Positions 1 to 64,000 of a stretch of DNA of 64,000 nt are shown here, piece after piece. Location of the stretch: the NCBI RefSeq assembly GCF_024502345.1, contig NZ_JALDNN010000001.1, one strand, 5' to 3'. The notes beneath the pieces are model-generated. The model worked only from the letters and a program-made list of their open reading frames with translations, was not told the origin of the DNA and ran no database searches. The position numbers were made by a program, and so were the translations under genes. Each line of letters begins with the position of its first letter. Within the stretch, counting starts at the first letter, position 1. The stretch comes from Escherichia coli (GTDB lineage Bacteria; Pseudomonadota; Gammaproteobacteria; Enterobacterales; Enterobacteriaceae).

Positions 1-2277
1 ATGTCCGTTAAAGCCTCCGGGCGTTTTGTCCCTCCGTCAGCATTTGCCGCAGGCACCGGTAAGGCGTTTACCGGTGCTTATGCATGGAACGCGCCACGCG
101 AGGCTGTAGGGCGCGAAAGACCTCTTACACGTGACGAGATGCGTCAGGTGCAAGGTGTTTTATCCACGATTAATCGCCTGCCTTACTTTTTGCGTTCGCT
201 GTTTACTTCACGCTATGACTACATCCGGCGCAATAAAAGCCCGGTGCACGGGTTTTATTTCCTCACATCCACTTTTCAGCGTCGTTTATGGCCGCGCATT
301 GAGCGTGTGAATCAGCGCCATGAAATGAACACCGACGCGTCGTTGCTGTTTCTGGCAGAGCGTGACCACTATGCGCGCCTGCCGGGAATGAATGACAAGG
401 AGCTGAAAAAGTTTGCCGCCCGTATCTCATCGCAGCTTTTCATGATGTATGAGGAACTCAGCGATGCCTGGGTGGATGCGCATGGCGAAAAAGAATCACT
501 GTTTACGGATGAGGCGCAGGCTCACCTGTATGGTCATGTTGCTGGCGCTGCACGTGCTTTCAATATTTCCCCTCTCTACTGGAAAAAATACCGTAAAGGG
601 CAGATGACCACGAGGCAGGCATATTCTGCCATTGCCCGTCTGTTTAACGATGAGTGGTGGACTCATCAGCTTAAAGGCCAGCGTATGCGCTGGCATGAAG
701 CGTTACTGATAGCTGTCGGGGAGGTCAATAAAGACCGTTCTCCTTATGCCAGTAAACACGCCATTCGTGATGTGCGTGCGCGCCGCCAGGCAAATCTGGA
801 ATTTCTTAAATCGTGTGACCTTGAAAACAGGGAAACCGGCGAGCGCATCGACCTTATCAGTAAGGTGATGGGCAGTATTTCTAATCCTGAAATTCGCCGG
901 ATGGAGCTGATGAACACCATTGCCGGTATTGAGCGTTACGCCGCTGCAGAGGGTGATGTGGGGATGTTTATCACGCTGACCGCGCCGTCAAAGTATCACC
1001 CGACTCGTCAGGTCAGAAAAGGCGAAAGTAAAACCGTTCAGCTTAATCACGGCTGGAACGATGAGGCATTTAATCCAAAGGATGCGCAGCGTTATCTCTG
1101 CCGCATCTGGAGCCTGATGCGCACGGCATTCAAGGATAATGATTTACAGGTCTACGGTTTGCGTGTCGTCGAGCCACACCACGACGGAACGCCGCACTGG
1201 CATATGATGCTTTTTTGTAATCCACGCCAGCGTAACCAGATTATCGAAATCATGCGTCGCTATGCGCTCAAAGAGGATGGTGACGAAAGAGGAGCCGCGC
1301 GAAACCGTTTTCAGGCAAAGCACCTTAACCGGGGCGGTGCTGCGGGATATATCGCGAAATACATTTCAAAAAATATCGACGGCTATGCACTGGATGGTCA
1401 GCTCGATAACGATACCGGTAAGCCGCTTAAAGATACTGCCGCGGCTGTTACCGCATGGGCGTCAACGTGGCGCATCCCGCAATTTAAAACGGTTGGACTG
1501 CCGACAATGGGGGCTTACCGTGAACTACGCAAATTGCCTCGCGGCGTCAGCATTGCTGATGAGTTTGACGAGCGCGTCGAGGCTGCACGCGCCGCCGCAG
1601 ACAGTGGTGATTTTGCGTTGTATATCAGCGCGCAGGGTGGGGCAAATGTCCCGCGCGATTGTCAGACTGTCAGGGTCGCCCGTAGCCCGTCGGATGACGT
1701 TAACGAGTACGAGGAAGAAGTCGAGAGAGTGGTCGGCATTTACGCGCCGCATCTCGGCGCGCGTCATATTCATATCACCAGAACCACGGACTGGCGCATT
1801 GTGCCGAAAGTGCCGGTCGTTGAGCCTTTGACTTTAAAAAGCGGCATCGCCGCGCCTCGGAGTCCTGTCAATAACTGTAGAAAGCTCTCCGGTGGTGATA
1901 CTTCGTTACCGGCTCCCACACCTTCTGAGCACGCCGCAGCAGTGCTTAATCTGGTTGATGACGGTGTTATCGAATGGAATGACCCGGAGGTCGTGAGGGC
2001 GCTCAGGGGGGCATTAAAACACGACCGGAGAACGCCAAACCGTCAGCAAAGAAACGGAAGCCCGTTAAAACAGCATGAAATGGCACCATCGGCCAGACTG
2101 ACCCGGTCGGAACGAATGCAAATTACCCGTATCCGCGTTGACCTTGCTCAGAACGGTATCAGGCCGCAGCGATGGGAGCTCGACGCGCTGGCGCGTGGCG
2201 CGACCGTAAATTATTACGGGAAATCTTTCAATTATCAGGTCGCTGATGAGTGGCCTGGATTTTTGTTACCCATTTGA
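1..2277 (+). CDS. A: P2 gpA rolling-circle replication initiator endonuclease (758 aa)
   Basis: Begins MSVKASGRFVPP like P2 gpA; HUH-type motif TPHWHMMLF and catalytic tyrosine motif GYIAKYISKN seen in translation. Confidence 0.9.
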   Translation: MSVKASGRFVPPSAFAAGTGKAFTGAYAWNAPREAVGRERPLTRDEMRQVQGVLSTINRLPYFLRSLFTSRYDYIRRNKSPVHGFYFLTSTFQRRLWPRIERVNQRHEMNTDASLLFLAERDHYARLPGMNDKELKKFAARISSQLFMMYEELSDAWVDAHGEKESLFTDEAQAHLYGHVAGAARAFNISPLYWKKYRKGQMTTRQAYSAIARLFNDEWWTHQLKGQRMRWHEALLIAVGEVNKDRSPYASKHAIRDVRARRQANLEFLKSCDLENRETGERIDLISKVMGSISNPEIRRMELMNTIAGIERYAAAEGDVGMFITLTAPSKYHPTRQVRKGESKTVQLNHGWNDEAFNPKDAQRYLCRIWSLMRTAFKDNDLQVYGLRVVEPHHDGTPHWHMMLFCNPRQRNQIIEIMRRYALKEDGDERGAARNRFQAKHLNRGGAAGYIAKYISKNIDGYALDGQLDNDTGKPLKDTAAAVTAWASTWRIPQFKTVGLPTMGAYRELRKLPRGVSIADEFDERVEAARAAADSGDFALYISAQGGANVPRDCQTVRVARSPSDDVNEYEEEVERVVGIYAPHLGARHIHITRTTDWRIVPKVPVVEPLTLKSGIAAPRSPVNNCRKLSGGDTSLPAPTPSEHAAAVLNLVDDGVIEWNDPEVVRALRGALKHDRRTPNRQQRNGSPLKQHEMAPSARLTRSERMQITRIRVDLAQNGIRPQRWELDALARGATVNYYGKSFNYQVADEWPGFLLPI

Positions 2278-2537
2278 GTAAAAATGCAGCGTGATTTTAT
2301 ATGCCTTTGAATGGATTATGCGAAGCGCCTCTAAGGCAGATGAGGAGCAATAGCATGCTGAAGTAGAAGGCTAAATTGTATTGAATCGCTAGCATGTAAT
2401 TTAAGGCAGCTATTTGATTCGAGTCATAAAAGAGCATCTATTTCGGCTAATAAAACCATTGCGAGTGACCTTTTGTCGAAGCATAATTCATCTCGAGCGA
2501 AGTCTTGCTAGTCTTTCATCGGAATGATGACAGGCGC

Positions 2538-2568
2538 AAAAAAACCACCCTGGCAGGTGGTTTTTTTG
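2538..2568. terminator. Bidirectional rho-independent terminator
   Basis: A-run, inverted repeat aaccacc/ggtggtt with loop ctggcag, then T-run (aaaaaaaccaccctggcaggtggttttttt). Confidence 0.6.
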
Positions 2569-2579
2569 TTTGAAGCATA

Positions 2580-2693
2580 CTAAAGAATAATACTTACATG
2601 GATATTACTGACGTTTACTGACAAACCACTTGGACTACCATATGGATAGCCAAAGAGGGCCAGAACGAGAATGCAGTAATAGCACTTCTTCAT
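2580..2693 (-). CDS. Hypothetical small hydrophobic peptide, 37 aa (MKKCYYCILVLALFGYPYGSPSGLSVNVSNIHVSIIL)
   Basis: ATG preceded by SD-like GGAGGAGAT; ORF ends just before the bidirectional terminator at 2538-2568; start overlaps stop of upstream minus-strand ORF 2690-2935 (ATGA); below the 60-aa cutoff of the ORF track. Confidence 0.25.
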   Translation of the reverse strand: MKKCYYCILVLALFGYPYGSPSGLSVNVSNIHVSIIL

Positions 2694-3263
2694 ATCTCCT
2701 CCTGTAAGCAGAGGGCAATTTCCGCCGATATATGCGCTTCTAAGGCGGAGTTACTATTTAGCGAAGTCTTGCCCTGAAATAATGCTCTGTTTAAACGCAA
2801 AGTGATCTGGCATATCACCGAACAGAGAGCCTGAACAACACAACATATAGTATGTCGTTGTTTCTGGTTGCATTTTATGTTGTGTAATACTGGTTTTGCA
2901 TCAAGGATGTTTGAGCTTTTTTTGATATAGCTCAAAGTAAAAAGCAGGGACTACGGATGATAAGGTATTGAAAGCAATGTAAATTTTTTAAAGTTATTGG
3001 TGGCTAAAAAATGCACGGTTTCAATATGGCGGACTTAAATAAGCAATTAAAAAAGTCATAAATATCACTAAAATCATGGTGTTACGTTTTTTGTGGGAGC
3101 TGCGGTGACGCTTAAGTTGATTTGTCATTAAATAAGCCGTGCATGCAACAAGTGAATGTTTTTGCATGCGTCGGGGATGCCCGTTCCAGCTGCTTGCGGT
3201 CAGAGCTGGTGCGGATCCATAGTATCTATGCAACTGCATTAAAACCGACTCATGAAGCGGGCG

Positions 3264-3282
3264 GGCGAGGCGGGGAAAGCAC
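3264..3282. other. cos: P2 cos cohesive-end sequence (19 nt GGCGAGGCGGGGAAAGCAC)
   Basis: Exact string present between gene A and Q, where cos lies in P2; the 19-nt sequence is recalled from P2/186 literature. Confidence 0.6.
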
Positions 3283-3421
3283 TGCGCGCTGGCGGTGGTG
3301 CTGATTTTATTTTTTCAGCGTCTGAGCGCGTCGTGAAGGCGTTTACTTGGCCTGCTGGGCGTTGGTGTGTCTGCGGGGTGTTTTGTGCGGTGGTGAGCGT
3401 GTGAGGGCGTGATGGCGGGGT

Positions 3422-3449
3422 GTAAAAAAGCCGCCCGCAGGCGGCGATG
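3422..3449 (-). terminator. Rho-independent terminator downstream of Q (minus strand)
   Basis: Minus strand reads gccgcctgcgggcggc hairpin followed by a T-run immediately after the Q stop. Confidence 0.55.
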
Positions 3450-3450
3450 T

Positions 3451-4485
3451 TCAGCCGTTGTCAGTGTCCAGTGAGTAGTTTTTAAAGCGGATGACCTCCT
3501 GACCGAGCCAGCCGTTTATCTCGCGGATCCTGTCCTGTAACGGGATAAGCTCATTGCGGACAAAGACCTTTGCCACTTTCTCTATATCACCCAGCGACCC
3601 GACGTTCTCCGGCTTGCCACCCATCAACTGAAAGGGGATGCGGTGCGCGTCCAGCAGGTCTGCGGCGCTGGCTTTTTTGATATTAAAAAAATCATCCTTC
3701 GTTGCCACTTCACTGAGCGGGATAATTTTAATGCCGTCGGCTTTCCCTTGTGGGGCATAGAGAAACAGGTTTTTAAAGTTGTTGCGGCCTTTCGACTTCA
3801 CCATGTTTTCGCGGAGCATTTCGATATCGTTGCGATCCTGCACGGCATCGGTGACGTACATGATGTATCCGGCATGTGCGCCGTTTTCGTAATACTTGCG
3901 GCGGAACAGCGTGGCCGACTCATTCAGCCAGGCAGAGTTAAGGGCGCTGAGATATTCCGGCAGGCCGTACAGCTCCTGATTAATATCCGGCTCCAGCAGG
4001 TGAAACACGGAGCCGGGCGCGAAAGGTGTCGGCTCATGGAAGGACGGCACCCACCAGTAAACATCCTCTTCCACGCCACGGCGGGTATATTTTGCCGGTG
4101 AGGTTTCCAGTCTGATGACCTTACCGGTGGTGCTGTAACGCTTTTCCAGAAACGCATTACCGAACACCAGAAAATCCAGCACAAAGCGGCTGAAATCCTG
4201 CTGGGAAAGCCACGGATGCGGGATAAATGTCGAGGCCAGAATATTGCGTTTGACGTAAATCGGCGAGCTGTGATGCACGGCAGCACGCAGGCTTTTCGCC
4301 AGACCGGTAAAGCTGACCGGCGGCTCATACCATCTGCCGTTACTGATGCACTCGACGTAATCCAGAATGTCACGGCGGTCGAGTACCGGCACCGGCTCAC
4401 CAAAGGTGAATGCCTCCATTTTCGGGGCGCTGGCGGTCATTTTTTTTGCCGCAGGTTGCGGTGTTTTCCCTTTTTTCTTACTCAT
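3451..4485 (-). CDS. Q: P2 gpQ portal protein (344 aa)
   Basis: 344 aa, same length as P2 Q; position next to cos and terminase P; stop overlaps P region. Confidence 0.9.
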   Translation of the reverse strand: MSKKKGKTPQPAAKKMTASAPKMEAFTFGEPVPVLDRRDILDYVECISNGRWYEPPVSFTGLAKSLRAAVHHSSPIYVKRNILASTFIPHPWLSQQDFSRFVLDFLVFGNAFLEKRYSTTGKVIRLETSPAKYTRRGVEEDVYWWVPSFHEPTPFAPGSVFHLLEPDINQELYGLPEYLSALNSAWLNESATLFRRKYYENGAHAGYIMYVTDAVQDRNDIEMLRENMVKSKGRNNFKNLFLYAPQGKADGIKIIPLSEVATKDDFFNIKKASAADLLDAHRIPFQLMGGKPENVGSLGDIEKVAKVFVRNELIPLQDRIREINGWLGQEVIRFKNYSLDTDNG

Positions 4486-6257
4486 CAGTAAAACTCCAGA
4501 ATGGTGGATGTCAGCGGGGTGCTGATACCGGCGGTGAGTGGCTCATTTAACAGGGCGTGCATGGTCGCCCAGGCGAGGTCGGCGTGGCTGGCTTCCTCGC
4601 TGCGGCTGGCCTCATAGGTGGCGCTGCGTCCGCTGCTGGTCATGGTCTTGCGGATAGCCATAAACGAGCTGGTGATGTCGGTGGCGCTGACGTCATATTC
4701 CAGACAGCCACGGCGGATAACGTCTTTTGCCTTGAGCACCATTGCGGTTTTCATTTCCGGCGTGTAGCGGATATCGCGCGCGGCGGGATAGAACGAGCGC
4801 ACGAGCTGGAACACGCCGACACCGAGGCCGGTGGCATCAATCCCGATGTATTCAACGTTATATTTTTCGGTGAGTTTGCGGATGGATTCCGCCTGGGTGG
4901 CAAAGTCCATGCCTTTCCACTGGTGACGCTCAAGTATTCTGAATTTGCCACCGGCCACCACCGGCGGTGCCAGTACCACGCATCCGGCGCTGTCGCCACG
5001 GTGTGACGGGTCGTAACCAATCCATACCGGGCGGGAGCCGAACGGATTGGCGGCAAAGGGTGCATAGTCTTCCCATTCTTCCAGCGTGTCGACCATGCAG
5101 CGTTGCAGCTCCTCGAACGGGAACACCGACGCCTTGTCGTCAACAAATTCACACATGAACAGGTTTTTAAAATCGTCGGCGCTGTTTTCGCGTTTGAGCT
5201 GCTCAATGTCGAACAGCGTGCAGCCACCTTTCAGGGCGTCCTCAATGGTGACAATCTGTCGCCACTGGCCGTCCGCACAGAGAAGCCCACCGGCAAGGGC
5301 GTTATGACTGACGTCGATTTCCACGCGTTCGGCGGCGCTGGCGCGTCCCCGGTTAAACAGTGCACCCGACCAGAACGGGTAGGCGTCGTGCGCCAGCGTG
5401 GACGGGGTGGAGAAATAGGTCGAACGCAGGTGACTCTGTGAGGCCATACCTGATGCCACCTTACGCAGTACCTGAAAATTCGGGATCCAGAAAATCTCGT
5501 CGACGTACAGGTCGCCGTTATGGCTCTGTGCGGTGTTGGAGTTGGTGCCGAGAAAAATCAGTTTTGCGCCGTTATTGCCCAGGACAATCGGGTCACCGGT
5601 CAGGTCAACGTCAACCAGCCGGGCAAAGGCGATGATGTATTCACGGAACACATACGCCTGCGTTTTACTGGCCGACAGAAAAATCTGGTTATGGCCGGTT
5701 TTCAGGGCGCGCAGCAGCGCCTCGCGGGAAAAATAAAACGTTGCGCCAATCTGACGGGATTTCAGGATATCGCGGATGCGGTGCTCAAGCCCGGCGCGAT
5801 ACCAGTGCAGCTGATAGTCGAAAGACTGCTCAAAGAAAATCTGCTCCAGCTTTTCGATGGCCTCGTCACTGAAAAAATTCTTTTTCGGTTTGCGACGCCC
5901 GCCTTTGTTGCGGTTAGCGATGTTCGGATTAAGGTCTGCCTCGTTGCCGGTCTGGCTGTAACGGTTGACCCGTGCCAGTCGTTCAATCTGGCGTCCCAGC
6001 AGGTCAATTTCCTTGAAGTCCCCGCCGGTTTTCTGCGGTTTGATGATGAGCTGGGTCAGCCGCGCTTCCAGACTCATTTCGACACGGCTGATGGGGGCAA
6101 CGCTGTCCCAGCCGTCGCGCTGTTTCCAGCTCTGCACCGTCGGGCGTTTCATCTGCAACATGGCGGCAATCTGCGGCACGGAAAACCCCTGCCAGTACAG
6201 CAGCGCCGCCTGACGACGCGGGTCGTGTAAAAGAGTGGTGTCTGTGGTGATGGTCAT
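4485..6257 (-). CDS. P: P2 gpP terminase large (ATPase) subunit (590 aa from internal ATG)
   Basis: ORF-track frame 4485-6287; start placed at MTITTDTTLL (ATG 6257) to match P2 gpP length; terminase-like translation. Confidence 0.9.
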   Translation of the reverse strand: MTITTDTTLLHDPRRQAALLYWQGFSVPQIAAMLQMKRPTVQSWKQRDGWDSVAPISRVEMSLEARLTQLIIKPQKTGGDFKEIDLLGRQIERLARVNRYSQTGNEADLNPNIANRNKGGRRKPKKNFFSDEAIEKLEQIFFEQSFDYQLHWYRAGLEHRIRDILKSRQIGATFYFSREALLRALKTGHNQIFLSASKTQAYVFREYIIAFARLVDVDLTGDPIVLGNNGAKLIFLGTNSNTAQSHNGDLYVDEIFWIPNFQVLRKVASGMASQSHLRSTYFSTPSTLAHDAYPFWSGALFNRGRASAAERVEIDVSHNALAGGLLCADGQWRQIVTIEDALKGGCTLFDIEQLKRENSADDFKNLFMCEFVDDKASVFPFEELQRCMVDTLEEWEDYAPFAANPFGSRPVWIGYDPSHRGDSAGCVVLAPPVVAGGKFRILERHQWKGMDFATQAESIRKLTEKYNVEYIGIDATGLGVGVFQLVRSFYPAARDIRYTPEMKTAMVLKAKDVIRRGCLEYDVSATDITSSFMAIRKTMTSSGRSATYEASRSEEASHADLAWATMHALLNEPLTAGISTPLTSTILEFY

Positions 6258-6430
6258 GAATACCTCGCCGTGATGAATACACGGCAAGGCTACTGAGTCG
6301 CGCCCCGCGATTCGCTAAGGTGCTGTTGTGTCAGTGATAAGCCATCCGGGACTGATGGCGGAGGATGTGCATCGTCGGGAAACTGATGCCGACATGTGAC
6401 TCCTCTAATCACTATTCAGGACTCCTGACA

Positions 6431-7285
6431 ATGGCAAAAAAAGCATCAAAATTCTTTCGTATCGGCGTTGAGGGTGACACCTGTGACGGGCGTGTCATCA
6501 GTGCGCAGGATATTCAGGAAATGGCCGAAACCTTTGACCCGCGAGTCTATGGTTGCCGCATTAACCTGGAACATCTGCGCGGCATCCTGCCTGACGGTAT
6601 TTTTAAGCGTTATGGCGATGTGGCCGAACTGAAGGCCGAAAAGATTGCCGATGATTCGGCGCTGAAAGGCAAATGGGCGCTGTTTGCGAAAATCACCCCG
6701 ACCGATGACCTTATCGCGATGAACAAGGCCGCGCAGAAGGTCTATACCTCAATGGAAATTCAGCCGAACTTTGCCAATACCGGCAAATGTTATCTGGTGG
6801 GTCTGGCCGTCACCGATGACCCGGCAAGCCTCGGCACGGAATACCTGGAATTCTGCCGCACGGCAAAACACAACCCCCTGAACCGCTTCAAATTAAGCCC
6901 TGAAAACCTGATTTCAGTGGCAACGCCTGTTGAGCTGGAATTTGAAGACCTGCCTGAAACCGTGTTCACCGCCCTGACCGAAAAGGTGAAATCCATTTTT
7001 GGCCGCAAACAGGCCAGCGATGACGCCCGTCTGAATGACGTGCATGAAGCGGTGACCGCTGTTGCTGAACATGTGCAGGAAAAACTGAGTGCCACTGAGC
7101 AGCGCCTCGCTGAGATGGAAACCGCCTTTTCCGCACTTAAGCAGGATGTGACTGACAGGGCGGATGAAACCAGCCAGGCATTCACCCGCCTGAAAAACAG
7201 CCTCGACCACACCGAAAGTCTGACCCAGCAGCGCCGCAGCAAGGCCACCGGCGGTGGCGGTGACGCCCTGATGACGAACTGCTGA
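6431..7285 (+). CDS. O: P2 gpO capsid scaffolding protein (284 aa)
   Basis: Start placed at MAKKASKFFRIGVEGDTC within ORF 6365-7285; divergent from P as in P2. Confidence 0.9.
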   Translation: MAKKASKFFRIGVEGDTCDGRVISAQDIQEMAETFDPRVYGCRINLEHLRGILPDGIFKRYGDVAELKAEKIADDSALKGKWALFAKITPTDDLIAMNKAAQKVYTSMEIQPNFANTGKCYLVGLAVTDDPASLGTEYLEFCRTAKHNPLNRFKLSPENLISVATPVELEFEDLPETVFTALTEKVKSIFGRKQASDDARLNDVHEAVTAVAEHVQEKLSATEQRLAEMETAFSALKQDVTDRADETSQAFTRLKNSLDHTESLTQQRRSKATGGGGDALMTNC

Positions 7286-7343
7286 CCGGCGTCAGTCAGT
7301 CCGGGAAAACCTTCACGATTAACCCTTAATTTCAGGAAAAACT

Positions 7344-8417
7344 ATGCGCCAGGAAACCCGCTTTAAATTTAATGCCTATCTGTCCCGTGTTGCCGAACTG
7401 AACGGCATCGACGCCGGTGATGTGTCGAAAAAATTCACCGTTGAACCGTCGGTCACCCAGACCCTGATGAACACCATGCAGGAGTCCTCTGATTTTCTGA
7501 CCCGCATCAACATTGTGCCGGTCAGCGAAATGAAAGGGGAAAAAATTGGCATCGGTGTCACCGGCTCCATCGCCAGCACCACCGACACCGCCGGTGGCAC
7601 CGAGCGTCAGCCGAAGGACTTCTCGAAGCTGGCGTCAAACAAGTACGAATGCGACCAGATTAACTTCGATTTTTATATCCGCTACAAAACGCTGGACCTG
7701 TGGGCGCGTTATCAGGATTTCCAGCTCCGTGTCCGTAATGCCATTATCAAACGCCAGTCCCTTGATTTAATCATGGCCGGTTTTAACGGCGTGAGGCGTG
7801 CCGAAACCTCTGACCGCAGCAGTAACCCGATGCTGCAGGATGTGGCGGTCGGCTGGCTGCAGAAATACCGCAATGAAGCCCCGGCGCGCGTGATGAGCAA
7901 GGTTACTGACGAGGAAGGTCACACGACCTCTGAGGTCATCCGCGTGGGTAAGGGCGGTGATTATGCCAGCCTCGATGCACTGGTGATGGATGCGACCAAC
8001 AACCTGATTGAGCCGTGGTATCAGGAAGACCCTGACCTTGTGGTGATTGTGGGGCGTCAGCTACTGGCGGACAAGTATTTCCCCATCGTTAACAAGGAGC
8101 AGGACAACAGCGAAATGCTGGCCGCTGACGTCATCATCAGCCAGAAACGCATCGGTAACCTGCCGGCGGTACGCGTCCCGTACTTCCCGGCGGATGCGAT
8201 GCTCATCACGAAGCTGGAAAACCTGTCCATCTACTACATGGATGACAGCCATCGCCGCGTGATTGTGGAAAACCCGAAACTCGACCGCGTGGAGAACTAC
8301 GAGTCAATGAACATTGATTACGTGGTGGAAGACTACGCCGCCGGTTGTCTGGTGGAAAAAATTAAGGTCGGTGATTTCTCCACACCGGCTAAGGCGACCG
8401 CAGAGCCGGGAGCGTAA
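7344..8417 (+). CDS. N: P2 gpN major capsid protein (357 aa)
   Basis: 357 aa, P2 N size and position after O. Confidence 0.9.
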   Translation: MRQETRFKFNAYLSRVAELNGIDAGDVSKKFTVEPSVTQTLMNTMQESSDFLTRINIVPVSEMKGEKIGIGVTGSIASTTDTAGGTERQPKDFSKLASNKYECDQINFDFYIRYKTLDLWARYQDFQLRVRNAIIKRQSLDLIMAGFNGVRRAETSDRSSNPMLQDVAVGWLQKYRNEAPARVMSKVTDEEGHTTSEVIRVGKGGDYASLDALVMDATNNLIEPWYQEDPDLVVIVGRQLLADKYFPIVNKEQDNSEMLAADVIISQKRIGNLPAVRVPYFPADAMLITKLENLSIYYMDDSHRRVIVENPKLDRVENYESMNIDYVVEDYAAGCLVEKIKVGDFSTPAKATAEPGA

Positions 8418-8420
8418 CCG

Positions 8421-9164
8421 ATGACGAGTCCCGCACAGCGCCACATGATGCGGGTCTCGGCAGCGATGACCGCGCAGCGGGAAGCCGCCCCGCTGCGACA
8501 TGCAACTGTCTATGAGCAGATGCTGGTTAAGCTCGCCGCAGACCAGCGCACACTGAAAGCGATTTATTCAAAAGAGCTGAAGGCCGCAAAAAAACGCGAA
8601 CTGCTGCCGTTCTGGTTGCCGTGGGTGAACGGCGTGCTGGAGCAGGGCAAAGGTGCACAGGATGACATTCTGATGACGGTCATGCTGTGGCGTCTGGATA
8701 CCGGCGATATTGCCGGTGCGCTGGAGATTGCCCGTTATGCCCTGAAATACGGCCTGGCCATGCCGGGGAAACACCGCCGTACCCCGCCGTACATGTTCAC
8801 CGAGGAGGTGGCGCTTGCTGCCATGCGCGCTCACGCTGCCGGTGAGTCTGTGGATACCCGCCTGCTGACGGACACCCTTGAACTGACCGCCACGGCTGAC
8901 ATGCCTGATGAAGTGCGCGCAAAGCTGCACAAAATCACCGGTCTGTTTCTGCGTGACGCTGGTGATGCCGCAGGTGCGCTGGCGCATCTGCAACGTGCGA
9001 CACAGCTCGACTGTCAGGCAGGCGTCAAAAAAGAGATTGAACGACTGGAGCGGGAGCTGAAACCGAAGCCGGAGCCGCAGCCCAAAGCGGTCACCCGCGC
9101 CCCGCGTAAGACACGGAGCGTGACACCGGCAAAACGTGGACGCCCGAAAAAGAAAGCCAGTTAA
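8421..9164 (+). CDS. M: P2 gpM terminase small/endonuclease subunit (247 aa)
   Basis: 247 aa, position after N; basic C-terminal tail. Confidence 0.9.
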   Translation: MTSPAQRHMMRVSAAMTAQREAAPLRHATVYEQMLVKLAADQRTLKAIYSKELKAAKKRELLPFWLPWVNGVLEQGKGAQDDILMTVMLWRLDTGDIAGALEIARYALKYGLAMPGKHRRTPPYMFTEEVALAAMRAHAAGESVDTRLLTDTLELTATADMPDEVRAKLHKITGLFLRDAGDAAGALAHLQRATQLDCQAGVKKEIERLERELKPKPEPQPKAVTRAPRKTRSVTPAKRGRPKKKAS

Positions 9165-9263
9165 CAACCGAATGCGCCCCGCGCCAGGGCGGCACGCCGG
9201 TCAGTGAGGGTGAATCACCTGACACTGCACCGGCGTCCACCGCCCGACTTTTCAGAGGTAGTC

Positions 9264-9773
9264 ATGATGACGCTGATTATTCCGCGAAAGGAGGCTCCCG
9301 TGTCCGGTGAGGGTACGGTGGTCATCCCGCAACCGGCAGGCGACGAGCCGGTGATTAAAAACACGTTCTTTTTTCCCGATATCGACCCGAAGCGCGTCCG
9401 GGAACGTATGCGCCTTGAGCAGACCGTCGCCCCCGCCCGTCTGCGTGAGGCCATCAAGTCAGGCATGGCTGAAACGAATGCGGAGCTGTACGAGTACCGC
9501 GAACAGAAAATTGCCGCCGGTTTTACGCGTCTGGCGGACGTCCCGGCGGACGACATCGACGGTGAAAGCATCAAAGTTTTTTACTACGAGCGCGCCGTGT
9601 GTGCGATGGCGACCGCGTCGCTTTATGAGCGTTATCGCGGCGTGGATGCCAGTGCGAAAGGCGACAAGAAGGCTGACAGCATTGACAGCACCATTGATGA
9701 GCTGTGGCGGGATATGCGCTGGGCGGTGGCGCGCATCCAGGGCAAGCCGCGCTGCATCGTGAGTCAAATCTGA
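9264..9773 (+). CDS. L: P2 gpL capsid completion protein (169 aa)
   Basis: Start placed at MMTLIIPRKEAP within ORF 9204-9773. Confidence 0.85.
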   Translation: MMTLIIPRKEAPVSGEGTVVIPQPAGDEPVIKNTFFFPDIDPKRVRERMRLEQTVAPARLREAIKSGMAETNAELYEYREQKIAAGFTRLADVPADDIDGESIKVFYYERAVCAMATASLYERYRGVDASAKGDKKADSIDSTIDELWRDMRWAVARIQGKPRCIVSQI

Positions 9774-9976
9774 TGAAGACCTTTGCGCTACAGGGCGACA
9801 CGCTCGACGCCATTTGTGTCCGGTATTACGGGCGCACTGAGGGCGTGGTTGAGACCGTGCTCGCCGCAAATTCGGGACTGGCTGAACTGGGGGCGGTGCT
9901 GCCACATGGCACCGCCGTCGAACTGCCCGACGTTCAGACCGCGCCCGTGGCTGAAACTGTCAATCTGTGGGAGTAA
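9773..9976 (+). CDS. X: P2 gpX tail protein X (67 aa)
   Basis: MKTFALQGDTLDAI...; ATGA overlap with L stop; P2 X is 67 aa. Confidence 0.85.
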   Translation: MKTFALQGDTLDAICVRYYGRTEGVVETVLAANSGLAELGAVLPHGTAVELPDVQTAPVAETVNLWE

Positions 9977-9979
9977 CGC

Positions 9980-10261
9980 ATGACAGCAGAAGAAAAAAGC
10001 GTCCTGTCGCTTTTCATGATTGGGGTGCTGATTGTTGTCGGCAAGGTGCTTGCCGGTGGTGAACCCATCACCCCGCGTCTGTTTATCGGGCGCATGTTGC
10101 TCGGTGGTTTTGTCTCGATGGTTGCCGGTGTTGTTCTGGTGCAGTTTCCTGACCTGTCACTGCCTGCGGTGTGCGGCATCGGCTCCATGCTGGGTATCGC
10201 CGGTTATCAGGTGATTGAGATTGCCATTCAGCGCCGCTTTAAGGGCAGGGGGAAACAGTAA
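9980..10261 (+). CDS. Y: P2 gpY holin (93 aa)
   Basis: 93 aa with hydrophobic transmembrane segments and charged C-terminus; first gene of lysis cassette. Confidence 0.9.
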   Translation: MTAEEKSVLSLFMIGVLIVVGKVLAGGEPITPRLFIGRMLLGGFVSMVAGVVLVQFPDLSLPAVCGIGSMLGIAGYQVIEIAIQRRFKGRGKQ

Positions 10262-10758
10262 TGCCGGAAATTAACACGCATCAGAATATCGCCGCCTTTC
10301 TCGACATGCTGGCGGTGTCCGAAGGGACGGCAAATCATCCGCTGACGAAAAACCGGGGCTATGACGTGATAGTCACCGGACTGGACGGGAAGCCGGAAAT
10401 TTTCACCGACTACAGTGACCACCCGTTCGCGCATGGCCGACCGGCGAAGGTGTTTAACCGTCGCGGTGAAAAGTCCACGGCCTCCGGTCGCTATCAGCAG
10501 CTTTACCTGTTCTGGCCGCACTACCGCAAACAGCTTGCCCTGCCGGATTTCAGTCCGTTGTCACAGGACAGACTCGCCATTCAGTTGATCCGCGAACGCG
10601 GTGCACTGGATGACATCCGGGCGGGACGCATTGAGCGCGCCATTTCACGCTGTCGCAATATCTGGGCGTCCCTGCCGGGTGCCGGTTACGGTCAGCGTGA
10701 GCATTCACTGGAAAAACTGGTCACCGTCTGGCGTACCGCTGGCGGCGCACCGGCTTAA
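10261..10758 (+). CDS. K: P2 gpK endolysin (165 aa)
   Basis: 165 aa, follows holin with overlapping stop/start. Confidence 0.9.
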   Translation: MPEINTHQNIAAFLDMLAVSEGTANHPLTKNRGYDVIVTGLDGKPEIFTDYSDHPFAHGRPAKVFNRRGEKSTASGRYQQLYLFWPHYRKQLALPDFSPLSQDRLAIQLIRERGALDDIRAGRIERAISRCRNIWASLPGAGYGQREHSLEKLVTVWRTAGGAPA

Positions 10759-10772
10759 ACGGAGTAAACACC

Positions 10773-11198
10773 ATGAAAAAATTATCCCTTTCACTGATGC
10801 TGCACGTGTCGCTGGCGCTGATGCTGGCACTGTCCCTGATTTACCCGCAGAGCGTGGCCGTCAGTTTTGTCGCTGCCTGGGCGATTCTGGCGACGGTTAT
10901 CTGTGTGGTTGCCGGTGGTGTCGGCGTGTATGCCACGGAGTATGTACTGGAACGCTACGGACGGGAGCTGCCGCCGGAATCGCTGGCCGTGAAGATTGTC
11001 ACGTCGCTGTTTTTGCAGCCGGTGCCGTGGCGCAGACGGGCAGTAGCTCTGGTGGTGATGGTGGCGACATTTATCTCGCTGGTCGCTGCCGGGTGGATTT
11101 TTACCGCGCTGATTTATCTCGTGGCATCGGTGTTCTTCCGGCTGATACGTACGGCCTGCCGTCAGCGTTTTGAGGGGCGGGAAACATGTCAAGGCTGA
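10773..11198 (+). CDS. lysA: P2 LysA lysis timing protein, membrane (141 aa)
   Basis: 141 aa, multiple hydrophobic helices, follows K. Confidence 0.85.
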   Translation: MKKLSLSLMLHVSLALMLALSLIYPQSVAVSFVAAWAILATVICVVAGGVGVYATEYVLERYGRELPPESLAVKIVTSLFLQPVPWRRRAVALVVMVATFISLVAAGWIFTALIYLVASVFFRLIRTACRQRFEGRETCQG

Positions 11199-11611
11199 TG
11201 ATTGTGCTGGTCGTGTTGTTATCGCTGGCGGTGGCGGGTCTGTTTCTGGCGAAGCATAAAAACGCCAGCCTGCGCGCCTCACTGGACAGGGCGAACAGCG
11301 TCGCCAGCGGGCAGCAGACGACCATCACCATGCTGAAAAATCAGCTTCATGTTGCGCTCACCAGGGCAGACAAAAACGAGCTGGCGCAGGTGGCACTGCG
11401 TCAGGAACTGGAGAACGCCGCGAAGCGTGAAGCACAGCGCGAGAAAACCATCACGAGGTTACTTAATGAAAACGAGGATTTTCGCCGCTGGTACGGTGCT
11501 GACCTGCCTGATGCTGTGCGCCGGTTGCACCAGCGTCCGGCCTGCACCGACGCCAGTGATTGTCCACAACGCCTGCCCGAAAGTGAGCCTTTGCCCGATG
11601 CCGGGCAGTGA
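11186..11611 (+). CDS. lysB: P2 LysB, Rz-like spanin component (141 aa)
   Basis: 141 aa, N-terminal transmembrane anchor then coiled-coil-like region. Confidence 0.85.
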   Translation: MSRLMIVLVVLLSLAVAGLFLAKHKNASLRASLDRANSVASGQQTTITMLKNQLHVALTRADKNELAQVALRQELENAAKREAQREKTITRLLNENEDFRRWYGADLPDAVRRLHQRPACTDASDCPQRLPESEPLPDAGQ

Positions 11612-11756
11612 TCCGGAGACGAACGGCGATTTAAGTGCTGATATCCGGCAGCTTGAGAACGCGCTGGCACGCTGTGCCAGCCAGGTAAAAATGATTAAAC
11701 ACTGTCAGGACGAAAACGATGCTCAAACCCGACAGCCTGCGCAGGGCGCTGACTGA
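11466..11756 (+). CDS. lysC: P2 LysC, Rz1-like lipoprotein encoded in alternate frame overlapping lysB and R (96 aa)
   Basis: MKTRIFAAGTVLTCLMLCAGC has a signal peptide with lipobox; embedded in the lysB 3' end in another frame. Confidence 0.75.
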   Translation: MKTRIFAAGTVLTCLMLCAGCTSVRPAPTPVIVHNACPKVSLCPMPGSDPETNGDLSADIRQLENALARCASQVKMIKHCQDENDAQTRQPAQGAD

Positions 11757-12186
11757 TGCCGTCACGGTGCTGAAAACTAACCCCGATATGCTGCGGATAT
11801 TCGTGGATAACGGGAGTATTGCCTCCACACTGGCGGCGTCGTTGTCATTCGAAAAGCGTTACACGCTCAATGTGATTGTGACCGACTTTACCGGTGATTT
11901 TGACCTGCTCATCGTGCCGGTGCTGGCGTGGCTGCGGGAAAATCAGCCCGACATCATGACCACCGACGCAGGCCAGAAAAAGGGCTTCACGTTTTATGCA
12001 GACATCAACAATGACAGCAGCTTTGATATCAGCATCAGCCTGATGCTGACCGAGCGCACGCTGGTCAGTGAGGTGGACGGCGCGCTGCATGTGAAGAATA
12101 TCCCGGAACCTCTGCCGCCGGAGCCGGTCACCCGCCCGATGGAGCTGTATATCAATGGCGAACTGGTGAGCAAGTGGGATGAATGA
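11719..12186 (+). CDS. R: P2 gpR tail completion protein (155 aa)
   Basis: 155 aa, position after lysis genes. Confidence 0.85.
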   Translation: MLKPDSLRRALTDAVTVLKTNPDMLRIFVDNGSIASTLAASLSFEKRYTLNVIVTDFTGDFDLLIVPVLAWLRENQPDIMTTDAGQKKGFTFYADINNDSSFDISISLMLTERTLVSEVDGALHVKNIPEPLPPEPVTRPMELYINGELVSKWDE

Positions 12187-12637
12187 GTTTAAGCGTTTTG
12201 AAGACCGGCTGACCGGACTTATTGAATCGCTGTCACCGTCAGGGCGTCGGCGACTGGCGGTAGATATTGCGAAGAAACTGCGCCAGCGCCAGCAGCAGCG
12301 AATTAAATTACAAAAAGCCCCGGATGGTACGCCGTATGTACCGAGAAAAAACCAGCCAGTGCGAAATAAGAAAGGCCGGATAAAGCGGGAAATGTTTGCG
12401 AAATTACGCACAAACCGATTTATGAAAGCAACAGGTAGCGAGAGTGCGGCTGTGGTGGAGTTTGCCAGCGGAGTACAACGAATTGCGAGAGTACATCAAT
12501 TAGGGCTTAGGGATAAGCCGGGGCGTAATAGTGCTGTGGTGGAATATCCTGTTCGTGAGTTATTAGGTTTTGACAAGGAATCTATACAATTGATAGAAAA
12601 GGAGTTATTAGTGATTCTATCGAAAGATGTTATATGA
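12179..12637 (+). CDS. S: P2 gpS tail completion protein (152 aa), 3' part AT-rich/mosaic
   Basis: MNEFKRFEDRLTGLIESLSPSGRRRL N-terminus; composition turns AT-rich in 3' third. Confidence 0.85.
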   Translation: MNEFKRFEDRLTGLIESLSPSGRRRLAVDIAKKLRQRQQQRIKLQKAPDGTPYVPRKNQPVRNKKGRIKREMFAKLRTNRFMKATGSESAAVVEFASGVQRIARVHQLGLRDKPGRNSAVVEYPVRELLGFDKESIQLIEKELLVILSKDVI

Positions 12638-13389
12638 GATGGGTGTTTGTGGATAAAAAATTTTCCATTTTGAGAAAAAGAGTAAAGCATTCTCAAAAGA
12701 AAGTTATGGATTGTATTATTGCTGACCATAATGCTGATGTATGTGTGTTATGCGGGAGTTCTGACGATATTACTCGTGAGCACATTATTCCTCAGTGGGC
12801 CTTTGAGTCAAATGCTGAAAAACTTTTAATTAATAAAAAGAATAATCAGTCAACTCATTACATCAAAGCCACTGTACCAGCATGCAGAGTGTGCAATTCT
12901 GATTTGCTGGGAGCGTTTGAGTATAACCTGAAGAAATTTCTTACGGAAAAGAGGGGCGATGAGTTAACAGATTATGAATATGATTGCATCATATGGTGGT
13001 TGCAATACATGGGCTTTAAGTTGCAATTAATGGATTTACGGACCCGCTTTCTCAGGTATAAAGGGGGGGATTATATCCCTTTCCTTGCAAACTTCCCGGT
13101 TGCAATGTTTTGGGGGAATGTCGATACGACACCGGAGGATGTCTTCAGGATTATAAGAAAATCGCGACGCAATCTGATGTCGAAATGGAAGGATAAAAAA
13201 CATAATTCTTTGATGGTTTTTGAAACATCAAACAAGAGTTTTCATTTCTTTCATAAGGTTGATGAATTTATTTTTATTGAAATGCCTCAGGTTAAGAAGG
13301 CGTTTTTCTTCTTTTTTAATAAAGAATTTGACAGCCATGATTTAGCTCATGAGGAGTGTATGAAGATTATAGAGAAGTGCTACAACTAA
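12634..13389 (+). CDS. Accessory protein with HNH-type nuclease motif (251 aa), inserted between S and V
   Basis: CVLCGSSDDITREHIIPQWAF ... ATVPACRVCNSDL resembles a CxxC...H...N...CxxC HNH core; strongly AT-rich; ATG overlaps S stop (ATGA). Confidence 0.6.
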   Translation: MRWVFVDKKFSILRKRVKHSQKKVMDCIIADHNADVCVLCGSSDDITREHIIPQWAFESNAEKLLINKKNNQSTHYIKATVPACRVCNSDLLGAFEYNLKKFLTEKRGDELTDYEYDCIIWWLQYMGFKLQLMDLRTRFLRYKGGDYIPFLANFPVAMFWGNVDTTPEDVFRIIRKSRRNLMSKWKDKKHNSLMVFETSNKSFHFFHKVDEFIFIEMPQVKKAFFFFFNKEFDSHDLAHEECMKIIEKCYN

Positions 13390-13466
13390 TATTTATTATG
13401 TTGTGTCACGGCTGACAGAGTCCTCCATGATTGCTGCTGGTATCGTCCGGCGGCATCCTTCCCGTC

Positions 13467-14102
13467 ATGAACACTCTCGCAAATATTCAGGAACTCGCGC
13501 GCGCACTGCGCAACATGATCCGCACCGGCATTATCGTCGAAACCGACCTTAACGCCGGTCGCTGCCGTGTGCAGACCGGCGGCATGTGCACCGACTGGCT
13601 TCAGTGGCTGACCCATCGCGCCGGACGTTCGCGCACATGGTGGGCACCTTCCGTGGGGGAACAGGTGCTGATTCTGGCCGTGGGCGGTGAACTCGACACG
13701 GCGTTCGTTCTGCCGGGGATTTATTCCGGCGATAACCCCGCGCCGTCTGCGTCGGCGGATGCCCTGTATATCCGTTTCCCTGACGGGGCGGTGATTGAAT
13801 ATGAACCCGAAACCAGTGCACTCACGGCAAGCGGAATTAAAACGGCCAGCGTGACGGCTTCTGATTCTGTTACTGCCACGGTGCCGGTGGTCATGGTGAA
13901 AGCATCAACCCGCATCACCCTGGACACACCGGAGGTGGTCTGCACCAACAGGCTGATTACCGGCACGCTGGAAGTGCAGAAGGGCGGGACGATGCGCGGC
14001 AACATTGAACACACCGGCGGTGAACTCTCATCAAACGGTAAGGTACTGCATACCCATAAACACCCCGGCGACAGCGGCGGCACAACAGGGGGACCTCTAT
14101 GA
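13467..14102 (+). CDS. V: P2 gpV baseplate spike (211 aa)
   Basis: Start placed at MNTLANIQELARALRNMIRTGII within ORF 13431-14102. Confidence 0.9.
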   Translation: MNTLANIQELARALRNMIRTGIIVETDLNAGRCRVQTGGMCTDWLQWLTHRAGRSRTWWAPSVGEQVLILAVGGELDTAFVLPGIYSGDNPAPSASADALYIRFPDGAVIEYEPETSALTASGIKTASVTASDSVTATVPVVMVKASTRITLDTPEVVCTNRLITGTLEVQKGGTMRGNIEHTGGELSSNGKVLHTHKHPGDSGGTTGGPL

Positions 14103-14446
14103 CTGCGCGTTATCTCGGAATGAATCGCAGTGATGGCCTGACTGTCACTGACCTTGAGCATATCAGCCAGAGTATCGGCGATATCCTGCGCACACCGGTC
14201 GGCTCACGGGTGATGCGTCGTGATTACGGCTCGTTGCTGGCGTCAATGATTGACCAGCCGCAGACCCCGGCGCTTGAGTTGCAGATTAAAGTCGCCTGTT
14301 ACATGGCAGTGCTGAAATGGGAACCCCGCGTCACCCTGTCATCCGTCACCACGGCGCGCAGTTTTGACGGGCGAATGACGGTCACGTTAACCGGTCAGCA
14401 CAACGACACCGGCCAGCCACTTTCGTTAACCATCACTGTGAGTTGA
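14099..14446 (+). CDS. W: P2 gpW baseplate protein (115 aa)
   Basis: 115 aa, overlapping start with V stop. Confidence 0.9.
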   Translation: MTARYLGMNRSDGLTVTDLEHISQSIGDILRTPVGSRVMRRDYGSLLASMIDQPQTPALELQIKVACYMAVLKWEPRVTLSSVTTARSFDGRMTVTLTGQHNDTGQPLSLTITVS

Positions 14447-14450
14447 AACC

Positions 14451-15359
14451 ATGCCGATTATCGACCTGAACCAGCTACCCGCACCGGATGTGGTCGAGGA
14501 GCTGGACTTTGAAACCATTCTTGCCGAACGCAAGGCGACACTGATTTCCCTTTACCCGGAAGACCAGCAGGAGGCGGTCGCCCGTACCCTGACGCTGGAA
14601 TCCGAGCCTCTCGTCAAACTGCTGGAGGAAAATGCGTATCGCGAGCTTATCTGGCGTCAGCGTGTGAATGAGGCTGCACGGGCGGTGATGCTGGCCTGTG
14701 CAGCCGGTAATGACCTTGATGTGATTGGTGCCAATTACAACACCACGCGCCTGACTATCACCCCGGCAGATGATTCGACCCTCCCGCCGACACCGGCAGT
14801 GATGGAATCTGACACGGATTATCGTCTGCGTATTCAGCAGGCGTTTGAAGGTTTAAGCGTTGCCGGGTCGGTGGGTGCCTATCAGTATCATGGTCGCAGT
14901 GCCGACGGGCGCGTCGCAGATATCTCTGTCACCAGTCCGTCTCCGGCCTGCGTCACCATCTCTGTGCTGTCACGTGAAAATAACGGTGTCGCATCCGAAG
15001 ACCTGCTGGCTGTGGTACGTAACGCCCTTAATGGCGAGGACGTCAGGCCGGTGGCCGACCGCGTGACCGTGCAGTCTGCCGCCATTGTTGAATATCAGAT
15101 AAACGCCACGCTTTACCTTTACCCTGGTCCCGAAAGCGAACCCATTCGCGCTGCCGCCGTGAAAAAACTGGAAGCGTATATCACGGCACAGCACCGGCTG
15201 GGGCGCGACATCCGTCTGTCTGCCATTTATGCCGCTTTGCATGTGGAAGGCGTGCAGCGTGTCGAACTGGCTGCACCACTGGCTGACATCGTGCTCAACA
15301 GTACGCAGGCGTCTTTCTGTACCGAATACCGCGTCGTGACCGGAGGCTCGGATGAGTGA
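14451..15359 (+). CDS. J: P2 gpJ baseplate protein (302 aa)
   Basis: 302 aa, position and size. Confidence 0.9.
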   Translation: MPIIDLNQLPAPDVVEELDFETILAERKATLISLYPEDQQEAVARTLTLESEPLVKLLEENAYRELIWRQRVNEAARAVMLACAAGNDLDVIGANYNTTRLTITPADDSTLPPTPAVMESDTDYRLRIQQAFEGLSVAGSVGAYQYHGRSADGRVADISVTSPSPACVTISVLSRENNGVASEDLLAVVRNALNGEDVRPVADRVTVQSAAIVEYQINATLYLYPGPESEPIRAAAVKKLEAYITAQHRLGRDIRLSAIYAALHVEGVQRVELAAPLADIVLNSTQASFCTEYRVVTGGSDE

Positions 15360-15882
15360 TTCGCGACTGCTGCCGACCGGCTCATCACCGCTTGAAGTTG
15401 CTGCCGCAAAAGCCTGTGCGGAAATTGAAAAAACGCCGGTCAGTATTCGTGAGCTGTGGAACCCGGACACCTGCCCGGCAAATCTGCTGCCGTGGCTGGC
15501 GTGGGCGTTTTCGGTCGACAGGTGGGATGAAAAGTGGCCGGAAGCGACAAAACGCGCCGTTATCCGCGATGCGTATTTCATTCATTGTCATAAAGGCACT
15601 ATAGGTGCAATCCGGCGTGTGGTGGAGCCGCTCGGCTATCTCATCAACGTGACGGAGTGGTGGGAAACCAGTGACCCGCCAGGCACCTTCCGGCTTGATA
15701 TTGGTGTACTGGAAAGCGGCATCACAGAGGCAATGTATCAGGAAATGGAACGGCTTATTGCTGATGCCAAACCTGCAAGCCGTCATCTTATTGGCCTGAA
15801 CATTACCCGGGACATTCCCGGCTACCTGTTCGCCGGTGGTGTGGCTTACGACGGCGATGTAATTACGGTTTACCCCGGATAA
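15352..15882 (+). CDS. I: P2 gpI baseplate protein (176 aa)
   Basis: 176 aa, overlaps J stop. Confidence 0.9.
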   Translation: MSDSRLLPTGSSPLEVAAAKACAEIEKTPVSIRELWNPDTCPANLLPWLAWAFSVDRWDEKWPEATKRAVIRDAYFIHCHKGTIGAIRRVVEPLGYLINVTEWWETSDPPGTFRLDIGVLESGITEAMYQEMERLIADAKPASRHLIGLNITRDIPGYLFAGGVAYDGDVITVYPG

Positions 15883-15892
15883 GTGAGGAATA

Positions 15893-18211
15893 ATGAGCAC
15901 AAAATTCAGAACCGTTATCACCACTGCCGGTGCAGCAAAGCTGGCAGCGGCAACCGCACCGGGAGGGCGGAAGGTCAACATTACCACGATGGCCGTCGGG
16001 GATGGCGGTGGTAAATTGCCTGTCCCGGATGCCGGACAGACCGGGCTTATCCACGAAGTCTGGCGACATGCGCTGAACAAAATCAGCCAGGACAAACGAA
16101 ACAGTAATTATATTATCGCAGAGCTGGTTATTCCGCCGGAGGTGGGCGGTTTCTGGATGCGTGAGCTTGGCCTGTACGATGATGCGGGAACGTTAATTGC
16201 CGTGGCGAACATGGCCGAAAGTTATAAGCCAGCTCTTGCCGAAGGCTCAGGGCGTTCGCAGACCTGCCGCATGGTCATCATCGTCAGCAGTGTGGCCTCA
16301 GTGGAGCTGACCATTGACACTACAACGGTGATGGCAACGCAGGATTACGTTGATGACAAAATTGCAGAGCACGAACAGTCACGACGTCACCCGGACGCCT
16401 CGCTGACCGCAAAAGGTTTTACTCAGTTAAGCAGTGCGACCAACAGCACGTCTGAAACACTGGCCGCAACGCCGAAAGCGGTAAAGGCCGCCTATGACCT
16501 TGCTAACGGGAAATATACTGCGCAGGATGCCACCACGGCGCGAAAAGGCCTTGTTCAGCTCAGTAGTGTGACCAACAGCACGTCTGAAACGCTCGCCGCA
16601 ACGCCGAAAGCGGTAAAGGCAGCATATGACCTTGCTAACGGGAAATACACTGCACAGGACGCCACCACCGCGCGAAAAGGCCTTGTTCAGCTCAGTAGCG
16701 CCACCAACAGCGATTCTGAAACGCTTGCGGCAACACCAAAGGCGGTTAAGACAGCGTATGACCTTGCTAACGGGAAATACACTGCACAGGATGCCACCAC
16801 TGCGCGAAAAGGTCTTGTCCAGCTCAGTAGCGCCACCAACAGTGATTCTGAAACCCTCGCGGCAACGCCAAAAGCAGTGAAGTCTGCCTATGACAATGCT
16901 GAAAAACGTCTTCAGAAAGATCAGAACGGTGCGGATATTCCGGGAAAGGATACCTTTACGAAAAATATCGGTGCCTGTCGTGCTTATAGCGGCGCTTTGA
17001 GCACTGAAGCCGGAAACTGGACAACCGCTCAGTTTATTGAATGGCTGGATTCCCGTGGTGCATTTAATCATCCGTACTGGATGTGCAAAGGCTCCTGGTC
17101 ATATGCAAATAACAAAATCATTACGGATACCGGATGTGGTGATATCCACCTGGCTGGTTGTGTAGTCGAGGTCATGGGAACTAAATCTGCAATCACTATC
17201 CGAGTGACCACGCCGACAACATCAAGCGGTGGCGGTACAACCAGCGCACAATTCACTTACATTAATCATGGGGACGGCTACTCCCCCGGCTGGCGTCGTG
17301 ACTGGAATCGTCAGGGCGACTCAATGACCGGAACGATTAATCAGGATGGCGGAAGCCAGAATGCCTATATGTCTACGGCCTTATGTTCAGGCACCAGAGG
17401 CGGCAAAAAATATCTCAGAAAGTTTCGTGGTGGAGAAGGAGACACTATCTGGCATGAAACAGTGCAGGGCGGGGTAATTCGCTGGGCGACAGGAAACTAT
17501 GACGCTCAGGAAGAATTATCACTCAGCTCCGCTTATGGTCTCCGTTCTAGAGGTGAAATTACATCACTCAGTGCTAATGGTCTGCGCATTGCTTATGGCA
17601 ATTATGGATTCTTTATCAGGAATGATGGTGGCAGCACATATTTAATGCTGACGGCCTCTGGTGATAAATTTGGGACATGGAACGGTTTAAGGCCGCTGAC
17701 TATCAATAACGCTAATGGCGGAGTGTCAATGGGGCATGGCCTGAGTGTTACTGGTGATATTGCCTCAAGTACCAAAGTACGTGCCGGTAGCGGGAAAAAG
17801 TTCACGGTCAGCAGCAGCAATACATCCACGAAGGAAGCCGCATTCAATTTGTGGGGAAACTCAAGTCGTCCTGTGGTGGCTGAATTAGGTGATGATGCAG
17901 GCTGGCATTTTTACAGTCAGAGAAATACAGATAACAGCATCACTTTTGCTGTTAACGGGCAGGTATCACCATCTAACTATAGTAATTTTGATTCACGCTA
18001 TGTCCGGGATATCCGACTTGGTGGTGCTGCCACATACAAACCTGCTAACAATGGCATGACATGGACACATCAGGCACCGTCCGGGTGTGTATATTCCGGC
18101 ATTATTGTTCAGGATACCGGCTCAAACTCTGCCGATAACATTGGTGGCGTATATTACAGACCGGTGCAGAAATACATTAATGGGACTTGGTATAACGTGG
18201 CGCAGGTATAA
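15893..18211 (+). CDS. H: P2 gpH tail fiber protein (772 aa) with internal tandem repeats
   Basis: Conserved N-terminus MSTKFRTVITTAGAAKLAAATAPGG; four 44-aa repeats; variable C-terminal half. Confidence 0.9.
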   Translation: MSTKFRTVITTAGAAKLAAATAPGGRKVNITTMAVGDGGGKLPVPDAGQTGLIHEVWRHALNKISQDKRNSNYIIAELVIPPEVGGFWMRELGLYDDAGTLIAVANMAESYKPALAEGSGRSQTCRMVIIVSSVASVELTIDTTTVMATQDYVDDKIAEHEQSRRHPDASLTAKGFTQLSSATNSTSETLAATPKAVKAAYDLANGKYTAQDATTARKGLVQLSSVTNSTSETLAATPKAVKAAYDLANGKYTAQDATTARKGLVQLSSATNSDSETLAATPKAVKTAYDLANGKYTAQDATTARKGLVQLSSATNSDSETLAATPKAVKSAYDNAEKRLQKDQNGADIPGKDTFTKNIGACRAYSGALSTEAGNWTTAQFIEWLDSRGAFNHPYWMCKGSWSYANNKIITDTGCGDIHLAGCVVEVMGTKSAITIRVTTPTTSSGGGTTSAQFTYINHGDGYSPGWRRDWNRQGDSMTGTINQDGGSQNAYMSTALCSGTRGGKKYLRKFRGGEGDTIWHETVQGGVIRWATGNYDAQEELSLSSAYGLRSRGEITSLSANGLRIAYGNYGFFIRNDGGSTYLMLTASGDKFGTWNGLRPLTINNANGGVSMGHGLSVTGDIASSTKVRAGSGKKFTVSSSNTSTKEAAFNLWGNSSRPVVAELGDDAGWHFYSQRNTDNSITFAVNGQVSPSNYSNFDSRYVRDIRLGGAATYKPANNGMTWTHQAPSGCVYSGIIVQDTGSNSADNIGGVYYRPVQKYINGTWYNVAQV
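16412..16939 (+). repeat. Four tandem 132-bp repeats inside tail fiber gene H
   Basis: Repeated unit KG(L/F)xQLSSxTNSxSETLAATPKAVKxAYDLANGKYTAQDATTAR visible in protein and DNA; fourth copy diverges. Confidence 0.8.
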
Positions 18212-18214
18212 TTT

Positions 18215-18742
18215 ATGCAGCATTTGATAAATATAATGGCAGGTAATCCAAAAACGGTTGAACAATATCAATTGACAAAGGACTTTGATGTTGTCTGGTT
18301 TTTTTCAGAAGATGGTAAGAACTGGTACGAAGAACAAAAGTATTTTGCTGATGACACGATAAAAATAGCGTACGACAAAGATAATATTATCCGCTATGTG
18401 GAAAAGGATGTGACAGCTATCAGACCGGATGGATTAAGTGTTGTTGAAGTGCCGGATATTACTGCTAACCGACGGGCGGACATTTCAGGGAACTGGATGT
18501 TTAAGGACGGTACAGTGATTAAACGAATTTATACGGCAGAGGAATTGCAGCAGCAGGCAGAAAATCGGAAAGCCAGACTTCTTGCAGATGCTGAATCCGT
18601 GATTTTGCCGCTGGAGCGCGCTGTCAGGCTGAATATGGCAACAGATGAGGAGCGCAGTCGACTGGAGGCATGGGAACGCTACAGTGTTCTGGTCAGTCGT
18701 GTGGATCCTGCAAATCCTGAATGGCCGGAAATGCCGCAATAA
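18215..18742 (+). CDS. G: P2 gpG tail fiber assembly chaperone (175 aa)
   Basis: 175 aa, immediately after H. Confidence 0.85.
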
Positions 18743-18864
18743 GTTGTATGAGCTCTGGTGTGAGCTTACATATCTATGGCACAGAGTAAAGCCTAATCTG
18801 AGAGTCCGCTCTGTGCCAGGAGGGGACGTTGCTCACCTATAAATATCCCAGCAAAACGGAACAC

Positions 18865-19673
18865 TCATCTTTGCAATCTTTTTATGTTTATATAAAGTTC
18901 CTCAATCAGCTCTTCCGAATTTTGACTGTAATGCAATGCCCGATGGCAATTCGGGCATAATGCAACACAATTGCTTATGGTGTCAGCACCAGATAAAGAA
19001 AGAGGTATCACATGATACACTTCGAGATATGGGATATCGCCATTTATTAAGAACGGTGTATTTTCACTACATCTTTCACAAACGCCCTTACTCCCTTGCA
19101 ATACACAAGATTTAACAGCAAGATCCCGAATATAAACCTTCTGAACTCTTTCTAATGTTCCAGTTTTTTATGTCCCTCGGACTCGTTCAAAGGAATTTAT
19201 ATTAGCTTACTGACCATTTTACTTAGAACACTCTCATCATTAGTGGCTCGAAAAGCACTGATGTATCTCCGTAGATGATAGGTTTCCAAAATTCAGCACT
19301 ATTAACACTAGGAACATTTATCATTACTCGCTCAGTTCTGTTCCCTGATGGTGCATCTTTTTTAGCAGTACTGTTCAAATGAGTCTGATACATACACATT
19401 TTTTGGGAAATATCGGAAGGGTAGTTTCCCACTAAAGAAAATTACATCATCAGGATGTATTTTTCTTTCCGCTATAGATGGTATATGTCTTCCGGTTGAT
19501 GATGAGGCCAAATACACAACGCCTTTGTTTACCCCGGAATCAATAAGTCGTCCAATGATATAATCGATGGCAATATTATAATCTTTGTTTCTATGCGCCA
19601 GTCATCAGGGCTCAAATATCAGGCCATATACCCCATCTTCTTCACCTACTAGGCACTCAACGTTCAGTTCCAT
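18865..19673 (-). pseudogene. mcrA-like HNH endonuclease gene (type IV 5-methylcytosine restriction family), disrupted by several frame changes
   Basis: Pieces in three frames: MELNVECLVGEEDGVYGLIFEP; AHRNKDYNIAIDYIIGRLIDSGVNKGVVYLASSSTGRHIPSIAERKIHPDDV; ...SGNRTERVMINVP...; intact C-terminal HNH core CERC...PYLEVYHVIPLSLSGADTISNCVALCPNCHRALH. These resemble McrA as recalled from memory. Confidence 0.6.
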
Positions 19674-19877
19674 ACCATTGTTATCAAGAGATTGCTTTGT
19701 ATTGCGCGGGAAACGTCTAGTTTGAATTAAGGAATTGTGAGGCGGAAGATGGGATTTAGGAATTTGGTTAGAGTTAGCAATGTTAATAAATGGGCCTAAT
19801 TTCACTTTAAATCAAATTCCTAAATATTAAAGAAAGCAAGCTGGCCTACATAAACAGCCAGCCTTGGATAATTCAAT

Positions 19878-21692
19878 TCACTTCTTACATAGAATGCTGG
19901 GTTTTACTCCGTACTCAACACATGCACTCAAAAATGTATTTATAAGCCAGATTAGCTGAACAGTATAAGGTTTGGCTGACTGATTTCTCTTGATGATTTC
20001 CACCTCATCGATTAACATTTTTTTTCTTAAAAATGGAGCAGCTAATATTAACTCCCTACTAGTTTTCGGACTCTCATTAATTTTGTCAAGAGCTAACTCA
20101 ATGTCATTCCTGGAAGTGTCAATTGGTCTAATTCTACTAATCTGCGTTTGTAAATATTTTGAAGACCATTCATTATCATATTTATCAAGGTAAAGTTCTT
20201 TTGGTGAATGTAATCTGCCAATATTTTTTAAAGCTTGACTTATAACTTCATGAAATTTACTGGCGCCATAGCTCTCTTTTTTAATATATTTAGAATGAAT
20301 AAACTTTATGGATGGATTTCCTGTCGTGATATCCAGCACAATATGATCGGCCCACTCATCATTCATATCATCACAAATTACAATAGCATCTTTATTTGAA
20401 TAGATATTCTCCACTCGTCTAAATAGCGATCTCACTGGAAATCTTTTAATATTTTCTGGATAAGATTGTTTGTCATCTTTCTCTTTTTCCGATCTGATTG
20501 TTGAAAAATCAAAGCTATCATCAAAAACGGACAGGAAAATATTCAAATTATTTAACATCGTTTTATCTTCAAAACACGAACGACCATGATAGCAATATTG
20601 GGGGGAATCGAAGGTTATAGTGAATGGCTTAAACTTGTTAATATATTTACTAAGCGACATTAACTGAGAACCATTTTCACTAATCATTATACCATCGAGA
20701 TATTTGGATACTATAGTCACAACCTTAGTATTGAATCTCAGACGACATTTGAATTTGAATCTTAAATTGGTTAGCGTTTCACCATCTAAGAAATATGATG
20801 ATTTAAATCCATTGAAAAATTTGTCAAGTTCAACAGAACTTAACGTCACCGTTCCATGAGGCACATTTTTTGTTAGTGTAAAAGTATGGGACGTGCCACG
20901 CACCATATCATCCAACTCGCTAAGATCTATAAAAATAGCTTTTGGCTTGACTTTTTTTGCTAATAATTCACTCAAAGTAATAGGGGAAGAGAAACCTGCC
21001 ATTAGCTTACTTGACAAAGAGGCTGTGTTAGATAATTCATTTACTGTAGCTATTGCCCATGAGCAGAAATTAAAAAAATCCACTTTTTTATCTTTGTAGC
21101 CTATTCGTGAAGTATTTGGTGTTAAAGTAAATATGTCATTTCCTGTCTTGACTCTAAATGTCCCTGGAATTGAACGTCCAGTCGTGTTAGGAGAAAGAAT
21201 GCCACTTAGATTTTTTGCTTCCACTGTTCTATTTCTTATCACTGAATCTGACAGTGACATATTCCTCATGCTAATTTTTTCATACTCAGGATTCAGCCTT
21301 CCATTAAAATTTGAAAATTTATCAAACTCAAAGTATTCTATGAACCTTTCCAACTCGCTTTCAATTGCATCAACATTTTTCTTCGAAATTATTAAAAAAT
21401 CCTGAACCTCCAAGATCATTAGATACGCATACTTGCTTTCTGAAATGCTAGTGCCTTGTAGAAATGAAGGCTCTTCTAGAACTTTAAAAGACACCAAAGA
21501 GTAAGTTAAATTCCCATTATCTACAACAACTTCAGATTTAATTTTATTTATAAGAAAGACACCATCTTTTATCGAGGATATGCTTCTAAATAGATTTTTT
21601 ATTTTATTTCTAGATAAAGGTTTTTTTATCTTAAAAAATTGTGCATTTTTTGATAAAATTAAATCATTGATACTGAAAATATATTTAGTCAC
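19878..21692 (-). CDS. Orphan AT-rich protein of unknown function (604 aa), prophage hotspot cargo
   Basis: Long uninterrupted ORF in very AT-rich DNA; GTG start 8 nt after AAGGA; no Walker A, no YxDD box, no HNH seen by eye; C-terminal segment AIVICDDMNDEWADHIVLD...IKFIHSKY could be a nuclease-like acidic/basic cluster. Confidence 0.6.
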   Translation of the reverse strand: MTKYIFSINDLILSKNAQFFKIKKPLSRNKIKNLFRSISSIKDGVFLINKIKSEVVVDNGNLTYSLVSFKVLEEPSFLQGTSISESKYAYLMILEVQDFLIISKKNVDAIESELERFIEYFEFDKFSNFNGRLNPEYEKISMRNMSLSDSVIRNRTVEAKNLSGILSPNTTGRSIPGTFRVKTGNDIFTLTPNTSRIGYKDKKVDFFNFCSWAIATVNELSNTASLSSKLMAGFSSPITLSELLAKKVKPKAIFIDLSELDDMVRGTSHTFTLTKNVPHGTVTLSSVELDKFFNGFKSSYFLDGETLTNLRFKFKCRLRFNTKVVTIVSKYLDGIMISENGSQLMSLSKYINKFKPFTITFDSPQYCYHGRSCFEDKTMLNNLNIFLSVFDDSFDFSTIRSEKEKDDKQSYPENIKRFPVRSLFRRVENIYSNKDAIVICDDMNDEWADHIVLDITTGNPSIKFIHSKYIKKESYGASKFHEVISQALKNIGRLHSPKELYLDKYDNEWSSKYLQTQISRIRPIDTSRNDIELALDKINESPKTSRELILAAPFLRKKMLIDEVEIIKRNQSAKPYTVQLIWLINTFLSACVEYGVKPSILCKK

Positions 21693-22214
21693 TTTGATGT
21701 CCTTATAATTAACATTTGATTATTCAAGAACAACTAGACAGCACTTCAGAGAAAATCAAATGGGAAATGGAATAGTTTAGATTCAGAAGATTACATTAAC
21801 ACGTAATATATTAAAAGTAATTATCTAAAACAATATTAATTATTGACTCGCGCAGTATTTAACTGCAAAAATTTGATTTAGGTCGTTTTTTTCTTACAAA
21901 GGCCAAGCCGCCAGGCCCGAAATGCCGCCTCTGCCGGTTAGCGCAATTGGGCTGACGCCCCGGGGCACTGGGGAGCCGAAACTTTAAGAAATCCGGAGAA
22001 TTGACCGTTATTTGAAATAAAAATGCCATTGTAACTTTCGTGTTTAGGCATAGAAAAATTTCCTTTTAACAAAACATAGTAATACTAGTAATGCGCCTTG
22101 TGCGGTGATCAAAATTGCGAACTTCCGCTCCTCGCTCAAAGCAGACTGTCAGATTTGATAGCGTTTTGGCTATGTAAATTGTCAGTCGGAAAATGAGTGA
22201 GTACAAACTAGGAC

Positions 22215-22240
22215 AGGCGGGCGAATTGCCCGCCTTTTCT
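22215..22240 (+). terminator. Rho-independent terminator upstream of FI
   Basis: ggcgggcg-aatt-gcccgcc hairpin followed by ttttct. Confidence 0.55.
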
Positions 22241-22338
22241 GTATCTGTTGTTTCATCCACTGACCAGACAGGTCAAATAGCGTCTCATGCTCTGCCCAAC
22301 GGAAAATAGTTGCACCCATTAACCACGGAGTTAAACGG

Positions 22339-23529
22339 ATGAGTGACTATCATCACGGCGTGCAGGTGCTGGAGATTAACGACGGCACCCGCGTCATTTC
22401 CACCGTATCCACTGCCATTGTCGGCATGGTCTGTACGGCCAGCGATGCAGATGCGGAAACCTTCCCCCTCAATAAACCGGTGTTGATTACCAATGTGCAG
22501 AGCGCAATTGCAAAGGCCGGTAAAAAAGGCACGCTGGCGGCATCGTTGCAGGCCATCGCTGACCAGTCAAAACCGGTCACCGTTGTCGTGCGCGTGGAAG
22601 ACGGCACCGGTGATGACGAGGAAACGAAACTCGCGCAGACCGTTTCCAATATCATCGGCACCACCGACGAAAACGGTCAGTACACCGGACTGAAAGCCCT
22701 GCTGGCGGCGGAGTCGGTAACCGGTGTTAAACCGCGTATTCTCGGCGTGCCGGGACTGGACACCAAAGAGGTGGCTGTTGCACTGGCATCAGTCTGTCAG
22801 AAGCTGCGCGCTTTCGGGTATATCAGCGCATGGGGCTGTAAAACTATTTCCGAGGTGAAAGCCTACCGCCAGAATTTCAGCCAGCGTGAGTTGATGGTCA
22901 TCTGGCCGGATTACCTCGCATGGGATACGGTCACCAGTACCACCGCCACCGCGTATGCCACCGCCCGTGCGCTGGGTCTGCGCGCTAAAATCGACCAGGA
23001 GCAGGGCTGGCATAAAACACTGTCCAACGTTGGGGTGAACGGTGTTACCGGCATCAGCGCATCTGTATTCTGGGATTTGCAGGAGTCCGGCACCGATGCT
23101 GACCTGCTGAATGAGTCAGGCGTCACAACGCTGATTCGCCGTGACGGTTTCCGCTTCTGGGGTAACCGTACCTGCTCTGATGACCCGCTGTTCCTCTTTG
23201 AAAACTACACCCGCACCGCGCAGGTACTGGCCGACACGATGGCTGAGGCGCACATGTGGGCGGTGGACAAGCCCATCACCGCAACGCTGATTCGCGACAT
23301 CGTTGACGGCATCAATGCCAAATTCCGTGAGCTGAAAACAAACGGTTATATCGTGGATGCGACCTGCTGGTTCAGCGAAGAATCCAACGATGCGGAAACC
23401 CTCAAGGCCGGAAAACTGTATATCGACTATGACTATACACCGGTGCCTCCTCTCGAAAACCTGACCCTGCGCCAGCGTATTACCGATAAATACCTGGCGA
23501 ATCTGGTCACCCCGGTTAACAGCAATTAA
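22339..23529 (+). CDS. FI: P2 gpFI tail sheath protein (396 aa)
   Basis: 396 aa, size and position. Confidence 0.9.
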   Translation: MSDYHHGVQVLEINDGTRVISTVSTAIVGMVCTASDADAETFPLNKPVLITNVQSAIAKAGKKGTLAASLQAIADQSKPVTVVVRVEDGTGDDEETKLAQTVSNIIGTTDENGQYTGLKALLAAESVTGVKPRILGVPGLDTKEVAVALASVCQKLRAFGYISAWGCKTISEVKAYRQNFSQRELMVIWPDYLAWDTVTSTTATAYATARALGLRAKIDQEQGWHKTLSNVGVNGVTGISASVFWDLQESGTDADLLNESGVTTLIRRDGFRFWGNRTCSDDPLFLFENYTRTAQVLADTMAEAHMWAVDKPITATLIRDIVDGINAKFRELKTNGYIVDATCWFSEESNDAETLKAGKLYIDYDYTPVPPLENLTLRQRITDKYLANLVTPVNSN

Positions 23530-23541
23530 GGAGCCTGACCG

Positions 23542-24060
23542 ATGGCAATGCCGCGCAAACTCAAGTTAATGAACGTCTTTCTGAACGGCTACAGCTATCA
23601 GGGCGTTGCAAAGTCCGTCACGCTGCCAAAACTGACCCGTAAACTCGAAAACTATCGCGGTGCGGGGATGAACGGCAGCGCACCGATAGACCTCGGCCTT
23701 GATGACGATGCGCTGTCAATGGAGTGGTCGCTCGGTGGTTTCCCGGATTCGGTTATCTGGGAGCTTTACGCCGCAACCGGTGTGGATGCCGTACCGATTC
23801 GTTTTGCAGGCTCTTACCAGCGCGACGATACCGGCGAAACGGTGGCCGTCGAGGTGGTCATGCGTGGACGTCAGAAAGAAATCGACACCGGCGAGGGTAA
23901 ACAGGGAGAAGACACCGAGTCGAAAATCTCCGTGGTCTGCACCTATTTCCGGCTGACGATGGACGGTAAGGAGCTGGTCGAAATCGACACCATCAACATG
24001 ATTGAGAAGGTGAACGGCGTCGACCGGCTGGAGCAACACCGCCGCAATATCGGCCTGTGA
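23542..24060 (+). CDS. FII: P2 gpFII tail tube protein (172 aa)
   Basis: 172 aa, follows sheath. Confidence 0.9.
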   Translation: MAMPRKLKLMNVFLNGYSYQGVAKSVTLPKLTRKLENYRGAGMNGSAPIDLGLDDDALSMEWSLGGFPDSVIWELYAATGVDAVPIRFAGSYQRDDTGETVAVEVVMRGRQKEIDTGEGKQGEDTESKISVVCTYFRLTMDGKELVEIDTINMIEKVNGVDRLEQHRRNIGL

Positions 24061-24116
24061 TTTTCATCCGGTCAGCCAGGCTGACCGGTTAACCCTGATT
24101 AAGAAGTGAGAAAACC

Positions 24117-24392
24117 ATGAACAAAGAAAATGTGATTACCCTGGACAATCCGGTCAAACGTGGTGAGCAGGTCATCGAACAGGTCACGCTGATGAAACCC
24201 AGTGCGGGGACGCTGCGCGGTGTCAGTCTGGCTGCGGTCGCAAACTCCGAAGTCGATGCACTGATTAAAGTGCTGCCGCGCATGACGGCACCGATGCTGA
24301 CCGAGCAGGAGGTCGCCGCACTGGAACTGCCTGACCTTGTGGCGCTGGCCGGTAAGGTGGTCGGTTTTTTGTCGCCGAACTCGGTGCAGTGA
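24117..24392 (+). CDS. E: P2 gpE tail assembly chaperone (91 aa)
   Basis: 91 aa between tube and tape measure. Confidence 0.85.
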   Translation: MNKENVITLDNPVKRGEQVIEQVTLMKPSAGTLRGVSLAAVANSEVDALIKVLPRMTAPMLTEQEVAALELPDLVALAGKVVGFLSPNSVQ

Positions 24393-24544
24393 CGTTCCCG
24401 AAAAATCTCTCGGTCGATGACCTGATGGCGGATGTGGCAGTGATATTTCACTGGCCGCCATCAGAACTGTATCCCATGAGCCTGACCGAACTCATCACAT
24501 GGCGCGAAAAGGCGCTCCGGCGAAGCGGAAACACGAATGAGTAA
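24117..24544 (+). CDS. E': P2 gpE+E' produced by programmed -1 ribosomal frameshift (about 142 aa)
   Basis: Slippery GGTTTTTTG run at 24363-24371 near the end of E; the -1 frame stays open to TAA at 24542-24544, overlapping the T start. Confidence 0.65.
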
Positions 24545-26984
24545 CAATGTAAAATTACAGGTATTGCTCAGGGCTGTTGACCAGGCATCCCGCCCGTTTA
24601 AATCCATCCGCACAGCGAGTAAGTCGCTGTCGGGGGATATCCGGGAAACACAAAAATCACTACGCGAGCTGAACGGTCACGCATCCCGTATTGAGGGATT
24701 CCGCAAGACCAGCGCACAGCTCGCCGTGACTGGTCATGCACTTGAAAAGGCACGGCAGGAGGCCGAAGCCCTTGCCACACAGTTTAAAAACACCGAACGT
24801 CCGACCCGTGCTCAGGCGAAAGTGCTGGAATCCGCAAAGCGAGCGGCGGAGGACTTACAGGCGAAATATAACCGCCTGACGGATTCCGTTAAACGCCAGC
24901 AGCGGGAACTGGCCGCTGTGGGAATTAATACCCGCAATCTTGCACATGATGAGCAGGGACTGAAAAACCGTATCAGTGAAACCACCGCACAGCTTAACCG
25001 GCAGCGTGACGCGCTGGCGCGTGTCAGTGCGCAACAGGCAAAACTTAACGCAGTAAAACAGCGTTATCAGGCAGGCAAGGAACTGGCCGGAAATATGGCC
25101 TCAGTGGGCGCTGCCGGTGTGGGGATTGCGGCGGCGGGAACGATGGCCGGAGTTAAGTTGCTGATGCCCGGTTATGAGTTTGCGCAGAAAAACTCAGAAT
25201 TGCAGGCCGTGCTCGGAGTGGCAAAAGACTCCGCCGAAATGACCGCACTACGCAAACAGGCGCGCCAGCTCGGCGACAATACCGCCGCCTCGGCGGATGA
25301 TGCGGCCGGTGCACAGATAATCATCGCGAAAGCGGGTGGGGATGTTGATGCCATTCAGGCGGCAACGCCGGTCACGCTGAATATGGCGCTGGCGAACCGT
25401 CGCACGATGGAAGAAAACGCCGCCCTGCTGATGGGGATGAAATCCGCCTTTCAGCTTTCAAACGATAAGGTCGCTCATATTGGGGATGTTCTCTCCATGA
25501 CGATGAACAAAACCGCCGCCGATTTTGACGGTATGAGCGATGCGCTGACCTATGCCGCACCTGTGGCAAAAAATGCCGGTGTCAGCATTGAAGAAACCGC
25601 CGCAATGGTCGGGGTGCTGCATGATGCAAAAATCACAGGCTCAATGGCGGGGACGGGAAGCCGTGCCGTGTTAAGCCGCCTGCAGGCACCGACGGGAAAA
25701 GCATGGGATGCACTCAAAGAGCTTGGAGTGAAAACCTCAGACAGCAAGGGAAACACCCGGTCAATATTTACCATTCTGAAAGAAATGCAGGCCAGTTTTG
25801 AGAAAAACCGGCTCGGTACTGCCCAGCAGGCTGAATACATGAAAACCATTTTCGGGGAGGAGGCCAGCTCAGCCGCCGCCGTGCTGATGACTGCCGCCTC
25901 AACCGGAAAGCTGGACAAACTGACCGCTGCGTTTAAAGCCTCAGACGGGAAGACCGCGGAGCTGGTAAATATCATGCAAGACAACCTCGGCGGTGACTTT
26001 AAGGAGTTTCAGTCCGCTTATGAGGCGGTAGGGACTGACCTGTTTGACCAGCAGGAAGGTGCGCTGCGTAAGCTCACGCAGACGGCCACAAAGTATGTGT
26101 TAAAACTCGACGGCTGGATACAGAAAAACAAATCACTGGCGTCAACCATCGGCCTCATTGCCGGTGGCGCACTGGTGCTGACTGGCATCATCGGTGCCAT
26201 TGGTCTTGTAGCCTGGCCGGTTATCACCGGCATCAATGCCATCATCGCGGCAGCAGGCGCAATGGGGGCAGTCTTCACGACGGTTGGCAGTGCTGTTATG
26301 ACCGCCATCGGGGCGATTAGCTGGCCGGTTGTGGCCGTGGTGGCCGCAATTGTCGCCGGGGCGTTGCTTATCCGTAAATACTGGGAGCCTGTCAGCGCAT
26401 TCTTTGGCGGTGTGGTTGAAGGGCTGAAAGTGGCATTTGCGCCGGTGGGGGAACTGTTCACGCCACTTAAGCCGGTGTTTGACTGGCTGGGTGAAAAGTT
26501 ACAGGCCGCGTGGCAGTGGTTTAAAAACCTGATTGCCCCGGTCAAAGCCACTCAGGACACCCTGAACAGTTGCCGTGACACGGGGGTCATGTTCGGGCAG
26601 GCACTGGCTGACGCGCTGATGCTGCCGCTTAATGCGTTCAACAAACTGCGCAGCGGTATTGACTGGGTACTGGAAAAACTCGGTGTTATCAACAAAGAGT
26701 CAGACACACTTGACCAGACCGCCGCCAGAACTCAAGCCGCCACGTATGGCAGCGGTGGTTATATTCCGGCGACCAGCTCTTATGCAGGCTATCAGGCTTA
26801 TCAGCCAGTCACGGCACCGGCTGGCCGCTCTTATGTGGACCAGAGTAAAAACGAATATCACATCAACCTGACGGGCGGTACTGCGCCGGGAACACAGCTT
26901 GACCGCCAGTTACAGGATGCGCTCGAAAAATACGAGCGGGATAAACGTGCGCGCGCCCGTGCCAGCATGATGCATGACGGTTAA
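24537..26984 (+). CDS. T: P2 gpT tail tape measure protein (815 aa)
   Basis: 815 aa; coiled-coil N-terminal half and Gly/Ala-rich hydrophobic segments. Confidence 0.9.
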   Translation: MSNNVKLQVLLRAVDQASRPFKSIRTASKSLSGDIRETQKSLRELNGHASRIEGFRKTSAQLAVTGHALEKARQEAEALATQFKNTERPTRAQAKVLESAKRAAEDLQAKYNRLTDSVKRQQRELAAVGINTRNLAHDEQGLKNRISETTAQLNRQRDALARVSAQQAKLNAVKQRYQAGKELAGNMASVGAAGVGIAAAGTMAGVKLLMPGYEFAQKNSELQAVLGVAKDSAEMTALRKQARQLGDNTAASADDAAGAQIIIAKAGGDVDAIQAATPVTLNMALANRRTMEENAALLMGMKSAFQLSNDKVAHIGDVLSMTMNKTAADFDGMSDALTYAAPVAKNAGVSIEETAAMVGVLHDAKITGSMAGTGSRAVLSRLQAPTGKAWDALKELGVKTSDSKGNTRSIFTILKEMQASFEKNRLGTAQQAEYMKTIFGEEASSAAAVLMTAASTGKLDKLTAAFKASDGKTAELVNIMQDNLGGDFKEFQSAYEAVGTDLFDQQEGALRKLTQTATKYVLKLDGWIQKNKSLASTIGLIAGGALVLTGIIGAIGLVAWPVITGINAIIAAAGAMGAVFTTVGSAVMTAIGAISWPVVAVVAAIVAGALLIRKYWEPVSAFFGGVVEGLKVAFAPVGELFTPLKPVFDWLGEKLQAAWQWFKNLIAPVKATQDTLNSCRDTGVMFGQALADALMLPLNAFNKLRSGIDWVLEKLGVINKESDTLDQTAARTQAATYGSGGYIPATSSYAGYQAYQPVTAPAGRSYVDQSKNEYHINLTGGTAPGTQLDRQLQDALEKYERDKRARARASMMHDG

Positions 26985-26998
26985 GGAGGTGACGAAAA

Positions 26999-27478
26999 AT
27001 GATGCTCGCGTTAGGTATGTTTGTTTTTATGCGCCAGACGCTGCCACACCAGGCCATGCAGCGTGAATCAGATTATCGCTGGCCGTCAAATTCCCGTATC
27101 GGTAAACGGGATGCCTTTCAGTTTCTCGGTGTGGGTGAGGAAAACATTACGCTTGCCGGTGTGCTTTATCCCGAACTGACAGGCGGAAAGCTGACGATGA
27201 CCACGCTCAGGATGATGGCAGAGGAAGGTCGGGCGTGGCCGTTGCTGGATGGCACCGGCATGATTTACGGCATGTATGTCATCAGCAGGGTGAGTGAAAC
27301 AGGGAGTATTTTCTTTGCAGACGGCACACCCCGGAAAATTGATTTTACGCTGTCGCTCACCCGCGTTGATGAATCACTGGCCGCGCTTTATGGCGATATC
27401 GGTAAACAGGCGGAATCGCTCATCGGTAAGGCTGGCAGTATGGCGACCAGATTCACGGGTATGACGGGGGCGGGATAA
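26999..27478 (+). CDS. U: P2 gpU tail protein (159 aa)
   Basis: 159 aa, size and position. Confidence 0.9.
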   Translation: MMLALGMFVFMRQTLPHQAMQRESDYRWPSNSRIGKRDAFQFLGVGEENITLAGVLYPELTGGKLTMTTLRMMAEEGRAWPLLDGTGMIYGMYVISRVSETGSIFFADGTPRKIDFTLSLTRVDESLAALYGDIGKQAESLIGKAGSMATRFTGMTGAG

Positions 27479-28641
27479 TGCTGGATGCGCTGACATTTGA
27501 TGCAGGCAGTACGCTGACGCCGGATTACATGCTGATGCTCGACAGCAGGGATATTACCGGCAATATCAGCGACCGTCTGATGAGCATGACCCTGACGGAT
27601 AACCGGGGCTTTGAGGCTGACCAGCTTGATATTGAACTGAACGATGCCGACGGGCAGGTCGGGCTGCCGGTTCGTGGCGCTGTCCTGACGGTGTATATCG
27701 GCTGGAAAGGTTTTGCCCTGGTATGCAAAGGGAAATTTACCGTTGATGAGGTTGAACACCGGGGCGCACCGGATGTGGTCACCATCCGTGCCCGGAGTGC
27801 AGATTTTCGTGGGACGCTCAATTCCCGCCGGGAAGGCTCCTGGCATGACACCACGCTCGGTGCGATTGTTGAGGCGATAGCCTCCCGTAACAGGCTGGAA
27901 GCCAGTGTCGCTCCGTCACTGGCCGGAATTAAAATCCCGCACATCGACCAGTCGCAGGAGTCTGATGTGAAATTCCTGACCCGTCTTGCTGAACGCAACG
28001 GCGGCGAGGTGTCGGTAAAAATGGGAAAACTGCTGTTTCTCAAAGCAGGGCAGGGGGTGACGGCCAGCGGTAAAAAAATCCCGCAGATTACCATCACCCG
28101 CAGCGACGGCGACCGTCATCATTTTGCGATTGCTGACCGTGGAGCTTACACCGGCGTAACGGCAAAGTGGTTACACACCAAAGACCCGAAGCCGCAAAAG
28201 CAGAAGGTAAAACTGAAACGCAAAAAGAAAGAAAAACACCTGCGCGCACTGGAGCACCCGAAAGCGAAACCGGTCACGCAGAAGAAAGCGCCAAAAGTAC
28301 CGGAAGCGCGCGAAGGTGAATACATGGCCGGTGAAGCTGACAACGTTTTTGCCCTGACTACGGTATATGCCACAAAAGCGCAGGCCATGCGCGCCGCTCA
28401 GGCAAAGTGGGACAAACTGCAACGGGGCGTCGCGGAGTTCTCCATCAGCCTGGCTACCGGTCGGGCAGATATTTACACGGAAACACCGGTTAAAGTGTCA
28501 GGCTTTAAGCGCGTCATAGACGAGCAGGACTGGACAATCACTAAGGTGACACATTTTCTGAATAATAGCGGCTTCACGACGTCCTTAGAGCTTGAGGTCA
28601 GGCTTTCTGATGTGGAGTACGAAACAGAAGATGATGAGTGA
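27478..28641 (+). CDS. D: P2 gpD tail protein (387 aa)
   Basis: 387 aa, size and position. Confidence 0.9.
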   Translation: MLDALTFDAGSTLTPDYMLMLDSRDITGNISDRLMSMTLTDNRGFEADQLDIELNDADGQVGLPVRGAVLTVYIGWKGFALVCKGKFTVDEVEHRGAPDVVTIRARSADFRGTLNSRREGSWHDTTLGAIVEAIASRNRLEASVAPSLAGIKIPHIDQSQESDVKFLTRLAERNGGEVSVKMGKLLFLKAGQGVTASGKKIPQITITRSDGDRHHFAIADRGAYTGVTAKWLHTKDPKPQKQKVKLKRKKKEKHLRALEHPKAKPVTQKKAPKVPEAREGEYMAGEADNVFALTTVYATKAQAMRAAQAKWDKLQRGVAEFSISLATGRADIYTETPVKVSGFKRVIDEQDWTITKVTHFLNNSGFTTSLELEVRLSDVEYETEDDE

Positions 28642-28722
28642 TGTTTATTATTTATCTGTTTGTTTTATAAGGATAAATTAACTAAAATGGCACCATCAAC
28701 AAAACCGGAAGAGGTGCTCGCG

Positions 28723-28941
28723 ATGTTTCATTGTCCTTTATGCCAGCATGCCGCACATGCGCGTACAAGTCGCTATATCACTGACACGACAAAAGAGCGT
28801 TATCACCAGTGCCAGAACGTGAATTGCAGCGCCACGTTCATCACTTATGAGTCGGTACAGCGATACATCGTTAAGCCGGGAGAAGTCCACGCCGTAAGGC
28901 CGCACCCGTTGCCGTCAGGGCAGCAAATTATGTGGATGTAA
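28723..28941 (+). CDS. ogr: P2 Ogr late-gene transcriptional activator, zinc-finger (72 aa)
   Basis: MFHCPLCQHAAHARTSRYITDTTKERYHQCQNVNCSATF has the Cys4 arrangement; last gene before att. Confidence 0.9.
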   Translation: MFHCPLCQHAAHARTSRYITDTTKERYHQCQNVNCSATFITYESVQRYIVKPGEVHAVRPHPLPSGQQIMWM

Positions 28942-28952
28942 TTACAAACAGA

Positions 28953-28979
28953 AAGCCCCTCAGTCGAGGGGCTTTTTTG
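28953..28979 (+). terminator. Rho-independent terminator after ogr
   Basis: agcccctc-agtc-gaggggct hairpin followed by a T-run. Confidence 0.65.
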
Positions 28980-29042
28980 TCGATGTGGTCAATGTGTGGA
29001 CGTGACCAGAAATAAATCCTTTTATTTCATCGTATTACGCGT

Positions 29043-29069
29043 AAAAAATAAGCCCGTGTAAGGGAGATT
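29043..29069. other. attR: Probable P2 attachment core (prophage/host junction) overlapping the cyaR 3' end
   Basis: AAAAAATAAGCCCGTGTAAGGGAGATT matches the 27-nt P2 att core as recalled; lies exactly where phage sequence gives way to host backbone. Confidence 0.5.
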
Positions 29070-29129
29070 ACACAGGCTAAGGAGGTGGTTCCTGGTACAG
29101 CTAGCATTTTATGGGTTATGTTTTTCAGC
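29043..29129 (-). ncRNA. cyaR: CyaR (RyeE) Hfq-dependent sRNA
   Basis: Minus strand reads GCTGAAAAACATAACCCATAAAATGCTAGCTGTACCAGGAACCACCTCCTTAGCC...terminator hairpin and U-run; sits between yegQ and the ogr end as in K-12. Confidence 0.8.
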
Positions 29130-29213
29130 GAAACGGATGATAACCTTAATAAATGCAGCTGTATGTGATCGGTTTCTAAGAATTTTCCATCCGGGAAAAA
29201 TAATCGAAATTAA

Positions 29214-30575
29214 TCACTTACCGTGTGGGTTACGCGTGGTTTCCCCGGAGAAATTACGCATCAGCAGCGCGTAATTTAGCTCAAGATCCTGCGGCACCGG
29301 GAGCCACACAGTATAACCATCGCCTGGTGCTACCGGCATAGCTTCGCCTTTGGCGTTTTCCATGTGCTCAAGGGTAAAGTTAATGTTGCCTTGCGGCGTC
29401 ATCAGCTCAAGGCTGTCGCCAACGGAGAATTTATTTTTCACTGCTACCGCCGCGAGGTCCCCCTTGCGCTCACCGGTAAACTCACCAACAAACTGCTGGC
29501 GGTCAGAAACCGAATAACCGTATTCGTAGTTCTGATAATCGTCGTGAGTATGACGACGCAGGAAACCTTCGGTATAGCCACGATGCGCCAGACCTTCCAG
29601 AGTTTCCAGCAGGCTGGTATCGAACGGTTTGCCCGCAGCGGCATCATCGATAGCTTTACGATAAACCTGTGCGGTGCGTGCGCAATAGTAGAAAGATTTA
29701 GTACGGCCTTCGATCTTCAGCGAATGCACGCCCATTTTGGTCAGGCGCTCAACGTGGGCGATGGCACGCAGATCTTTCGAGTTCATAATGTAAGTGCCGT
29801 GTTCGTCTTCAAACGCGGTCATATACTCGCCCGGACGCTGGGCCTCTTCGATCATAAACACTTTGTCGGTTGGCGCGCCAATACCAAGCGTCGGCTCAAC
29901 GTTTTGCACCGGAATCGGCTCGTACTTGTGTACGATGTTGCCGACGTCATCTTCTTTACCTTCCTGTACGTTGTACTCCCAGCGGCAGGCATTGGTGCAG
30001 GTTCCCTGGTTCGGGTCGCGTTTGTTAATGTAGCCCGAGAGCAGGCAGCGGCCGGAGTAGGCCATGCACAGTGCGCCGTGAACGAAGATCTCGATCTCCA
30101 TATCCGGCACCTGATTGCGGATCTCTTCAATCTCTTCCAGCGACAGCTCGCGAGAGAGGATCACGCGGGTCAGGCCCATTTGCTGCCAGAATTTCACCGT
30201 CGCCCAGTTTACGGCGTTAGCCTGCACCGAGAGGTGGATCGGCATTTCAGGGAAGTGCTCACGCACCAGCATAATCAGCCCTGGATCGGACATAATCAGC
30301 GCATCCGGCCCCATTTCCACCACCGGTTTCAGGTCACGGATAAAGGTTTTCAGCTTGGCGTTGTGCGGGGCAATGTTGACCACGACATAAAACTTTTTCC
30401 CCAGCGCGTGGGCTTCATTGATGCCGAGCTGAAGATTTTCGTGGTTGAATTCGTTGTTGCGCACACGCAGGGAGTAACGCGGCTGGCCCGCATAAACAGC
30501 ATCTGCGCCATAAGCGAAAGCGTAACGCATATTTTTCAGCGTTCCCGCCGGGGAAAGGAGTTCCGGTTTAAACAT
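29214..30575 (-). CDS. yegQ: U32-family peptidase-like protein YegQ (453 aa)
   Basis: 453 aa; MFKPELLSPAGTLKNMRYAFAYGADAVYAG N-terminus typical of U32 family. Confidence 0.9.
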   Translation of the reverse strand: MFKPELLSPAGTLKNMRYAFAYGADAVYAGQPRYSLRVRNNEFNHENLQLGINEAHALGKKFYVVVNIAPHNAKLKTFIRDLKPVVEMGPDALIMSDPGLIMLVREHFPEMPIHLSVQANAVNWATVKFWQQMGLTRVILSRELSLEEIEEIRNQVPDMEIEIFVHGALCMAYSGRCLLSGYINKRDPNQGTCTNACRWEYNVQEGKEDDVGNIVHKYEPIPVQNVEPTLGIGAPTDKVFMIEEAQRPGEYMTAFEDEHGTYIMNSKDLRAIAHVERLTKMGVHSLKIEGRTKSFYYCARTAQVYRKAIDDAAAGKPFDTSLLETLEGLAHRGYTEGFLRRHTHDDYQNYEYGYSVSDRQQFVGEFTGERKGDLAAVAVKNKFSVGDSLELMTPQGNINFTLEHMENAKGEAMPVAPGDGYTVWLPVPQDLELNYALLMRNFSGETTRNPHGK

Positions 30576-30677
30576 AATTCTCTCGTTCTGATGACAGGTC
30601 AGATCCGCTTCACCTGATGAAGCGGTTAGGGGAGTGCCCCCACTTTAAGGGCGGGCATTGTAGCGCAATCGGCGGGT

Positions 30678-30974
30678 TTAGCTCCAGTGTAAATGTCTGG
30701 TGGCGTCCTGGTTTTGGTTAAGGATACGAATGACGATAATTTCCCCTGGTGATTGCAGGAAATAAATTACGTGGCGTTCAAAAGGAAGAACAAAAATACC
30801 TTCGCCTAATTCAGGTCTGGGCGTACCTATATTATTGTTACTCAGAATCTGGAGAACGTCTGAAAGATGTTCCACATATCTGTCGGCTTGTGGTTCGCCG
30901 AAATGGTGATAACTGTAATACCAGATGCCTTCTAAATCCTCATTGGCTTTTGGCATGAGTTTAATAATACGCAC
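30678..30974 (-). CDS. ParE/RelE-family type II toxin (98 aa)
   Basis: About 100 aa, directly downstream of and 1 nt separated from a small RHH antitoxin-like gene; ParE-like sequence character. Confidence 0.6.
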   Translation of the reverse strand: MRIIKLMPKANEDLEGIWYYSYHHFGEPQADRYVEHLSDVLQILSNNNIGTPRPELGEGIFVLPFERHVIYFLQSPGEIIVIRILNQNQDATRHLHWS

Positions 30975-30975
30975 A

Positions 30976-31227
30976 TTATTTCCTTATCCCTGCTTTCACC
31001 TTCCGTAAAAACGCGTCCTTTTCCCACGGCTGAGCTTCACCACTACTCAACCCTTCTGCAAGCATGCCACGTAACGCTTGCAGGCGAGACTCTGCTTGCT
31101 TTTCTCGAAGTAAGCGCAGTGACTCACGGATCACTTCGCTTTGGGTGCGATAGTCGCCGGATTCAATTAAGGACTCGATAAATTCACGCAACTCATCGCC
31201 GAGATCAACCGTCATCGTTCTGGCCAT
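30976..31227 (-). CDS. ParD-like ribbon-helix-helix antitoxin (83 aa)
   Basis: 83 aa, N-terminal RHH-like segment, acidic C-terminal half; precedes the toxin. Confidence 0.6.
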   Translation of the reverse strand: MARTMTVDLGDELREFIESLIESGDYRTQSEVIRESLRLLREKQAESRLQALRGMLAEGLSSGEAQPWEKDAFLRKVKAGIRK

Positions 31228-31470
31228 GTTTATGCTCTCCTGTAAGTAAAAATCTTACATCAGTGTATGTCATAAACCGGATAGCGTCACGAAAAGTATT
31301 AGAAGATATTTTGGCAGATGAACATGTTCAGGAGGATAAGCATGGAGATGTTAAACAAAGAAAGCACAATGAGTATTCATCAGTGTCCACTATTTTAATG
31401 GCGCAGGTAAATAATTAAGCGTTATTTGGAAATAAAGCCGGACGCCAACAACCCACGCCCGGCATCGTAA

Positions 31471-31803
31471 TTACGTATTGTCTTTTACCGTCTGACTTGT
31501 GCCATTGGCTTTAACGGAGGCAATTCCGGTTTCACGAGATTGCGCGGTGGCGTACATCTGGCTGGAGCCGATAATTTGATGATTGGCGGCTTTCAGATTG
31601 AAATAGAATTTGCCGTTACTTGCCGTTTTTTTCTCATAGCGTTCTTCTTGCGGGCTGTTGCTACGCACCGACGCGATGCCCTTTTCCGCAGAGGCTTTTG
31701 AGGTATACAGCTCGCTGGTGAGGATAGTCTCACCATTGCCCGCTTTTAGCACAAACCGGAACTGATTATCACTGCTCTTACTGAGTTCAAACCAACCAGC
31801 CAT
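31471..31803 (-). CDS. yegP: UPF0339/DUF1508 protein YegP (110 aa)
   Basis: Start at MAGWFELSKSSDNQFRFVLKAGNGE; two tandem DUF1508-like halves. Confidence 0.85.
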   Translation of the reverse strand: MAGWFELSKSSDNQFRFVLKAGNGETILTSELYTSKASAEKGIASVRSNSPQEERYEKKTASNGKFYFNLKAANHQIIGSSQMYATAQSRETGIASVKANGTSQTVKDNT

Positions 31804-31993
31804 AATGACTCCTTGATTGAAATTGCTTATCGAAAACAGCATCTAAAGGTGCTGTTTACCGATTAAAGTATGAGCGATTTTCTGATGCCTGCCAGGGCGG
31901 AGAGATAATGTCAGTTTGCTGACCATGCGTGGGATAATGTTGCCGGATCTGGTCTGAACGCCATCTCCGGCTAACAAAGTAATGTCGCTAAAA

Positions 31994-32716
31994 CTAAACG
32001 ATGCGGCAGGCGTCGGCTTCCCAGCGGTAACCAACGCCGTAAACGGCGCGGATAAATGACTGTTCGGCGTCGAGAGATTCCAGCTTGCGGCGCAGGTTTT
32101 TAATGTGGCTGTCGATGGTGCGGTCGGTTACTACGCGGTAGTCGTCATAAAGATGATTGAGCAATTGCTCGCGGGAGAACACTTTTCCTGGTTCATGAGA
32201 GAGCGTTTTCAGCAGACGAAATTCCGCAGGCGTCAGGTCAAGCATTTTACCGCGCCATGAAGCCTGAAAACGACCTTCGTCGATAATCAACGGGCTTTCA
32301 GCATCCTGTTGCTGCAACTCGCGCTGCGGTTTGCAACGGCGCAAAATGGTTTTGACGCGCGCTACCACTTCCCGTGGGCTGTACGGCTTACAGATATAAT
32401 CATCTGCGCCAATCTCCAGTCCGAGCAGGCGGTCGATCTCTTCGATTTTTGCCGTGACCATCACGATAGGAATGTCAGAAAAACGACGAATTTCCCGGCA
32501 CAGCGTCAAGCCATCGGTACCAGGGAGCATCAGATCCAACAGGATCAGATCCGGTGGTGTCTGGCGCACATACGGCAGTACCTGATCGCCGTGGCTGATA
32601 AGCGTCGGCGCATAGCTCGCAGCACGCAGATAATCAATGAGCAACTGCCCCAGCTTCGGTTCATCTTCCACGATCAAAATACGCGGTGTGTTTTCGTCGA
32701 TTGGTAACTCGGTCAT
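31994..32716 (-). CDS. baeR: Envelope stress response regulator BaeR (240 aa)
   Basis: OmpR-family receiver plus winged helix; 240 aa; downstream of baeS. Confidence 0.95.
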
Positions 32717-34116
32717 ACTTCTCTCTGTAAATCCCGTTCCAGCGGTAACTCAACTGTAATGCTTACCCCGCCAAAAGGCGAATGGGCAGCAATAATGCGG
32801 CCATTATGTGCTTCAACAATGTTCAGGCAAATCGCCAGCCCCAGCCCGGAACCGCCGCTGGCACGGTTGCGGGAACCTTCGGTGCGATAAAAACGTTCAA
32901 ACAATTTTTGTAGCTGATCGTCACTGACACCTGGCGCACTGTCGGCAAAGGTCAGGCGCACCGTTTTGTCGTGTTGCTCGGCAGAGATTTTCAGGCTGCC
33001 GCCGCTGTCAGTGTAGCGCAGGCTGTTTTCAAGTAAGTTATTGAATAACTGCATTAAACGGTCGCGATCGCCAAATACGGTAATACTGTCTGGCAGGGAA
33101 AATTGCAGTTTCAGGCCACGGCTGGCGAATCGTTCGCGAAATGCGCCTCCCGCCACTTCCAGCAGTGGGATCAAATCTACCGGTGCTTTTTGATAGGCGA
33201 GAGCGCCTTCATCAGACATCGACAACTGATGGAGATCGTCAACCAGTTTGGTCAGTGTACCGACCTCCGCCTGTAAAGACGCCACCGTCTCCGGCGTGAA
33301 TTTACGCACGCCATCCTGAATGGCTTCCAGTTCACCGCGCAGCACCGCTAATGGCGTACGCAGTTCGTGAGAAATATCGGCCATAAAATCGCGCCGCATT
33401 TGCTGGTTTTTCTCCAGCGTGCTGGCAAGCTGGTTGAAGTCTTGCGCCAGTTTGCCCAGTTCATCTTCACTGGTGGGCGTTACGCGGGTAGTGAAATCGC
33501 CCGCCGCCAGTTTGTGCGTGCCGTCCACCAGCCGTTTGACCGGGGCCAAAAGGCCACGCGCCAGCAGAAAGGTGGCGAGCGCCGCGAGTAACGTTGCCAG
33601 GGCGACAATCAGCCAGCTGGTTTGCCGCTGTTGTTTATCGAAATTGATATCAGTATTGCGGGTCAGCCGCTCAACGGGGGAGGCAATCACCGCGCCCACT
33701 TCCGCACCGTTGACCAGAATGGGTCGCCGTGTACCGTCAGGTGGAATCGGCGCTCGCGGACCAACCAGCACCTTGTTGTTTTGATCAACCACCCAGAACT
33801 GAGTACGCCAGCCGTGTGGTGGCATACCCGGGCCGGGTTTATCTTCCGAATTATCGTGTTCAAATGAACGCAGGATCTGAAAGACAAAACGATCATTGTT
33901 GCGCAGGAAGCGCCAGTTGCCATGCTGCGCATACTGCTCGCCAAGCGCATCACTTAACAGTTGTAATCGCTGTTCATTACCATGCTTGATGTAATCAATA
34001 AAGCCACGCTCAAAACTGATACGCACCGCCCAGTGCATACTGATCAGCAAGACAATGCAGGTGGCGAAAATCGCCAGAAACAGTTTGCCGGTAATACCGG
34101 GTCGCCAGAACTTCAT
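32713..34116 (-). CDS. baeS: Sensor histidine kinase BaeS (467 aa)
   Basis: Two TM segments, HAMP, H-box SHELRTPL, ATPase domain; 467 aa. Confidence 0.95.
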
Positions 34117-35528
34117 TGCGCGCTCCTTTTTCGCCGCGAAATAGCTACATTTTGATGCGTATCGTTCGGCACTCTGGCAAAGATGAACGCCGGAAGGGCG
34201 ATGATAAACGCCATGCTAAGCCAGGTGTACATAAAGACGGTTTGTGTGGTGCCGCTGTCGACGCTGACATGCTGCGAACCAAAAAGTCCCAGCAACAGCC
34301 CGGCGATGGTGACGCCGATACTCATCGACAATTGCATAATCATCGACAGCAGACTGTTGCCGCTGCTCGCCAGATTGTCCGGGAGATCTTTCAGCGTCAG
34401 GGTGTTCATGGAGGAGAAACGGGTCGAGTTGACCATCCCTTGTAAAAACAGGACGAACGGCAAAACGTAGTACCAGCCCAACAGAGCGGTAGTCATAAAC
34501 AACAGGGTGACCAGCGACAGACCCTGCGTGGTCGCTACCAGTACCCGACGATAACCAAAGCGATTCACCACCTGTACCACAATTCGCTTCATTCCCATGC
34601 TGCCAAGCACCATCGGGATCATCATCAGTCCGGCATGAAACGGTGAGAAGCCAAGGCCAATTTGCAGGAAAACTGGTGTCATAAAGGGCAACATGCCGCT
34701 ACCGATACGTCCGGCAAAGCTCCCCGCCAGGCCCAGCGAAAAGGTACGAGTACGGAACAGTTTCAGACTGAACAGGGCGCGGTTGTTATTTCTGGCGTGC
34801 AGCAGATAAAGCACCAGTGCCACCACACCAACTGCGACCAGGCCAGCAATCGCCAGCGGCGATAAACCTGTACCTTTACTGCCGTCCAGCGCCAGGGTTA
34901 ATACCGCCATGCCAACCGCCAGCAATAAAAAGCCGGAAAGATCAAAGCGCCGCGTCTGCATGGTGTAGTTCGGCATTAACATCAATGTGGCGATCGCACC
35001 GATAATCCCCACCGGAATGTTGATCAAAAAGATCCAGTGCCACGACGCGTACTCCACCAGCAGACCGCCGAGCGCCGGACCGAGCAGCGGACCGACCTGA
35101 CCGGGTAACGTGACAAAGGTCATCGCCGCCATATACTGCTCGCGCGGTACGATTTTCATCACCGTCAATCTGCCGACCGGCACCATCATCGCGCCGCCAA
35201 CGCCCTGTAACGCGCGTGCCAGCAACAATTCGTTCAGCGTGCCGGAAAGCGCGCAAAACAGTGAACCGAGAGTAAACAGCACGATAGCGGTAAAGAAAAT
35301 ATTGCGCACGCCGACTTTGTCCGCCAGCCAGCCGCTGGCGGGCAGCATCACCGCCACGGTCAGCACATAAGAGACAATGACCATGTGCATATGCAACGGA
35401 CTTTCCCCGAGGCTTTGCGCCATTGAGGGAAGGGCGGTGTTTACGATGGTGGTATCCAGCGACTGCATAAAGAAGCCGAAAGCCACAATCCACAATTGCC
35501 AACGGGTGCTGTCGGGAAGATCAGTCAT
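34113..35528 (-). CDS. mdtD: MFS transporter MdtD (471 aa)
   Basis: Multi-TM MFS protein, 471 aa, in mdtABCD-baeSR operon order. Confidence 0.95.
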
Positions 35529-38500
35529 TTACTCGGTTACCGTTTGTTTAGGTTTACGCGAAAAACGCAGCCGTAGACGGTCGAAAAAGAGATACACCAC
35601 CGGCGTGGTGTACAGCGTCAGGAGCTGACTCATTACCAGACCGCCGACAATGGTGATCCCCAAGGGTTGCCGCAGCTCCGAGCCGTCACCGCCCGACAAC
35701 ACCAGCGGCAGCGCGCCAAACAGCGCCGCCAGGGTAGTCATCATAATCGGGCGAAAACGCAGCAGACAGGCCTGGAAAATAGCTTCCTTCGGCGTCAGGT
35801 TACCGTGCCGTTGGGCTTCAAGCGCAAAATCGACCATCATAATGGCGTTTTTCTTCACAATGCCGATTAATAGCATGATCCCTATCAGGGCGATTAGGCT
35901 GAACGGGGCATTGAACAGCTCCAGCGCCAGCAGCGCTCCAACGCCCGCCGAGGGCAGGGTGGAGAGAATCGTCAGCGGATGTACGTAACTCTCGTAAAGG
36001 ATACCCAGCACGATATACACCGTGGCGATGGCGGCGATAATCAGGAGCACCTGTGAGTTCATCGTCTCCTGGAACACCTGCGCCGTGCCGGCAAAACTGC
36101 CGCGCACCGTCGAAGGCACACCAAGCTGGGTCATTGCGCGATCGATCGCCGCACTGGCGTCCGAGAGCGATTTTCCGGTCGGCAGGTTGAACGAGATGGT
36201 CGAGGCTGCCGATAATCCCTGATGATTCACCGATAGTGGGGCATTCGCCGGTTGCCATTTAGCGAAATACGACAGCGGGATCGCTTTTCCTTCGTTATTG
36301 ATAACGAACATTTTTTCTAGCGCGCTGATGTCCTGGGTATAGCGCGGATCTACTTCCATCACCACTTTATACTGGTTCATCGGCTGGTAAATGGTCGAGA
36401 TTTGCCGCTGACCGAAGGCGTTATTTAACAGGCTGTTGGCGGCCTGTACGTCGATTCCCAGCCGTGCCATGGTGTCGCGGTCGTAAACCAGATTCATCTC
36501 CGCGCCGTTATCCTGCTGATCGGAGTTCACGTCCGCTAGTTCCGGCAATGTCGCCAGTTTTTTGCGGATTTTCGGCTCCCATTCGCGCAGTGCCGCCAGG
36601 TCGTCGGATAACAACGTGTACTGATAACTGGCGTTAGACTGACGTCCGCCAACGCGAATATCCTGTACCGCCATCAGGAACAGATTCGCCCCCGGTTCTT
36701 TCGCCAGCTTCACCCGCAGACGGTCGATAATTTGCTGCGCCGTTTCGCTGCGTTCGTCGCGTGGCTTGAGGGTGATAAACATCATCCCACTGTTAACTGG
36801 TGAACCGCCGGTAAAGCCGGTGACATTATCCACTGCCGGATCGTCACGGATAATTTTCATAAAATCCTGCAATTTGCCGCGCATCGCCTGAAACGAAATA
36901 CTCTGATCCGCCTGTATCCCGCCCATCAACACGCCAGTGTCCTGCTCCGGGAAGAAGGTTTTCGGGATCGAGATATACAGCCAGATATTCAAAGCAATGG
37001 TGCCAAGCAGCACCACGCCCACCAGACGGGTATGATTGAGCACCCATTTCAGCGACTTACCATAGCCTTGTTGCAGGGCTACCAACATTCGACCAAAACC
37101 ACGCAGTCGCTTTTGCTCGCGCGGCTTGCTGGCTTTCAGCATCCAGCCACACATCATCGGCGTTAATGTCAGAGAAACCAGCAACGAAATACCAATGGCG
37201 ACAGAAAGCGTCACGGCAAACTCGCGTAACAGTCGGCCCGGCAATCCGCCCATCAACAGCAGCGGCAGGAACACCGCCACCAGTGACAGACTCATCGACA
37301 GCACCGTAAAACCGACTTCGCGAGTACCTTGCAGTGCGGCTTGCAACGGTTTCATTCCCGCTTCCAGATGACGTGCAATGTTTTCCAGCACCACGATGGC
37401 GTCATCCACCACGAAACCAGTAGCGATGGTGAGCGCCATTAACGAAAGGTTATTGAGGCTGAATCCGCACAGGTACATCGCCGCAAACGTACCAATCAGC
37501 GAAACCGGCACCGCAACGGCGGGAATAATAGTGGCGCGACCCGAGCGTAGGAATAAAAACACCACCAGAATCACCAGCGCCACCGAGATAATCAGCGTTT
37601 GCTCGACTTCTTCCAGCGAGGCGCGAATGGTGGGGGAGCGATCCTGGGCAATTTGCAGATCAATCGCCGCCGGAATGGTTTCCTGCAACTCCGGTAATTT
37701 TGCCCGGATGCTGTCAACCGTCTGGATAATATTGGCTTCCGGCAGCTTGCGGATCATCAGCAAAATAGCCGGTTTGGCGTTGGTCATCCCGGCGTTGCGC
37801 ACATCCTGCACTGAGTCGGTCACCGTCGCCACATCACCCAGACGAACCGCGCCGCCGTTGTTGTAATGAATAATCAACGGCTGATATTCAGCGGCGGTTT
37901 TTAGCTCATCATTGGTCTGGATCTGCCAGCGGTGAGTGCCATCTTCCAGCGCCCCCTGCGGTTTACGCACGTTGGCATTGCTGATGGCAGTGCGTACGTC
38001 GTCCAGCGACACGCCCTGATTAAACAGCGCCTGCGGGTTCAGCCCGACGCGCACGGCGGGCAGCGAGCTGCCGCCGACATCGACATCACCGACACCGTCG
38101 ATTTGCGAAATCGTCGGAGCCAGCTGCGTCGAGGCGAAATCGTACAGTTCACCCTGCGAATAAGTATCGGATGTCAGCGTGAGGATCATAATTGGCGCAT
38201 CCGACGGGTTCGCTTTGCGATAGGTCGGACGGCTGGGCATCCCGCTGGGCAGCAAACTTTGTGCAGCGTTGATCGCCGCCTGCACATCGCGCGCCGCGCC
38301 GTTGATATCCCGGTCAAAATCAAACTGCAAAATAATACGCGTGCTGCCGAGCGAACTGCTGGAGGTCATTTCACTGACTCCGGCAATGCGCCCAAGTGAG
38401 CGCTCCAGCGGCGTGGCAACGGAAGACGCCATTGTTTCTGGTGACGCACCGGGCAGCGAGGCGCTGACCATAATCACTGGAAAATCGACCTGCGGCAGCG

Positions 38501-38606
38501 GGGCGACCGGCAGCATACGGAAGCCCAGTATGCCGCACAGGGTAATGGCAACCGACAGTAAAATCGTCGCCACCGGGCGGTAAATGAAGAGGGCAAAAAA
38601 CTTCAC
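35529..38606 (-). CDS. mdtC: RND multidrug efflux pump subunit MdtC (1025 aa)
   Basis: 1025-aa RND permease. Confidence 0.95.
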
Positions 38607-41600
38607 TTACGCCTCCTCTTCATGACGGGCAAAGCGGCTTTTGGTCCACAATGCCAGGCGGTCGAACAGCAAATAAATCACCGGCGTGGTAAACAGCGTC
38701 AGCACCTGGCTGATAATCAGACCGCCGACCATGCCGATACCTAACGGACGACGCAGTTCCGCGCCGACCCCGGTACTCAACATCAGCGGCAGCGCGCCAA
38801 GCAGAGCCGCCAGAGTGGTCATCAGGATCGGACGAAAACGCAACAGACAAGCCTGGTAGATTGCCTCGCGCGGCGACATGCCTTGCTCGCGCTCGGCAGC
38901 CAGCGCGAAGTCGATCATCATGATGGCGTTCTTCTTCACGATACCGATCAGCAAAATAATGCCGATAATCGCAATCACATCCAGTTCGCTACCAGCAATC
39001 AGCAACGCCAGCAGTGCGCCAACCCCTGCGGTGGGTAGCGTCGAGAGAATGGTGATCGGGTGAATAAAGCTCTCGTACAGAATGCCGAGCACGATATACA
39101 TCGCCACCACCGCCGCGACAATCAGCCAGACAGTGCTGCCCAGCGCCGACTGGAAGGCGAGGGTGCTGCCCTGGAACTGCGTGGTGATATCCACCGGCAG
39201 ATTCAGCGTCTTTTCGGTGTCCATAATCGCCTGCACCGCATCGCCCAGCGAATAGTTATCCGGCACGTTAAAGGAGATGGTCGTTACCGGGAACTGATCC
39301 AGATGGTTGATGGAGAGCGGCGCAAAACGCTGCTCAATTTTGGCAATTGAGCTTAACGGCACCACGCCACCATCGCTGCTGGTCAGGCGAATGGTATCCA
39401 GCGCCGCGAGGCCTGGGGTATTTTCGGTGTTGTGTTCCAGCACCACGCGATACTGGTTAGCCTGAGTATAAATAGTGGAAATCAGCCGCTGACCAAACGC
39501 GTTGTACAGGGCGTTATCGACATCCGCCATACTGATCCCCAGACGGCTGGCGCTGTCGCGATCAACATTGACATACGCCACCAGCCCTTTGTCCTGCCAG
39601 TCGCTGGAGACATCAGAAAGCTGTGGTAGTTGCTGGAGTTTTTCCATCAACTGTGGCACCCAGGTACTGAGCGCATCCAGTGACGTGGCCTGCAAGGTAA
39701 ACTGGTACTGGGTGCGGCTGACCTGAGTATCGATGGTCAGGTCCTGCGTTGGTTGCAGGAAGAGATCGACGCCCGGCAATTTATCCACCGCCGTTTGCAG
39801 ACGGGCGATGACTTTTTGCACCCGATCATCACGTTCATCCAGCGGTTTGAGGTTGATCTGCAAACGCGCACTGTTCAGCGACGGGTTAGTGCCATCAACG
39901 CCAACAAATGAGGTCAGACTTTGCACTGCCGGATCCTGCAAAATCACGTCCGCGACCTGGCGTTGCCGCTGGGCCATATTGGCAAAGGAGCTGGATTGCG
40001 GTGCCTGCAAAGTGCCCTGAATAATGCCGTTATCCTGTACCGGGAAGAAACCTTTCGGAATGAACACCCACAATAGAACGCTAAGCAGCAGCGTGCTGAG
40101 CGCCACGCTTAAGGTCAGCCACGGATGATTCAGCACTTTCGCCAGTCCACGACCATAGGCGGCGATTATCTTGTCGAACATTTTTTCCGAGGCACGGGAG
40201 AAGCGGTTCTGTTTACGCAACGACTCCTGGCTGAGCATCCGTGCGCACATCATCGGTGTCAGGGTTAGCGACACCACGGCTGAGATTAAAATCGCTACCG
40301 CCAGGGTAATAGCAAATTCGCGGAACAGTCGCCCGACGATATCGCCCATAAACAGCAGTGGGATCAACACCGCAATCAGCGAGAAGGTCAGCGAGATAAT
40401 GGTAAAGCCGATTTCACCTGCGCCTTTGAGCGCCGCCGCCAATGGTTTTTCGCCTTTTTCGATATAGCGGGAAATATTTTCGATCACCACGATGGCGTCA
40501 TCGACCACGAACCCGGTGGCGATAGTTAACGCCATCAGCGTCAGGTTATTGATTGAAAAATCGAGAAACACCATGACCGCGAAGGTGCCGATTAACGACA
40601 GCGGCACTGCGACGCCGGGAATGATGGTCGCCGGAATATTGCGCAAAAACAGGTAGATAATCATGACTACCAGCGCGATAGCCATCATCAATTCAAACTG
40701 AGTATCATCGACGGATGCGCGGATATTGGTGGTACGGTCAGAAAGTACCGTCACCTTCACCGATTTCGGCAGACTCTCGGTGAGCTGTGGCAGCATCTGC
40801 CGGATGCTGTCGGCGGTGGAGATAATGTTAGCACCGGGCTGGCGCTGAACATTCATCACAATGGCCTGTTCTTTGTTCGCCCATGCGCCGAGCCAGCTGT
40901 TTTCTGCACCTTGCTCTACGGTTGCGACATCGCCCAGACGAATCGGCGCGCCGTTCTGGTAGGCGATAATCAACTGGCGATATTCTTCCGCAGATTGCAT
41001 TTGGTCATTCGCGGAAAGCGTAACCGCGCGGGAAGGGCCGTCGAGGCTACCTTTTGCCGAGTTAACGTTAGCGCCGGTAATGGCGGTGCGCACGGTTTCG
41101 CTGGTCAGGCCGAGGGCGGCAATCGCCTGAGCGTTAAGTTTGACGCGAACAGCCGGACGCTGGCCGCCGGAAAGCGTCACCAGGCCGACGCCGGAAATCT
41201 GCGAGATTTTCTGCGCGACGCGGGTTTCCACCATATCTTCCACTTGCGTCATCGGCATGGCTGTTGAGGTGACGGCGAGCGTCATGATCGGCGGATCTGC
41301 CGGGTTCACTTTGCTGTAAACCGGCGGGTTAGGCAGATCGCTCGGCAACAAGTTGGTCGCAGCGTTAATCGCGGCCTGCACTTCCTGCTCGGCGACATCG
41401 AGCGGTAATGTTAGCTGGAACTGTAAAGTGATAACTGACGCACCGCCGGAACTTTGCGACGACATCTGTTTCAGGCCAGACATCTGCCCGAACTGGCGTT
41501 CGAGCGGCGCGGTAACGGCAGAGGTCATGACATCCGGGCTCGCACCTGGGTAGAGCGTGACCACCTGAATGGTCGGATAGTCCACTTCCGGCAGCGCCGA

Positions 41601-41729
41601 AACGGGCAGGGCGCGATAACCGATAATCCCGGCGAGTAAGATCGCCACCATCAGCAGCGTGGTGGCCACAGGACGCATAATAAACAGGCGCGACGGGCCG
41701 CCTGTGCTGCCCGGGGGTAACACCTGCAT
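38607..41729 (-). CDS. mdtB: RND multidrug efflux pump subunit MdtB (1040 aa)
   Basis: 1040-aa RND permease, paralogous to MdtC. Confidence 0.95.
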
Positions 41730-42976
41730 CAGGAGCGAGCTCCTTTTTTCGCGTATTCGCGGCTGGTGGCTTTCTCTTCCGGAGTGGTGGCGCTCTGGGC
41801 TTCCACCACTTCCACTTTCGCCCCTTCGGTCAGGCGATCAATGCCGTCTGTCACCACGCGATCGCCCGCAGAAATACCTGCGCGGATCACCACTTTCTGA
41901 CTGTCCTGAATGCCCGGCGTCACCAGATGTTTGCTGACCTTGTTTTCGCTATTCAGCACCCAGACAAAATGGCCTTCATTGCCCATTTGCAGGGCGGCGG
42001 TGGGGATCACTACGGCGTTTTGTTCGGTGTCGACTAACATGCGCGCGTTAACAAACTGATTGGGAAACAGCGCATCATCCTGATTATTAAAGCGTGCTTT
42101 CACTTTAATCGTACCGGTAGTGGCATCGATTTGGTTATCGAGACTTAACAGCGTGCCTTCACTTAATTTCTTCGAGTTGGTGCGATCCCAGGCTTCTACC
42201 ACCAGCGGTTTTCCGGCTTTTTGCGCCTGCACGACGGTAGCGATATCGCTTTCCGGCAGGGTAAAGAGCAAATCGATAGGATGCGTCTGGGTGATCACCA
42301 CGATCCCGGTGGTATCACCACTGGAGATTTGGTTACCAACATCAACCTGCTTGAGACCAACGCGACCATCGACTGGTGCGGTAATACGGCTCCAGTCGAG
42401 TTGCAGCTGCGCGCTGGCGACGCTTGCTTCATCAGCCTTAATGGTGCCTTCGGTTTCACTGACCAGCGCCTGTTGGGCATCCAGCTCCTGGCGGGAGACG
42501 AGATTGGTTTTTGCCAGTTGCTGATAACGCGCCAGATCACGGCGGGCGTTGGTAAGCGTGGCTTTATCTTTTGCCAGTTGGCCCTGGGCTTGTGCTAATG
42601 CAACTTTGAACTGGCTGGGGTCAATTTCTGCCAGTAAATCGCCTGCTTTGACCTGCTGGCCTTCCTGGAAATGTAACGCCATCAGTTGACCGTCCACGCG
42701 GCTGCGCACCGTAACAGTATTAGCAGCGGTAATGGTGCCAAGCCCGGTGAGGTAACGCGGAACTGCCTGTTCTACGGCGGTCGCCGCCTGAACCGGGGCT
42801 AATGGGCCGGAACGCATACCACGGCGACCACCCGCTGGCGATTGCTGCGCTTGTTTCGTCGCCCCTGGGGCTGCACTCTGGGAGTCATTGCGGCCTTGCC
42901 AGAACCAGAATGCGGCGATGGCGGCGATAACCACCACGATTACGATTACCCAACGGGATTTATAACTGCCTTTCAT
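41729..42976 (-). CDS. mdtA: Periplasmic adaptor (membrane fusion) protein MdtA (415 aa)
   Basis: Start placed at [19 protein letters not shown] within ORF 41729-43123. Confidence 0.9.
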
Positions 42977-43199
42977 CGTTAAGAGTTTCTCTTCCTGAAA
43001 CGTTTCGCGGAATGATACTAGTGTAGCCAGCCAATAAGGGAGAAAAATGGAGGAATTATGAAACACTATCGGGAATCGTCTGAATGGCGGGCACATTTGC
43101 GAGCACGCATCCAGTAATAACACAGGAAACTATTTTATCTACGCGTTAGCGATAGACTGCTTGCATGGCGAAAGGAGGTAAGCCGACGATTTCAGCGGG

Positions 43200-43340
43200 A
43201 CGCTGAAACGGGAAAGCCCCTCCCGAGGAAGGGGCCATAAATAAGGAAAGGGTCATGATGAAGATACTCATCATCGTGGTGCTCTTAGTGATTAGCTACC
43301 CAGCATACTAAGACTACCAGGGCGGGGGAAACCCCGCTCT
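43200..43340 (-). ncRNA. Sib antisense sRNA, unit 1 (approximate boundaries)
   Basis: Sib RNAs are about 140 nt and fully antisense to ibs; the hairpin upstream of ibs on the plus strand would serve as the minus-strand terminator. Confidence 0.45.
43255..43311 (+). CDS. Ibs-family type I toxin peptide (MMKILIIVVLLVISYPAY)
   Basis: Tiny hydrophobic ORF with SD-like aaggaaaggg upstream, in repeat unit 1. Confidence 0.7.
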   Translation: MMKILIIVVLLVISYPAY

Positions 43341-43527
43341 ACCCTCACTCCTGAAAGTATGCCTTCACGTTCAGAATGTCAATCCGCAGGCTTTGCAGTC
43401 TGCGATCCTGCCAGCAAATATTCTTTGCGAGACGTTACGCAATAATCACAGAGGAAACTATTTTGTTCACGCGTTAGCGATAGACTGAATTCAGGGCGAA
43501 AGGAGGTAAGCCGACGATTTCAGCGGG

Positions 43528-43668
43528 ACGCTGAAACGGGAAAGCCCCTCCCGAGGAAGGGGCCTTAAATAAGGAAAGGGTCATGATGAAGTGGATCATC
43601 ATCGTGGTGCTCTTAGTCATAAGCTTCCCGGCTTACTAAGACTACCAGGGCGGGGGAAACCCCGCTCT
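43528..43668 (-). ncRNA. Sib antisense sRNA, unit 2 (approximate boundaries)
   Basis: As unit 1. Confidence 0.45.
43583..43639 (+). CDS. Ibs-family type I toxin peptide (MMKWIIIVVLLVISFPAY)
   Basis: Same architecture in repeat unit 2. Confidence 0.7.
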   Translation: MMKWIIIVVLLVISFPAY

Positions 43669-43855
43669 ACCCTCACTCCTGAAAGTATGCCTTCACGATA
43701 AGATTGTCAATCTGCAGGCTTTGCAGTCTGCGATCCTGCCAGCAAATATTCTTTGCGAGACGTTACGCAATAATCACACTGGAAACTATTTTATCCGCAA
43801 GTCAGCGATAGACTGCATGCATGGCGAAAGGAGGTAAGCCGACGATTTCAGCGGG

Positions 43856-43996
43856 ATGCTGAAACGGGAAAGCCCCTCCCGAGGAAGGGGCCTTAAATAA
43901 GAAAAGGGTTATGATGAAGCACGTCATCATACTGGTGATACTCTTAGTGATTAGCTTCCAGGCTTACTAAGAACACCAGGGGGAGGGGAAACCTCT
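43856..43996 (-). ncRNA. sibA: Sib antisense sRNA, unit 3 (approximate boundaries)
   Basis: As unit 1. Confidence 0.45.
43911..43970 (+). CDS. ibsA: Ibs-family type I toxin peptide (MMKHVIILVILLVISFQAY)
   Basis: Same architecture in repeat unit 3; closest to the K-12 IbsA sequence as recalled. Confidence 0.7.
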   Translation: MMKHVIILVILLVISFQAY

Positions 43997-44189
43997 CCCT
44001 AACCCTCACTCCTGAAATTATGTCACTCCGCCCTTAGTGTCAATCGACGGCTCTCCGTTCTTGCGAGGCGAATAGCAAAATTTTCTGCGCCGCCGGGACT
44101 AATTCTGAAAGTTTCTTCGTTTGCTCTTATTTCATTATTGCAGTCGGTATGATACCGGACCTCAATAATTCTCTAAGAAAGGATTTCTT

Positions 44190-44849
44190 ATGAGCGAACA
44201 AATCACGTTTGCCACCAGCGATTTTGCCAGTAACCCGGAACCACGTTGCCCCTGCATTCTGCTGCTGGATGTTTCTGGCTCGATGAGCGGCAGACCTATT
44301 AATGAACTTAACGCCGGATTGGTTACCTTTCGTGATGAACTGCTTGCTGATCCGCTGGCTTTAAAAAGAGTGGAACTCGGCATTGTGACGTTCGGCCCGG
44401 TGCATGTGGAACAACCCTTTACCAGCGCCGCTAACTTTTTCCCGCCCATCCTGTTTGCCCTGGGGGATACGCCTATGGGGGCCGCCATTACCAAAGCCCT
44501 GGATATGGTAGAGGAGCGGAAACGTGAGTACCGCGCAAATGGTATTTCGTATTATCGCCCGTGGATTTTCCTGATCACCGATGGCGCTCCAACCGATGAG
44601 TGGCAGGCTGCCGCCAACAAAGTGTTTCAGGGGGAAGAAGATAAGAAGTTTGCCTTCTTTTCCATCGGTGTTCAGGGGGCGGATATGAAGACGCTGGCAC
44701 AAATCAGCGTTCGTCAGCCTTTGCCACTGCAGGGATTACAATTCCGTGAACTGTTTAGCTGGTTATCCAGTTCGCTGCGTTCGGTTTCCCGCTCCACGCC
44801 GGGAACGGAAGTTGTGCTGGAAGCGCCAAAAGGCTGGACGTCAGTGTGA
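44190..44849 (+). CDS. yegL: von Willebrand factor A domain protein YegL (219 aa)
   Basis: 219 aa; vWA MIDAS-like DxSxS motif [11 protein letters not shown]. Confidence 0.9.
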
Positions 44850-45606
44850 GCTGGCGTCTGGTTTATGCATCCGCTGTTGGAACGTCGCACATTAGCGCTG
44901 ATTTACCTTGTCAGGATGCCTGCCAGATGCAGGTTGCCTGGCTAAATGACCAGCAGCCATTACTGGTGATGTTCCTTGCTGATGGCGCAGTAGCGTTTCG
45001 CAGGGAGGAGAAGGCGCGAAGCTCGCCGTCAATGAAGCGATGACGTTTATGGTGCAAAAAGTACAGGACGGTGAATTGGGGCTTAATGATGTCCTCGCCA
45101 CAAATATGGTACTGACCATTCGTCAACGACTTTTTGCCGAGGCAGAAGCCAAAGCATTAGCAGTTCGCGATTTTGCCTGCACGTTTCTGGGATTGATTTC
45201 ATCGGCTAACGGCACATTGATTATGCAAATTGGCGACGGCGGTGTAGTGGTGGATTTTGGTCACGGTCTGCAATTACCGCTTACGCCGATGGTGGGTGAA
45301 TATGCCAATATGACGCATTTCATTACCGATGAAGATGCCGTTTCCAGACTGGAAACTTTCACCAGCACTGAGCGTGTGCATAAAGTTGCAGCATTTACGG
45401 ATGGTATCCAGCGACTGGCGTTAAATATGTTGGATAATTCTCCGCATGTGCCTTTCTTTACCCCTTTTTTCAATGGACTGGCGGCAGCAACGCAGGAACA
45501 GCTCGATTTATTACCTGAATTGTTAAAGCAGTTTTTGTCCAGCCCGGCGGTAAACGAGCGTACCGATGATGATAAAACGTTGGCACTGGCGCTGTGGTTA
45601 CCATGA
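44846..45606 (+). pseudogene. yegK: PP2C-like phosphatase gene yegK/pphC, split by a frameshift into 65-aa and 188-aa ORFs
   Basis: ORFs 44846-45043 and 45040-45606 lie in different frames; together they span 761 nt, not a multiple of 3. Confidence 0.6.
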
Positions 45607-47543
45607 AACCCACTTTATATACTGCTACTGGTGAGTGCGTTACGCCAGGCCGTGAACTGGGCAAAGGTGGCGAAGGCGCGGTTTATGATATCAATGAGTT
45701 TGTCGATAGCGTCGCCAAGATTTATCACACGCCGCCACCCGCCTTAAAACAGGACAAACTTGCCTTTATGGCTGCGACAGCTGACGCGCAGTTGTTGAAT
45801 TATGTCGCCTGGCCGCAGGCAACGCTTCACGGTGGACGAGACGGAAAAGTTATCGGTTTTATGATGCCAAAAGTTTCTGGTAAAGAACCGATTCATATGA
45901 TCTATAGCCCGGCACATCGTCGCCAGAGTTACCCTCATTGTGCGTGGGATTTTCTACTCTATGTTGCGCGCAATATTGCTTCATCTTTTGCTACGGTTCA
46001 CGAGCACGGGCACGTCGTGGGGGACGTAAACCAGAACAGCTTTATGGTAGGTCGCGACAGCAAAGTGGTGTTGATCGATAGTGACTCCTTTCAGATTAAC
46101 GCCAATGGCACACTGCATTTATGCGAAGTCGGCGTGTCGCATTTTACGCCGCCAGAGCTACAAACCTTGCCATCATTTGTCGGTTTTGAACGTACCGCGA
46201 ATCACGATAATTTTGGCCTTGCGTTGCTGATTTTTCACGTCTTGTTTGGTGGGCGGCATCCTTATTCTGGTGTGCCGCTTATCTCTGATGCGGGTAATGC
46301 GCTGGAGACGGATATTGCCCATTTCCGTTATGCCTACGCGTCAGATAATCAGCGACGTGGTTTAAAACCGCCGCCACGATCTATTCCGCTGTCGATGTTA
46401 CCGGGCGATGTTGAAGCCATGTTTCAGCAGGCATTCACGGAAAGTGGCGTGGCAACGGGGCGTCCGACGGCTAAAGCGTGGGTAGCGGCACTGGACTCTC
46501 TACGCCAACAGTTAAAGAAATGTACCGTTTCAGCAATGCATGTTTACCCCGCTCATTTGACTGACTGCCCGTGGTGTGCGCTGGATAATCAAGGTGTTAT
46601 CTATTTTATTGATCTTGGTGAAGAGGTCATTACCACCGGCGGGGATTTTGTGCTGGCGAAAGTCTGGGCGATGGTGATGGCGTCAGTAGCACCGCCAGCA
46701 TTGCAATTGCCATTACCCGATCATTTCCAACCGACTGGCAGGCTGCTTCCTTTAGGCCTGTTACGGCGCGAATACATCATTCTGATTGAGATCGCACTGT
46801 CAGCGTTATCGCTGTTGCTTTGCGGCCTTCAGGCAGAACCGCGTTATATTATTTTGGTTCCTGTGCTGGCGGCTATCTGGATTATTGGCAGTCTGACAAG
46901 CAAAGCTTATAAAGCAGAAATCCAGCAACGCCGTGAGGCATTTAATCGCGCGAAAATGGACTATGACCATTTAGTCAGCCAGATCCAACAGTTGGGCGGG
47001 CTGGAAGGTTTTATCGCCAAACGGACGATGCTCGAAAAAATGAAGGACGAAATTCTCGGGTTACCGGAAGAAGAAAAACGTGCTCTGGCAGCACTTCACG
47101 ACACTGCAAGGGAACGGCAGAAGCAGAAGTTTCTGGAGGGATTTTTTATTGATGCTGCCTCTATTCCCGGCGTTGGCCCTGCGCGTAAAGCGGCGTTACG
47201 GTCTTTTGGTATTGAAACAGCCGCGGATGTTACCCGTCGTGGGGTTAAGCAAGTTAAAGGGTTTGGCGACCATCTGACCCAGGCGGTTATCGACTGGAAA
47301 GCGAGTTGCGAACGCCGTTTTGTGTTCAGGCCGAACGAAGCGGTAACGCCAGCAGACAGACAGGCGGTAATGGCGAAAATGGCCGCCAAACGACATCGGC
47401 TGGAAGCCGCATTGACAGAGGGCGCGACAGAGTTGCAGCGATTCCGCCTTCATGCTCCAGCACGGACCATGCCGTTGATGGAACAGTTACGTCAGGCAGC
47501 AGAAAAACTGGCTCAGGCGCAGGCAGATTTAAGCCGCTGCTGA
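45594..47543 (+). CDS. yegI: Eukaryotic-like Ser/Thr protein kinase family protein YegI (649 aa)
   Basis: 649 aa; kinase-like N-terminal region, central TM segment, C-terminal helix-hairpin-helix-like region. Confidence 0.9.
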   Translation: MVTMKPTLYTATGECVTPGRELGKGGEGAVYDINEFVDSVAKIYHTPPPALKQDKLAFMAATADAQLLNYVAWPQATLHGGRDGKVIGFMMPKVSGKEPIHMIYSPAHRRQSYPHCAWDFLLYVARNIASSFATVHEHGHVVGDVNQNSFMVGRDSKVVLIDSDSFQINANGTLHLCEVGVSHFTPPELQTLPSFVGFERTANHDNFGLALLIFHVLFGGRHPYSGVPLISDAGNALETDIAHFRYAYASDNQRRGLKPPPRSIPLSMLPGDVEAMFQQAFTESGVATGRPTAKAWVAALDSLRQQLKKCTVSAMHVYPAHLTDCPWCALDNQGVIYFIDLGEEVITTGGDFVLAKVWAMVMASVAPPALQLPLPDHFQPTGRLLPLGLLRREYIILIEIALSALSLLLCGLQAEPRYIILVPVLAAIWIIGSLTSKAYKAEIQQRREAFNRAKMDYDHLVSQIQQLGGLEGFIAKRTMLEKMKDEILGLPEEEKRALAALHDTARERQKQKFLEGFFIDAASIPGVGPARKAALRSFGIETAADVTRRGVKQVKGFGDHLTQAVIDWKASCERRFVFRPNEAVTPADRQAVMAKMAAKRHRLEAALTEGATELQRFRLHAPARTMPLMEQLRQAAEKLAQAQADLSRC

Positions 47544-47555
47544 GCCATTTTTCAA

Positions 47556-48908
47556 TTAACGAAACACCACTTCCGCCCAGCGTGCCAGCCCGGCGGTGAC
47601 GGAGCCAAAGTCATCGCCGCCTGCAATCGGAATGCCCGGCAACTGTTCTGCCAGCGCTTTTTTAATCAGCGGAGAACGGGCGCTACCGCCGGTCAGGTAG
47701 ATAACGTCCGGTTTTTCCTGGGCGTTATCCAGGGCCAGTTGCACCTGTTCCAGAATCCGCGCCAGTGGCTGGCTGAGGGCGCTTTCCAGCCCTCGCTGGC
47801 TAATCAGCGTAGCCAGTTCATTGCTGATAAACGGCAGTGAGGCGCGGGTTTCCGCTACGCTTGAAAGAGCAATTTTGCACTCTTCTGCGCTACGCACCAG
47901 GCGATAGCTTAAACGCTGACGCCAGACTTTCTGTAACAGGGCCACTTTTTCCGGTTCGCGGGCATCGCGTACCAGATCGTTAAGCAGACGACCGTTGGCA
48001 CTACTGTAGAAATCACTCTGCGCAGGTACGTCGTTGATGGCAACCGCATTCCACCACGGCAGGATCGGCAGGGCGATGCCTTTTTCGGTTTCGCCACCCA
48101 TACCCAGCAGTGGCATCAGGTTTTTAAACGCCAGGGCGATATCCAGATCGTTACCGCCAATACGACAACCACTGTGACCCAGCAGACTGGCTTCACGATC
48201 GAGACGCGAACGCCACTGCGGCCCCATCAGCAGCAATGAACAGTCAGTCGTACCACCGCCGATATCCACCACCAGCACCCGTTTTTCTTCCTGCAAGGTG
48301 GCTTCGTAATCCAGCCCAGCCGCGACCGGCTCGTACTGGAATACCACGTCCCTGAATCCGGCACGCTTCGCCGCGCGTTCCAGAATCCCTTGCGCCTGGG
48401 CGTTTGCTTCATCGCCGCCCAGCCCCTGGAAGTTGATCGGGCGACCAATCACCGCCTGAGTAATCGCTTCTGGCAGCTGCGCCTGCGCCTGCTGGCGAAT
48501 GTGCAACATCATTGCGCAGACCAGATCCTCAAACAGCGCTACCTGCTGCGGTTTTAAGCCGCTGGCACCGAGGAACGATTTTGGTGATTTCACAAACCAC
48601 ACTTCTTCTGGATCATCAATGTACTGTGCCAGTGAGGAAAGACCGAACTGCACGCTTTTCGCCGTAACATCGATATCTTCTTCGCGGTTATAACGAATCG
48701 CCCGACGTAACAGCGCCTGCGTTTCATCGTCGTCTGCCGGAACATCATGATGGCGGTACAGCCATTCACTTACTGCTTCACGCGTTGGCGCGCAAAGCAT
48801 TGAAGGCAGCAGCGTGCTGTCGTTTTCCATTTTCAGTAATTGCGGTTTACCGTCACGCATGACCGCCACTGAACAGTTTGCTGTACCGTAATCAAAACCA
48901 ATAAACAC
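47556..48908 (-). CDS. yegD: Hsp70/actin-like ATPase family protein YegD (450 aa)
   Basis: MFIGFDYGTANCSVAV N-terminus is an Hsp70-type phosphate-1 motif; 450 aa. Confidence 0.9.
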   Translation of the reverse strand: MFIGFDYGTANCSVAVMRDGKPQLLKMENDSTLLPSMLCAPTREAVSEWLYRHHDVPADDDETQALLRRAIRYNREEDIDVTAKSVQFGLSSLAQYIDDPEEVWFVKSPKSFLGASGLKPQQVALFEDLVCAMMLHIRQQAQAQLPEAITQAVIGRPINFQGLGGDEANAQAQGILERAAKRAGFRDVVFQYEPVAAGLDYEATLQEEKRVLVVDIGGGTTDCSLLLMGPQWRSRLDREASLLGHSGCRIGGNDLDIALAFKNLMPLLGMGGETEKGIALPILPWWNAVAINDVPAQSDFYSSANGRLLNDLVRDAREPEKVALLQKVWRQRLSYRLVRSAEECKIALSSVAETRASLPFISNELATLISQRGLESALSQPLARILEQVQLALDNAQEKPDVIYLTGGSARSPLIKKALAEQLPGIPIAGGDDFGSVTAGLARWAEVVFR

Positions 48909-49041
48909 GAATTAATCCCCATGCCGGTGAAGAAGGGGCGTGACTTTAGCGAAATGTTGCCGTCGCGACAACCGGAATATGAAAGCAAAGCGTAGCGTCT
49001 GAATAACGTTTATGCTGAAAGCGGATGAATAAGGAGATGCG

Positions 49042-49890
49042 ATGTATACCCTGAACTGGCAGCCGCCGTATGACTGGTCGTGGATGTTGGGATTTCTCGC
49101 CGCCCGTGCAGTGAGTGGTGTGGAAACGGTAGCTGAGGATTATTATGCCCGTAGTCTGGCGGTGGGCGAATATCGCGGCGTGGTGACTGCTATTCCGGAT
49201 ATAGCCCGCCATACTCTGCACATAAATTTAAGTGCAGGTTTAGAACCCGTTGCCGCTGAGTGTCTGGCGAAAATGAGCCGCCTGTTTGATCTGCAATGTA
49301 ACCCGCAGATTGTTAACGGTGCGTTGGGCAAGTTAGGCGCGGCGCGGCCCGGATTGCGTTTACCCGGCTGTATTGATGCTTTTGAGCAGGGTGTGCGGGC
49401 GATTTTAGGCCAACTGGTGAGCGTGGCGATGGCGGCAAAATTGACTGCCAAAGTTGTACAGCTTTATGGCGAACGGCTGGATGATTTTCCGGAGTATATC
49501 TGCTTCCCCACGCCTCAGCGGCTGGCAGCAGCCGACCCGCAGGCATTAAAAGCGTTAGGCATGCCGTTGAAACGGGCAGAGGCACTGATTCATCTGGCAA
49601 ATGCGGCGCTGGAGGGCAGCTTACCAATGACAATTCCGGGCGATGTGGAGCAGGCGATGAAAACGCTGCAAACTTTTCCGGGTATCGGGCGCTGGACGGC
49701 GAATTATTTCGCTTTGCGTGGCTGGCAGGCGAAAGATGTTTTCCTGCCGGATGATTATCTGATTAAACAGCGGTTTCCGGGAATGACACCAGCACAAATC
49801 CGCCGTTATGCCGAACGCTGGAAGCCCTGGCGTTCTTATGCGCTGTTGCATATCTGGTATACGGAAGGCTGGCAACCAGACGAAGCATGA
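49042..49890 (+). CDS. alkA: 3-methyladenine DNA glycosylase II AlkA (282 aa)
   Basis: 282 aa; helix-hairpin-helix glycosylase signature near FPGIGRWTANYFALRG. Confidence 0.95.
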   Translation: MYTLNWQPPYDWSWMLGFLAARAVSGVETVAEDYYARSLAVGEYRGVVTAIPDIARHTLHINLSAGLEPVAAECLAKMSRLFDLQCNPQIVNGALGKLGAARPGLRLPGCIDAFEQGVRAILGQLVSVAMAAKLTAKVVQLYGERLDDFPEYICFPTPQRLAAADPQALKALGMPLKRAEALIHLANAALEGSLPMTIPGDVEQAMKTLQTFPGIGRWTANYFALRGWQAKDVFLPDDYLIKQRFPGMTPAQIRRYAERWKPWRSYALLHIWYTEGWQPDEA

Positions 49891-49892
49891 CG

Positions 49893-49985
49893 TTGGTCGC
49901 CGGATGCGGTGCGAGCGCCTTATCCGGCCTGGGGAATGAGCGATTTGTAGGCATGATAAGACGCGTTAGCGTCGCATCAGGCGAT
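49893..49985. repeat. REP/BIME palindromic elements
   Basis: gccggatgcggtgcgagcgccttatccggcc ... gataagacgcgttagcgtcgcatcaggc. Confidence 0.75.
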
Positions 49986-49998
49986 GGGGAAGCACGCC

Positions 49999-52900
49999 TC
50001 AGTTAATCGCGAAATAACTGCTATTCACCAGCAAATCCAGCGGTTGGGAATCGGCAATCACATCACCATAAATCAGATCGACGCCGATGCCAGAAAGCGT
50101 ATCCATCACTAAGGGTAAAACGACTGGCCCGGCGATGGTTTTCATCCCGAGTCGCTGAGCGTGCCCCTGAATAATCGTAATCAGCATCTCATCCATCAAA
50201 TTACCCTGCACGTTGGCGCATAACTCACCATCAAGTAGCAGGTAATCTGCCATATTCGCTTTCAGCGAGTTGAAGATTTGCAGATCGCGGCCCACCTGGC
50301 TGAGCACTATCCGACATCCCGCCAGCCGCAGTTTTTGCACGCTTACTGCGTGATCTAAAATCGCTTCAGCCGGAATAATCAGATGTAATAACCGTGGTGG
50401 TAGAGGGCTATTTTCCAGCTGCTCAAGCAGTTCATTCACCAGCGTGGCGCTACTCAAACCGGCAACGGAAAGAGGGAGGGCGATGCTTATGCCTTTACTG
50501 GCAACCGCTTTTGCGGCCTGCTGGAAAAATTCGTGGAATACCCGTCGGTCAAGAGCATGGCTAAGTGCCGGATCGCTGAAGCTACGACGAAATTTTTGTT
50601 CATCAATAATCTCGCCTTCGCAACTCCAGAGCTTAAGTGAAATCAGCCACAAATTACGCGCTTCCGGGATCCGCGGCGAAGCGACACCGTGGGCGATCAT
50701 CATCAACTGATTCTCTTTAATCATCCGCCACTGTTCATCAAGCGACATCGCCGCCCGTTCGCTATGTGCGGCAGCTTGCTGTGGTTCGTAAATCGTCACC
50801 CGGCCCCGGCCACCATTTTTGGAGGCATAACAGGCGATATCAGCCTGCGACATCACTTCAGCCGCCTGATGATTGTTGTCATCAATCAAGGTAATCCCGG
50901 CACTGGCACCTACCCGATGTACACGTCCTTCCCAGATAAAGTGATAGTCATTCACGGCACTGATAATGCGTGTAGCGATAAAACGCGCGCTTTCAACATT
51001 ACAGTCTGGTAGCAGCAGACCAAATTCATCCCCACCGAGTCGCGCCAGCACGTCGCTGGAACGCAGCATACTCAGCATTAACGACGCCAGTTCGCGCAGC
51101 AAAGCGTCACCCGCCGCATGCCCGGCGCTGTCATTCACCGCTTTAAAGCGATCAAGATCGATAAACACCAGGGCATGTCGCTGATGTGTACTGTTTACCG
51201 TTTGCAGCAGGATACGCAGTTGTTTCTCAAAACTGGCGCGATTGGCGAGATGCGTCAGTGCATCATGGGAGGCGCTGTAGCTCAGCTGGCGCAGCATTTT
51301 GCGTGATTCGGTAACGTCCTGAATCACCAGAACCGAACCAATATTGCTGCCGTCCAGAGTACTTAACGGCGTAATACTGTAATGCACGTCGTAGCTGCCG
51401 CCGCTCCGGCAGTGCAACACCACATCTTGTTCAATCGCGGAACGTGAGGTGTCGGCACTGTAAATGTTCTCCATCAGGGGACCATTGTCGCCAAAGGTAA
51501 TATGCAACACCGTCAGGAGCGGAACACCTAATGCTTCTTCCTGCGTCCAGCCGCTCATCTTCTCCGCCACTGGATTCATAAAGGTAATTTTCATTGCCAT
51601 ATCAATACAGACCACGGCTTCGCCGATGGAGTCCAGCGTAATGTGCAGGCGCTCTTTTTCCTAAAACAATGCCTCGTTAAGCTGTTTCACTTCGGTCATA
51701 TCCATATTGATGCCGAGGAGACGTTCGACTTCGCCTTCTTTATTCAGTACCCGGTTGGCGAGGGCGCGGATATGGCGAATACCGTCTTTTACGGTAATGC
51801 GAAATTCCAGTTTAAAGGGCGAGCGTGATTGCAACGAATCACGAATCACTTTTTCGGCATGCTGGCGATCTTCCGGCAGCACGCACTCGTACCACACCTG
51901 CCAGTTCGGTTTGATATGTGGAGGAATTTCATACAGCTCGAACATCCGCTTATCCCAGCTAAAAACATTCGGTTTCAACTCCCACTCCCAGATGCCAATC
52001 CCGCCCGCTTCGTTAGACAGCGTGATGCGCTCCATCAGTTGCTGATTGACCTGTTCGGTGCGTTTTAGCTCGTTAATGTCTTCAATCTGAGCGATAAAAT
52101 AGAGCGGCGTGCCATCCGTGTGGCGCACCAGTGAGACGGCAAGCAACGCCCAGACAACATCGCCATTGCGGTTGTAGTAGCGTTTTTCCATTGAATAGGT
52201 GTTTATTTCACCGCTTATCAGCTTTTCAACCTGTTGGAGATCTTTATTGAGATCCTCCGGCCAGGTCAGTTGCTGAAAGGTGAGTCCGCGCAGCTCTTCC
52301 TGACTGTACCCGAGAAACTGGCAGAGCGCTTTGTTGGTTTGCAGCCATTGTCCCTCGGTGCCCACTAACGCCATACCGATAGCGGAATATTCCATCGCGT
52401 TCCGAAAGCGGGTTTCGCTTTCGGAAATGTGTTTGCGTTCCGCACGAAAGGCATACATCACCATGGTCATGATGTTGGCGGGCAGCAGGATCAGCAAAAA
52501 CGGTAGCCACGGCATATGGCTCATCAGGTACGTACGCGGCGTAGCAAGCAGGGAGGGATCCGCGGCCATCATCAGCGACACCATCATCACCGTGGTAAGG
52601 AAGATCAAAAAGGCTTCCATTCGTGGCAGGCGCACGGCGCTCCACATCAACAGCACAATAATGAAAGTAAAAGGCCACGGCAGATACAGCATCGAAAGCC
52701 AGCTTAACGTCAGTGTGATGGCTAACGTGAGCAGCGACTCAAAAAGCAACCGTGGGTTGCGATGGCGCAGCAGATAGTGTGGTTTAAATAACAATCCCAG
52801 CGGCACCAGTGCCAGAGCGCCGATGGATTCTGACAGTACCCATATCAAAAATGCCCTGAGAGGATCGTCTCCGGGCGTCAGCAGGACAACCAGACCCCCC

Positions 52901-53316
52901 CCCAACAGAGGCGGAACAATGGCGCTGCCGAGTGCCAGACGCAGCCAGTCAGCCAGATTTTGCAAGGGGTTATACCACGGCAGCAATTTACGTAGCAGCA
53001 CTGCCCCGACCACGGCTTCAACCATATTGATGGTCGTCCAGGTCATGTTCAGCGAGCTGGTGGAAAAAAGCAGGATGGATGCGGCGATATTTCCCAGCGA
53101 ACAGCTCAGCGCAATTCCCGGCCACATGCGCCCGGCATGGCGATAAAACGCCACCATCATGATGGACGTCGGGAACCACAGTGGGGCGAGTTGGGTGCCA
53201 AACTGCGAAAGCTCAAGCGAGAAAAGGGTAAAGATAAACGAGACTAAACCTAAACTGACCAGGTGAAGCAGCGGGTGGGGCAGGGCAATTAATACATGCT
53301 GTGATTGTTTGCTCAT
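49999..53316 (-). pseudogene. dgcE: Diguanylate cyclase DgcE (YegE) reading frame, interrupted by one in-frame amber (TAG) codon
   Basis: Minus-strand ORFs 51661-53316 (551 aa: membrane N-terminus and PAS) and 49999-51615 (538 aa: PAS, GGDEF with RLGGDEFGLLL, EAL) are in the same frame; only stop between them is TAG at 51661-51663; 551+1+15+538 = 1105 codons. Confidence 0.7.
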
Positions 53317-53633
53317 TACCGCTTTATCCGCAAGACCAGGTCGCCAGTATTCGTTTCTGTGTTTATGCTAGTACAAAAGTTTTACATTTTATATGCGAAT
53401 TGCTCATAAAGTGACGTAAAGGCGGATAATTTGCGCAACTGCGTATAACATTTTTTACCTTACATAAAACTGATCAACGTAATTTGCCACCGGGAATTCT
53501 TTGTCAACAATTAACTCTGAGCGCGCGGCAACGCTATTCGACTGGTATCAGACGGATGAAATCCCTATAATTGCCGCGTTTGGCGCTTCGTCGCCCCCTT
53601 CCTAACATCCAGGTTAATCAGGTCGCTAAATAT

Positions 53634-54275
53634 ATGACTGATCAGTCTCATCAGTGCGTCATTATCGGTATCGCTGGCGCATCGGCTTCCGGCAAGAGTC
53701 TTATTGCCAGTACCCTTTATCGTGAATTACGTGAGCAAGTCGGTGATGAACACATCGGCGTAATTCCCGAAGACTGCTATTACAAAGATCAAAGCCATCT
53801 GTCGATGGAAGAACGCGTTAAGACCAACTACGACCATCCCAGCGCGATGGATCACAGCCTGTTGCTTGAGCATTTACAAGCGTTGAAACGCGGCTCGGCA
53901 ATTGACCTGCCGGTTTACAGCTATGTTGAACATACGCGTATGAAAGAAACGGTGACGGTTGAGCCGAAGAAGGTCATCATTCTCGAAGGCATTTTATTGC
54001 TGACGGATGCGCGTTTGCGTGACGAACTTAACTTCTCCATTTTCGTTGATACCCCGCTGGATATCTGCCTGATGCGCCGCATCAAGCGTGACGTTAACGA
54101 GCGTGGGCGTTCAATGGATTCCGTGATGGCGCAATATCAAAAAACCGTGCGCCCGATGTTCCTGCAATTCATTGAGCCTTCTAAACAATATGCGGACATT
54201 ATCGTGCCGCGCGGCGGGAAAAACCGCATCGCGATCGATATATTGAAAGCGAAAATAAGTCAGTTCTTTGAATAA
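53634..54275 (+). CDS. udk: Uridine/cytidine kinase Udk (213 aa)
   Basis: Start at [22 protein letters not shown] with P-loop; 213 aa. Confidence 0.95.
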
Positions 54276-54366
54276 GCTTGATAAATTGTGTACCGTTCAG
54301 TGATAACCTGGTATGCCCTTGACGTAATTGGCGTTAAGGGAGTGATGCGCGAAAGGAGAAAATGCC

Positions 54367-54948
54367 ATGCGTCTGTGTGACCGAGATATTGAAGCCTGGC
54401 TTGATGAAGGCCGTTTGTCGATCAACCCACGTCCGCCAGTGGAGCGTATTAACGGCGCGACGGTGGATGTACGCCTGGGCAATAAATTTCGTACCTTCCG
54501 TGGTCACACGGCAGCGTTTATCGATCTGAGCGGTCCCAAAGATGAAGTGAGCGCCGCGCTTGACCGCGTGATGAGCGATGAGATCGTTCTCGACGAGGGC
54601 GAGGCGTTCTATCTTCACCCAGGAGAGCTGGCGCTGGCGGTGACGCTGGAGTCGGTGACGCTGCCAGCCGATCTGGTGGGCTGGCTGGACGGGCGTTCCT
54701 CTTTGGCGCGTCTGGGGCTGATGGTGCACGTCACCGCGCACCGTATCGATCCGGGCTGGTCTGGTTGCATTGTGCTGGAGTTCTACAACTCCGGTAAGCT
54801 GCCGCTGGCGCTGCGTCCGGGCATGTTAATTGGTGCGCTGAGCTTTGAGCCGCTTTCCGGCCCGGCGGCGCGACCTTACAACCGCCGTGAAGATGCGAAA
54901 TATCGCAACCAGCAGGGCGCGGTAGCCAGCCGAATCGATAAAGACTAA
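54367..54948 (+). CDS. dcd: dCTP deaminase Dcd (193 aa)
   Basis: [24 protein letters not shown]-terminus; 193 aa. Confidence 0.95.
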
Positions 54949-54969
54949 TTCAGGCCCATTGAGGATACC

Positions 54970-56823
54970 ATGAGACGATTTCTGACGACGCTGATGATAC
55001 TCCTGGTCGTGCTGGTGGCCGGGTTATCTGCGTTAGTGTTGCTGGTGAATCCGAATGATTTCCGCGACTATATGGTCAAGCAAGTTGCTGCACGTAGCGG
55101 TTATCAATTGCAGCTCGACGGGCCACTGCGTTGGCACGTCTGGCCGCAGCTTAGTATCCTCTCCGGGCGAATGTCTCTCACCGCCCAGGGCGCAAGCCAG
55201 CCACTGGTTCGCGCCGACAACATGCGTCTGGACGTGGCGCTTTTACCACTACTGAGTCATCAACTGAGCGTTAAGCAGGTGATGCTAAAAGGGGCAGTGA
55301 TCCAACTGACGCCGCAGACGGAAGCGGTGCGCAGTGAAGACGCTCCGGTTGCACCGCGCGACAATACCTTGCCGGATCTGTCAGACGATCGCGGATGGTC
55401 GTTTGATATATCCAGTCTTAAGGTGGCGGACAGCGTGCTGGTGTTCCAGCATGAAGATGACGAGCAGGTGACAATCCGCAATATTCGCCTGCAAATGGAA
55501 CAAGATCCCCAACATCGTGGTTCATTTGAGTTCTCCGGGAGGGTTAATCGCGATCAGCGCGATCTCACGATATCCCTTAACGGTACGGTAGATGCTTCTG
55601 ATTATCCGCATGATTTAACGGCGGCTATTGAACAAATTAACTGGCAGTTGCAGGGTGCAGATTTACCAAAACAAGGTATTCATGGGCAGGGGAGTTTCCA
55701 GGCCCAGTGGCAGGAGTCACATAAACGCCTTTCATTTAACCAAATCAGCTTGACCGCCAATGACAGCACGCTGAGCGGGCAAGCACAGGTCACGCTGACA
55801 GAGAAACCTGAATGGCAGCTGAGACTGCAATTCCCGCAACTGAATCTTGACAACCTCATCCCGCTTAATGAAACCGCTAATGGTGAAAACGGTGCCGCGC
55901 AGCAGGGGCAGAGCCAATCAACGTTGCCGCGCCCGGTTATTTCTTCGCGTATTGATGAACCGGCCTATCAGGGACTGCAAGGCTTTACGGCTGATATTTT
56001 GTTGCAGGCCAGTAACGTGCGCTGGCGCGGAATGAATTTTACAGATGTTGCCACGCAAATGACCAACAAGTCGGGTTTGCTGGAAATTACTCAACTGCAG
56101 GGCAAGCTTAACGGTGGACAGGTTTCACTGCCGGGCACGCTGGACGCGACATCAATAAATCCGCGGATAAACTTCCAGCCACGGCTGGAGAACGTTGAGA
56201 TTGGTACCATTCTGAAGGCGTTTAACTATCCGATTTCGTTGACCGGAAAGATGTCACTGGCTGGTGATTTCTCCGGTGCTGACATAGATGCCGACGCATT
56301 CCGCCACAACTGGCAAGGACAGGCACATGTCGAAATGACCGACACGCGCATGGAAGGGATGAACTTCCAGCAGATGATTCAGCAAGCGGTAGAACGTAAT
56401 GGTGGTGATGTGAAGGCCGCTGAAAACTTCGATAACGTAACGCGTCTTGACCGCTTTACCACCGATTTGACGTTGAAGGATGGCGTCGTGACGTTAAACG
56501 ACATGCAAGGTCAATCGCCTGTGCTGGCGCTGACAGGGGAAGGCATGTTGAATCTGGCAGATCAAACCTGCGACACCCAGTTTGATATTCGGGTCGTGGG
56601 TGGCTGGAGCGGGGAAAGCAAACTGATTGATTTCCTCAAAGAAACGCCAGTACCGCTGCGGGTTTATGGCAACTGGCAGCAACTCAATTACAGCCTGCAG
56701 GTGGATCAGTTACTGCGCAAACATCTACAGGACGAAGCGAAACGTCGCCTGAATGACTGGGCCGAGCGGAATAAAGATTCCCGCAATGGCAAAGATGTGA
56801 AGAAGTTGCTGGAGAAGATGTAG
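54970..56823 (+). CDS. asmA: Outer-membrane assembly protein AsmA (617 aa)
   Basis: 617 aa, N-terminal TM anchor, follows dcd. Confidence 0.95.
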   Translation: MRRFLTTLMILLVVLVAGLSALVLLVNPNDFRDYMVKQVAARSGYQLQLDGPLRWHVWPQLSILSGRMSLTAQGASQPLVRADNMRLDVALLPLLSHQLSVKQVMLKGAVIQLTPQTEAVRSEDAPVAPRDNTLPDLSDDRGWSFDISSLKVADSVLVFQHEDDEQVTIRNIRLQMEQDPQHRGSFEFSGRVNRDQRDLTISLNGTVDASDYPHDLTAAIEQINWQLQGADLPKQGIHGQGSFQAQWQESHKRLSFNQISLTANDSTLSGQAQVTLTEKPEWQLRLQFPQLNLDNLIPLNETANGENGAAQQGQSQSTLPRPVISSRIDEPAYQGLQGFTADILLQASNVRWRGMNFTDVATQMTNKSGLLEITQLQGKLNGGQVSLPGTLDATSINPRINFQPRLENVEIGTILKAFNYPISLTGKMSLAGDFSGADIDADAFRHNWQGQAHVEMTDTRMEGMNFQQMIQQAVERNGGDVKAAENFDNVTRLDRFTTDLTLKDGVVTLNDMQGQSPVLALTGEGMLNLADQTCDTQFDIRVVGGWSGESKLIDFLKETPVPLRVYGNWQQLNYSLQVDQLLRKHLQDEAKRRLNDWAERNKDSRNGKDVKKLLEKM

Positions 56824-56829
56824 GTTACC

Positions 56830-56895
56830 AGGTGACCAGTCCTGTAGGCCTGATAAGACGCGTAAAGCGTCGCATCAGGCGTTCGTGGCGGCATC
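56830..56895. repeat. REP palindromic element
   Basis: gtaggcctgataagacgcgtaaagcgtcgcatcaggc. Confidence 0.75.
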
Positions 56896-57115
56896 ATTAT
56901 ATTCTGAATATGTAAGATCGAAGGCTGTTCCGTTCACTTGATGTTCCTCGCTACTATGGAACGCTCAAGCCGGTGAACGTGCCATGGTGGCTCAATCTCC
57001 ACCACCCTGGCAACCCGGGCCCACACCCCCGCTGTGATGTCCGTTTACCACAGACAACGCTTCATTGCTGAAGTTATAAGGCGTTACGCAGCATCGGGTA
57101 AAATGACCGATACCA

Positions 57116-58699
57116 TCACACCTCGTACTCCATCTCGCCATCCTTACGCAGCGGTATAATCTGCACCTTCTGCACGCGATGGCTTTCTACCTGCAACGTT
57201 TTAAGCAAATAATCCCCCACCTGAACTTCTTCGCCAGGTTTTGGAATACGCTGCAAATACTCCATCAACAGCCCGGCAATGGTGTGATATTCACGTTTTT
57301 CATCCAGCGGCAGCGGCACATATTGCACCAGATCCTCCAGCGGCATATGACCATTCGCCGTCCAGGAACCGTCCGCATTTTTCTGAATATCATGGCGGGC
57401 GTCGATCTCTTCCACTTCGTTCGGTAAGTTACCGGCAATGGTTTCAGTGACGTCACTTAATGTCACAATCCCTTCCACCGAGCCAAACTCATCCACTACA
57501 AAAGCAAAGTGCGTGCGGGCATTACGGAACTGCTCCAGGGCAGGTAACAACGGCAAGGTTTCCGGGAACACCAGCGGCTGGCGAATCAACACCCGCAGGT
57601 TGAGCGGTTCGCCGCGCAGTGACTGTTGTAGCAGGTCGATAACGTGAACAACACCGAGCAAATCTTCTGCGTCATCACCGTCGGTAACCACCAGCCGCGT
57701 ATGCTGATTTCGCTCCAGTAACTGGCGGATCTCGTCTTCCGGCGCGTTGAGATCGATATGCTCAATATCGTGGCGCGACGTCATAATGCTGCTGACGGTA
57801 CGCTGGTTAAGATTTAGTACCCGCTCAATCATCCGCCGTTCCTGCGGATTAAAGATCTGCTGGTTACCATGATCCACCAGCATGGACGCGGTTTCGGCGT
57901 CCAGTTCCGCATCTTCTTTTTGCCCGCTAAGCAGGCGCATTACCGCTTCGGTAGTCCGCTGGCGTAGCGTCTGGTTAGCGGAAAGAAAACGTCGCCGGTT
58001 AAAGATAGCCAACTGATTGAGCGCCTCGATCATCACCGAGAAACCAATGGCAGCGTACAGGTAGCCTTTCGGAATGACGAAGCCGAAACCTTCTGCCACC
58101 AGGCTAAAGCCAATCATCAACAGGAAGCTTAAGCAGAGAATAACGATGGTCGGGTGACTGTTAACAAATTGCGTTAACGGCTTGCTGGCCATCAACATCA
58201 GGCTGATAGCGATAACCACGGCGGCCATCATGACCAGTAAATGGTCGACCATCCCGACGGCGGTAATCACTGAGTCGAGTGAGAAAATGGCGTCCAGTAC
58301 CACAATTTGCGTCACCACGCCCCAGAACTTCGCACCTTTGCGTTGTGTGGGATTATTGCTGTCTTTCCCTTCCAGCCGTTCGTTCAGCTCCATCGTGGCT
58401 TTGAACAACAGGAATAAACCACCAAACAGCATGATTAAGTCGCGGGCGCTAAAGGTAAACGAGCGGAAGCTGAACAGCGGTTGAGTCAGGGTGACCAGCC
58501 AGGAGATTGACGCCAGCAGTAACAGGCGCATTAACATTGCCAGCAGCAGCCCGGTAACCCGTGCGCGGTCACGCTGCTTCGGCGGTAGTTTTTCGGCGAG
58601 GATGGCAATAAAGACCAGGTTATCAATGCCGAGGACCAGTTCGATCACAATCAGCGTGATTAACCCGGCCCAGATAGACGGATCGGCAATCCATTCCAT
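57116..58699 (-). CDS. yegH: TerC/CBS/CorC-domain inner membrane protein YegH (527 aa)
   Basis: Start placed at [16 protein letters not shown] within ORF 57116-58765; multi-TM N-terminal half and CBS/CorC-like C-terminal half. Confidence 0.9.
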
Positions 58700-59167
58700 A
58701 GTAAGTACAAAACCTATTCGTTGTATGACAAATGTCACAATTCGATCATGGATAAATCGGGGCAAAAATGCAATGTTGCAGCACTATTTATCTCATATTA
58801 TTTGAGGGTAATAACCTCACATTATCCCTGAATTAAAAGTGGTAATAATAAAACATTATTTAAGAAATATCGCATGTGGAGACACTATATTAAATATTGT
58901 CAACCTAAAGAAACTCCTAAAAACCATATTGAATGACACTTAATATAATTCTTAAAAATAGCCAATTACCGAATTGTTATCTTGCCTGCTATTCCGTTAG
59001 CTGTAACACTTCCTCCTGCATTATTGGAAAGCCAATATTCAATTACCATAATGTCACCTTATATTCGGAAGTTAATTTCCGTAATAACCCTTTCTCATCA
59101 ACGACTGCATGCTGAGAGGGTGTGAAAAATTAAACTAAATCAGTGTATTGGTAGCTAAAAAGCCAGG

Positions 59168-59179
59168 GGCGGTAGCGTG
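59168..59179 (+). promoter_or_regulatory. ops element (GGCGGTAGCGTG) within a JUMPstart-like leader upstream of wza
   Basis: Exact 12-mer GGCGGTAGCGTG about 180 nt upstream of the wza start codon. Confidence 0.6.
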
Positions 59180-59357
59180 TCTGGATGCCTGAAAGACCAG
59201 TCTGAATTATTCTGTCAATAGCCTGCGGATGAAATCAATTTTTTTAGGACTGATGCCAGTTAAATTTTTATTCAATTAACTGCAAGGTAAATGTGCATGG
59301 CGACATTGCTATTAATAGTGCACAGGATAATTACTCTGCCAAAGTGATAAATAAACA

Positions 59358-60497
59358 ATGATGAAATCCAAAATGAAATTGATGCCATTATTGGTGTCAG
59401 TAACCTTGATAAGCGGTTGCACAGTACTTCCGGGCAGCAATATGTCGACGATGGGCAAAGACGTCATCAAACAGCAGGACGCTGATTTCGATCTCGACAA
59501 AATGGTGAATGTTTATCCGCTGACCCCGCGCCTGATTGACCAATTACGCCCACGCCCGAATGTAGCGCGCCCCAATATGACGCTGGAAAGTGAGATCGCG
59601 AATTACCAGTATCGCGTCGGGCCGGGGGACGTTCTTAATGTCACCGTCTGGGATCACCCGGAACTCACCACGCCAGCCGGTCAGTACCGCAGCTCCAGCG
59701 ACACCGGCAACTGGGTACAGCCTGACGGCACTATGTTTTACCCGTATATCGGCAAGGTCCACGTAGTCGGGAAAACGCTCGCTGAAATCCGCAGTGATAT
59801 TACCGGGCGCTTAGCGACGTACATCGCTGACCCGCAGGTGGACGTTAATATCGCCGCCTTCCGCTCACAAAAGGCCTATATCTCCGGTCAGGTGAATAAA
59901 TCCGGTCAACAGGCGATCACCAACGTGCCACTGACTATTCTCGACGCCATCAACGCCGCAGGTGGCCTGACCGACACCGCTGACTGGCGCAACGTGGTGT
60001 TAACACACAATGGTCGTGAAGAACGCATTTCTTTGCAGGCGCTGATGCAAAACGGCGACCTCAATCAGAACCGACTGCTTTATCCCGGCGATATTCTCTA
60101 CGTGCCGCGTAATGATGATCTGAAAGTGTTTGTGATGGGTGAAGTGAAGAAACAGAGCACCCTGAAAATGGACTTTAGCGGCATGACCCTGACTGAAGCC
60201 CTGGGCAATGCTGAAGGCATCGACATGACCACCTCCAACGCCAGCGGCATCTTTGTCATTCGTCCGCTGAAAGGCGAGGGCGGGCGTAACGGCAAGATTG
60301 CCAATATCTACCAGCTGGATATGTCCGATGCGACGTCGCTGGTGATGGCGACAGAATTCCGCCTGCAACCTTATGACGTGGTGTATGTCACCACCGCCCC
60401 GGTTTCCCGCTGGAACCGTCTGATCAATCAGTTGCTGCCAACTATTAGCGGTGTCCGTTACATGACGGATACAGCCAGCGACATTCATAACTGGTAA
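59358..60497 (+). CDS. wza: Colanic acid export outer membrane lipoprotein Wza (379 aa)
   Basis: Signal peptide with lipobox LISGC; 379 aa. Confidence 0.95.
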
Positions 60498-60502
60498 TCG
60501 TC

Positions 60503-60946
60503 ATGTTTAACAACATCTTAGTTGTCTGTGTCGGCAATATTTGCCGTTCCCCGACGGCGGAACGCTTACTGCAACGTTATCACCCGGAGCTGAAAGTGGA
60601 GTCCGCTGGACTCGGCGCGCTGGTCGGTAAGGGCGCTGATCCTACCGCTATCAGCGTCGCCGCAGAACATCAACTGTCTCTGGAAGGTCACTGTGCACGG
60701 CAAATCAGCCGCCGCCTGTGTCGCAACTATGACCTGATTTTGACCATGGAAAAGCGCCATATCGAACGCTTATGCGAGATGGCACCTGAGATGCGCGGCA
60801 AAGTGATGCTGTTTGGTCACTGGGATAACGAATGTGAAATCCCCGATCCGTATCGCAAAAGCCGGGAAACGTTTGCAGCGGTGTACACATTACTTGAACG
60901 GTCTGCCCGCCAGTGGGCGCAGGCATTGAACGCAGAGCAGGTATAA
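60503..60946 (+). CDS. wzb: Low molecular weight protein-tyrosine phosphatase Wzb (147 aa)
   Basis: CVGNICRSP P-loop motif; 147 aa. Confidence 0.95.
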   Translation: MFNNILVVCVGNICRSPTAERLLQRYHPELKVESAGLGALVGKGADPTAISVAAEHQLSLEGHCARQISRRLCRNYDLILTMEKRHIERLCEMAPEMRGKVMLFGHWDNECEIPDPYRKSRETFAAVYTLLERSARQWAQALNAEQV

Positions 60947-60948
60947 GA

Positions 60949-63111
60949 ATGACAGAAAAAGTAAAACAACATGCCGCTCCGGTAACGGGCAGTGATGAAA
61001 TCGATATTGGTCGCCTGGTCGGCACCGTCATTGAAGCGCGCTGGTGGGTGATTGGCATCACCGCTGTATTTGCCCTCTGTGCTGTGGTTTACACTTTCTT
61101 CGCCACGCCGATTTATAGTGCCGACGCACTGGTACAAATCGAACAAAACAGCGGCAATTCGTTAGTGCAGGACATTGGCTCGGCATTAGCCAACAAACCG
61201 CCTGCATCGGACGCCGAGATCCAGTTGATTCGTTCGCGTCTGGTGCTTGGTAAAACGGTGGACGATCTAGACCTCGATATTGCGGTGAGCAAAAACACGT
61301 TCCCGATTTTCGGTGCGGGTTGGGATCGCCTGATGGGACGTCAGAACGAGACGGTGAAAGTGACCACCTTTAACCGCCCGAAAGAGATGGCGGACCAGGT
61401 GTTTACGCTTAATGTGCTGGATGACAAAAACTACACTCTGAGCAGTGATGGCGGCTTTAGCGCCCGTGGGCAAGCGGGCCAGATGCTGAAAAAAGAAGGC
61501 GTCACGCTGATGGTTGAAGCCATTCACGCCCGCCCGGGCAGTGAGTTTACCGTCACCAAATACTCCACGTTGGGGATGATCAACCAACTGCAAAACAGCC
61601 TGACGGTAACGGAGAACGGCAAAGACGCAGGCGTACTGAGCCTGACTTATACCGGTGAAGATCGCGAACAGATCCGCGACATTCTTAACAGCATCGCCCG
61701 TAACTATCAGGAACAAAATATTGAGCGCAAATCGGCGGAAGCGTCGAAAAGCCTCGCTTTCCTCGCGCAACAGTTACCGGAAGTACGTAGCCGCCTCGAT
61801 GTTGCCGAAAACAAACTGAATGCCTTCCGTCAGGATAAAGATTCTGTTGATCTGCCGCTGGAAGCGAAAGCGGTGCTCGATTCGATGGTGAACATCGACG
61901 CGCAGTTGAACGAACTGACCTTTAAAGAGGCGGAAATCTCCAAGCTGTACACCAAAGTTCACCCCGCGTACCGCACGCTGCTGGAGAAACGTCAGGCGCT
62001 GGAAGACGAAAAAGCCAAACTTAATGGTCGCGTAACGGCGATGCCGAAAACCCAGCAGGAAATTGTCCGTCTGACCCGCGATGTCGAGTCTGGTCAGCAG
62101 GTCTATATGCAACTGCTGAATAAAGAGCAGGAGCTGAAAATCACCGAAGCCAGCACCGTCGGCGATGTGCGCATTGTTGACCCGGCAATCACCCAGCCAG
62201 GTGTACTGAAACCGAAGAAAGGGCTGATTATCCTTGGGGCGATTATTCTTGGCCTGATGCTCTCTATCGTGGGTGTGCTGCTGCGCTCGTTGTTTAATCG
62301 CGGCATCGAAAGCCCGCAGGTGCTGGAAGAACACGGTATCAGCGTCTATGCCAGCATCCCGTTGTCGGAATGGCAGAAAGCGCGCGATAGCGTCAAAACC
62401 ATCAAAGGGATTAAACGCTATAAACAGAGCCAGCTACTGGCGGTGGGGAATCCAACCGATCTGGCGATTGAAGCCATCCGTAGTCTGCGTACCAGTTTGC
62501 ACTTCGCGATGATGCAGGCGCAGAACAATGTGTTGATGATGACCGGGGTTAGCCCGTCAATCGGTAAAACCTTTGTCTGCGCCAACCTGGCGGCGGTGAT
62601 CAGCCAGACCAATAAACGCGTGTTGTTGATCGACTGCGATATGCGCAAAGGCTACACCCACGAGCTGTTGGGCACTAATAACGTTAATGGCCTGTCGGAA
62701 ATTCTGATTGGTCAGGGCGATATTACTACCGCTGCTAAACCGACCTCTATTGCCAAATTTGACCTGATCCCGCGCGGTCAGGTGCCGCCAAATCCTTCTG
62801 AACTGTTGATGAGCGAACGCTTTGCCGAACTGGTGAACTGGGCGAGTAAAAACTATGACCTGGTGTTGATTGATACGCCGCCGATTCTGGCAGTGACCGA
62901 TGCGGCAATTGTTGGTCGTCATGTTGGAACCACGTTAATGGTGGCGCGTTATGCGGTCAACACATTGAAAGAAGTGGAAACCAGTCTGAGCCGCTTTGAG
63001 CAAAACGGTATTCCGGTGAAAGGGGTGATTCTGAACTCCATCTTCCGCCGCGCCAGCGCGTATCAGGATTATGGCTATTACGAATACGAATATAAGTCGG
63101 ATGCGAAATAA
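60949..63111 (+). CDS. wzc: Tyrosine autokinase / polysaccharide co-polymerase Wzc (720 aa)
   Basis: Start at MTEKVKQHAAP within ORF 60913-63111; Walker A GVSPSIGKT; Tyr-rich C-terminal tail YQDYGYYEYEYKSD. Confidence 0.95.
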   Translation: MTEKVKQHAAPVTGSDEIDIGRLVGTVIEARWWVIGITAVFALCAVVYTFFATPIYSADALVQIEQNSGNSLVQDIGSALANKPPASDAEIQLIRSRLVLGKTVDDLDLDIAVSKNTFPIFGAGWDRLMGRQNETVKVTTFNRPKEMADQVFTLNVLDDKNYTLSSDGGFSARGQAGQMLKKEGVTLMVEAIHARPGSEFTVTKYSTLGMINQLQNSLTVTENGKDAGVLSLTYTGEDREQIRDILNSIARNYQEQNIERKSAEASKSLAFLAQQLPEVRSRLDVAENKLNAFRQDKDSVDLPLEAKAVLDSMVNIDAQLNELTFKEAEISKLYTKVHPAYRTLLEKRQALEDEKAKLNGRVTAMPKTQQEIVRLTRDVESGQQVYMQLLNKEQELKITEASTVGDVRIVDPAITQPGVLKPKKGLIILGAIILGLMLSIVGVLLRSLFNRGIESPQVLEEHGISVYASIPLSEWQKARDSVKTIKGIKRYKQSQLLAVGNPTDLAIEAIRSLRTSLHFAMMQAQNNVLMMTGVSPSIGKTFVCANLAAVISQTNKRVLLIDCDMRKGYTHELLGTNNVNGLSEILIGQGDITTAAKPTSIAKFDLIPRGQVPPNPSELLMSERFAELVNWASKNYDLVLIDTPPILAVTDAAIVGRHVGTTLMVARYAVNTLKEVETSLSRFEQNGIPVKGVILNSIFRRASAYQDYGYYEYEYKSDAK

Positions 63112-63115
63112 CGAC

Positions 63116-63176
63116 GCCTGCATTCGCACCGCCCCGTAGGCCGGATAAGGCGCTCACGCCGCATCCGGCAAGCAAA
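63116..63176. repeat. REP palindromic element between wzc and wcaA
   Basis: gcctgcattcgcaccgccccgtaggccggataaggcgctcacgccgcatccggcaagc. Confidence 0.7.
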
Positions 63177-63203
63177 CCAGCTCATAAGCCGGGAGAACAA
63201 CCT

Positions 63204-64000
63204 ATGAAAGATAATCCGCTGATCTCAATCTATATGCCAACCTGGAACCGCCAACAACTGGCGATTCGGGCGATAAAATCGGTCCTGCGCCAGGACTACA
63301 GCAACTGGGAGATGATCATCGTGGATGATTGCTCCACCTCCTGGGAACAACTGCAACAGTACGTCACCGCCCTCAACGATCCGCGTATCACTTACATCCA
63401 CAACGATATTAACAGCGGGGCGTGCGCGGTACGTAACCAGGCTATTATGCTGGCGCAAGGGGAATACATTACCGGGATCGATGACGATGACGAATGGACA
63501 CCCAACCGCCTGAGCGTCTTCCTCGCCCATAAACAGCAACTGGTCACTCACGCCTTTTTGTACGCTAACGACTACGTATGCCAGGGAGAAGTTTATTCCC
63601 AACCAGCAAGCTTACCACTGTATCCCAAATCGCCGTACTCACGCCGCCTGTTCTATAAACGCAATATCATTGGCAATCAGGTTTTTACCTGGGCGTGGCG
63701 TTTCAAAGAGTGCTTGTTCGATACCGAACTGAAAGCAGCACAGGATTACGACATCTTCCTGCGGATGGTGGTGGAGTATGGCGAACCGTGGAAAGTGGAA
63801 GAGGCGACGCAGATCCTGCATATCAATCACGGTGAAATGCAGATCACCTCGTCACCGAAAAAATTCTCCGGGTACTTCCACTTTTACCGCAAGCACAAAG
63901 ATAAATTTGACCGTGCAAGCAAAAAATATCAGCTGTTTACCCTCTACCAGATCCGCAATAAACGTATGACCTGGCGCACTTTGCTGACGCTGCTGTCGGT
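63204..64000 (+). CDS. wcaA: Colanic acid glycosyltransferase WcaA, 5' part (runs off window end)
   Basis: MKDNPLISIYMPTWNRQ... family-2 glycosyltransferase N-terminus; open frame to the end of the window, so absent from the ORF track. Confidence 0.85.
   Translation, partial: MKDNPLISIYMPTWNRQQLAIRAIKSVLRQDYSNWEMIIVDDCSTSWEQLQQYVTALNDPRITYIHNDINSGACAVRNQAIMLAQGEYITGIDDDDEWTPNRLSVFLAHKQQLVTHAFLYANDYVCQGEVYSQPASLPLYPKSPYSRRLFYKRNIIGNQVFTWAWRFKECLFDTELKAAQDYDIFLRMVVEYGEPWKVEEATQILHINHGEMQITSSPKKFSGYFHFYRKHKDKFDRASKKYQLFTLYQIRNKRMTWRTLLTLLS

Follow-up and report, generated by a model that had tools for sequence, protein, structure and literature searches.

The attachment (att) core of phage P2 and the remnant that Escherichia coli K-12 carries at the cyaR site were described around 1989-1992, and the primary attachment site of P2 in E. 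coli is the one designated locI in the classical P2 literature. Other phages use the 3′ ends of structured RNAs as targets, with 186 in tRNA-Ile and Fels-2 and SopE-phi in ssrA (PMC3448106), and Salmonella prophages have been placed at ryeB/sdsR (PMC3603311; PMC3333887). P2-type integrases have been described as integrating mostly 'between other genes' (PMC3448106), a description that overlooks that the intergenic site of P2 is an sRNA gene. The gene in question, cyaR (ryeE), encodes an sRNA of E. coli and Salmonella whose regulation by cAMP-CRP is established (PMC3333887), and one passage of Bobay, Rocha and Touchon (PMC3603311) describes E. coli ryeE, with reference to Wassarman et al. (2001), as 'previously known to be targeted by phages'. 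Our search of the literature on cyaR as a prophage or integration site found nothing more explicit than that statement.

Here, we analysed a 64-kb window (the whole stretch of E. coli DNA under study, 64,000 nucleotides), in which a first-pass annotation made from the letters alone had placed a prophage/host junction inside the 3′ terminator of cyaR. The observation was confirmed and its interpretation supported: we consider it close to certain that the junction is the attR of a P2-like prophage at the primary E. coli P2 site, with a core that forms the 3′ end of cyaR. The attR arrangement at the cyaR terminator is correct, already known and common. In line with P2 attP, the primary site and the K-12 remnant, the core and the Int sites of the P arm are identical, and the order ogr, terminator, P arm, core, cyaR and yegQ is kept. 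Unlike P2 itself, the prophage in the window is a relative at ~97% identity, with substitutions in the IHF region and different cargo; unlike the K-12 remnant, it comprises 29 kb of intact phage genes.

Boundary between phage and host sequence

The 27-nt att core, AAAAAATAAGCCCGTGTAAGGGAGATT, occurred as a single copy in the window at 29043-29069 (+). This attR copy, to which no strand was assigned as an att site, also forms, on the minus strand, the final 27 nt of cyaR. No further match was detected in the window even when 3 mismatches were allowed, and none of 100 shuffles gave one. The string had been named as the P2 att core in the first-pass annotation, and the identification proved accurate: positions 24356-24382 of the P2 genome (AF063097), annotated 'attP' and 'Int attP core', are identical to it at 27 of 27 bases. 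The alignment of window positions 28600-29069 with P2 23913-24382 (97.2%) stopped at the last base of the core, and for P2 as well as the other phages with the same core, the alignment to the window reached 29069 only. Prophage-free E. coli genomes matched the window from 29043 only, with genome H135 being 100% identical over 29043-29260. Phage homology thus ends at 29069 and host homology begins at 29043, so that their overlap is exactly the core, as expected of an att junction; the core is bracketed by the P2 boundary and the host boundary, and the junction lies at the 3′ end of cyaR, where it had been placed.

Whether the overlap of core and cyaR could be a mere coincidence of a short A/T-rich string, with the true junction elsewhere, is decided by the same data. 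For a 27-mer, the number of chance matches expected in the window is zero, phage homology and host homology each stop precisely at an end of the core, and the same core lies in cyaR of several Kluyvera species, one of which, K. intermedia, has a divergent P2-like prophage that uses it. We attach practically no probability to this explanation; a chance origin is ruled out by the uniqueness of the core together with both homology boundaries, and the attR reading is retained.

On the phage side, the last prophage gene is ogr, the P2 late-gene activator (28723-28941, +), assigned through the P2 annotation and through the NCBIfam equivalog NF007241, which scored 177.6 bits (cutoff 116) and covered positions 1-72 of 72. 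Moving the P2 annotation (AF063097) onto the window with an offset of +4687 placed the rho-independent terminator of ogr and the F operon at 28952-28975 (+; P2 feature 24265-24288). The Int arm-type sites of the P arm, with their TGTGGTCA and TGTGGACG repeats, were placed at 28980-29007 (P2 protein_bind 24293-24320) and the IHF region of the P arm at 29011-29044 (P2 protein_bind 24324-24357), both without strand. The arm-type sites have the same sequence as in P2, and the alignment revealed several substitutions relative to P2 in the IHF region. The ogr terminator is a symmetrical hairpin with an A-run before it and a T-run after it, called on the minus strand as well by the terminator scan; it may therefore act in both directions, and its symmetry suggests that it may insulate both the ogr and the cyaR units. 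The proposal that the ogr and cyaR terminators face each other within about 100 bp was upheld, since the centres of the two hairpins are ~101 nt apart and the transcript 3′ ends are separated by ~64 nt, a space that holds the Int P-arm and IHF sites.

On the host side, the cyaR gene (87 nt; 29043-29129, −) was identified by the Rfam model CyaR_RyeE (RF00112), whose match at 29046-29131 (−) reached 100.7 bits (E 6e-19; gathering score 47 bits) over model positions 1-85 of 85. The reverse complement of 29043-29129 is an 87-nt RNA, GCUGAAAAAC...GGGCUUAUUUUUU. Its intrinsic terminator forms a hairpin with an 11-bp stem and a 6-nt loop at 29051-29078 (−), with a minimum free energy of −20 kcal/mol (z = −2.9), and a terminator scan independent of the fold gave the same hairpin, from 29078 to 29051. 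The U-rich tail, UAUUUUUU, follows at 29043-29050 (−), and its last U is the first base of the core. The annotated coincidence of core and terminator holds for the loop, the entire 3′ arm and 2 nt of the 5′ arm (29051-29069 of the hairpin) as well as for the U-tail, but not for the other 9 of the 11 nt of the 5′ stem arm (29070-29078), which are host-only sequence outside the core. 'Coincides with the terminator' is thus slightly overstated, the core overlapping about two thirds of it. In this respect the locus departs from tRNA-type targets: cyaR presents the terminator of an Hfq-type sRNA and not a tRNA-like fold, and the core is short, at 27 nt.

Upstream of the gene, pattern matching identified a putative CRP site, the half-consensus TGTGA-N6-TCTAA (29164-29179, −), whose centre lies ~42.5 nt before the 5′ end of cyaR; TATCAT occupies −13 to −8. 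A generic sigma-70 promoter scan called none for cyaR, as expected for an activator-dependent promoter. The flanking host gene is yegQ/trhP (29214-30575, −), supported by NCBIfam NF011996 (876 bits) and by the annotation of homologous loci, and baeR and baeS lie further to the right. The gene therefore agrees with the CyaR/RyeE family (RF00112) in its full-length match, in having the same 87 nt as other E. coli, in its synteny with yegQ and in the CRP-like site upstream; there is no difference at the RNA level, and only the DNA past the U-tail is phage-derived.

Prophage body, cargo and left end

The visible P2-like (Peduovirus) prophage occupies 1-29042 (+), as delineated by phage alignments and the ORF map. 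Its genes are ordered A, Q, P, O, N, M, L, the lysis, tail and baseplate genes, H, G, a cargo island, FI, FII, E, T, U, D and ogr, and 72-77% of window positions 1-25000 aligned at ~96-97% identity to P2-family phages, R18C, fiAA91-ss and Wphi among them. Among 5426 complete E. coli genomes, the best match to the junction region was 98.9%, in a remnant-bearing strain, and the best match to the A region was 97.8%.

The ATG of gene A, which encodes a 758-aa gpA matching phrog_91, is base 1 of the window, and attL consequently lies off-window. Three kinds of sequence served as proxies for it: a complete prophage inserted at this locus, assemblies that encode an identical gpA, and unoccupied sites. 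The full prophage of E. coli Ecol_AZ159 has two exact cores (locus L004, 865-891 and 32850-32876) in the order yegS, yegR, core, int, C, cox ... A ... D, ogr, core, cyaR, yegQ. When the 758-aa gpA of the window was searched for by exact sequence, it turned up on contigs from many assemblies, and all four of those examined have yegR followed by an exact core beside int, ~3.68 kb upstream of A, with a gene for a 337-aa Phage_integrase beside attL as well as C and cox; the closest of these assemblies differs from the window by 85 mismatches in 10,277 nt. Given this spacing, the prophage would measure ~32.7 kb if the window genome is organised like these close relatives, from which alone int, C, cox and the second core are known here, the attL of the window genome being outside the window.

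The junction might instead belong to a defective remnant, of the K-12 D′-ogrK or the QML220614 int′-U′-D-ogrK type, in which case the sequence would be a frozen attR without an active recombination partner. Remnants with the same junction are common, those of K-12 C600 and QML220614 being counted within the 1128 attR-bearing genomes reported below, and the off-window position of attL fits a remnant too. Against this, P2-family genes run open and colinear over 29 kb, from A to ogr, and the identical-gpA assemblies examined all have int, C, cox and an exact attL core. We give the remnant explanation little credence and regard the junction as the right end of a prophage that is probably complete.

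The prophage also carries several segments of its own interest. An AT-rich island at ~18.8-22.3 kb (GC 32-39%) contains a 604-aa ORF (19878-21692, −) between the tail-fibre assembly gene G and the sheath gene FI, an interval that we take to be the Z/fun cargo locus of P2. This ORF matched the candidate defence family PDC-S71 end to end in PADLOC (E 1e-218), and no PHROG or NCBIfam family matched it. Next to it, 18865-19101 (−) and 19223-19432 (−) matched profile positions 200-277 and 89-151, respectively, of one Type IV methyl-directed restriction model, and these two short ORFs look like a broken defence gene. The 1.17-kb gap between gene A and the portal gene Q (2278-3450), presumably the old/tin hotspot of P2, has a GC content down to 39% and two small ORFs only, of 81 and 72 aa; no PHROG, PADLOC or NCBIfam family was matched in it, the Rfam matches were all sub-threshold, and the homologous stretch of Ecol_AZ159 is likewise unannotated. 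A third segment, which occupies the place of P2 orf30 between S and V, is a 251-aa ORF (12634-13389, +; 38% GC) with a full-length match to phrog_10503, a family of unknown function.

Regeneration of cyaR and its new flank

The unoccupied sites of E15 and SA186 consist of yegR, a single core, cyaR and yegQ, and cyaR at the window attR is base-for-base the cyaR of these empty sites. The identity of the gene in occupied and empty sites implies that integration regenerates the 3′ end of the sRNA, and the earlier proposal to this effect is thereby substantiated. An unoccupied site in K-12 had been suggested for this comparison; E15 and SA186 supplied the empty, single-core site, but K-12 (C600) is not empty, as it holds the cryptic remnant D′-ogrK (ogrK-yegZ) adjoining cyaR. 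In C600, the left core breaks off after ...GTGTA, where it joins the interior of gene D, and the right junction (ogrK, P arm, core and cyaR) equals that of the window, bar one SNP in the IHF region. Published work on CyaR used K-12 strains, and since K-12 shares this junction, the cyaR of those studies sits in an attR context; K-12 is in effect a published positive control for a northern blot of CyaR in such a context.

Junctions of the attR type, scored when at least 80% of window positions 28850-29260 matched in one piece, were present in 1128 of the 5426 complete E. coli genomes, K-12 included, and those of the attL type in 810 of 5426; both counts include remnants, for example that of QML220614. 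As an arrangement common to about one fifth of complete E. coli genomes, the junction itself yields no new biology. It provides a clean teaching example of a phage att core that carries the 3′ end of an sRNA gene, and for annotation the prophage boundary belongs at the 27-nt core, with cyaR to be called intact and not disrupted.

In the mechanism that we propose, P2 Int, a tyrosine recombinase, would act together with IHF to carry out strand exchange between attP, which in the phage genome is flanked by ogr and int, and attB, whose 27-bp core is identical to that of attP. As the phage core duplicates the final 27 nt of cyaR exactly, the recombinant attR would rebuild the gene unchanged: its promoter, its body and the larger part of its 5′ stem arm come from the host, and the remainder comes from the core. 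At the other end, the attL core beside int would be an orphan cyaR 3′ fragment that has neither promoter nor 5′ arm; the P′ arm and int come after it. Past the U-tail, host DNA gives way to the phage P arm, which carries the IHF and Int arm sites, and beyond that to the ogr terminator facing cyaR. Both the catalysis by Int and IHF and the unchanged expression of CyaR would follow from established P2 biology. The outcome resembles integrations at the 3′ ends of tRNA, tmRNA and sRNA genes, in which the att core duplicates the RNA 3′ end, the gene survives and an orphan 3′ fragment is found at the other prophage end.

Around cyaR, integration changes only the DNA that follows the U-tail: the next 6 nt read AUGCAU in empty sites and ACGCGU at the window junction. 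As these bases differ, there is formal room for an effect on termination efficiency. Integration would then not be neutral, with the P-arm flank and the convergent ogr/F-operon transcription unit ~64 nt off altering CyaR termination, the heterogeneity of its 3′ end or its level, a possibility to which the convergence and closeness of the two terminators also lend some weight. However, the hairpin and the U6 tail are unchanged, K-12 has an unchanged cyaR beside the same attR-type flank, with CyaR being an established sRNA (PMC3333887), and the ogr hairpin looks bidirectional and would insulate both units. An altered CyaR has, in our judgement, a slim chance, and we favour neutral integration with a regenerated cyaR.

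One strain departs from this picture at the locus itself. In E. coli DETEC-P622 (L023, 3288-3985), IS1 lies between yegR and yegQ and homology to the window resumes only at ~29131; cyaR appears to be disrupted or displaced in this strain.

A P-arm relic beside the unoccupied site

On the yegR side of the core, both where the site is empty and at attL, the adjoining ~50 nt represent a degraded copy of the phage P arm. The two align along TCGATGTGGTCAATG...GTGACCAG with 35 identities in 50 positions (z = 8.7 relative to shuffles), and the copy includes one Int arm-type repeat. The relic of Escherichia sp. MOD1-EC7003 is nearly complete and takes in the IHF region, with 48 of 64 positions identical (z = 12.9), and the unrelated flanks of the core in Kluyvera and in E. 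coli E69 had no likeness to the P arm (z ~0-1). The relic lies off-window, at 452-530 of L005, 622-700 of L007, 786-864 of L004 (the Ecol_AZ159 locus) and 594-660 of L018, and the B-arm stretch that holds it was matched in 5405 of the 5426 complete E. coli genomes. The presence of a P-arm relic at the 'empty' attB is solid.

Further traces of the core were found around the relic. Directly upstream of it is a partial core, T/GAAGGGAGATT, corresponding to the right end of the core, which stands at the 95th percentile of shuffled maxima in a region-wide scan. The divergent strain E69 (L009) has yegS, 86 nt, a perfect core and cyaR, without yegR and without the relic, a 0.98-kb yegR segment being absent from it. 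It shares homology with typical E. coli (91% in yegS) up to a point at which the typical sequence contains a weak core-like stretch (~19 of 27), whose score of 5 equals the median of shuffled maxima in the region-wide scan and is not significant alone; only its position is suggestive. An E69-like arrangement was found in at most one of the 5426 complete genomes (H150, in two pieces spanning ~800 nt).

On balance, we see roughly even odds that the 'unoccupied' E. coli P2 attB is a layered fossil of older integrations and not a virgin site. It is plausible, though not proven, that the entire 0.98-kb yegR segment represents one fossil integrated element. If true, yegR would lie inside such an element, each P2 integration at this locus would recombine beside a resident arm-site relic, and the relic might sway site preference or permit homologous exchange beyond the 27-nt core. 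The fossil P arm is the only angle of the locus that is even mildly new, and it bears on how long P2-like phages have used the cyaR terminator. YegR was also considered as phage cargo, a candidate that we rejected: a tblastn search against 50,697 phage records matched only two deposits, both with host flank.

At attL, the 6 nt to the left of the core vary among lysogens (L019-L022), reading atgcat, atgcgt or acgcgt, and the acgcgt form corresponds to the phage-side bases at the window attR. This variation suggests occasional exchange or conversion beyond the 27-nt core, possibly helped by the P-arm relic.

Outside E. coli, the exact 27-nt core was also found in cyaR of Kluyvera species (L008, L011, L012, L014-L016 and, in K. 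intermedia, L017 973-999). The K. intermedia core is abutted by a divergent P2-like attR with an ogr-type terminator and a P arm identical to that of P2 at 51 of 64 positions, and in the other Kluyvera the left flanks of the core are unrelated. A 9.7-kb contig (L013) of a metagenome-assembled genome (MAG) labelled Collinsella sp. ends in an attR identical to that of the window, cyaR included; most likely, prophage DNA of E. coli was mis-binned into this actinobacterial MAG.

In the host portion of the window, three SIB RNAs (Sib antitoxin) lie in tandem on the minus strand at 43240-43382, 43568-43710 and 43896-44043, with a spacing of ~330 nt and scores of 140-145 bits each; K-12 has two copies at the same locus. 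A JUMPstart element (RF01707; 57 bits) was detected at 59141-59179 (+), which we take to be probably upstream of the colanic-acid wza cluster.

Follow-up and report, generated by a model that had tools for sequence, protein, structure and literature searches.

A type II ParD/ParE toxin-antitoxin pair of accessory distribution between yegP and yegQ (trhP) in Escherichia coli

The gene pair, its leader and its surroundings

Two small open reading frames lie on the minus strand between yegP and yegQ (trhP) in the 64,000-nucleotide stretch of E. coli DNA analysed here (the window), and both the list of open reading frames and the sequence itself confirm them at the coordinates collected in Table 1. 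The antitoxin gene (parD) comes first, the toxin gene (parE) follows on the same strand, and the stop codon of the former is parted from the start codon of the latter by a single base (30975), in agreement with the initial annotation, which had described two minus-strand genes 1 nt apart at this place. [quoted passage not shown] The parD start codon has a Shine-Dalgarno sequence (AGGAG, 31241-31237) 9 nt to its 5′ side, and the parE GTG is preceded by AAGGA at 7 nt upstream.

Table 1. Features of the parDE locus and its flanks, in window coordinates
Feature	Position	Strand	Details
P2-like prophage end, left of locus	gpD 27478-28641, ogr 28660-28941		~1.7 kb from the pair
CyaR RNA	29046-29131
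yegQ/trhP	30575..29214	-	NF011996 TrhP, 876 bits
trhP (yegQ) leader	30576..30677	-	102 nt, directly downstream of parE
Cassette separating parDE-bearing genomes from K-12	30667..31437	-	771 bp; K-12 has 22 unrelated bases there
parE, toxin gene	30974..30678	-	GTG start at 30974-30972, 98 aa
parD, antitoxin gene	31227..30976	-	ATG start, 83 aa, TAA stop 30978-30976
Putative operator (palindrome GTAAG-ATTTTTA-CTTAC)	31242..31258	-	GTAAG-N7-CTTAC, 14 nt upstream of parD ATG
Putative parDE promoter	31262..31290	-	-35 GTGACG (31290-31285), 17-nt spacer, -10 TACACT (31267-31262)
yegP terminator-like hairpin	31428..31463	-	GCCGGGCG...CGTCCGGC + T-tract; terminator scan; upstream cassette edge
yegP (DUF1508), then baeR, baeS			other flank of parDE; profile matches

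The palindrome in the 243-nt leader has the putative -10 box on one side and the Shine-Dalgarno sequence of parD on the other. It is the sole match to its pattern in the 64-kb window, although one match per 64 kb is about the chance expectation and the count itself is therefore uninformative. Its GTAAGA...CTTAC form does not vary among the E. coli alleles and recurs unchanged in E. whittamii and the plasmid homologues from Klebsiella, Pantoea and Citrobacter, the leaders of which are otherwise unalignable. The antitoxin PrpA represses its own promoter via a TTTG(T/A)AAT motif (PMC7848731; PMC9731233), and this motif and the parD palindrome have TGTAA in common. As the palindrome is conserved within otherwise unalignable leaders and shares this core with the PrpA motif, we propose that it is likely the ParD operator. 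The putative promoter is read from the sequence and from alignment with the Klebsiella plasmid homologue, where a perfect TATAAT stands 3 nt upstream of the palindrome and the hexamer aligned with it here, at an equal distance, is TACACT; upstream of parD a consensus promoter scanner made no call on the minus strand. We also considered and rejected a third gene in the leader, as the candidate, a 51-aa open reading frame on the opposite strand (31263..31418), is frameshifted in other alleles.

On the downstream side, the trhP leader is 100% identical across the compared E. coli alleles and is conserved into Pseudocitrobacter. Its predicted fold is not significant (z = -1.15), and a search for known RNAs in and near the cassette returned CyaR as the only significant match, with the parDE leader and the trhP leader both empty. 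No terminator-like site between parE and trhP was called by the terminator scan. Read-through from parDE into trhP is possible, and without a terminator ahead of trhP the cassette may reshape transcription of this tRNA-hydroxylase gene. The yegP hairpin at the other edge of the cassette is common to K-12, and according to the alignment its T-tract falls inside the variable part.

Protein families, fold and proposed working

ParD matches the family profiles PF03693 (67.8 bits against a cut-off of 21, E 1.1e-18) and TIGR02606 (86.2 bits against a cut-off of 46.2, E 1.1e-24), and its residues 6-42 give a sub-threshold match to RHH_1. [quoted passage not shown] Among solved structures its best sequence match is PrpA (7YCS, E 4e-27, ~58% identity), followed by VcParD2, CcParD1 and MtParD1, and the alignment pairs its C-terminal half with the part of PrpA that binds the toxin. 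ParE matches PF05016 (51.3 bits against a cut-off of 23, E 1.8e-13) over residues 4-90 of 98, and its best match among solved structures is PrpT (E 2.3e-12), followed by MtParE1, CcParE1 and VcParE2. An AlphaFold2 model of ParE computed from 14 homologues (pLDDT 88.8; elements E3-6, H8-25, H27-46, E60-65, E68-74 and E78-86) predicts an N-terminal strand, a long alpha-hairpin and a three-stranded antiparallel sheet. When this model was compared with the PDB using Foldseek, the first 23 matches were all ParE-family toxins, and the best four distinct structures were PrpT, VcParE2, MtParE1 and CcParE1 (TM 0.83-0.87, rmsd 1.2-1.7 Å). Family profiles and structure search thus bear out the earlier assignment of an RHH antitoxin of the ParD family in first place and a toxin of the ParE class in second. 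The two genes are a genuine, ordinary type II ParD/ParE TA pair.

RefSeq already names the two products "ParD family antitoxin" and "RelE/ParE family toxin" (toxin WP_001220181.1), and it calls ParD a "frameshifted" pseudogene in both inspected genomes with a window-type allele, XH990 and 266917_2. The reference ParD (WP_001307279.1, 98 aa) begins 45 nt further upstream, a region in which the window allele has one extra base. We consider the 83-aa ParD to be real because the family profiles begin at its residue 1-4, because E. whittamii, Pseudocitrobacter and every plasmid homologue share the MARTM... start, because translation of the 98-aa extension would have to run through the promoter and operator, and because the window allele has the better Shine-Dalgarno sequence. 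The "frameshift" is probably an annotation artefact that stems from a start codon set too far upstream in the reference protein, and a "frameshifted ParD" taken at face value would wrongly suggest an orphan toxin.

Our preferred reading, to which we assign a probability of roughly 0.8, is that the pair forms a functional, autorepressed ParD/ParE module in which ParD would bind the palindrome and neutralise ParE, and ParE, once freed, would poison gyrase. The direct basis for this reading is the gene structure, the family and fold membership of both proteins, the conserved synteny, the purifying selection and the conserved palindrome. In the proposed working a weak sigma-70 promoter would drive parD and then parE, and the parE GTG 1 nt past the parD stop would couple translation of the two genes such that less toxin than antitoxin is made. 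A ParD dimer would bind the GTAAG-N7-CTTAC palindrome via the N-terminal RHH domain and repress the operon, and the C-terminal tail of ParD would wrap and neutralise ParE. If ParD were depleted by proteolysis, free ParE would be expected to poison DNA gyrase, leading to DNA damage, SOS induction and growth arrest. We infer the DNA binding and lability of ParD, the neutralisation of ParE and the gyrase target from characterised relatives.

The gyrase step in particular is borrowed from MtParE1, CcParE1 and VcParE2, a ParE group reported as gyrase-targeting (bioRxiv 10.1101/2025.07.24.666505; PMC10899793). It is weakened by the closest characterised relative, PrpT, for which the two PrpTA papers establish no cellular target and never mention gyrase (PMC7848731; PMC9731233), and by the residue of ParE that aligns with Trp25 of VcParE2, which is Phe. 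This Trp25 is reported to be key for the gyrase interaction of VcParE2, where W25F lowers toxicity, and some chromosomal ParE proteins, e.g. PaParE1, are reported to be non-toxic (bioRxiv 10.1101/2025.07.24.666505).

Comparison with known systems places the pair among familiar modules. The best match for both proteins, PDB entry 7YCS, is PrpT/PrpA, an assignment verified in two papers, and comes from the Pseudoalteromonas rubra megaplasmid pMBL6842 (PMC7848731, PMC9731233); ParD is ~58% identical to its counterpart over 77 aa and ParE 32% at TM 0.87, the families (PF03693 and PF05016) and the antitoxin-first order are the same, and repression of the operon's promoter by its RHH antitoxin is described for PrpA. 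However, PrpT/PrpA is plasmid-borne and PrpA also binds origin iterons, limiting copy number, whereas parDE is chromosomal, lies upstream of trhP without a nearby replicon, and is therefore not of the type that sits on a plasmid beside an iteron origin. The chromosomal systems ParDE1 of M. tuberculosis (8C24), ParDE1 of Caulobacter (3KXE) and ParDE2 of Vibrio cholerae (7R5A) belong to the same families (ParE E 6e-8 to 7e-7, ParD E 6e-12 to 4e-10, TM 0.83-0.84), and their toxins fall into the group for which inhibition or poisoning of DNA gyrase is reported, but toxin identity is only 26-31% and the Trp25 conserved in VcParE2, MtParE1 and CcParE1 is the position at which the ParE of the window has Phe.

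The founding plasmid addiction system, ParDE of RK2, pairs an RHH antitoxin with a toxin of the ParE family that is reported to inhibit gyrase, and follows the logic of post-segregational killing (PMC7167474), but its antitoxin belongs to another Pfam family, PF09386 (PMC7848731), and no RK2 chain was among the solved-structure matches of ParD or ParE. The toxin of PaaR2-PaaA2-ParE2 from E. coli O157:H7 prophages (5CW7/5CZF) has the ParE fold (TM 0.75-0.76) with an identity of 16-17%; that system is prophage-borne and has three genes, an unrelated antitoxin and a separate regulator, whereas parDE consists of two genes with a PF03693 antitoxin, and neither a third regulator gene nor a PaaA-type antitoxin is present. 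ParDE-I (YacA/YacB) of IncI/IncF resistance plasmids is named as ParDE-family, with reported heat and antibiotic tolerance and a predicted gyrase target, but its toxin is ~15% identical to CcParE1 (PMC6614396), which the ParE of the window matches at E 2e-7; ParDE-I was rejected as the plasmid relative of this pair, as it belongs to a different branch.

The kind of module is known, and RefSeq already lists the pair in ~1,800 complete genomes of E. coli. No experimental study of the locus came out of literature searches that used the neighbouring genes and the RefSeq protein accessions; a 2025 review gives E. coli ParDE only among plasmid loci, and a 2020 review gives TAfinder-predicted, unvalidated TA systems for the B1 strain E. 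coli W. As a discovery this textbook-type module is minor, and the value of the analysis lies in correcting the "strain-specific insertion" and pseudogene readings.

Distribution, age and constraint

A megablast of the yegP-yegQ interval against 5426 complete E. coli genomes found parDE at exactly the same site in 1843 (34%), and a query with the 550-bp coding region recovered the same 1843 genomes, with one chromosomal copy each and all at ≥95% identity. The carriers are diverse in hosts, serotypes and species, and parE is intact in nearly all of those sampled. The window allele is present at ≥99% identity in 137 genomes; an exact match to the coding region of the window is absent from the genome collection, the best being 99.8%. 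The allele carries a D54G substitution in ParD that is absent from every compared allele, and the aligned residue of PrpA is Gln.

The K-12 strain BW25113 has a yegP-yegQ spacer of only 146 bp without TA genes, as the initial annotation had supposed when it suggested a possible strain-specific insertion next to a prophage integration site. Aligning the interval to K-12 and other E. coli genomes confirms the absence from K-12, and the pair is missing from most genomes as well, but it is common, and its presence at the exact site in a third of the genomes, together with copies in E. whittamii and Pseudocitrobacter and remnants elsewhere, contradicts strain specificity. The pair is accessory, yet common and already annotated. 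The GC content of the cassette is 0.40-0.48 compared with 0.52-0.57 in the flanks, and neither direct nor inverted repeats flanking the 771-bp segment nor a mobile-element signature at its ends were seen.

A different occupant, a PcfJ/DUF1266/DUF4034 island, takes up the site in 298 E. coli genomes, among which are the known B2 strains ATCC 11775, UM146 and Nissle 1917, and in these 298 genomes the final 19 nt of parE (window 30678-30696) survive beside the island. Between yegP and trhP at least three arrangements occur: an empty spacer, parDE or the PcfJ island. We also compared the 22 nt that fill the site in K-12 with the 3′ end of parE, and neither local nor end-anchored alignments were significant against shuffles; relative to the remnant in Escherichia sp. 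E1V33 the result was only marginal (23/500 and 109/2000 shuffles).

Outside E. coli, E. whittamii has an intact pair between yegP and yegQ with the same 83-aa ParD reading frame, and the nucleotide identities of parD (96.0%) and parE (95.6%) compare with 94.1% for yegQ, 90.2% for baeR and 85.3% for yegP. Escherichia sp. E1V33 has a decayed remnant at the same site (parE codons 56-98, with an indel and the stop codon lost). A contig with the order mdtD-baeS-baeR-parD(83 aa)-parE(98 aa)-trhP-yegS, without yegP, is assigned to Pseudocitrobacter on the grounds that its BaeR and TrhP match exactly the proteins that carry the name of that genus; its ParD and ParE are 90% and 79% identical to ours, and the flanking YegQ, BaeR and BaeS 93%, 91% and 82%. 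In both E. whittamii and Pseudocitrobacter the divergence of ParD and ParE resembles that of the flanking core genes. The contig scan across genera relied on exact peptide words and missed Pseudocitrobacter, so that absence from other genera is not to be concluded from it.

As copies occupy the same site in other species and remnants mark it elsewhere, we conclude that the pair is an old one with a history of repeated loss. On the simplest reading, a cassette of long standing upstream of trhP was repeatedly lost or replaced, in the K-12 lineage as well. The dN/dS ratios relative to E. whittamii are 0.07 for parD and 0.11 for parE, and the non-coding leader is 82% identical. Values of about 0.1 indicate that both genes are constrained, and by this measure both are under purifying selection. 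Occasional decay occurs in some strains, as in HH97, in which both genes are flagged as frameshifted.

Plasmid relatives and alternative readings

Homologues of parDE are present on 881 Enterobacterales plasmids, mostly conjugative, at 60-80% nucleotide identity, and the nearest mobile relatives are the IncF-plasmid copies (e.g. Klebsiella pINF078-VP, a Citrobacter TSA-1 plasmid and Salmonella contigs). These have the same operator palindrome and GTG toxin start; their ParD, however, is 88 aa long and parD overlaps parE by 14 nt, compared with the 1-nt gap of the chromosomal pair. Plasmid ParD is 87-90% identical to chromosomal ParD at the amino acid level but plasmid ParE only 61-69%, and the corresponding dN values are 0.06 for parD and 0.24 for parE. 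The plasmid copies recurrently adjoin a tyrosine recombinase and a Rep3/RepFIB initiator. The copy on the pAA plasmid of E. coli O104:H4 is decayed, and a copy in Pluralibacter gergoviae has a frameshifted toxin and lies elsewhere in the genome. A sensitive search of E. coli found 2138 genomes with any copy, in 1852 chromosomal and 545 plasmid places, from which rough arithmetic on the totals, with kinship ignored, gives ~240-260 genomes that hold both a chromosomal and a plasmid homologue. By this rough estimate the two kinds coexist, and there is therefore no mutual exclusion between them.

If the pair were kept mainly for what ParD does in trans to the IncF-plasmid parDE modules, with the toxin weak or a partner only, ParD might repress the plasmid operator, neutralise plasmid ParE (anti-addiction) or touch replication control as PrpA does. 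Such a role would suit the closeness of ParD to the plasmid proteins (87-90%, set against 65-67% for ParE in this comparison), the identical GTAAGA...CTTAC palindrome ahead of the plasmid copies, their position beside a recombinase and a replication initiator, the binding of PrpA to iterons to control plasmid copy number (PMC7848731) and the coexistence of both homologues in the ~240-260 genomes (kinship ignored). However, parE is itself under purifying selection (dN/dS 0.11) and intact in nearly all sampled carriers, and the locus is also present in Pseudocitrobacter and E. whittamii. We therefore regard this role as unlikely, and the further proposal that the old presence/absence polymorphism of parDE would adjust the addiction or the copy number of plasmids in roughly one third of E. 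coli as slightly less likely again. The conserved operator candidate and the close plasmid sister clade give rise to simple, testable hypotheses of TA cross-talk between chromosome and plasmid.

It is also conceivable that the pair has been selected for defence by abortive infection, with ParE released when a phage shuts off host expression. A review holds that TA modules are able to act in this way (PMC7167474), and one homologue, in a Yersinia mollaretii prophage, lies next to lysis genes, a typical moron position. Against this, neither ParD nor ParE matched a model of PADLOC-DB 2.0 at E ≤0.01, and the neighbours are core housekeeping genes and not a defence island. We consider this role improbable. 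In PHROG the pair matched generic TA or unknown families only.

A more basic alternative concerns the toxin itself, which might be a ribosome-dependent mRNA endonuclease of the RelE type and not a gyrase poison of the ParE type. Both PF05016 and the RefSeq name 'RelE/ParE family' span the two branches of the superfamily, and RelE, YoeB and YafQ do occur among the weaker Foldseek matches. They appear, however, only from E ~1e-3 or worse, at TM ≤0.67 and below the 23 ParE matches; the sequence matches of ParE to solved structures at E < 0.01 are all ParE-class toxins, with no RelE-class chain in that search at E 1 or better, and the antitoxin partner is ParD (PF03693), not RelB, DinJ or YefM. 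As the RelE-type RNases rank below the ParE matches, the toxin is ParE-class and not RelE-class, and we attach very little probability to the endonuclease reading.

The preferred reading of an old and functional ParD/ParE module must finally be set against a recent, strain-specific insertion brought by, or because of, the adjacent P2-like prophage site. Such an insertion, for which speak K-12 without the pair, the low GC of the cassette and a prophage end only ~1.7 kb off, is refuted by the distribution data and has next to no probability, as the same site is occupied in 34% of complete E. coli genomes by carriers that are not one recent clone, the E. whittamii and Pseudocitrobacter copies have diverged like core genes, remnants persist in E1V33 and in the 298 island genomes, known B2 strains among them, pair and prophage each occur without the other, yegQ and cyaR lie between the two, and the phage-collection match is a single partial one. 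A phage origin of the pair was likewise rejected, as 50,697 phage records gave only that one weak partial match (71.5% identity). As an accessory element of ancient origin that has been lost repeatedly, the locus marks neither a recent insertion nor the prophage. The link to the prophage integration site drawn initially does not hold, as parDE and the P2-like prophage occur independently: the prophage is missing from XH990 and 266917_2, which carry the pair, whereas Z142-7 carries the prophage but lacks parDE.

States of the yegP-trhP spacer

The spacer between yegP and trhP (yegQ) is a multi-state hotspot. Besides the parDE pair of the window it can carry an island of PcfJ, DUF1266 and DUF4034 genes, which occupies it in 298 genomes, known B2 strains among them, and directly beside this island the last 19 nt of parE survive as a relic. 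The presence of the parDE pair and that of the P2-like prophage in the left half of the window are independent of one another. At its right end the prophage carries full-length gpD (387 aa) and ogr; at the corresponding place K-12 has only the remnants ogrK/yegZ. Within the prophage lies a gene for a 604-aa protein that has no Pfam domain but hits PDC-S71, a candidate defence family of PADLOC, at 1e-218; we read its site as the P2 accessory-gene hotspot.

Coordinates of features in the window and of two comparison loci
Feature	Location	Strand	Remarks
P2-like prophage	window 1-28941		left half of the window
604-aa gene	window 19878-21692	-	in the prophage, between tail-fibre genes and sheath gene FI
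CyaR/RyeE sRNA	window 29046-29131	-	Rfam RF00112, 100.7 bits; between the prophage end and yegQ
trhP (yegQ) leader, 102 nt	window 30576-30677	-	
51-aa ORF	window 31263-31418	+	inside the parD leader, opposite strand
PcfJ/DUF1266/DUF4034 island	L003 3001-6121		example from E. coli A0 34/86; 297 other genomes
parDE homologue	L018 3248-3791		Yersinia mollaretii contig

The parD allele and the flanking leaders

RefSeq/PGAP flags ParD of the window-type allele (comparison loci L002 and L013) as a 'frameshifted' pseudogene because the 98-aa RefSeq reference begins 45 nt upstream (31228-31272), across the putative operator. Since this allele has an intact copy of the conserved 83-aa ParD ORF, the pseudogene call very likely reflects an artefact of the annotation. 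No genome of the collection matches the parDE coding region of the window exactly, the best reaching 99.8%, and codon 54 of parD (window 31067) encodes Gly in the window and Asp in every other allele examined. The 51-aa ORF on the opposite strand of the parD leader is frameshifted or truncated in other alleles and is therefore probably not a gene.

On the other side of the pair, the trhP leader does not vary at all among the E. coli alleles compared (100% identity), while their yegQ coding sequences are 96–98% identical to one another. The leader is largely kept in Pseudocitrobacter, where its hairpin CCGCTTCA...TGAAGCGG is present with changes. An Rfam search of the leader gave no match, and its fold has a z-score of –1.15.

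Relatives on plasmids and in Yersinia

The plasmid-borne sister clade of the chromosomal pair was represented by five loci (L010, L011, L015, L019 and L021). Compared with the chromosomal pair, the plasmid antitoxins are 87–90% identical and the toxins 65–67%, an unusual asymmetry of divergence. A recurring plasmid order places parDE before a tyrosine recombinase followed by Rep3/RepFIB; a Citrobacter plasmid carries two parDE copies in tandem, and the copy on the O104:H4 pAA plasmid has decayed. A homologous pair, its toxin 61% identical, was also observed in Yersinia mollaretii, where it is prophage cargo adjoining phage holin and lysozyme genes.

What the first reader, a model, noticed from the sequence alone, without database searches (positions are those of the whole stretch)
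31342..31398. 18-codon ORF with strong Shine-Dalgarno in the intergenic region between the TA pair and yegP
CAGGAGGA is followed 5 nt later by ATG and the peptide MEMLNKESTMSIHQCPLF. It is on the strand opposite to all neighbouring genes. It could be an unannotated small protein or a chance occurrence.
Basis: seen in the sequence. Interest (0 to 1): 0.25.

Follow-up and report, generated by a model that had tools for sequence, protein, structure and literature searches.

The report
Chance mini-ORF beside a toxin-antitoxin cassette
The 18-codon reading frame with a strong ribosome-binding motif is really in the sequence, but it is most likely an accidental, non-functional ORF in AT-rich spacer DNA upstream of a strain-variable parDE toxin-antitoxin cassette, so it is ordinary.

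Summary
It is no more than chance gives. Simulated 64-kb sequences yield about 1.6 such SD+ATG ORFs of at least 18 codons, and the window has 3. The ORF lies in a 33% GC spacer inside a ~770-bp parDE cassette that K-12 and O157:H7 Sakai lack. Of ~1,846 complete E. coli genomes with the segment, only ~100 have the 18-codon form. In ~1,744 genomes a 1-nt deletion and a T>G change cut the first-ATG frame to MGW-stop. A 16-codon frame from the internal ATG stays open, but it differs by 5 non-synonymous and 1 synonymous changes (pN/pS about 1.1), whereas parE and parD next door are under purifying selection. The SD is weakened, displaced or separated by IS1 in several alleles. About 300 Nissle-type genomes have lost the 5' two-thirds. 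Plasmid parDE homologs share only the operator and -10 box, not the ORF. No + strand promoter, Rfam family, stable RNA fold, annotation or literature record supports it. Verdict: a fortuitous ORF, low interest. Translation itself remains untested.

The parts
31342..31398 (+). The reported 18-codon ORF (MEMLNKESTMSIHQCPLF plus TAA). This form is present only in the minority 'window' haplotype (~100 of ~1,846 carrier genomes).
   Evidence: for the sequence; for the allele counts.
31330..31335 (+). AGGAGG Shine-Dalgarno-like hexamer, 6 nt before the ATG. It is AGGAAG in three sampled alleles and AGGAGA in the IS1-carrying strain. A 9-nt deletion in strain GF4-3 brings it to 2 nt from the remaining ATG.
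31348..31398 (+). 16-codon sub-frame from the internal ATG (Met3). This is the only part that is open in all alleles without an IS insertion (MLNKESTMSIHQCPLF versus MVNKESTTSARQCPLF). In the common allele it lies 11 nt from the SD.
   Evidence: pN 0.128 against pS 0.113.
31382..31403 (.). Right copy of an imperfect ~23-bp direct repeat that flanks the cassette (the left copy is at 30633-30653). It supplies the last 6 codons and the stop of the small ORF. Similarity to the Nissle-type locus resumes inside it (~31388).
   Evidence: 19/23 identical, with 1 of 1000 shuffles scoring as well in the common allele and 56 of 1000 in the window allele.
30667..31436 (.). Extent of the parDE cassette relative to the K-12 and Sakai empty site. 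The segment holding the ORF (31296-31436) is 33% GC, against 52% for the whole window.
30976..31227 (-). ParD antitoxin, 83 aa, starting MARTMTV.
   Evidence: Pfam PF03693, 67.8 bits, protein residues 1-78 on profile positions 1-76. Plasmid homologs start at the same residues.
30678..30974 (-). ParE toxin, 98 aa.
   Evidence: Pfam PF05016, 51.3 bits. PGAP annotation as RelE/ParE family toxin.
31241..31259 (.). Palindrome TGTAAG-N7-CTTACA, the inferred ParD operator. It is the only upstream element conserved between the chromosomal cassette and the plasmid homologs.
   Evidence: Alignment; coordinates; extended arms found (I2).
31262..31290 (-). Predicted parDE promoter: -35 GTGACG (31290-31285), 17-nt spacer, -10 TACACT (31267-31262). 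The -10 aligns with TATAAT in the Klebsiella plasmid homolog and TATAGT in the Pantoea one.
   Evidence: This is a prediction only.
31428..31463 (-). yegP intrinsic terminator (a GC-rich hairpin followed by TTTATTTCC). It is shared with genomes that lack the cassette.
31471..31803 (-). yegP (110 aa, as annotated by PGAP).

Best explanation
The ORF is most likely a fortuitous, non-functional open frame. It sits in AT-rich spacer DNA between the yegP terminator and the autoregulated promoter-operator of a strain-variable chromosomal parDE toxin-antitoxin cassette. Its 5' part is cassette-specific DNA. Its last six codons and stop come from a short sequence that also occurs at the left edge of the cassette and that borders a different insertion in Nissle-type strains, so the frame looks like a junction chimera. 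The functional elements nearby are on the other strand: the ParD operator palindrome, the parDE promoter and the yegP terminator. What is shown: the sequence, the allele states, the substitution pattern, the absence from plasmid homologs, and the cassette boundaries. What is inferred: that the ORF is neither transcribed nor translated to any functional effect, and that the repeat marks a recombination junction.
For: 1. The motif occurs at chance frequency: 1.6 expected per 64 kb against 3 observed.
2. About 1,744 of ~1,846 carrier genomes have the common haplotype, in which the first ATG reads ATG-GGA-TGG-TAA.
3. Between the two haplotypes, the 16 shared codons differ by 5 non-synonymous and 1 synonymous change (pN 0.128, pS 0.113). 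Between the same two haplotypes, parE has 0 non-synonymous and 2 synonymous changes, and parD has 1 and 3.
4. The SD and its spacing vary: AGGAAG, AGGAGA, a 9-nt deletion, and an 11-nt spacing in the common allele.
5. One strain has IS1 inserted inside the ORF. About 297 Nissle-type genomes retain only the last codons.
6. Plasmid parDE homologs at ~70% identity share the operator and -10 box, but nothing beyond ~40 nt upstream of the parD ATG.
7. No + strand promoter scores above 7/12.
8. No PGAP feature lies under the segment in any row listed across. The 26-aa form is absent from a collection of 15 billion proteins.
9. Exact scans of 100,044 species representatives found no match to the ORF core or to the operator.
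10. There is no gene downstream on the + strand for which it could act as a leader.
Against: The SD hexamer is a perfect AGGAGG at ideal spacing in the window allele. A 16-codon frame with the same stop codon and the conserved ends NKEST and QCPLF is open in every sampled allele that lacks an IS insertion. No indel falls within those 48 nt, although four or five indel events lie in the flanking ~170 nt. That gives about 1 expected and 0 observed, which is not significant. Only two haplotypes exist in the core, so the selection test rests on six substitutions (Fisher p = 0.08 against the TA genes). Translation was not measured.
Confidence: 0.85

Rival explanations
1. It is a real, lineage-restricted micropeptide gene of 16-18 aa, transcribed divergently from the parDE promoter region. 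Most strains would translate it from the internal ATG, and the window haplotype from the first ATG.
For: A perfect AGGAGG lies 6 nt before the ATG in the window allele. The frame from Met3 to the stop is open in all 9 distinct alleles sampled that lack an IS insertion. No indel falls inside the 48-nt core.
Against: The substitution pattern is neutral, with pN/pS about 1.1 and only 1 of 6 changes at a third codon position. The SD is mutated or displaced in several alleles. No promoter is predicted. The ORF is disrupted by IS1 in one strain and by island replacement in ~297 genomes, and it is absent from K-12, Sakai and about 2,200 other genomes. It has no homolog elsewhere. The peptide is hydrophilic, with no recognisable motif by inspection, and the 26-aa form has no Pfam match.
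Confidence: 0.07
2. The segment acts at the RNA level. On a - strand read-through transcript from yegP, the complement of the SD and ATG (CCAUGCUUAUCCUCCUG) would pair with the parD ribosome-binding site (CAGGAGAGCAUAAACAUGG) and block antitoxin translation. Alternatively, the + strand could encode a small RNA.
For: The MFE and centroid folds of the window allele's - strand contain this long-range helix. The repeat finder reports an overlapping inverted repeat in the window allele, although in a different register (I1).
Against: The fold energies do not differ from shuffled sequences (z -0.02 for the - strand, -0.41 for the + strand). The helix is not predicted, and no such inverted repeat is detected, in the common allele carried by ~95% of cassette genomes. 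There are no compensatory changes. The predicted parDE promoter lies downstream of the upstream arm, so the normal TA mRNA would lack it. The yegP terminator precedes the segment. The only Rfam match is 6A RNA at 21 bits, against a gathering score of 41.2, with E = 0.68.
Confidence: 0.03
3. It is a leader peptide or upstream ORF that regulates a downstream gene on the same strand.
For: The short length and strong SD resemble those of leader peptides (my own knowledge).
Against: Downstream on the + strand there is only the antisense of yegP, baeR and baeS. No co-oriented gene is present, and no attenuator-like terminator follows the ORF on the + strand.
Confidence: 0.01

Closest known systems
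Validated E. coli small proteins of 50 aa or fewer, found by ribosome profiling and epitope tagging (my own knowledge of the K-12 small-protein literature)
   Same: A short intergenic ORF with a canonical SD and ATG that automated annotation does not call.
   Different: Validated examples were shown to be translated, and many are conserved across enterobacteria. This ORF is truncated to 3 codons from its first ATG in ~95% of carriers and evolves neutrally. It has no predicted promoter. It lies in a cassette absent from K-12, so K-12 data cannot cover it.
Autoregulated promoter-operator regions of parDE type II toxin-antitoxin operons with a ribbon-helix-helix ParD (general knowledge, for example RK2 parDE)
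   Same: The neighbouring element fits this pattern. A ParD (PF03693) and ParE (PF05016) pair is preceded by a palindrome (TGTAAG-N7-CTTACA) next to a -10 box, and both elements are conserved in plasmid homologs.
   Different: The small ORF lies ~50 nt upstream of the predicted -35 box, on the opposite strand, in sequence not shared with any plasmid homolog. It is not part of the conserved TA module.
Three-component ParE systems such as paaR2-paaA2-parE2 of E. coli O157:H7 (my own knowledge)
   Same: An extra small ORF is associated with a ParE-family TA pair.
   Different: In those systems the third gene is a co-transcribed regulator of normal size. Here the ORF is divergent, 16-18 codons long, has no DNA-binding motif and is not conserved.
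Spurious or 'proto-gene' intergenic ORFs created by chance at recombination junctions
   Same: AT-rich DNA, lineage-restricted, neutral substitution pattern, and assembled from two sequence sources (cassette DNA plus a flanking repeat copy).
   Different: None of substance. This is the category the ORF is filed under.

Membership tests
Bona fide small-protein gene | The reading frame from the annotated start is conserved across strains that carry the locus. | tested here: not met
   The first-ATG frame is MGW-stop in the common haplotype (~1,744 of ~1,846 carriers). Only a 16-codon sub-frame stays open.
Bona fide small-protein gene | Purifying selection, seen as an excess of synonymous over non-synonymous change. 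| tested here: not met
   5 non-synonymous and 1 synonymous change, pN/pS about 1.1. Adjacent parE has 0 and 2, and parD has 1 and 3. Numbers are small (Fisher p = 0.08).
Bona fide small-protein gene | The ribosome-binding site and its spacing are conserved. | tested here: not met
   Variants seen are AGGAAG, AGGAGA and a 9-nt deletion. Spacing is 6 nt in the window allele, 11 nt in the common allele and 2 nt in GF4-3.
Bona fide small-protein gene | Its own promoter or transcript. | tested here: inconclusive
   No + strand sigma-70 match scores above 7/12 upstream of the ORF. Consensus scans cannot exclude a weak or alternative-sigma promoter.
Bona fide small-protein gene | Ribosome occupancy or a detectable protein product. 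| not testable with these tools
   K-12 and O157:H7 Sakai lack the locus. No paper contains the peptide sequences.
Leader peptide or upstream ORF | A co-oriented downstream gene or an attenuator. | tested here: not met
   Downstream on the + strand there is only the antisense of yegP, baeR and baeS, and no + strand terminator follows the ORF.
Type I toxin peptide | A hydrophobic, membrane-spanning peptide. | tested here: not met
   The peptide MEMLNKESTMSIHQCPLF is rich in K, E, N, S, T, H and Q, and has no hydrophobic stretch (read directly from the sequence).
Rfam small RNA (6A RNA, RF02925) | A score at or above the family's gathering threshold. | tested here: not met
   21 bits against 41.2, with E = 0.68.
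parDE type II toxin-antitoxin module (the context, not the ORF) | An adjacent ParD antitoxin and ParE toxin, with an upstream operator palindrome. | tested here: met
   PF03693 at 67.8 bits and PF05016 at 51.3 bits. The palindrome and -10 box are conserved with plasmid homologs. The small ORF lies outside the conserved module.

The most novel reading that the evidence does not exclude
A very young, E. coli-restricted micropeptide gene of 16-18 aa arose de novo at the junction between the parDE cassette and a flanking repeat. It would be translated from a strong SD in the window haplotype and from the internal ATG elsewhere, and it has not yet come under detectable purifying selection.
Probability: 0.05. 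Interest if true: 0.3.

Novelty: not a real feature. Interest (0 to 1): 0.05.

Why it matters
If this ORF were real, it would be a small example of de novo micropeptide birth next to a toxin-antitoxin module. On the evidence, it instead shows that a perfect SD plus ATG plus an open frame of under 20 codons arises by chance about once or twice per 64 kb, and that a quick allele comparison can dismiss it. The useful by-products concern the surroundings. The yegP-yegQ spacer is a three-state variable locus. The ParD 'frameshifted pseudogene' calls in RefSeq for this haplotype are probably artefacts of an over-extended start codon.

Tried and rejected
- Rfam scan of 30500-32100 at permissive thresholds found only a sub-threshold 6A RNA match. 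Rejected as chance.
- RNA folding of both strands gave z-scores of -0.41 and -0.02, so there is no structure signal.
- The anti-SD pairing between the complement of the ORF's RBS and the parD RBS appears only in the window allele and is absent from the common allele. Rejected.
- Two exact-pattern scans of one genome for each of 100,044 species, using the operator with its flank and the ORF core, both returned 0 hits. This supports a restricted distribution, but exact matching cannot detect diverged copies. I did not run the costly protein-based locus scan, because the within-species evidence was already decisive.
- Exact look-up in the protein collection: the 26-aa form is absent. The overlapping 51-aa GTG ORF in another frame appears as 'hypothetical protein' in a few GenBank draft-genome entries, but it truncates to 12 codons in the common allele. 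Rejected as a gene.
- Literature searches for the locus (yegP, yegQ, ParE) and for the peptide strings found nothing relevant.
- A check of whether O157:H7 Sakai could supply Ribo-seq evidence showed that it has the empty site.
- A PADLOC scan of the Nissle replacement island and of ParD and ParE gave no hits.

Full report
**The observation**

The sequence is exactly as described. CAGGAGGA lies at 31329-31336, followed by the 5-nt spacer TAAGC. The ATG is at 31342, and 18 codons encode MEMLNKESTMSIHQCPLF, with a TAA ending at 31398, all on the + strand. The frame also has an upstream in-frame ATG at 31318, giving a 26-aa version.

All neighbouring genes are on the - strand:
- yegQ/trhP, 29214-30575
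- a ParE-family toxin, 30678-30974
- a ParD-family antitoxin, 30976-31227
- yegP, 31471-31803
- baeR and baeS

Pfam confirms ParE_toxin (51.3 bits) and ParD_antitoxin (67.8 bits).

**Is it more than chance?**

No. In 200 first-order Markov simulations of the window, AGGAGG followed 3-10 nt later by an ATG that opens at least 18 codons occurs 1.6 +/- 1.2 times per 64 kb on both strands. The real window has three such cases. The segment carrying the ORF (31296-31436) is 33% GC, against 52% for the window.

**Where it sits**

K-12 derivatives and O157:H7 Sakai have only a 146-147-nt spacer between yegP and yegQ. Alignment places the extra DNA in the window at about 30667-31436. The yegP terminator hairpin (31437-31463, with its T-tract at 31428-31436 on the - strand) is shared by more than 4,000 genomes. 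The ORF therefore belongs to a ~770-bp parDE cassette that is present in about 1,846 of 5,426 complete E. coli genomes.

**Frame conservation within E. coli**

The cassette has two haplotype groups. The window type is found in 93 genomes at 99% identity or more, about 100 in all, including O55:H7. The common type is found in about 1,744 genomes.

In the common type, a 1-nt deletion after ATGG plus a T>G change turn the first-ATG frame into ATG-GGA-TGG-TAA, which is three codons. The frame from the internal ATG (Met3 of the reported peptide) stays open as MVNKESTTSARQCPLF, but that ATG lies 11 nt from the SD.

Other sampled alleles alter the RBS or the ORF:
- Three alleles (L004, L005, L014) have AGGAAG. 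About 190 genomes fall in that sub-allele class.
- Strain GF4-3 has a 9-nt deletion that removes the first ATG and leaves 2 nt between the SD and the remaining ATG.
- Strain QEC11-421 has AGGAGA and an IS1 inserted after codon 8.
- One allele (L011) is a recombinant of the two haplotypes.

**Selection**

Across the 16 codons shared by the two haplotypes there are 5 non-synonymous changes and 1 synonymous change (L>V, M>T, I>A with two changes, H>R, and Cys synonymous). That gives pN 0.128 and pS 0.113. Between the same two haplotypes, parE has 0 non-synonymous and 2 synonymous differences, and parD has 1 and 3.

The ORF's divergence (~11-13%) is two to four times the synonymous divergence of the adjacent genes, and it exceeds that of the promoter-operator stretch. 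The numbers are small (Fisher p = 0.08). Even so, nothing points to constraint on a protein. The lack of an indel in the 48-nt core is not significant, with about one expected from the indel density of the flanks.

**Beyond the chromosomal locus**

Plasmid parDE homologs in Pantoea, Klebsiella, Citrobacter and E. coli are about 70% identical across the two genes. The similarity stops about 40 nt upstream of the parD ATG. The only shared upstream elements are the palindrome TGTAAG-N7-CTTAC (window 31241-31259) and the adjacent -10 box. That box is TACACT in the window (31267-31262, - strand), TATAAT in Klebsiella and TATAGT in Pantoea. No small divergent ORF occupies the equivalent position.

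Exact-pattern scans of one genome from each of 100,044 species found no copy of the operator with its flank, and no copy of the ORF core.

**A third locus state and the junction**

About 297 further genomes, including Nissle 1917, match only the right-hand ~60 nt of the common-allele segment. In Nissle, a ~5.2-kb island lies between a 19-nt remnant of the parE 3' end and the sequence CAYTATTTTAATG, which is the last codons of the small ORF. The island encodes PcfJ-domain, DUF1266 and DUF4034 proteins and a hypothetical protein. The 5' two-thirds of the ORF are therefore dispensable in a whole lineage.

The ORF's last six codons and stop coincide with the right copy of an imperfect 23-bp direct repeat. 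The left copy lies at 30633-30653, between yegQ and parE. The repeat is 19/23 identical in the common allele, where 1 of 1000 shuffles scores as well. In the window allele 56 of 1000 do. I infer that the ORF is a chimera across a recombination junction. That inference is weaker than the rest of the argument.

**Expression signals and RNA-level rivals**

- No + strand sigma-70-like promoter scores above 7/12 upstream of the ORF.
- The best - strand promoter is GTGACG-17-TACACT, immediately upstream of the operator. The parDE mRNA would therefore start downstream of the ORF segment.
- Rfam gives only a sub-threshold match to 6A RNA (21 bits against a gathering score of 41.2, E = 0.68).
- Neither strand folds better than its shuffles (z -0.41 and -0.02).
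- A long-range helix between the complement of the ORF's RBS and the parD RBS appears in the window allele only. It is absent from the common allele, so I rejected it.
- No co-oriented gene lies downstream, so a leader-peptide role has no target.

**Annotation and literature**

- No PGAP feature lies under the segment in any listed genome.
- The 26-aa form is absent from a collection of 15 billion proteins. An overlapping 51-aa GTG ORF in another frame is listed as 'hypothetical protein' in a few GenBank draft-genome entries, but it collapses to 12 codons in the common allele.
- No paper in the searchable library contains the peptides or discusses this cassette.
- To my knowledge, K-12 and O157:H7 Sakai are the ribosome-profiled backgrounds, and both lack the locus. 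Existing data of that kind therefore cannot test translation.

**Verdict**

The ORF is real as sequence but most probably a chance frame in non-coding, fast-evolving, horizontally variable spacer DNA (confidence about 0.85). The functional elements here are the yegP terminator and the parDE promoter-operator, both on the opposite strand. The residual possibility is a very young micropeptide gene (about 5-7%). Initiation-arrest Ribo-seq or epitope tagging in a cassette-bearing strain would settle it.

Noticed in passing
window 30976-31273 (- strand): RefSeq/PGAP annotates ParD as a 98-aa protein in the common haplotype, and as a 'frameshifted' pseudogene in the window haplotype (strain 104, O55:H7 USDA5905, Z1323HEC0300). 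The 83-aa ORF starting MARTMTV is intact, and in the window allele it has a better SD (GGAGAG). Plasmid homologs and the Pfam profile both begin at that residue, and the operator and -10 box lie inside the supposed 15-codon extension. The pseudogene call therefore looks like a start-codon artefact.
   Followed up: partly
window 30667-31436; L003, L017, L018: The yegP-yegQ (trhP) spacer is a variable locus with three states in complete E. coli genomes. It is empty in K-12 and O157:H7 Sakai. About 1,846 genomes carry the parDE cassette. About 297 Nissle 1917-type genomes carry a ~5.2-kb island that replaced most of the cassette and left a 19-nt parE remnant. O55:H7 carries the cassette, but O157:H7 Sakai does not.
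   Followed up: partly
L017:1430-6145 (E. coli Nissle 1917): The replacement island encodes four co-oriented proteins: PcfJ-domain, DUF1266, DUF4034 and a 201-aa hypothetical protein. None matches a PADLOC defence model. Its function is unknown and was not pursued.
   Followed up: partly
window 30633-30653 and 31382-31403: An imperfect ~23-bp direct repeat flanks the parDE cassette: AGTGCCCCCACTTTAAGGGCG(G) on the left and AGTG(C/T)CCACTATTTTAATGGCG(G) on the right. In the common allele 1 of 1000 shuffles scores as well, and in the window allele 56 of 1000 do. The right copy is also the breakpoint of the Nissle-type replacement. It may be a recombination hot spot.
   Followed up: partly
window 31320-31329: A perfect 10-bp palindrome, GAACATGTTC, lies immediately upstream of the AGGAGG. 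It is intact in all sampled alleles except one (GAACTTGTTC in strain 2017-01-4CC). No binding protein is suggested.
   Followed up: no
window 31228-31436 compared with L002, L011: The spacer upstream of parD differs by ~11-13% between the two haplotype groups. That is several times the synonymous divergence of the adjacent parD and parE genes (3-5%). A recombinant allele exists (L011: window-type 5' part, common-type 3' part). Both observations suggest mosaic recombination at this locus.
   Followed up: partly
window 31263-31418 (+): A 51-aa GTG-start ORF overlaps the finding in another frame. It is deposited as 'hypothetical protein' in a few GenBank draft-genome entries (for example KEM66949.1, EGX05235.1). 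It is cut to 12 codons in the common haplotype, so it is probably spurious.
   Followed up: yes
window ~2693 (- strand) and 26999 (+ strand): These are the only other AGGAGG+ATG combinations in the window. One is a 37-codon ORF on the - strand starting at 2693, and the other is a 159-codon ORF on the + strand starting at 26999. Neither was examined.
   Followed up: no
L015 (E. coli QEC11-421), equivalent to window ~31372: An IS1B element is inserted inside the small ORF, between the parDE promoter region and yegP.
   Followed up: partly

Follow-up and report, generated by a model that had tools for sequence, protein, structure and literature searches.

The intergenic region between mdtA and yegL in the window, i.e. 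the whole stretch of 64,000 nucleotides of Escherichia coli DNA that was analysed, holds one tandem array of ibs/sib units (Table 1), for which Tandem Repeats Finder (TRF) reports a period of 328, 2.8 copies, 90% matches and a score of 1456. The flanking genes are named after the annotation of near-identical E. coli records, and the array occupies the location of the K-12 sibA and sibB genes, lying between mdtA and yegL with its ibs open reading frames (ORFs) divergent from mdtA. At 1213 bp, the mdtA-yegL gap is longer by one unit than that of K-12 MG1655 (887 bp). In the annotation of MG1655 exactly two units are found in this gap, sibA/ibsA beside yegL and sibB/ibsB beside mdtA, in agreement with the first-pass annotation of the window, which gave two units for K-12 and named three units there as a refutation.

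Table 1. Features of the ibs/sib array and its flanks, in positions of the window
Feature	Position	Strand	Basis and remarks
mdtA (flank)	41729..42976	-	ORF list and annotation of matching E. coli records; divergent from ibs ORFs
Tandem array	43115-44022		TRF
Repeat unit 1, mdtA-proximal, 328 bp	43115..43442		TRF
Repeat unit 2, middle, 328 bp	43443..43770		TRF
Repeat unit 3, yegL-proximal, ibsA/sibA type	43771..44050		TRF (2.8 copies); partial final copy, runs into unique sequence
ibs ORF 1, 18 aa, MMKILIIVVLLVISYPAY	43255..43311	+	Translation; same peptide as WP_012767742.1 in GF3-3 and ATCC 43889
ibs ORF 2, 18 aa, MMKWIIIVVLLVISFPAY	43583..43639	+	Translation; same peptide as WP_012767741.1
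ibsA ORF, 19 aa, MMKHVIILVILLVISFQAY	43911..43970	+	Translation identical to K-12 IbsA; WP_010723109.1 in related genomes
RF00113 match, unit 1	43240-43382	-	140.1 bits
RF00113 match, unit 2	43568-43710	-	140.1 bits
RF00113 match, unit 3	43896-44043	-	145.5 bits
Predicted Sib RNA 1, SibB-like, 136 nt	43211..43346	-	Alignment to annotated K-12 sibB
Predicted Sib RNA 2, SibB-like, 136 nt	43539..43674	-	Alignment to K-12 sibB
Predicted Sib RNA 3, SibA, 142 nt	43866..44007	-	Alignment to K-12 SibA
Putative Sib promoter -35 hexamer TTGACA (units 1, 2, 3)	43377..43382; 43705-43710; 44038-44043	-	Read from sequence
yegL (flank), vWA-domain protein	44190..44849	+	ORF list and annotation of matching E. 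coli records

The units are unequally related, which agrees with the divergence between copies noted by the first-pass annotation: units 1 and 2 share 93.0% identity, with 23 differences between them, while unit 3 is about 72% identical to either (about 27% different). In strain GF3-3, units 1 and 2 are each 100% identical to their counterparts in the window. Identity to the K-12 ibsB unit is 96.7% for unit 1 and 94.5% for unit 2, while unit 3 shares 93.4% identity with the K-12 ibsA unit. Alignment to the K-12 sibA/sibB locus, which had been proposed as a check, therefore gave unit identities of 93–97%, and by these alignments unit 3 is assigned to K-12's ibsA/sibA, while units 1 and 2 are assigned as two diverged SibB-type units. 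The K-12 ibsA/sibA and ibsB/sibB units (QUAD/SIB repeats) share the locus, orientation and unit architecture of the window, but their number is two rather than three, and the IbsB peptide of K-12 (LL..F) differs from both Ibs-1 (IL..Y) and Ibs-2 (WI..F) of the window.

Each unit carries one intact ibs ORF of 18–19 codons, and the encoded peptides are very hydrophobic, with an MMK/MMR start and an aromatic/polar tail (..SFxAY). Translation returned exactly the three Ibs-like peptides that had been listed by the first-pass annotation. All three are RefSeq 'Ibs family toxin' entries (records L005 and L050), and WP_012767742.1, the peptide of ORF 1, carries the annotation 'type I toxin-antitoxin system Ibs family toxin'. 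In the three ORFs the Shine-Dalgarno/ATG context AAG(G/A)AAAGGGT(C/T)ATGATGAAG is kept, and it is conserved out to Citrobacter and Salmonella.

The Sib genes that were expected on the other strand are present there as three full-length matches (1–147) to the Rfam family RF00113 (SIB_RNA), with E values of 1e-30 to 1e-31 and, for all three genes, scores more than 2.5 times the Rfam threshold (gathering score 56). Each predicted Sib RNA lies on the strand opposite to its ibs gene, covers the ORF and the initiation region, and has the sequence and structure of the family; predicted Sib RNA 1, for example, spans the entire ibs-1 ORF and its translation initiation region. Predicted Sib RNA 1 folds with -58.1 kcal/mol (z = -3.8) and ends in a 3' terminator hairpin, while predicted Sib RNAs 2 and 3 fold with -61.7 kcal/mol (z = -4.6) and -60.1 kcal/mol (z = -4.5), respectively, and none of 200 shuffles was as stable as the predicted RNAs. 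The fold common to all three consists of a closing stem, three internal hairpins, an unpaired TRD2 stretch, a strong GC hairpin and UUUCC. Sib3 is a mosaic, as its body is 94% identical to K-12 SibA while its terminator hairpin is of the SibB type, unlike that of K-12 SibA itself, and this SibB-type terminator is a first hint of exchange between units. Weak matches to the Rfam 'L31-Firmicutes leader' in the ibs 5' region were below threshold (E = 0.6–1) and were judged to be due to chance.

A TTGACA hexamer stands at the head of each RF00113 match, the first six positions of the model being TTGACA, and is followed by 17 nt, by TACTTT or TAATTT and, 7 nt further on, by the G that is homologous to the annotated +1. 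This geometry points to TTGACA/TA(C/A)TTT as the putative Sib promoter. A strict consensus scan of 42900–44250 for promoters and terminators called no site within the units. The ibs promoters are non-consensus and were called neither by the strict scan of 42900–44250 nor by a relaxed -35/-10 scan of the ibs strand. As the Sib promoters and terminators and the ibs promoters fall outside the scan thresholds, they are assigned only by geometry, by homology to the K-12 annotation and by the published ibsC start. The mapped ibsC start leaves an 18-nt 5' overhang past the Sib 3' end (Han et al. 2010, PMC2943612). With the published ibsC start as its sole guide, the predicted ibs start is placed about 58 nt upstream of the ATG, behind TTGCAT-N18-GACGAT; the predicted ibs promoters are weak.

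TRF, the three ORFs and the three RF00113 matches bear out the claim of three tandem ibs/sib units upstream of mdtA. Very probably, then, three complete ibs/sib type I toxin-antitoxin modules stand in tandem in the mdtA-yegL gap of this E. coli chromosome and make up one allele of a variable locus.

The first-pass annotation had also remarked that the array could be mistaken for a CRISPR-like repeat, a concern that does not hold up: whole genes of 72–93% identity recur here every 328 bp between mdtA and yegL, and there are no short repeats with unique spacers. CRISPR arrays have direct repeats of about 23–50 bp, unique spacers of similar size and usually a leader and cas genes. A REP-like reading of the array was likewise considered and rejected.

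Over-production of Ibs is toxic and constitutive Sib RNAs repress the toxins in the K-12 homologues, in the summary of Fozo et al. (2008) given by Han et al. (2010, PMC2943612). For recognition of the ibsC mRNA, SibC has two independent domains, namely TRD1 (+46 to +68, pairing with the ORF) and TRD2 (+99 to +115, pairing with the translation initiation region), which sit in variable parts of the Sib family and determine cognate specificity, and a contiguous TRD2 helix of 25 bp sufficed to redirect SibC towards ibsD (Han et al. 2010, PMC2943612). In a preprint, an Ibs toxin from the yqiK-rfaE locus of Salmonella (the ibsD/ibsE position), there called IbsA, is described as inhibiting the Fo-F1 ATP synthase. 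If the published K-12 homologues are taken as the model for toxicity, for repression and for what TRD1 and TRD2 do, each unit of about 328 bp would produce, from its plus strand, a weakly expressed mRNA for a hydrophobic Ibs membrane toxin of 18–19 aa and, from its minus strand, a constitutive Sib RNA of about 136–142 nt with full complementarity to the ibs ORF and the ribosome-binding region. The Sib RNA would pair with its own ibs mRNA, the TRD1 loop with the 3' half of the ORF and the TRD2 single-stranded junction with the translation initiation region. As this pairing would block translation and induce degradation of the mRNA, it is proposed that no Ibs toxin is made during normal growth.

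The predicted fold of the window RNAs is also that of K-12 SibC, with TRD1 in a hairpin loop and TRD2 single-stranded before the terminator. SibC/ibsC belongs to the same family, RF00113, but is a single unit at fau-serA with TRD sequences different from those of the window. The IbsC peptide, which we take to be MMRLVIILIVLLLISFSAY, is also different from the window peptides. Within the window, the unit-specific TRD1 segments (ATGCTGGGTAGCTAATCAC, AAGCCGGGAAGCTTATGAC and AAGCCTGGAAGCTAATCAC) differ from one another at 3–5 of 23 nt, and the predicted TRD1 duplex energy is about -40 kcal/mol for cognate pairs versus -22 to -28 kcal/mol for non-cognate pairs. TRD2 duplex energies gave no clear separation of cognate from non-cognate pairs, K-12 SibA and SibB included, and the contiguity of pairing was therefore used instead, as in Han et al. 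(2010). By that measure units 1 and 2 differ in TRD2 by one edge mismatch and share an identical run of 26 nt through it. With TRD2 near-identical, strict cognate-only repression may fail between these two units, and cross-repression between them is plausible.

The frequency of the three-unit state was examined with two queries. With the array query (1.3 kb, comprising the array and the adjoining ends of mdtA and yegL; megablast against 5,426 complete E. coli genomes), the locus was found in 5,419 of the 5,426, and among 40 evenly spaced rows the number of annotated ibs genes was three in 18, two in 16, four in 3 and one in 2. The flank-only query joins 1.5 kb of mdtB/mdtA to 1.5 kb of yegL/pphC, so that the gap is measured regardless of its content, and its unit counts are computed from record spans; 60 evenly spaced records of 5,423 gave two units in 25, three in 20, four in 8, five in 2, one in 1 and other values in 4. 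In these evenly spaced samples three units thus account for 20/60 (33%) and 18/40 (45%), two units for about 40%, four for about 10%, and one or five for few. Annotation confirms one unit in two records (L003 and L053), two units in K-12 and Nissle 1917, three in GF3-3, NCTC9064, ATCC 43889 and strain 18-4, four in DETEC-S586, STS63-2-E and KMi025 (with IS30 within the array), and five in ARS-C301. The three-unit state is ordinary and among the two commonest in complete E. coli genomes.

Exactly the three peptides of the window occur between mdtA and yegL in GF3-3 and in the O157:H7 strain ATCC 43889, in the same order (WP_012767742.1, WP_012767741.1 and the IbsA entry WP_010723109.1) and under the PGAP label of Ibs family toxins. 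Both differ little from the window: the 1.3-kb query matches GF3-3 at 99.5%, while the flanking genes of ATCC 43889 are about 97.5% identical to those of the window and identity in the 5' segment is 98.3% for its unit 1 and 95.0% for its unit 2. Seven Ibs genes have been counted in O157:H7 Sakai versus five in K-12, and tandem duplication is typical of such type I loci (Fozo et al. 2010, PMC2887945). Given the PGAP annotation of GF3-3 and ATCC 43889 together with these published counts and duplications, the three-unit array is already known, being an annotated allele in many RefSeq genomes, O157:H7 included. The unusualness implied by the first-pass annotation is therefore not upheld, as three units are commonplace and annotated with identical peptides.

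That annotation had further read the third unit as an expansion of copy number relative to K-12, a reading that is not supported. Species were compared by a pattern scan, with one genome for each, and the loci were then examined by tblastn and blastn. Upstream of mdtA, many Citrobacter species, Salmonella enterica subsp. diarizonae, Kluyvera, E. albertii, E. whittamii and Escherichia sp. MOD1-EC7003 have a single unit, while Pseudocitrobacter and Escherichia sp. E1V33 have two. From the single unit of related species it follows that one unit is ancestral for the family and that amplification is of older date and specific to the Escherichia lineage. Beyond E. coli the state is thus mostly single-unit, so expansions must have occurred at some time, and K-12 does have two units; both facts speak for a recent, lineage-specific expansion of a K-12-like two-unit state. 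Such an event is nevertheless unlikely, as three units are present in roughly 33–45% of the sampled complete genomes from many sources, as the 7% difference between units 1 and 2 exceeds most flank divergence within E. coli, and as the same Ibs variants are present in other Escherichia, e.g. MMKWIIIVVLLVISFPAY in E. whittamii.

The K-12 ibsB unit itself points in the opposite direction. Between -135 and +13 it agrees with window unit 1 at each of 13 diagnostic sites, and between +36 and +122 it agrees with window unit 2 at 7, so that there is one main switch point. When the 5' sites that possibly mark the first array position are excluded, two switches remain among 13 sites, and the probability of so few is about 0.008 by a combinatorial estimate, if the sites are independent. 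In arrays of three to five units, the penultimate unit (18-4.2, STS63.3 and ARS-C301.4) shows 98.7–100% identity to the body and 3' part of the K-12 ibsB unit. The K-12 ibsB unit is thus a recombinant mosaic of the two SibB-type units seen in the window, the only such unit that K-12 retains, which fits a contraction by unequal crossover deleting internal units and runs against the claimed expansion; the direction of copy-number change is here read from mosaic patterns in 13 arrays and not from a phylogeny. Among these 13 arrays at least six SibB-type peptide variants occur in differing orders, and several of them occur also in other Escherichia species. Given the shared variants and differing orders, the multi-unit state is old and the array both grows and shrinks. 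Unit number, which ranges between one and five in E. coli strains, probably changes by unequal homologous recombination between units.

Short-read assembly can go wrong at tandem repeats of about 330 bp, and the neighbouring pphC carries a 1-bp frameshift (deletion) that is a possible sequencing error, yet a mis-assembled repeat with really two units is extremely improbable. Collapse or expansion during assembly is unlikely because the units are told apart by numerous diagnostic differences (23 for unit 1 versus unit 2, about 27% for unit 3 versus the others). Independently finished genomes have the same array, GF3-3 with units 1 and 2 at 100% identity, and the 1.3-kb query is matched by 308 records at 99% or more. 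It is very unlikely, albeit less so, that at least one of the three units is a decaying relic whose sequence persists without expression or toxicity. Decay of chromosomal type I loci is known from some strains (Fozo et al. 2010, PMC2887945), one unit of strain KMi025 has lost its 5' UTR to an IS30 insertion, and K-12 tolerates the deletion of sibA (Han et al. 2010, PMC2943612). In the window, by contrast, all three ORFs are intact with their Shine-Dalgarno/ATG context, and every Sib gene retains an intact TTGACA hexamer and terminator hairpins and scores well above the Rfam threshold.

Other chromosomal type I modules, namely ldr/rdl (LDR) and zorO/orzO, are likewise tandem in one intergenic region with a strain-variable copy number (PMC2887945; PMC7232551), but their toxin and RNA sequences are unrelated and their antitoxins pair elsewhere on the mRNA. 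The ibs/sib array may tentatively be viewed as a recombination cassette, in which unequal crossover and gene conversion would reshuffle the SibB-type variants, at least six in number, into new combinations of Ibs peptide and Sib specificity and in which, in addition, neighbours sharing TRD2, such as units 1 and 2, would cross-repress one another as a partly redundant antitoxin network in place of insulated pairs; taken as a whole, this proposal is possible but doubtful. The literature search yielded no relevant paper on ibs/sib in connection with mdtA/yegL, and neither a reshuffling cassette nor cross-repression was found described for the mdtA-yegL locus in the searchable literature.

The Ibs/Sib family, its mechanism, its tandem duplication and its copy-number variation among strains are all published, and the array of the window has little significance apart from being annotated correctly. 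K-12 does not represent the reference state of the mdtA-yegL locus and probably carries a contracted array. The number of units, from one to five, and their order constitute a fast-evolving marker relative to the flanking genes, while the near-identical TRD2 in adjacent units would provide a natural test of the published two-domain model of specificity.

The best match to the genes flanking the ibs/sib array (window 41477–45689) among the complete E. coli genomes searched is strain NCTC9064 (99.0%), and only 4 complete E. coli records share these flanking genes at 99% or more. The 1.3-kb query, which covers the array together with the bordering ends of mdtA and yegL, has its top match in a different finished three-unit strain, GF3-3 (99.5%), while the unit composition of the NCTC9064 array is unlike that of the window, which argues that the array and its flanking genes have different histories.

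Exchange among units is indicated within the array itself. The SibA-type RNA of the window carries a SibB-type terminator hairpin, GGCCCCTTCCTCGGGAGGGGCC, whereas the corresponding hairpin of K-12 SibA is AGCCCTCTTCTCCGGGAGAGGCT, which points to gene conversion involving units of the A and B types. The ibsB/sibB unit of K-12 (L001), as compared with window 43115–43770, is a mosaic, where the 5' part matches unit 1. The 3' half of the ibsB ORF and the region downstream of it correspond instead to unit 2, or to the penultimate unit in longer arrays, a pattern which suggests that the two-unit K-12 array arose by contraction through unequal crossover. In E. coli KMi025 (locus L007, 8110–9262), the four-unit array is interrupted by an IS30 element, and the second ibs gene has lost its 5' UTR/promoter region to this insertion, a natural knockout of the toxin expression signals of one unit.

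Each unit of the window contains the 20-nt block GGCGAAAGGAGGTAAGCCGA, which includes the perfect Shine-Dalgarno-like sequence AAGGAGGT and does not differ among the units, even though the overall identity of unit 3 to the other two is only about 72%. This block is retained in most E. coli units examined and lies about 70–90 nt upstream of every ibs ATG, in the inferred ibs promoter spacer and downstream from the Sib terminator.

Features in and around the array and elsewhere in the window
Feature	Position	Strand	Remark
20-nt block, unit 1	43166–43185	+	
20-nt block, unit 2	43494–43513	+	
20-nt block, unit 3	43822–43841	+	
SibA-type RNA terminator hairpin	43866–43910	-	SibB-type
pphC (yegK, PP2C phosphatase)	44846–45606		1-bp deletion at about 44990
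pphC ORFs	44846–45043; 45040–45606		result from deletion
CyaR/RyeE sRNA	29046–29131	-	Rfam, 100.7 bits
JUMPstart element	59141–59179	+	Rfam, 57.3 bits

Beside the array, pphC is identical to the NCTC9064 sequence throughout, apart from a 1-bp deletion (GCAGGTAGC to GCA-GTAGC, with NCTC9064 and K-12 as reference), which reflects either a true pseudogene or a sequencing error. An Rfam scan of the whole window at the gathering threshold detected, apart from the three Sib genes, only CyaR/RyeE and a JUMPstart element, the latter located upstream of an ORF at 59358–60497.

Among the loci from a one-genome-per-species motif scan (L010–L049), five (L023, L026, L031, L044 and others) lack an ibs ORF; these come from unrelated metagenome-assembled genomes and appear to be chance matches. 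Conservation of the Shine-Dalgarno/start motif of ibs, AAGRAAAGGGTYATGATGAAG, extends over Escherichia, Citrobacter, Kluyvera, Phytobacter, Pseudocitrobacter and Salmonella diarizonae. In the genomes from outside Escherichia, the mdtA-adjoining unit is always of the 19-aa IbsA-like type, and the 18-aa Ibs type appears to be restricted to Escherichia.

Follow-up and report, generated by a model that had tools for sequence, protein, structure and literature searches.

In the Escherichia coli genome analysed here, the pphC (yegK) gene has lost one G, and is very probably a genuine, vertically inherited -1 frameshift pseudogene shared by a small E. coli clade. The window under study is the whole stretch of 64,000 nucleotides taken from contig NZ_JALDNN010000001.1 (assembly GCF_024502345.1). 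The gene has already been characterised, public assemblies already contain the allele, and the lesion is a case of ordinary gene decay, with no new mechanism or feature.

The yegL-pphC-yegI locus

In a sequence search of 5,426 complete genomes of E. coli, pphC was detected in 5,413. Intact alleles, including the best matches among complete genomes, measure 762 nt and encode 253 aa, which is the length of the full-length PphC described earlier (10.1101/303594). In the window the gene (44846-45606, plus strand) is 761 nt long, a length that leaves a remainder of 2 when divided by three, and its original frame is interrupted by 10 internal stops. The first-pass annotation had identified the locus as yegK, alias pphC, coding for a PP2C-like phosphatase of 253 aa when intact, and both the intact alleles and the Pfam profiles match this identity. 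It had also described two ORFs in different frames, spanning together 761 nt, and both are found. ORF1 (44846-45043, plus strand) starts with GTG and encodes 65 aa, corresponding to PphC residues 1-48 followed by 17 out-of-frame residues. ORF2 (45040-45606, plus strand) starts with ATG and encodes 188 aa, corresponding to the native residues 66-253.

The flanking genes are intact. The upstream gene yegL (44190-44849, plus strand; 660 nt, no internal stops) encodes a TerY-like vWA-domain protein of 219 aa, which matches the VWA family PF00092 with 39.1 bits, and the exact YegL protein is on record in 283 contigs. Downstream, yegI (45603-47543, plus strand; exact protein P0031) encodes a eukaryotic-like Ser/Thr kinase of 646 aa with a HhH-like C-terminal region. 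The order yegL, pphC, yegI proposed in the first-pass annotation is the one observed, and each junction is a 4-nt overlap: the yegL stop overlaps the pphC start in GTGA, and the ATG start of yegI overlaps the pphC stop in ATGA.

Alignment to the closest intact allele, that of E. coli F9792 (L001:3001-3762), places the indel. The two sequences differ at a single point, one G missing from a GG pair in codon 49 (44989-44990, plus strand; gene nt 145/146), and the 1-nt frame change that had been predicted somewhere in the interval 44990-45045 thus falls at its very start. The context GCAGGTAGC has become GCAGTAGC, and GCA GGT AGC, where GGT is codon 49, has become GCA GTA GC. The deletion sits in a 2-base run, with no long homopolymer at the site, three codons past D46, the metal-binding Asp of motif II. 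Adding back one G yields a 253-aa frame whose DNA matches the F9792 allele exactly, and shows about 92% identity to that of the K-12 gene. The 17 residues which follow residue 48 in ORF1 (VAFRREEKARSSPSMKR) end at a premature TGA at 45041-45043. This stop and the native, in-frame codon for Met66 overlap, and the resulting ATGA (45040-45043, plus strand) is a candidate termination-reinitiation point.

Distribution of the deletion allele

Five further independent records in public collections carry the identical deletion; three are NCBI assemblies, the other two Logan assemblies obtained from separate SRA runs. The 188-aa product P0001 is encoded in GCA_050022275.1 (L005/L010; the product is encoded in L005) and in Logan SRR24000611 (L006) and SRR33420591 (L007), and the exact YegI protein of the window is found in GCA_054852445.1 (L008) and GCA_001484235.1 (LLYD01; L012). 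The last assembly is that of ccpm3962, a commensal isolate from a healthy preschooler (PMC7133007). Over the 3,354-nt yegL-yegI block the five records show 0-1 mismatches and no gaps relative to the window. Downstream of the break all the deletion-bearing copies are identical, and relaxed selection following the frameshift is therefore not yet visible.

Four sister alleles (L009, L011, L013 and L014), 0-2 substitutions away (99.9% identity), retain GG; GCA_049547745.1 and ERZ7981942 are among the GG sister genomes. The deletion is absent from all the 1,491 complete genomes matching a 61-mer that spans the site, which all feature GG; this test reached only complete genomes carrying an allele close enough, and the best identity, 98.4%, is the one-gap value. 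The GG found in both the sister alleles and the matching RefSeq complete genomes implies a derived deletion, restricted to a small clade. Over 24 kb, complete RefSeq E. coli genomes are at most 98.2% identical to the window.

At least three genotypes can be told apart among the carriers: the window, the type represented by L005, L008 and L012, and L006, which has extra SNPs. The window and L005 differ by 14 substitutions and no gaps over 20,567 nt, and the substitutions at 49131, 50049 and 51663 are private to the window. L005, L008 and L012 are mutually identical across the compared range, and may thus represent one widespread clone rather than three lines of descent. Among the 24 full-length genes syntenic with NCTC10444 (29.2-63.1 kb of the window), pphC is the only one bearing an indel.

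Consequences for the protein

Biochemical work has shown that PphC acts as an atypical PP2C-like phosphatase, which depends on Mn2+ and is able to dephosphorylate in vitro the autophosphorylated kinase YegI; D46 in motif II is essential, and the D46N mutant is inactive but folded (10.1101/303594). The intact protein matches the Pfam family PF13672 (PP2C_2) with 167.5 bits (cutoff 24) over residues 11-220. Both products of the broken gene still score above this cutoff, ORF1 with 28.7 bits at profile positions 1-34 only, ORF2 with 105.2 bits at positions 64-204. ORF1 keeps motifs I-II, including D46; ORF2 has motifs III-XI and is devoid of motifs I-II. The metal-binding motifs of PP2C enzymes are thus split across two frames, and are not joined in one continuous polypeptide. 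Since the domain is cut between motifs II and III, neither product carries all the metal-binding residues, and the sequence strongly argues that the deletion allele has lost phosphatase activity. The ATG at 45040 is the start chosen by gene callers, and the exact 188-aa product of ORF2 is on record as P0001; neither the exact 65-aa product of ORF1 nor a 185-aa alternative-start form of ORF2 was found among recorded proteins. Intact PphC had no match among PDB chains at E <= 1.

Predicted consequences for the operon

Ribosomes entering at the native GTG would translate 48 native codons, then another 17 out of frame, and halt at the TGA at 45041-45043. Predicted pairing with the anti-SD sequence is -5.4 kcal/mol for yegL and -5.6 kcal/mol for the pphC GTG; for the yegI ATG it is -2.2 kcal/mol (median of the 451 ATGs tested, -2.6). 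The weak SD of yegI, and the overlap of its start with the pphC stop, suggest that translation of yegI probably relies on coupling to pphC. In the deletion allele yegI translation would probably be lowered as this coupling is lost. An exception would be provided by ribosomes reinitiating at the ATG within the new ATGA, which would translate the 188-aa fragment and so arrive at the start of yegI; the predicted pairing at ATG 45040 is -0.2 kcal/mol, and reinitiation there is therefore likely inefficient. Rho-dependent polarity on yegI is possible but unsupported; the 559 nt potentially left untranslated (45044-45602) have a C/G ratio of 0.83, and are not C-rich. The ATGA overlap has been noted before, and expression of yegI reported as very low and of the stationary phase (10.1101/819920).

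YegI would also lose its cognate phosphatase. The first-pass annotation had suggested that loss of pphC would unbalance the YegL/YegI module, a reasonable view in the light of the in vitro activity of PphC on YegI. YegI might end up hyperphosphorylated, or might simply be under-produced.

Other pphC lesions in E. coli

When 60 of the 5,414 matching complete-genome records were sampled at even spacing, three had a pphC annotated as a pseudogene. Strains 51243816-SK1A and NRZ94505 (L015, L016) carry an extra A at nt 477; in strain EP91B (L017) an IS1 element has inserted after approximately nt 435. In addition, OkiPb01695 (L002), which ranks among the closest matches to the window, has four instead of five A residues at nt 212-216. 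In all these strains yegL and yegI are annotated as intact, as in the window, but the pphC lesions differ in kind from the GG to G change, and are thus independent events. The recurrence of lesions (about 3/60 sampled complete genomes) suggests that the yegL-pphC-yegI operon undergoes sporadic, independent decay, and that under common conditions the cell can do without the phosphatase. Since pphC has been independently broken in other lineages, and reported expression of the operon is very low, loss of pphC would most likely be neutral or nearly so.

Relatives with an intact pphC carry 1-nt deletions nearby. One falls in yegL of F9792 (L001 2347-3004); L014 (SRR18491079) has two, in yegL and yegD, at window-equivalent positions 44630 and 47720. 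These may be either further instances of operon decay or the mark of lower-quality assemblies.

Alternative explanations

Inactivation of the phosphatase might have been selected, leaving a TerY-P-like YegL/YegI module permanently phosphorylated, and hence "on". In keeping with this, yegL and yegI are intact, their protein sequences are unchanged across the clade, pphC has been hit repeatedly in separate lineages, and TerY-P-like modules can act in phage defence (PMC11090510). Adaptive loss is nevertheless unlikely. The clade is small, and none of the 5,426 complete RefSeq genomes belongs to it; yegL is lesioned as well in relatives (F9792, L014), a pattern resembling unbiased decay of the operon; YegL and PphC match no PADLOC defence model; expression of yegI is very low, and lost coupling may reduce, rather than increase, the output of YegI. 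It is quite unlikely that the loss is non-neutral, in the sense that it rewires the YegL-YegI module and that recurrent lesions reflect selection. Were this the case, the membrane kinase YegI could be locked in its autophosphorylated state. Alternatively, the ATGA could keep ribosomes reaching yegI, and the dead 188-aa PphC fragment could still bind YegI.

A split but functional enzyme could be envisaged, if termination-reinitiation at the ATGA gave rise to both fragments, and these associated into an active PP2C. The overlap between the new stop and Met66 mirrors the native overlap between the pphC stop and the yegI start, gene callers select the ATG at 45040, and between them the two fragments hold residues 1-48 and 66-253. 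However, residues 49-65, which include the rest of motif II (DGxGS...), have been swapped for 17 unrelated residues, and SD pairing is virtually nil upstream of the ATG (-0.2 kcal/mol). Fragment complementation is not known to occur in the PP2C family, and the unrelated pphC lesions of other lineages are consistent with plain loss. Overall, an active split enzyme is highly improbable.

The first-pass annotation had considered both a genuine mutation and a sequencing indel. Among assembly errors single-base indels are the most frequent, and the true genome could in principle have GG and an intact 253-codon pphC. Such an error is extremely improbable, and was rejected. The site is a 2-base run rather than a long homopolymer; GG is read in near-identical sister strains; the same deletion recurs in five independent records, two of which are Logan re-assemblies; no indel separates the window from L005 in 20.5 kb, and no other gene is frame-broken among the 24 compared.

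Recoding, by which slippage of transcription or programmed +1 frameshifting of the ribosome would restore full-length PphC from the 761-nt gene, is barely conceivable and was rejected as well. A rare AGG codon and the SD-like GGGAGGAG (45001-45013) lie past the deletion and ahead of the new stop, and elements of this sort stimulate +1 shifts in other genes. However, neither a slippery homopolymer nor a shift site of the prfB type is present at or past the deletion, the change is a mere GG to G in GCAGGTAGC with no conserved slippery site, relatives are single-frame, with a plain GG in all the 1,491 complete E. coli genomes matching the 61-mer, and the allele derives so recently from the intact gene kept by the sisters that a signal had neither time nor need to arise.

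Other features of the window

A second signalling gene is inactivated less than 7 kb from pphC. The diguanylate cyclase gene dgcE (yegE; 49999-53316, minus strand) carries a nonsense mutation, Q552* (CAG to TAG; codon 552 at 51661-51663), which is private to the window, position 51663 being G in the close relatives L005 and L006. In L006 dgcE has a different lesion, a 1-nt deletion at window position 52895. The truncated 551-aa DgcE product was not found among recorded proteins. Mass gene decay of the Shigella type was considered and rejected, as only 2/24 genes are broken, pphC by an indel and dgcE by a nonsense mutation, and the syntenic part is free of IS elements.

Positions 1-29034, just upstream of yegQ, are occupied by a P2-like (Peduovirus) prophage. 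The window starts inside this element, in a homologue of the replication gene A, and the prophage is 96.8% identical to phages R18C and fiAA91-ss across 75-77% of the first 25 kb. Synteny with NCTC10444 begins only at 29035. Between yegQ and yegP (30678-31227, minus strand) resides a gene for a RelE/ParE-family toxin of 98 aa, adjacent to an 83-aa ORF for a ParD-like antitoxin, open in the window and annotated as frameshifted in NCTC10444. Three tandem genes for Ibs-type type I toxins (57, 57 and 60 nt), set in repeats of about 330 bp, are found between mdtA and yegL (43255-43970). Their copy number varies, two being annotated in L002 and L017, and two called in L011.

In the udk-dcd-asmA region (53462-55569) 11 substitutions separate the window from L005 and L006 in 2.1 kb, compared with 3 over the 18 kb before it. 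Such a jump in substitution density suggests that a recombination tract has a boundary near 53.4 kb. The alignment to NCTC10444 is interrupted between wzc and wcaA (63115-63189), the reference having about 85 extra bases, and the difference probably corresponds to a variable intergenic repeat element.

Use of the allele

The locus is best labelled as a pphC pseudogene with a frameshift at codon 49, rather than as two hypothetical ORFs or an assembly error. The deletion sets apart a small clade of E. coli, and may be exploited as a lineage marker. The carriers also offer a natural background lacking pphC and retaining yegL and yegI, along with near-isogenic sisters with GG, in which the YegI/PphC pair, still poorly understood, could be studied for its part in Ser/Thr phosphorylation.

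Comparison with known systems

The TerY-P triad is a proposed phosphorylation switch, variants of which act in phage defence (PMC11090510). As defined by Anantharaman et al. 2012 (cited in PMC11090510), the triad has the same order as the genes of the window, a vWA protein (YegL), a PP2C phosphatase (PphC) and a Ser/Thr kinase (YegI), and the three are indeed adjacent here (vWA, 39.1 bits; PP2C_2; the YegI kinase). Membership of yegL-pphC-yegI in the TerY-P group is only architectural. YegI has no Pfam kinase match in the profile search, and is known as a eukaryotic-like Ser/Thr kinase from experiments (10.1101/819920). The TerY-P kinase has a C-terminal zinc ribbon, replaced by an OB fold in defence variants; neither family was detected by the profile search at the C-terminus of YegI, which has instead a weak HhH-like match (HHH_5, residues 515-550), below threshold with 18.5 bits against a cutoff of 27. 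In PADLOC-DB v2 no family was matched by PphC and YegL at E <= 0.01, and YegI gave weak, generic kinase-domain matches only (PD-T4-6, 1.5e-4). Unlike TerY-P loci, that of the window lies outside any tellurite-resistance or defence context, and its phosphatase member is a pseudogene.

The operon has the layout of B-strain and pathogen type, in which pphC and yegI overlap in ATGA, whereas in K-12 yegJ is interposed between the two. Relative to the PphC characterised earlier (10.1101/303594), the gene, the locus, the start and the stop are shared, and D46 and motifs I-XI are all still encoded in the window, in a frame broken at codon 49 and a domain split into residues 1-48 and 66-253.

Follow-up and report, generated by a model that had tools for sequence, protein, structure and literature searches.

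We begin by considering DgcE (YegE), the top trigger of the curli and cellulose matrix in E. coli. It is the major diguanylate cyclase of the species, and deletion of dgcE brings c-di-GMP to a very low level (PMC13031359). The domain structure of the K-12 protein has been dissected on the chromosome: strains that have lost either the whole of MASE1 or all three PAS domains in frame behave as nulls in CsgD and matrix output, with the proteins still expressed, and a mutation of the GGDEF active site gives a null phenotype likewise (PMC6510439). MASE1 is the contact site of the activating GTPase system RdcA/RdcB, and it also confers membrane-dependent processive proteolysis on the protein (PMC6510439).

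Natural loss of the gene is also on record. As cited in PMC11327459, Povolotsky & Hengge (2016) give dgcE as an annotated pseudogene for nine pathogenic strains of E. coli, and report dgcE pseudogenes in EHEC, EPEC and EAEC. The complete genome of strain 2013C-3513 (NZ_CP027555.1) has its dgcE annotated as "frameshifted". In Shigella flexneri, where dgcE has a stop at about residue 366, over-expression of the interrupted gene raised c-di-GMP, and deletion of the gene lowered c-di-GMP in a strain without the four intact cyclases (PMC11327459). We describe below a dgcE that is interrupted in a different way, and compare it with each of these cases.

The dgcE locus and its interruption

The window, by which we mean the whole 64-kb stretch of DNA analysed, carries dgcE between alkA and udk (Table 1). 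This gene order, alkA(+) - dgcE(-) - udk(+), matches the annotation of both K-12 and strain TC24, which places the gene at the conserved position of the DgcE orthologue. Frame-wise translation of the coding region gives 1105 codons and a terminal stop (3318 nt), with codon 552 as the sole internal stop. The read-through length is that of dgcE in K-12 MG1655 (b2067, 2143266..2146583, 3318 nt) and of the dgcE annotated in TC24; the initial annotation had given 1105 codons as the length of the intact K-12 protein, and b2067 bears this out. In Pfam the read-through product has the architecture of a DgcE orthologue, namely MASE1, three PAS domains, GGDEF and a degenerate EAL.

Table 1. Features of dgcE and its surroundings, with positions counted in the window
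Feature	Codons or residues	Position	Strand	Basis or remark
dgcE (yegE) coding region, one interruption		49999..53316	-	ORF frames, NCBIfam NF007298 halves, Pfam architecture
udk, flank of dgcE		53634..54275	+	
alkA, flank of dgcE, convergent		49042..49890	+	
N-terminal ORF, MASE1-PAS-PAS	551 aa	51664..53316	-	ORF list, Pfam, NF007298
MASE1	19-294	52435..53262	-	Pfam
G9 homopolymer, in frame (protein LLGGGL)	138-141	52895..52903	-	
PAS1	303-419	52060..52410	-	Pfam
PAS2	452-544	51685..51963	-	Pfam
Amber codon TAG (ancestral CAG, Gln)	552	51661..51663	-	CAG in all 18 comparison sequences
Distal part, predicted untranslated or restart-dependent	553-1105	49999..51660	-	Translation, Pfam, NF007298
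PAS3	555-672	51301..51654	-	Pfam
GTG (Val), nearest in-frame candidate for restart, 45 nt past TAG	568	51613..51615	-	Anti-SD -3.0 kcal/mol, weak
ATG (Met), first in-frame ATG after the stop	573	51598..51600	-	Anti-SD -2.2 kcal/mol, no Shine-Dalgarno
ATG (Met), best ribosome-binding-site look-alike	587	51556..51558	-	GGAG with 3-nt spacer, -6.6 kcal/mol; costs first 32 PAS3 residues
GGDEF domain, RSSD I-site and GGDEF motif (51022..51036) intact	682-838	50803..51273	-	Pfam
Degenerate EAL	898-1088	50053..50625	-	Pfam
Second private change, TCC (Ser) vs GCC (Ala) in all relatives	1090	50047..50049	-	Alignment of relatives

The ORF list breaks this region into two minus-strand frames, 51661..53316 (551 aa, ATG start) and 49999..51615 (538 aa, GTG start), which are in the same frame. 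Against the NCBIfam equivalog NF007298 (DgcE; PRK09776), the upstream ORF covers profile positions 1-551 with 1003.5 bits and the downstream ORF covers positions 569-1111 with 985.1 bits. Since the two match complementary parts of one profile, they are the two halves of one gene and no chance pair of ORFs. The curated cut-off of the profile is 1135 bits, and each half alone falls below it, so that no single uninterrupted protein reaches it and the dgcE of the window is to be classed as a pseudogene of the DgcE family, not as a functional member.

The reading that a single in-frame amber codon splits dgcE, made in the initial annotation from the ORFs, therefore stands: the TAG occupies 51663..51661, both ORFs share one frame, and there is no other internal stop. 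It was right as well that the N-terminal product would lack GGDEF and EAL, Pfam giving only MASE1-PAS-PAS for it. The description of the break as lying between a sensor half and a GGDEF-EAL half is correct in that the gene is split, and has to be amended as to where; by the Pfam boundaries, codon 552 falls in the short linker between PAS2 and PAS3. One PAS domain thus stays with the distal half. The A-site and the RxxD I-site of the GGDEF domain are both present in that half (...LRSSDVLARLGGDEF..., with the GGDEF motif at residues 761-765), and because the distal half is otherwise intact, RSSD and GGDEF included, the lesion fits a recent event.

In comparison with the K-12 protein (YegE, b2067; Pfiffer et al. 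2019, PMC6510439), the locus, the length and the domain order are the same, and GGDEF and RSSD are intact. The two genes are 98.7% identical in nucleotide sequence, and their products differ by 13 amino-acid substitutions apart from the stop. The difference that matters is codon 552, which is TAG here and not CAG; under normal decoding, it makes a single polypeptide with MASE1, the PAS region and GGDEF impossible.

Origin of the amber codon

On the minus strand, 51680..51640 reads ...AAC GAG GCA TTG TTT TAG GAA AAA GAG CGC.... The sole change from the ancestral codon is C to T on the coding strand (G to A at plus-strand position 51663), which turns CAG into TAG and gives Q552*. The ancestral state rests on 18 comparison sequences, all with CAG in this place: K-12, TC24, seven close relatives (contigs that encode exactly the YegI protein of the window and cover codon 552) and nine genomes with the AsmA allele of the window, the last being common genomes in which dgcE is intact. 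A comparison with related strains had been recommended in the initial annotation, and its outcome is a sense codon in every one of them, the TAG being private to the window.

Larger collections give the same picture. A 61-mer centred on the TAG finds a match in 4685 of 5426 complete E. coli genomes, with none at 100% identity; neither the GTDB species representatives (one genome per species) nor the JGI metagenome contigs contain a 22-mer identical to the one that spans the TAG; and no gene called in public assemblies is on record with the exact 551-aa product.

The closest relative (L004, GCA_050022275.1) has only three differences from the window between 35603 and 53461, a distance of about 18 kb. 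They are a synonymous change in alkA at 49131, Ala1090Ser in dgcE at 50049, and Gln552 to stop at 51663. The other relatives side with L004 at all three sites, from which it follows that the window has the derived states. With so few differences over such a distance, the stop is taken to be of recent origin. On these comparisons, Q552* is a private, derived and recent G:C to A:T transition. Deamination at a Dcm (CCWGG) hot spot was considered and rejected, the mutated C lying in TTTCAGGA, which is no Dcm site. Rfam places no RNA family at or near the TAG.

Could the TAG be a base error of sequencing or assembly, in a strain whose true codon is CAG and whose dgcE is whole? The TAG is a singleton, absent from every other sequence compared, as an error would be. 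The quality of the surrounding sequence argues the other way: the window departs from L004 at only three private sites over about 18 kb, which points to a high-quality consensus, and the surrounding 24 kb hold no unexplained frameshift or stop. Of the 14 genes compared with TC24 in 40-64 kb, 12 are intact. Apart from dgcE only pphC has a lesion, the loss of 1 bp after 44989, and this loss recurs in three relatives (L002, L004 and L006); being common to three independent assemblies, it is real. Substitution errors that create a stop are rare besides, nonsense changes making up 3.5% of the possible SNPs in dgcE. We consider an artefact to be very unlikely.

The best identity of the window to complete E. 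coli genomes is 99.1% for dgcE and 98.3% for 40-64 kb. This low identity reflects a rare haplotype to the left of about 53.46 kb, to the right of which a common one follows. The same values had raised the suspicion of Shigella or another pseudogene-rich lineage, which is rejected: 40-64 kb contain no IS elements, and one of the closest relatives is a commensal. That relative (L006, LLYD01) is E. coli ccpm3962, which was isolated from a healthy preschooler and sequenced by Illumina HiSeq (PMC7133007). The relatives likewise show no trace of a laboratory origin.

Decoding of codon 552 and the fate of the distal half

We turn to what a ribosome would make of the interrupted message, and consider the decoding of the stop. 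The amber might be decoded by a supE-type suppressor tRNA, or by near-cognate readthrough with tRNA-Gln, to yield useful amounts of full-length DgcE of wild-type sequence. supE inserts Gln, and would thus restore the ancestral residue. Full-length products have also been reported from the nonsense-containing dgcQ and dgcN of Shigella (PMC11327459). Against such decoding, the 64-kb window contains no tRNA gene, and since the stop is conserved in none of the relatives (CAG in 18/18), codon 552 is no programmed readthrough site. Amber suppressor alleles are a feature of laboratory K-12, whereas the relatives of this strain are natural isolates, one of them a child's commensal; and basal readthrough of UAG in E. 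coli is low. Some full-length DgcE would come back through low-level natural readthrough, or through a suppressor tRNA encoded outside the window, and yet we regard a useful amount of it as extremely improbable.

We favour termination at codon 552 and loss of DgcE function, by the following route. A spontaneous G:C to A:T transition, recent and private to the strain, changed CAG (Gln) to TAG; a normal ribosome would stop at 552 and release a membrane fragment of 551 residues, with MASE1 and two PAS domains and no catalytic domain, and of the distal PAS-GGDEF-EAL part little or nothing would be translated. The output of DgcE requires in one chain MASE1 (for activation by RdcA/RdcB), the PAS region (for dimerisation) and the GGDEF active site. 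The amber allele should then act as a functional null for the DgcE -> PdeR -> DgcM -> MlrA -> csgD cascade, and cellular c-di-GMP and the production of curli/cellulose matrix would be expected to be lowered. Combining the observed mutation with a phenotype that we infer from the literature, we hold this private nonsense mutation to be most probably a loss-of-function allele of dgcE.

The alternative that has to be weighed most carefully is a split gene that keeps part of its function. Re-initiation at GTG568, at ATG573-580 or at ATG587 would give a soluble PAS3-GGDEF-EAL protein that still makes c-di-GMP and, having no MASE1, escapes both the membrane-dependent proteolysis and the control by RdcA and PMF, so that dgcE would be re-wired and not dead. 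E. coli does restart translation past nonsense codons, and the classical cases of re-initiation after an amber, in lacI and T4 rIIB, resemble the present one in having an in-frame start few codons past the nonsense codon. They differ in that the candidate starts in dgcE are without Shine-Dalgarno support. The initial annotation had proposed a restart at an "ATG" at 51613-51615. This codon is in fact a GTG, and the first in-frame ATG lies at Met573.

Past the stop, the in-frame starts are GTG568, ATG573, ATG575, ATG580, GTG583 and ATG587, at distances of 45-105 nt, one of them behind a GGAG. Predicted anti-Shine-Dalgarno pairing over the 20 nt upstream of each is negligible at the nearest ones: GTG568, ATG573, ATG575, ATG580 and GTG583 have no usable Shine-Dalgarno (anti-SD duplex -3.0 kcal/mol or weaker). 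All six lie inside PAS3, most of whose core would be retained by GTG568 only, and ATG587, the start behind the GGAG, would remove the first 32 residues of that domain. A search for a minus-strand sigma-70-like promoter within dgcE found none. Of the soluble PAS-GGDEF-EAL product suggested in the initial annotation, the domain content is right, the C-terminal piece being PAS-GGDEF-EAL; its translation lacks a usable Shine-Dalgarno at the five nearest starts and its transcription an internal promoter. Restart is possible in principle, and unsupported by these predictions.

The properties of such a product, if made, can be judged from the described proteins. The distal half is intact with its GGDEF and I-site, and removal of MASE1 stabilises DgcE and leaves it dimerising well by two-hybrid assay (PMC6510439). 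Chromosomal deletion of MASE1 is nevertheless null for CsgD and matrix although the protein is expressed (PMC6510439), and in the window only one PAS domain out of three would be left as well. Because a distal product would miss MASE1 and two PAS domains, the allele should be null for matrix control even so.

The closest parallel for partial function is the degenerate dgcE of Shigella flexneri 2457T (S2255), together with the other nonsense-interrupted Shigella DGC genes (JBC 2024, PMC11327459). In these genes a premature stop cuts the frame ahead of an intact GGDEF, with in-frame starts soon after, and the window dgcE shows this same arrangement. The Shigella dgcE lesion differs in being tied to an IS110-family insertion and a frameshift, while that of the window is a clean single-base nonsense change at 552 with no IS. 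The Shigella data come mainly from over-expression, and the bands seen for DgcE were unlike the predicted restart product (PMC11327459). We consider a re-wired cyclase unlikely. Given the premature-stop dgcE of Shigella flexneri, the word "null" may still be too strong for the total c-di-GMP pool.

Loss of function, which we prefer, should have no polar effect on any downstream gene, alkA being convergent. Downstream of the stop no convincing C-rich, G-poor Rho-utilisation stretch was found. The initial annotation had DgcE influencing curli and biofilm regulation, and DgcE does govern the curli and biofilm matrix (PMC6510439); a null allele predicts a strain with low c-di-GMP that is matrix-poor and more motile, with altered surface sensing. 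This is of practical use to those working with the strain and would be no surprise to a specialist. The amber allele alone raises no new question; it adds one more independent case to the known pattern of frequent loss of c-di-GMP enzymes, dgcE especially, from natural lineages of E. coli and Shigella.

A homopolymer tract and other lesions of dgcE

A second site of variation lies upstream in the same gene, at codons 138-141. Here K-12 dgcE reads GGGGGGTGT (LLGGVL), and the window has an in-frame G9. The relatives, and many assemblies, have variants of this tract, either in frame (G9+T or G10) or out of frame (G8+T or G9+C). Among the close relatives, L008 has G10 and is in frame, while L006 (G8+T) and L002 (G9+C) are out of frame and reach a stop at codon 146. 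A long in-frame homopolymer whose length varies between close relatives so as to switch the frame is one mark of a homopolymer contingency (phase-variable) locus, and slippage seems to make the tract a hot spot.

In this respect the window can be compared with the frameshifted dgcE of strains such as 2013C-3513. The same gene is naturally inactivated in both, and the window has the same poly-G tract allele. In the frameshifted strains, however, one G is lost, the stop falls at codon 146 and the lesion is widespread, whereas the tract of the window is in frame and its private lesion lies further downstream. Truncated products of other lengths turn up as well: a homologue search with the N-terminal half returned E. 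coli products of 357 aa (101 members) and 323 aa (275 members), numbers that are not a clean census. By these comparisons the amber allele is a new lesion in a known and common class of inactivated dgcE, with no second copy found in the collections searched.

The eight members of the narrow lineage carry three different dgcE lesions, which may be due to selection, to neutral decay or to reversible switching. A stronger reading can be put forward, in which natural E. coli would be under recurrent selection to lose dgcE or to re-wire it. The G9-G10 tract in the MASE1 region would then serve as a slippage-prone OFF switch, and in-frame strains would reach the same state by other lesions; or else the amber allele would yield a stable soluble PAS-GGDEF-EAL cyclase that is free of control by RdcA and the membrane potential. 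We think this stronger reading improbable. Two of the three private SNPs fall in dgcE, for which we estimate from the L004 comparison a chance of about 9%; as a count of SNPs, this excess is not statistically meaningful.

The two frameshift products of 145 aa that the out-of-frame tracts yield occur in the assembly collection in 310 and 38 index blocks, which puts the tract frameshift in hundreds of assemblies. They sit on dgcE backgrounds that are 97.0-98.6% identical to that of the window, some of them with a further stop at codon 445.

Homopolymer tract and private substitutions in dgcE

We begin by considering the run of nine G within dgcE, for which K-12 carries GGGGGGTGT at the same place. 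In the related public assemblies (contigs L002, L006, L008, L020-L025 and L027), the tract takes forms that keep the reading frame (G9+T or G10) and forms that shift it (G8+T or G9+C) and run into a stop at codon 146. The two frameshifted products occur in 310 and 38 index blocks of public assemblies, and the gene is annotated as "frameshifted" in one complete genome, 2013C-3513. The tract is likely a slippage hot spot, and it could possibly serve as a phase-variable switch.

A second change in dgcE, Ala1090Ser, is private to the window like the amber codon and lies downstream of that stop. Of the three private SNPs in 18 kb, two lie in dgcE, and C:G to A:T transversions account for two.

Features located in the window
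Feature	Position	Strand	Remarks
P2-like prophage	1-~29000
604-aa ORF	19878-21692	minus	opposite strand; tail-fibre and tail-sheath genes either side
Three tandem Sib antitoxin RNA/Ibs toxin copies	43240-44043	minus	Rfam SIB_RNA, 140-146 bits
pphC (yegK)	44846-45606	plus	PP2C phosphatase gene; adjoins kinase gene yegI
Ala1090Ser	50047-50049	minus	dgcE codon 1090; G to T on coding strand
G9 homopolymer	52895-52903	minus	dgcE codons 138-141
Haplotype switch	~53462 rightwards to ~57000		dgcE-udk intergenic region through asmA
JUMPstart element	59141-59179	plus	upstream of wza, colanic acid cluster

Haplotypes on the two sides of the switch

To the left of the haplotype switch, the window is almost identical to a rare lineage, with three differences in 18 kb from the window's closest relative (L004, GCA_050022275.1). 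To the right, clustered SNPs set it apart from that lineage, and its AsmA allele is very common (878 index blocks). From the sequence comparison, the switch looks like a recombination breakpoint adjoining the dgcE promoter region.

Within pphC, a 1-bp deletion after 44989 (GG to G) shifts the frame. Because this deletion is also present in contigs L002, L004 and L006, while being absent from L003, L005 and L007-L009, it is an older marker of the lineage than the dgcE amber codon.

Prophage and other elements

The prophage is inserted beside CyaR (29046-29131) and yegQ, a site where K-12 has only a cryptic P2 remnant. It contains genes for a replication endonuclease, portal, terminase, capsid, tail fibre, sheath, tape measure and D, and best matches E. 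coli O19:H7 730V1 (98.2% identity over 91% coverage). The 604-aa ORF sits at a P2 cargo hot spot and is a full-length PADLOC match to the candidate defence family PDC-S71 (E 1e-218); NCBIfam gives no family for it.

The Sib/Ibs array is placed between mdtA and yegL, with three copies in the window against apparently two in the relative L005. The colanic acid cluster has intact copies of wza, wzb and wzc.
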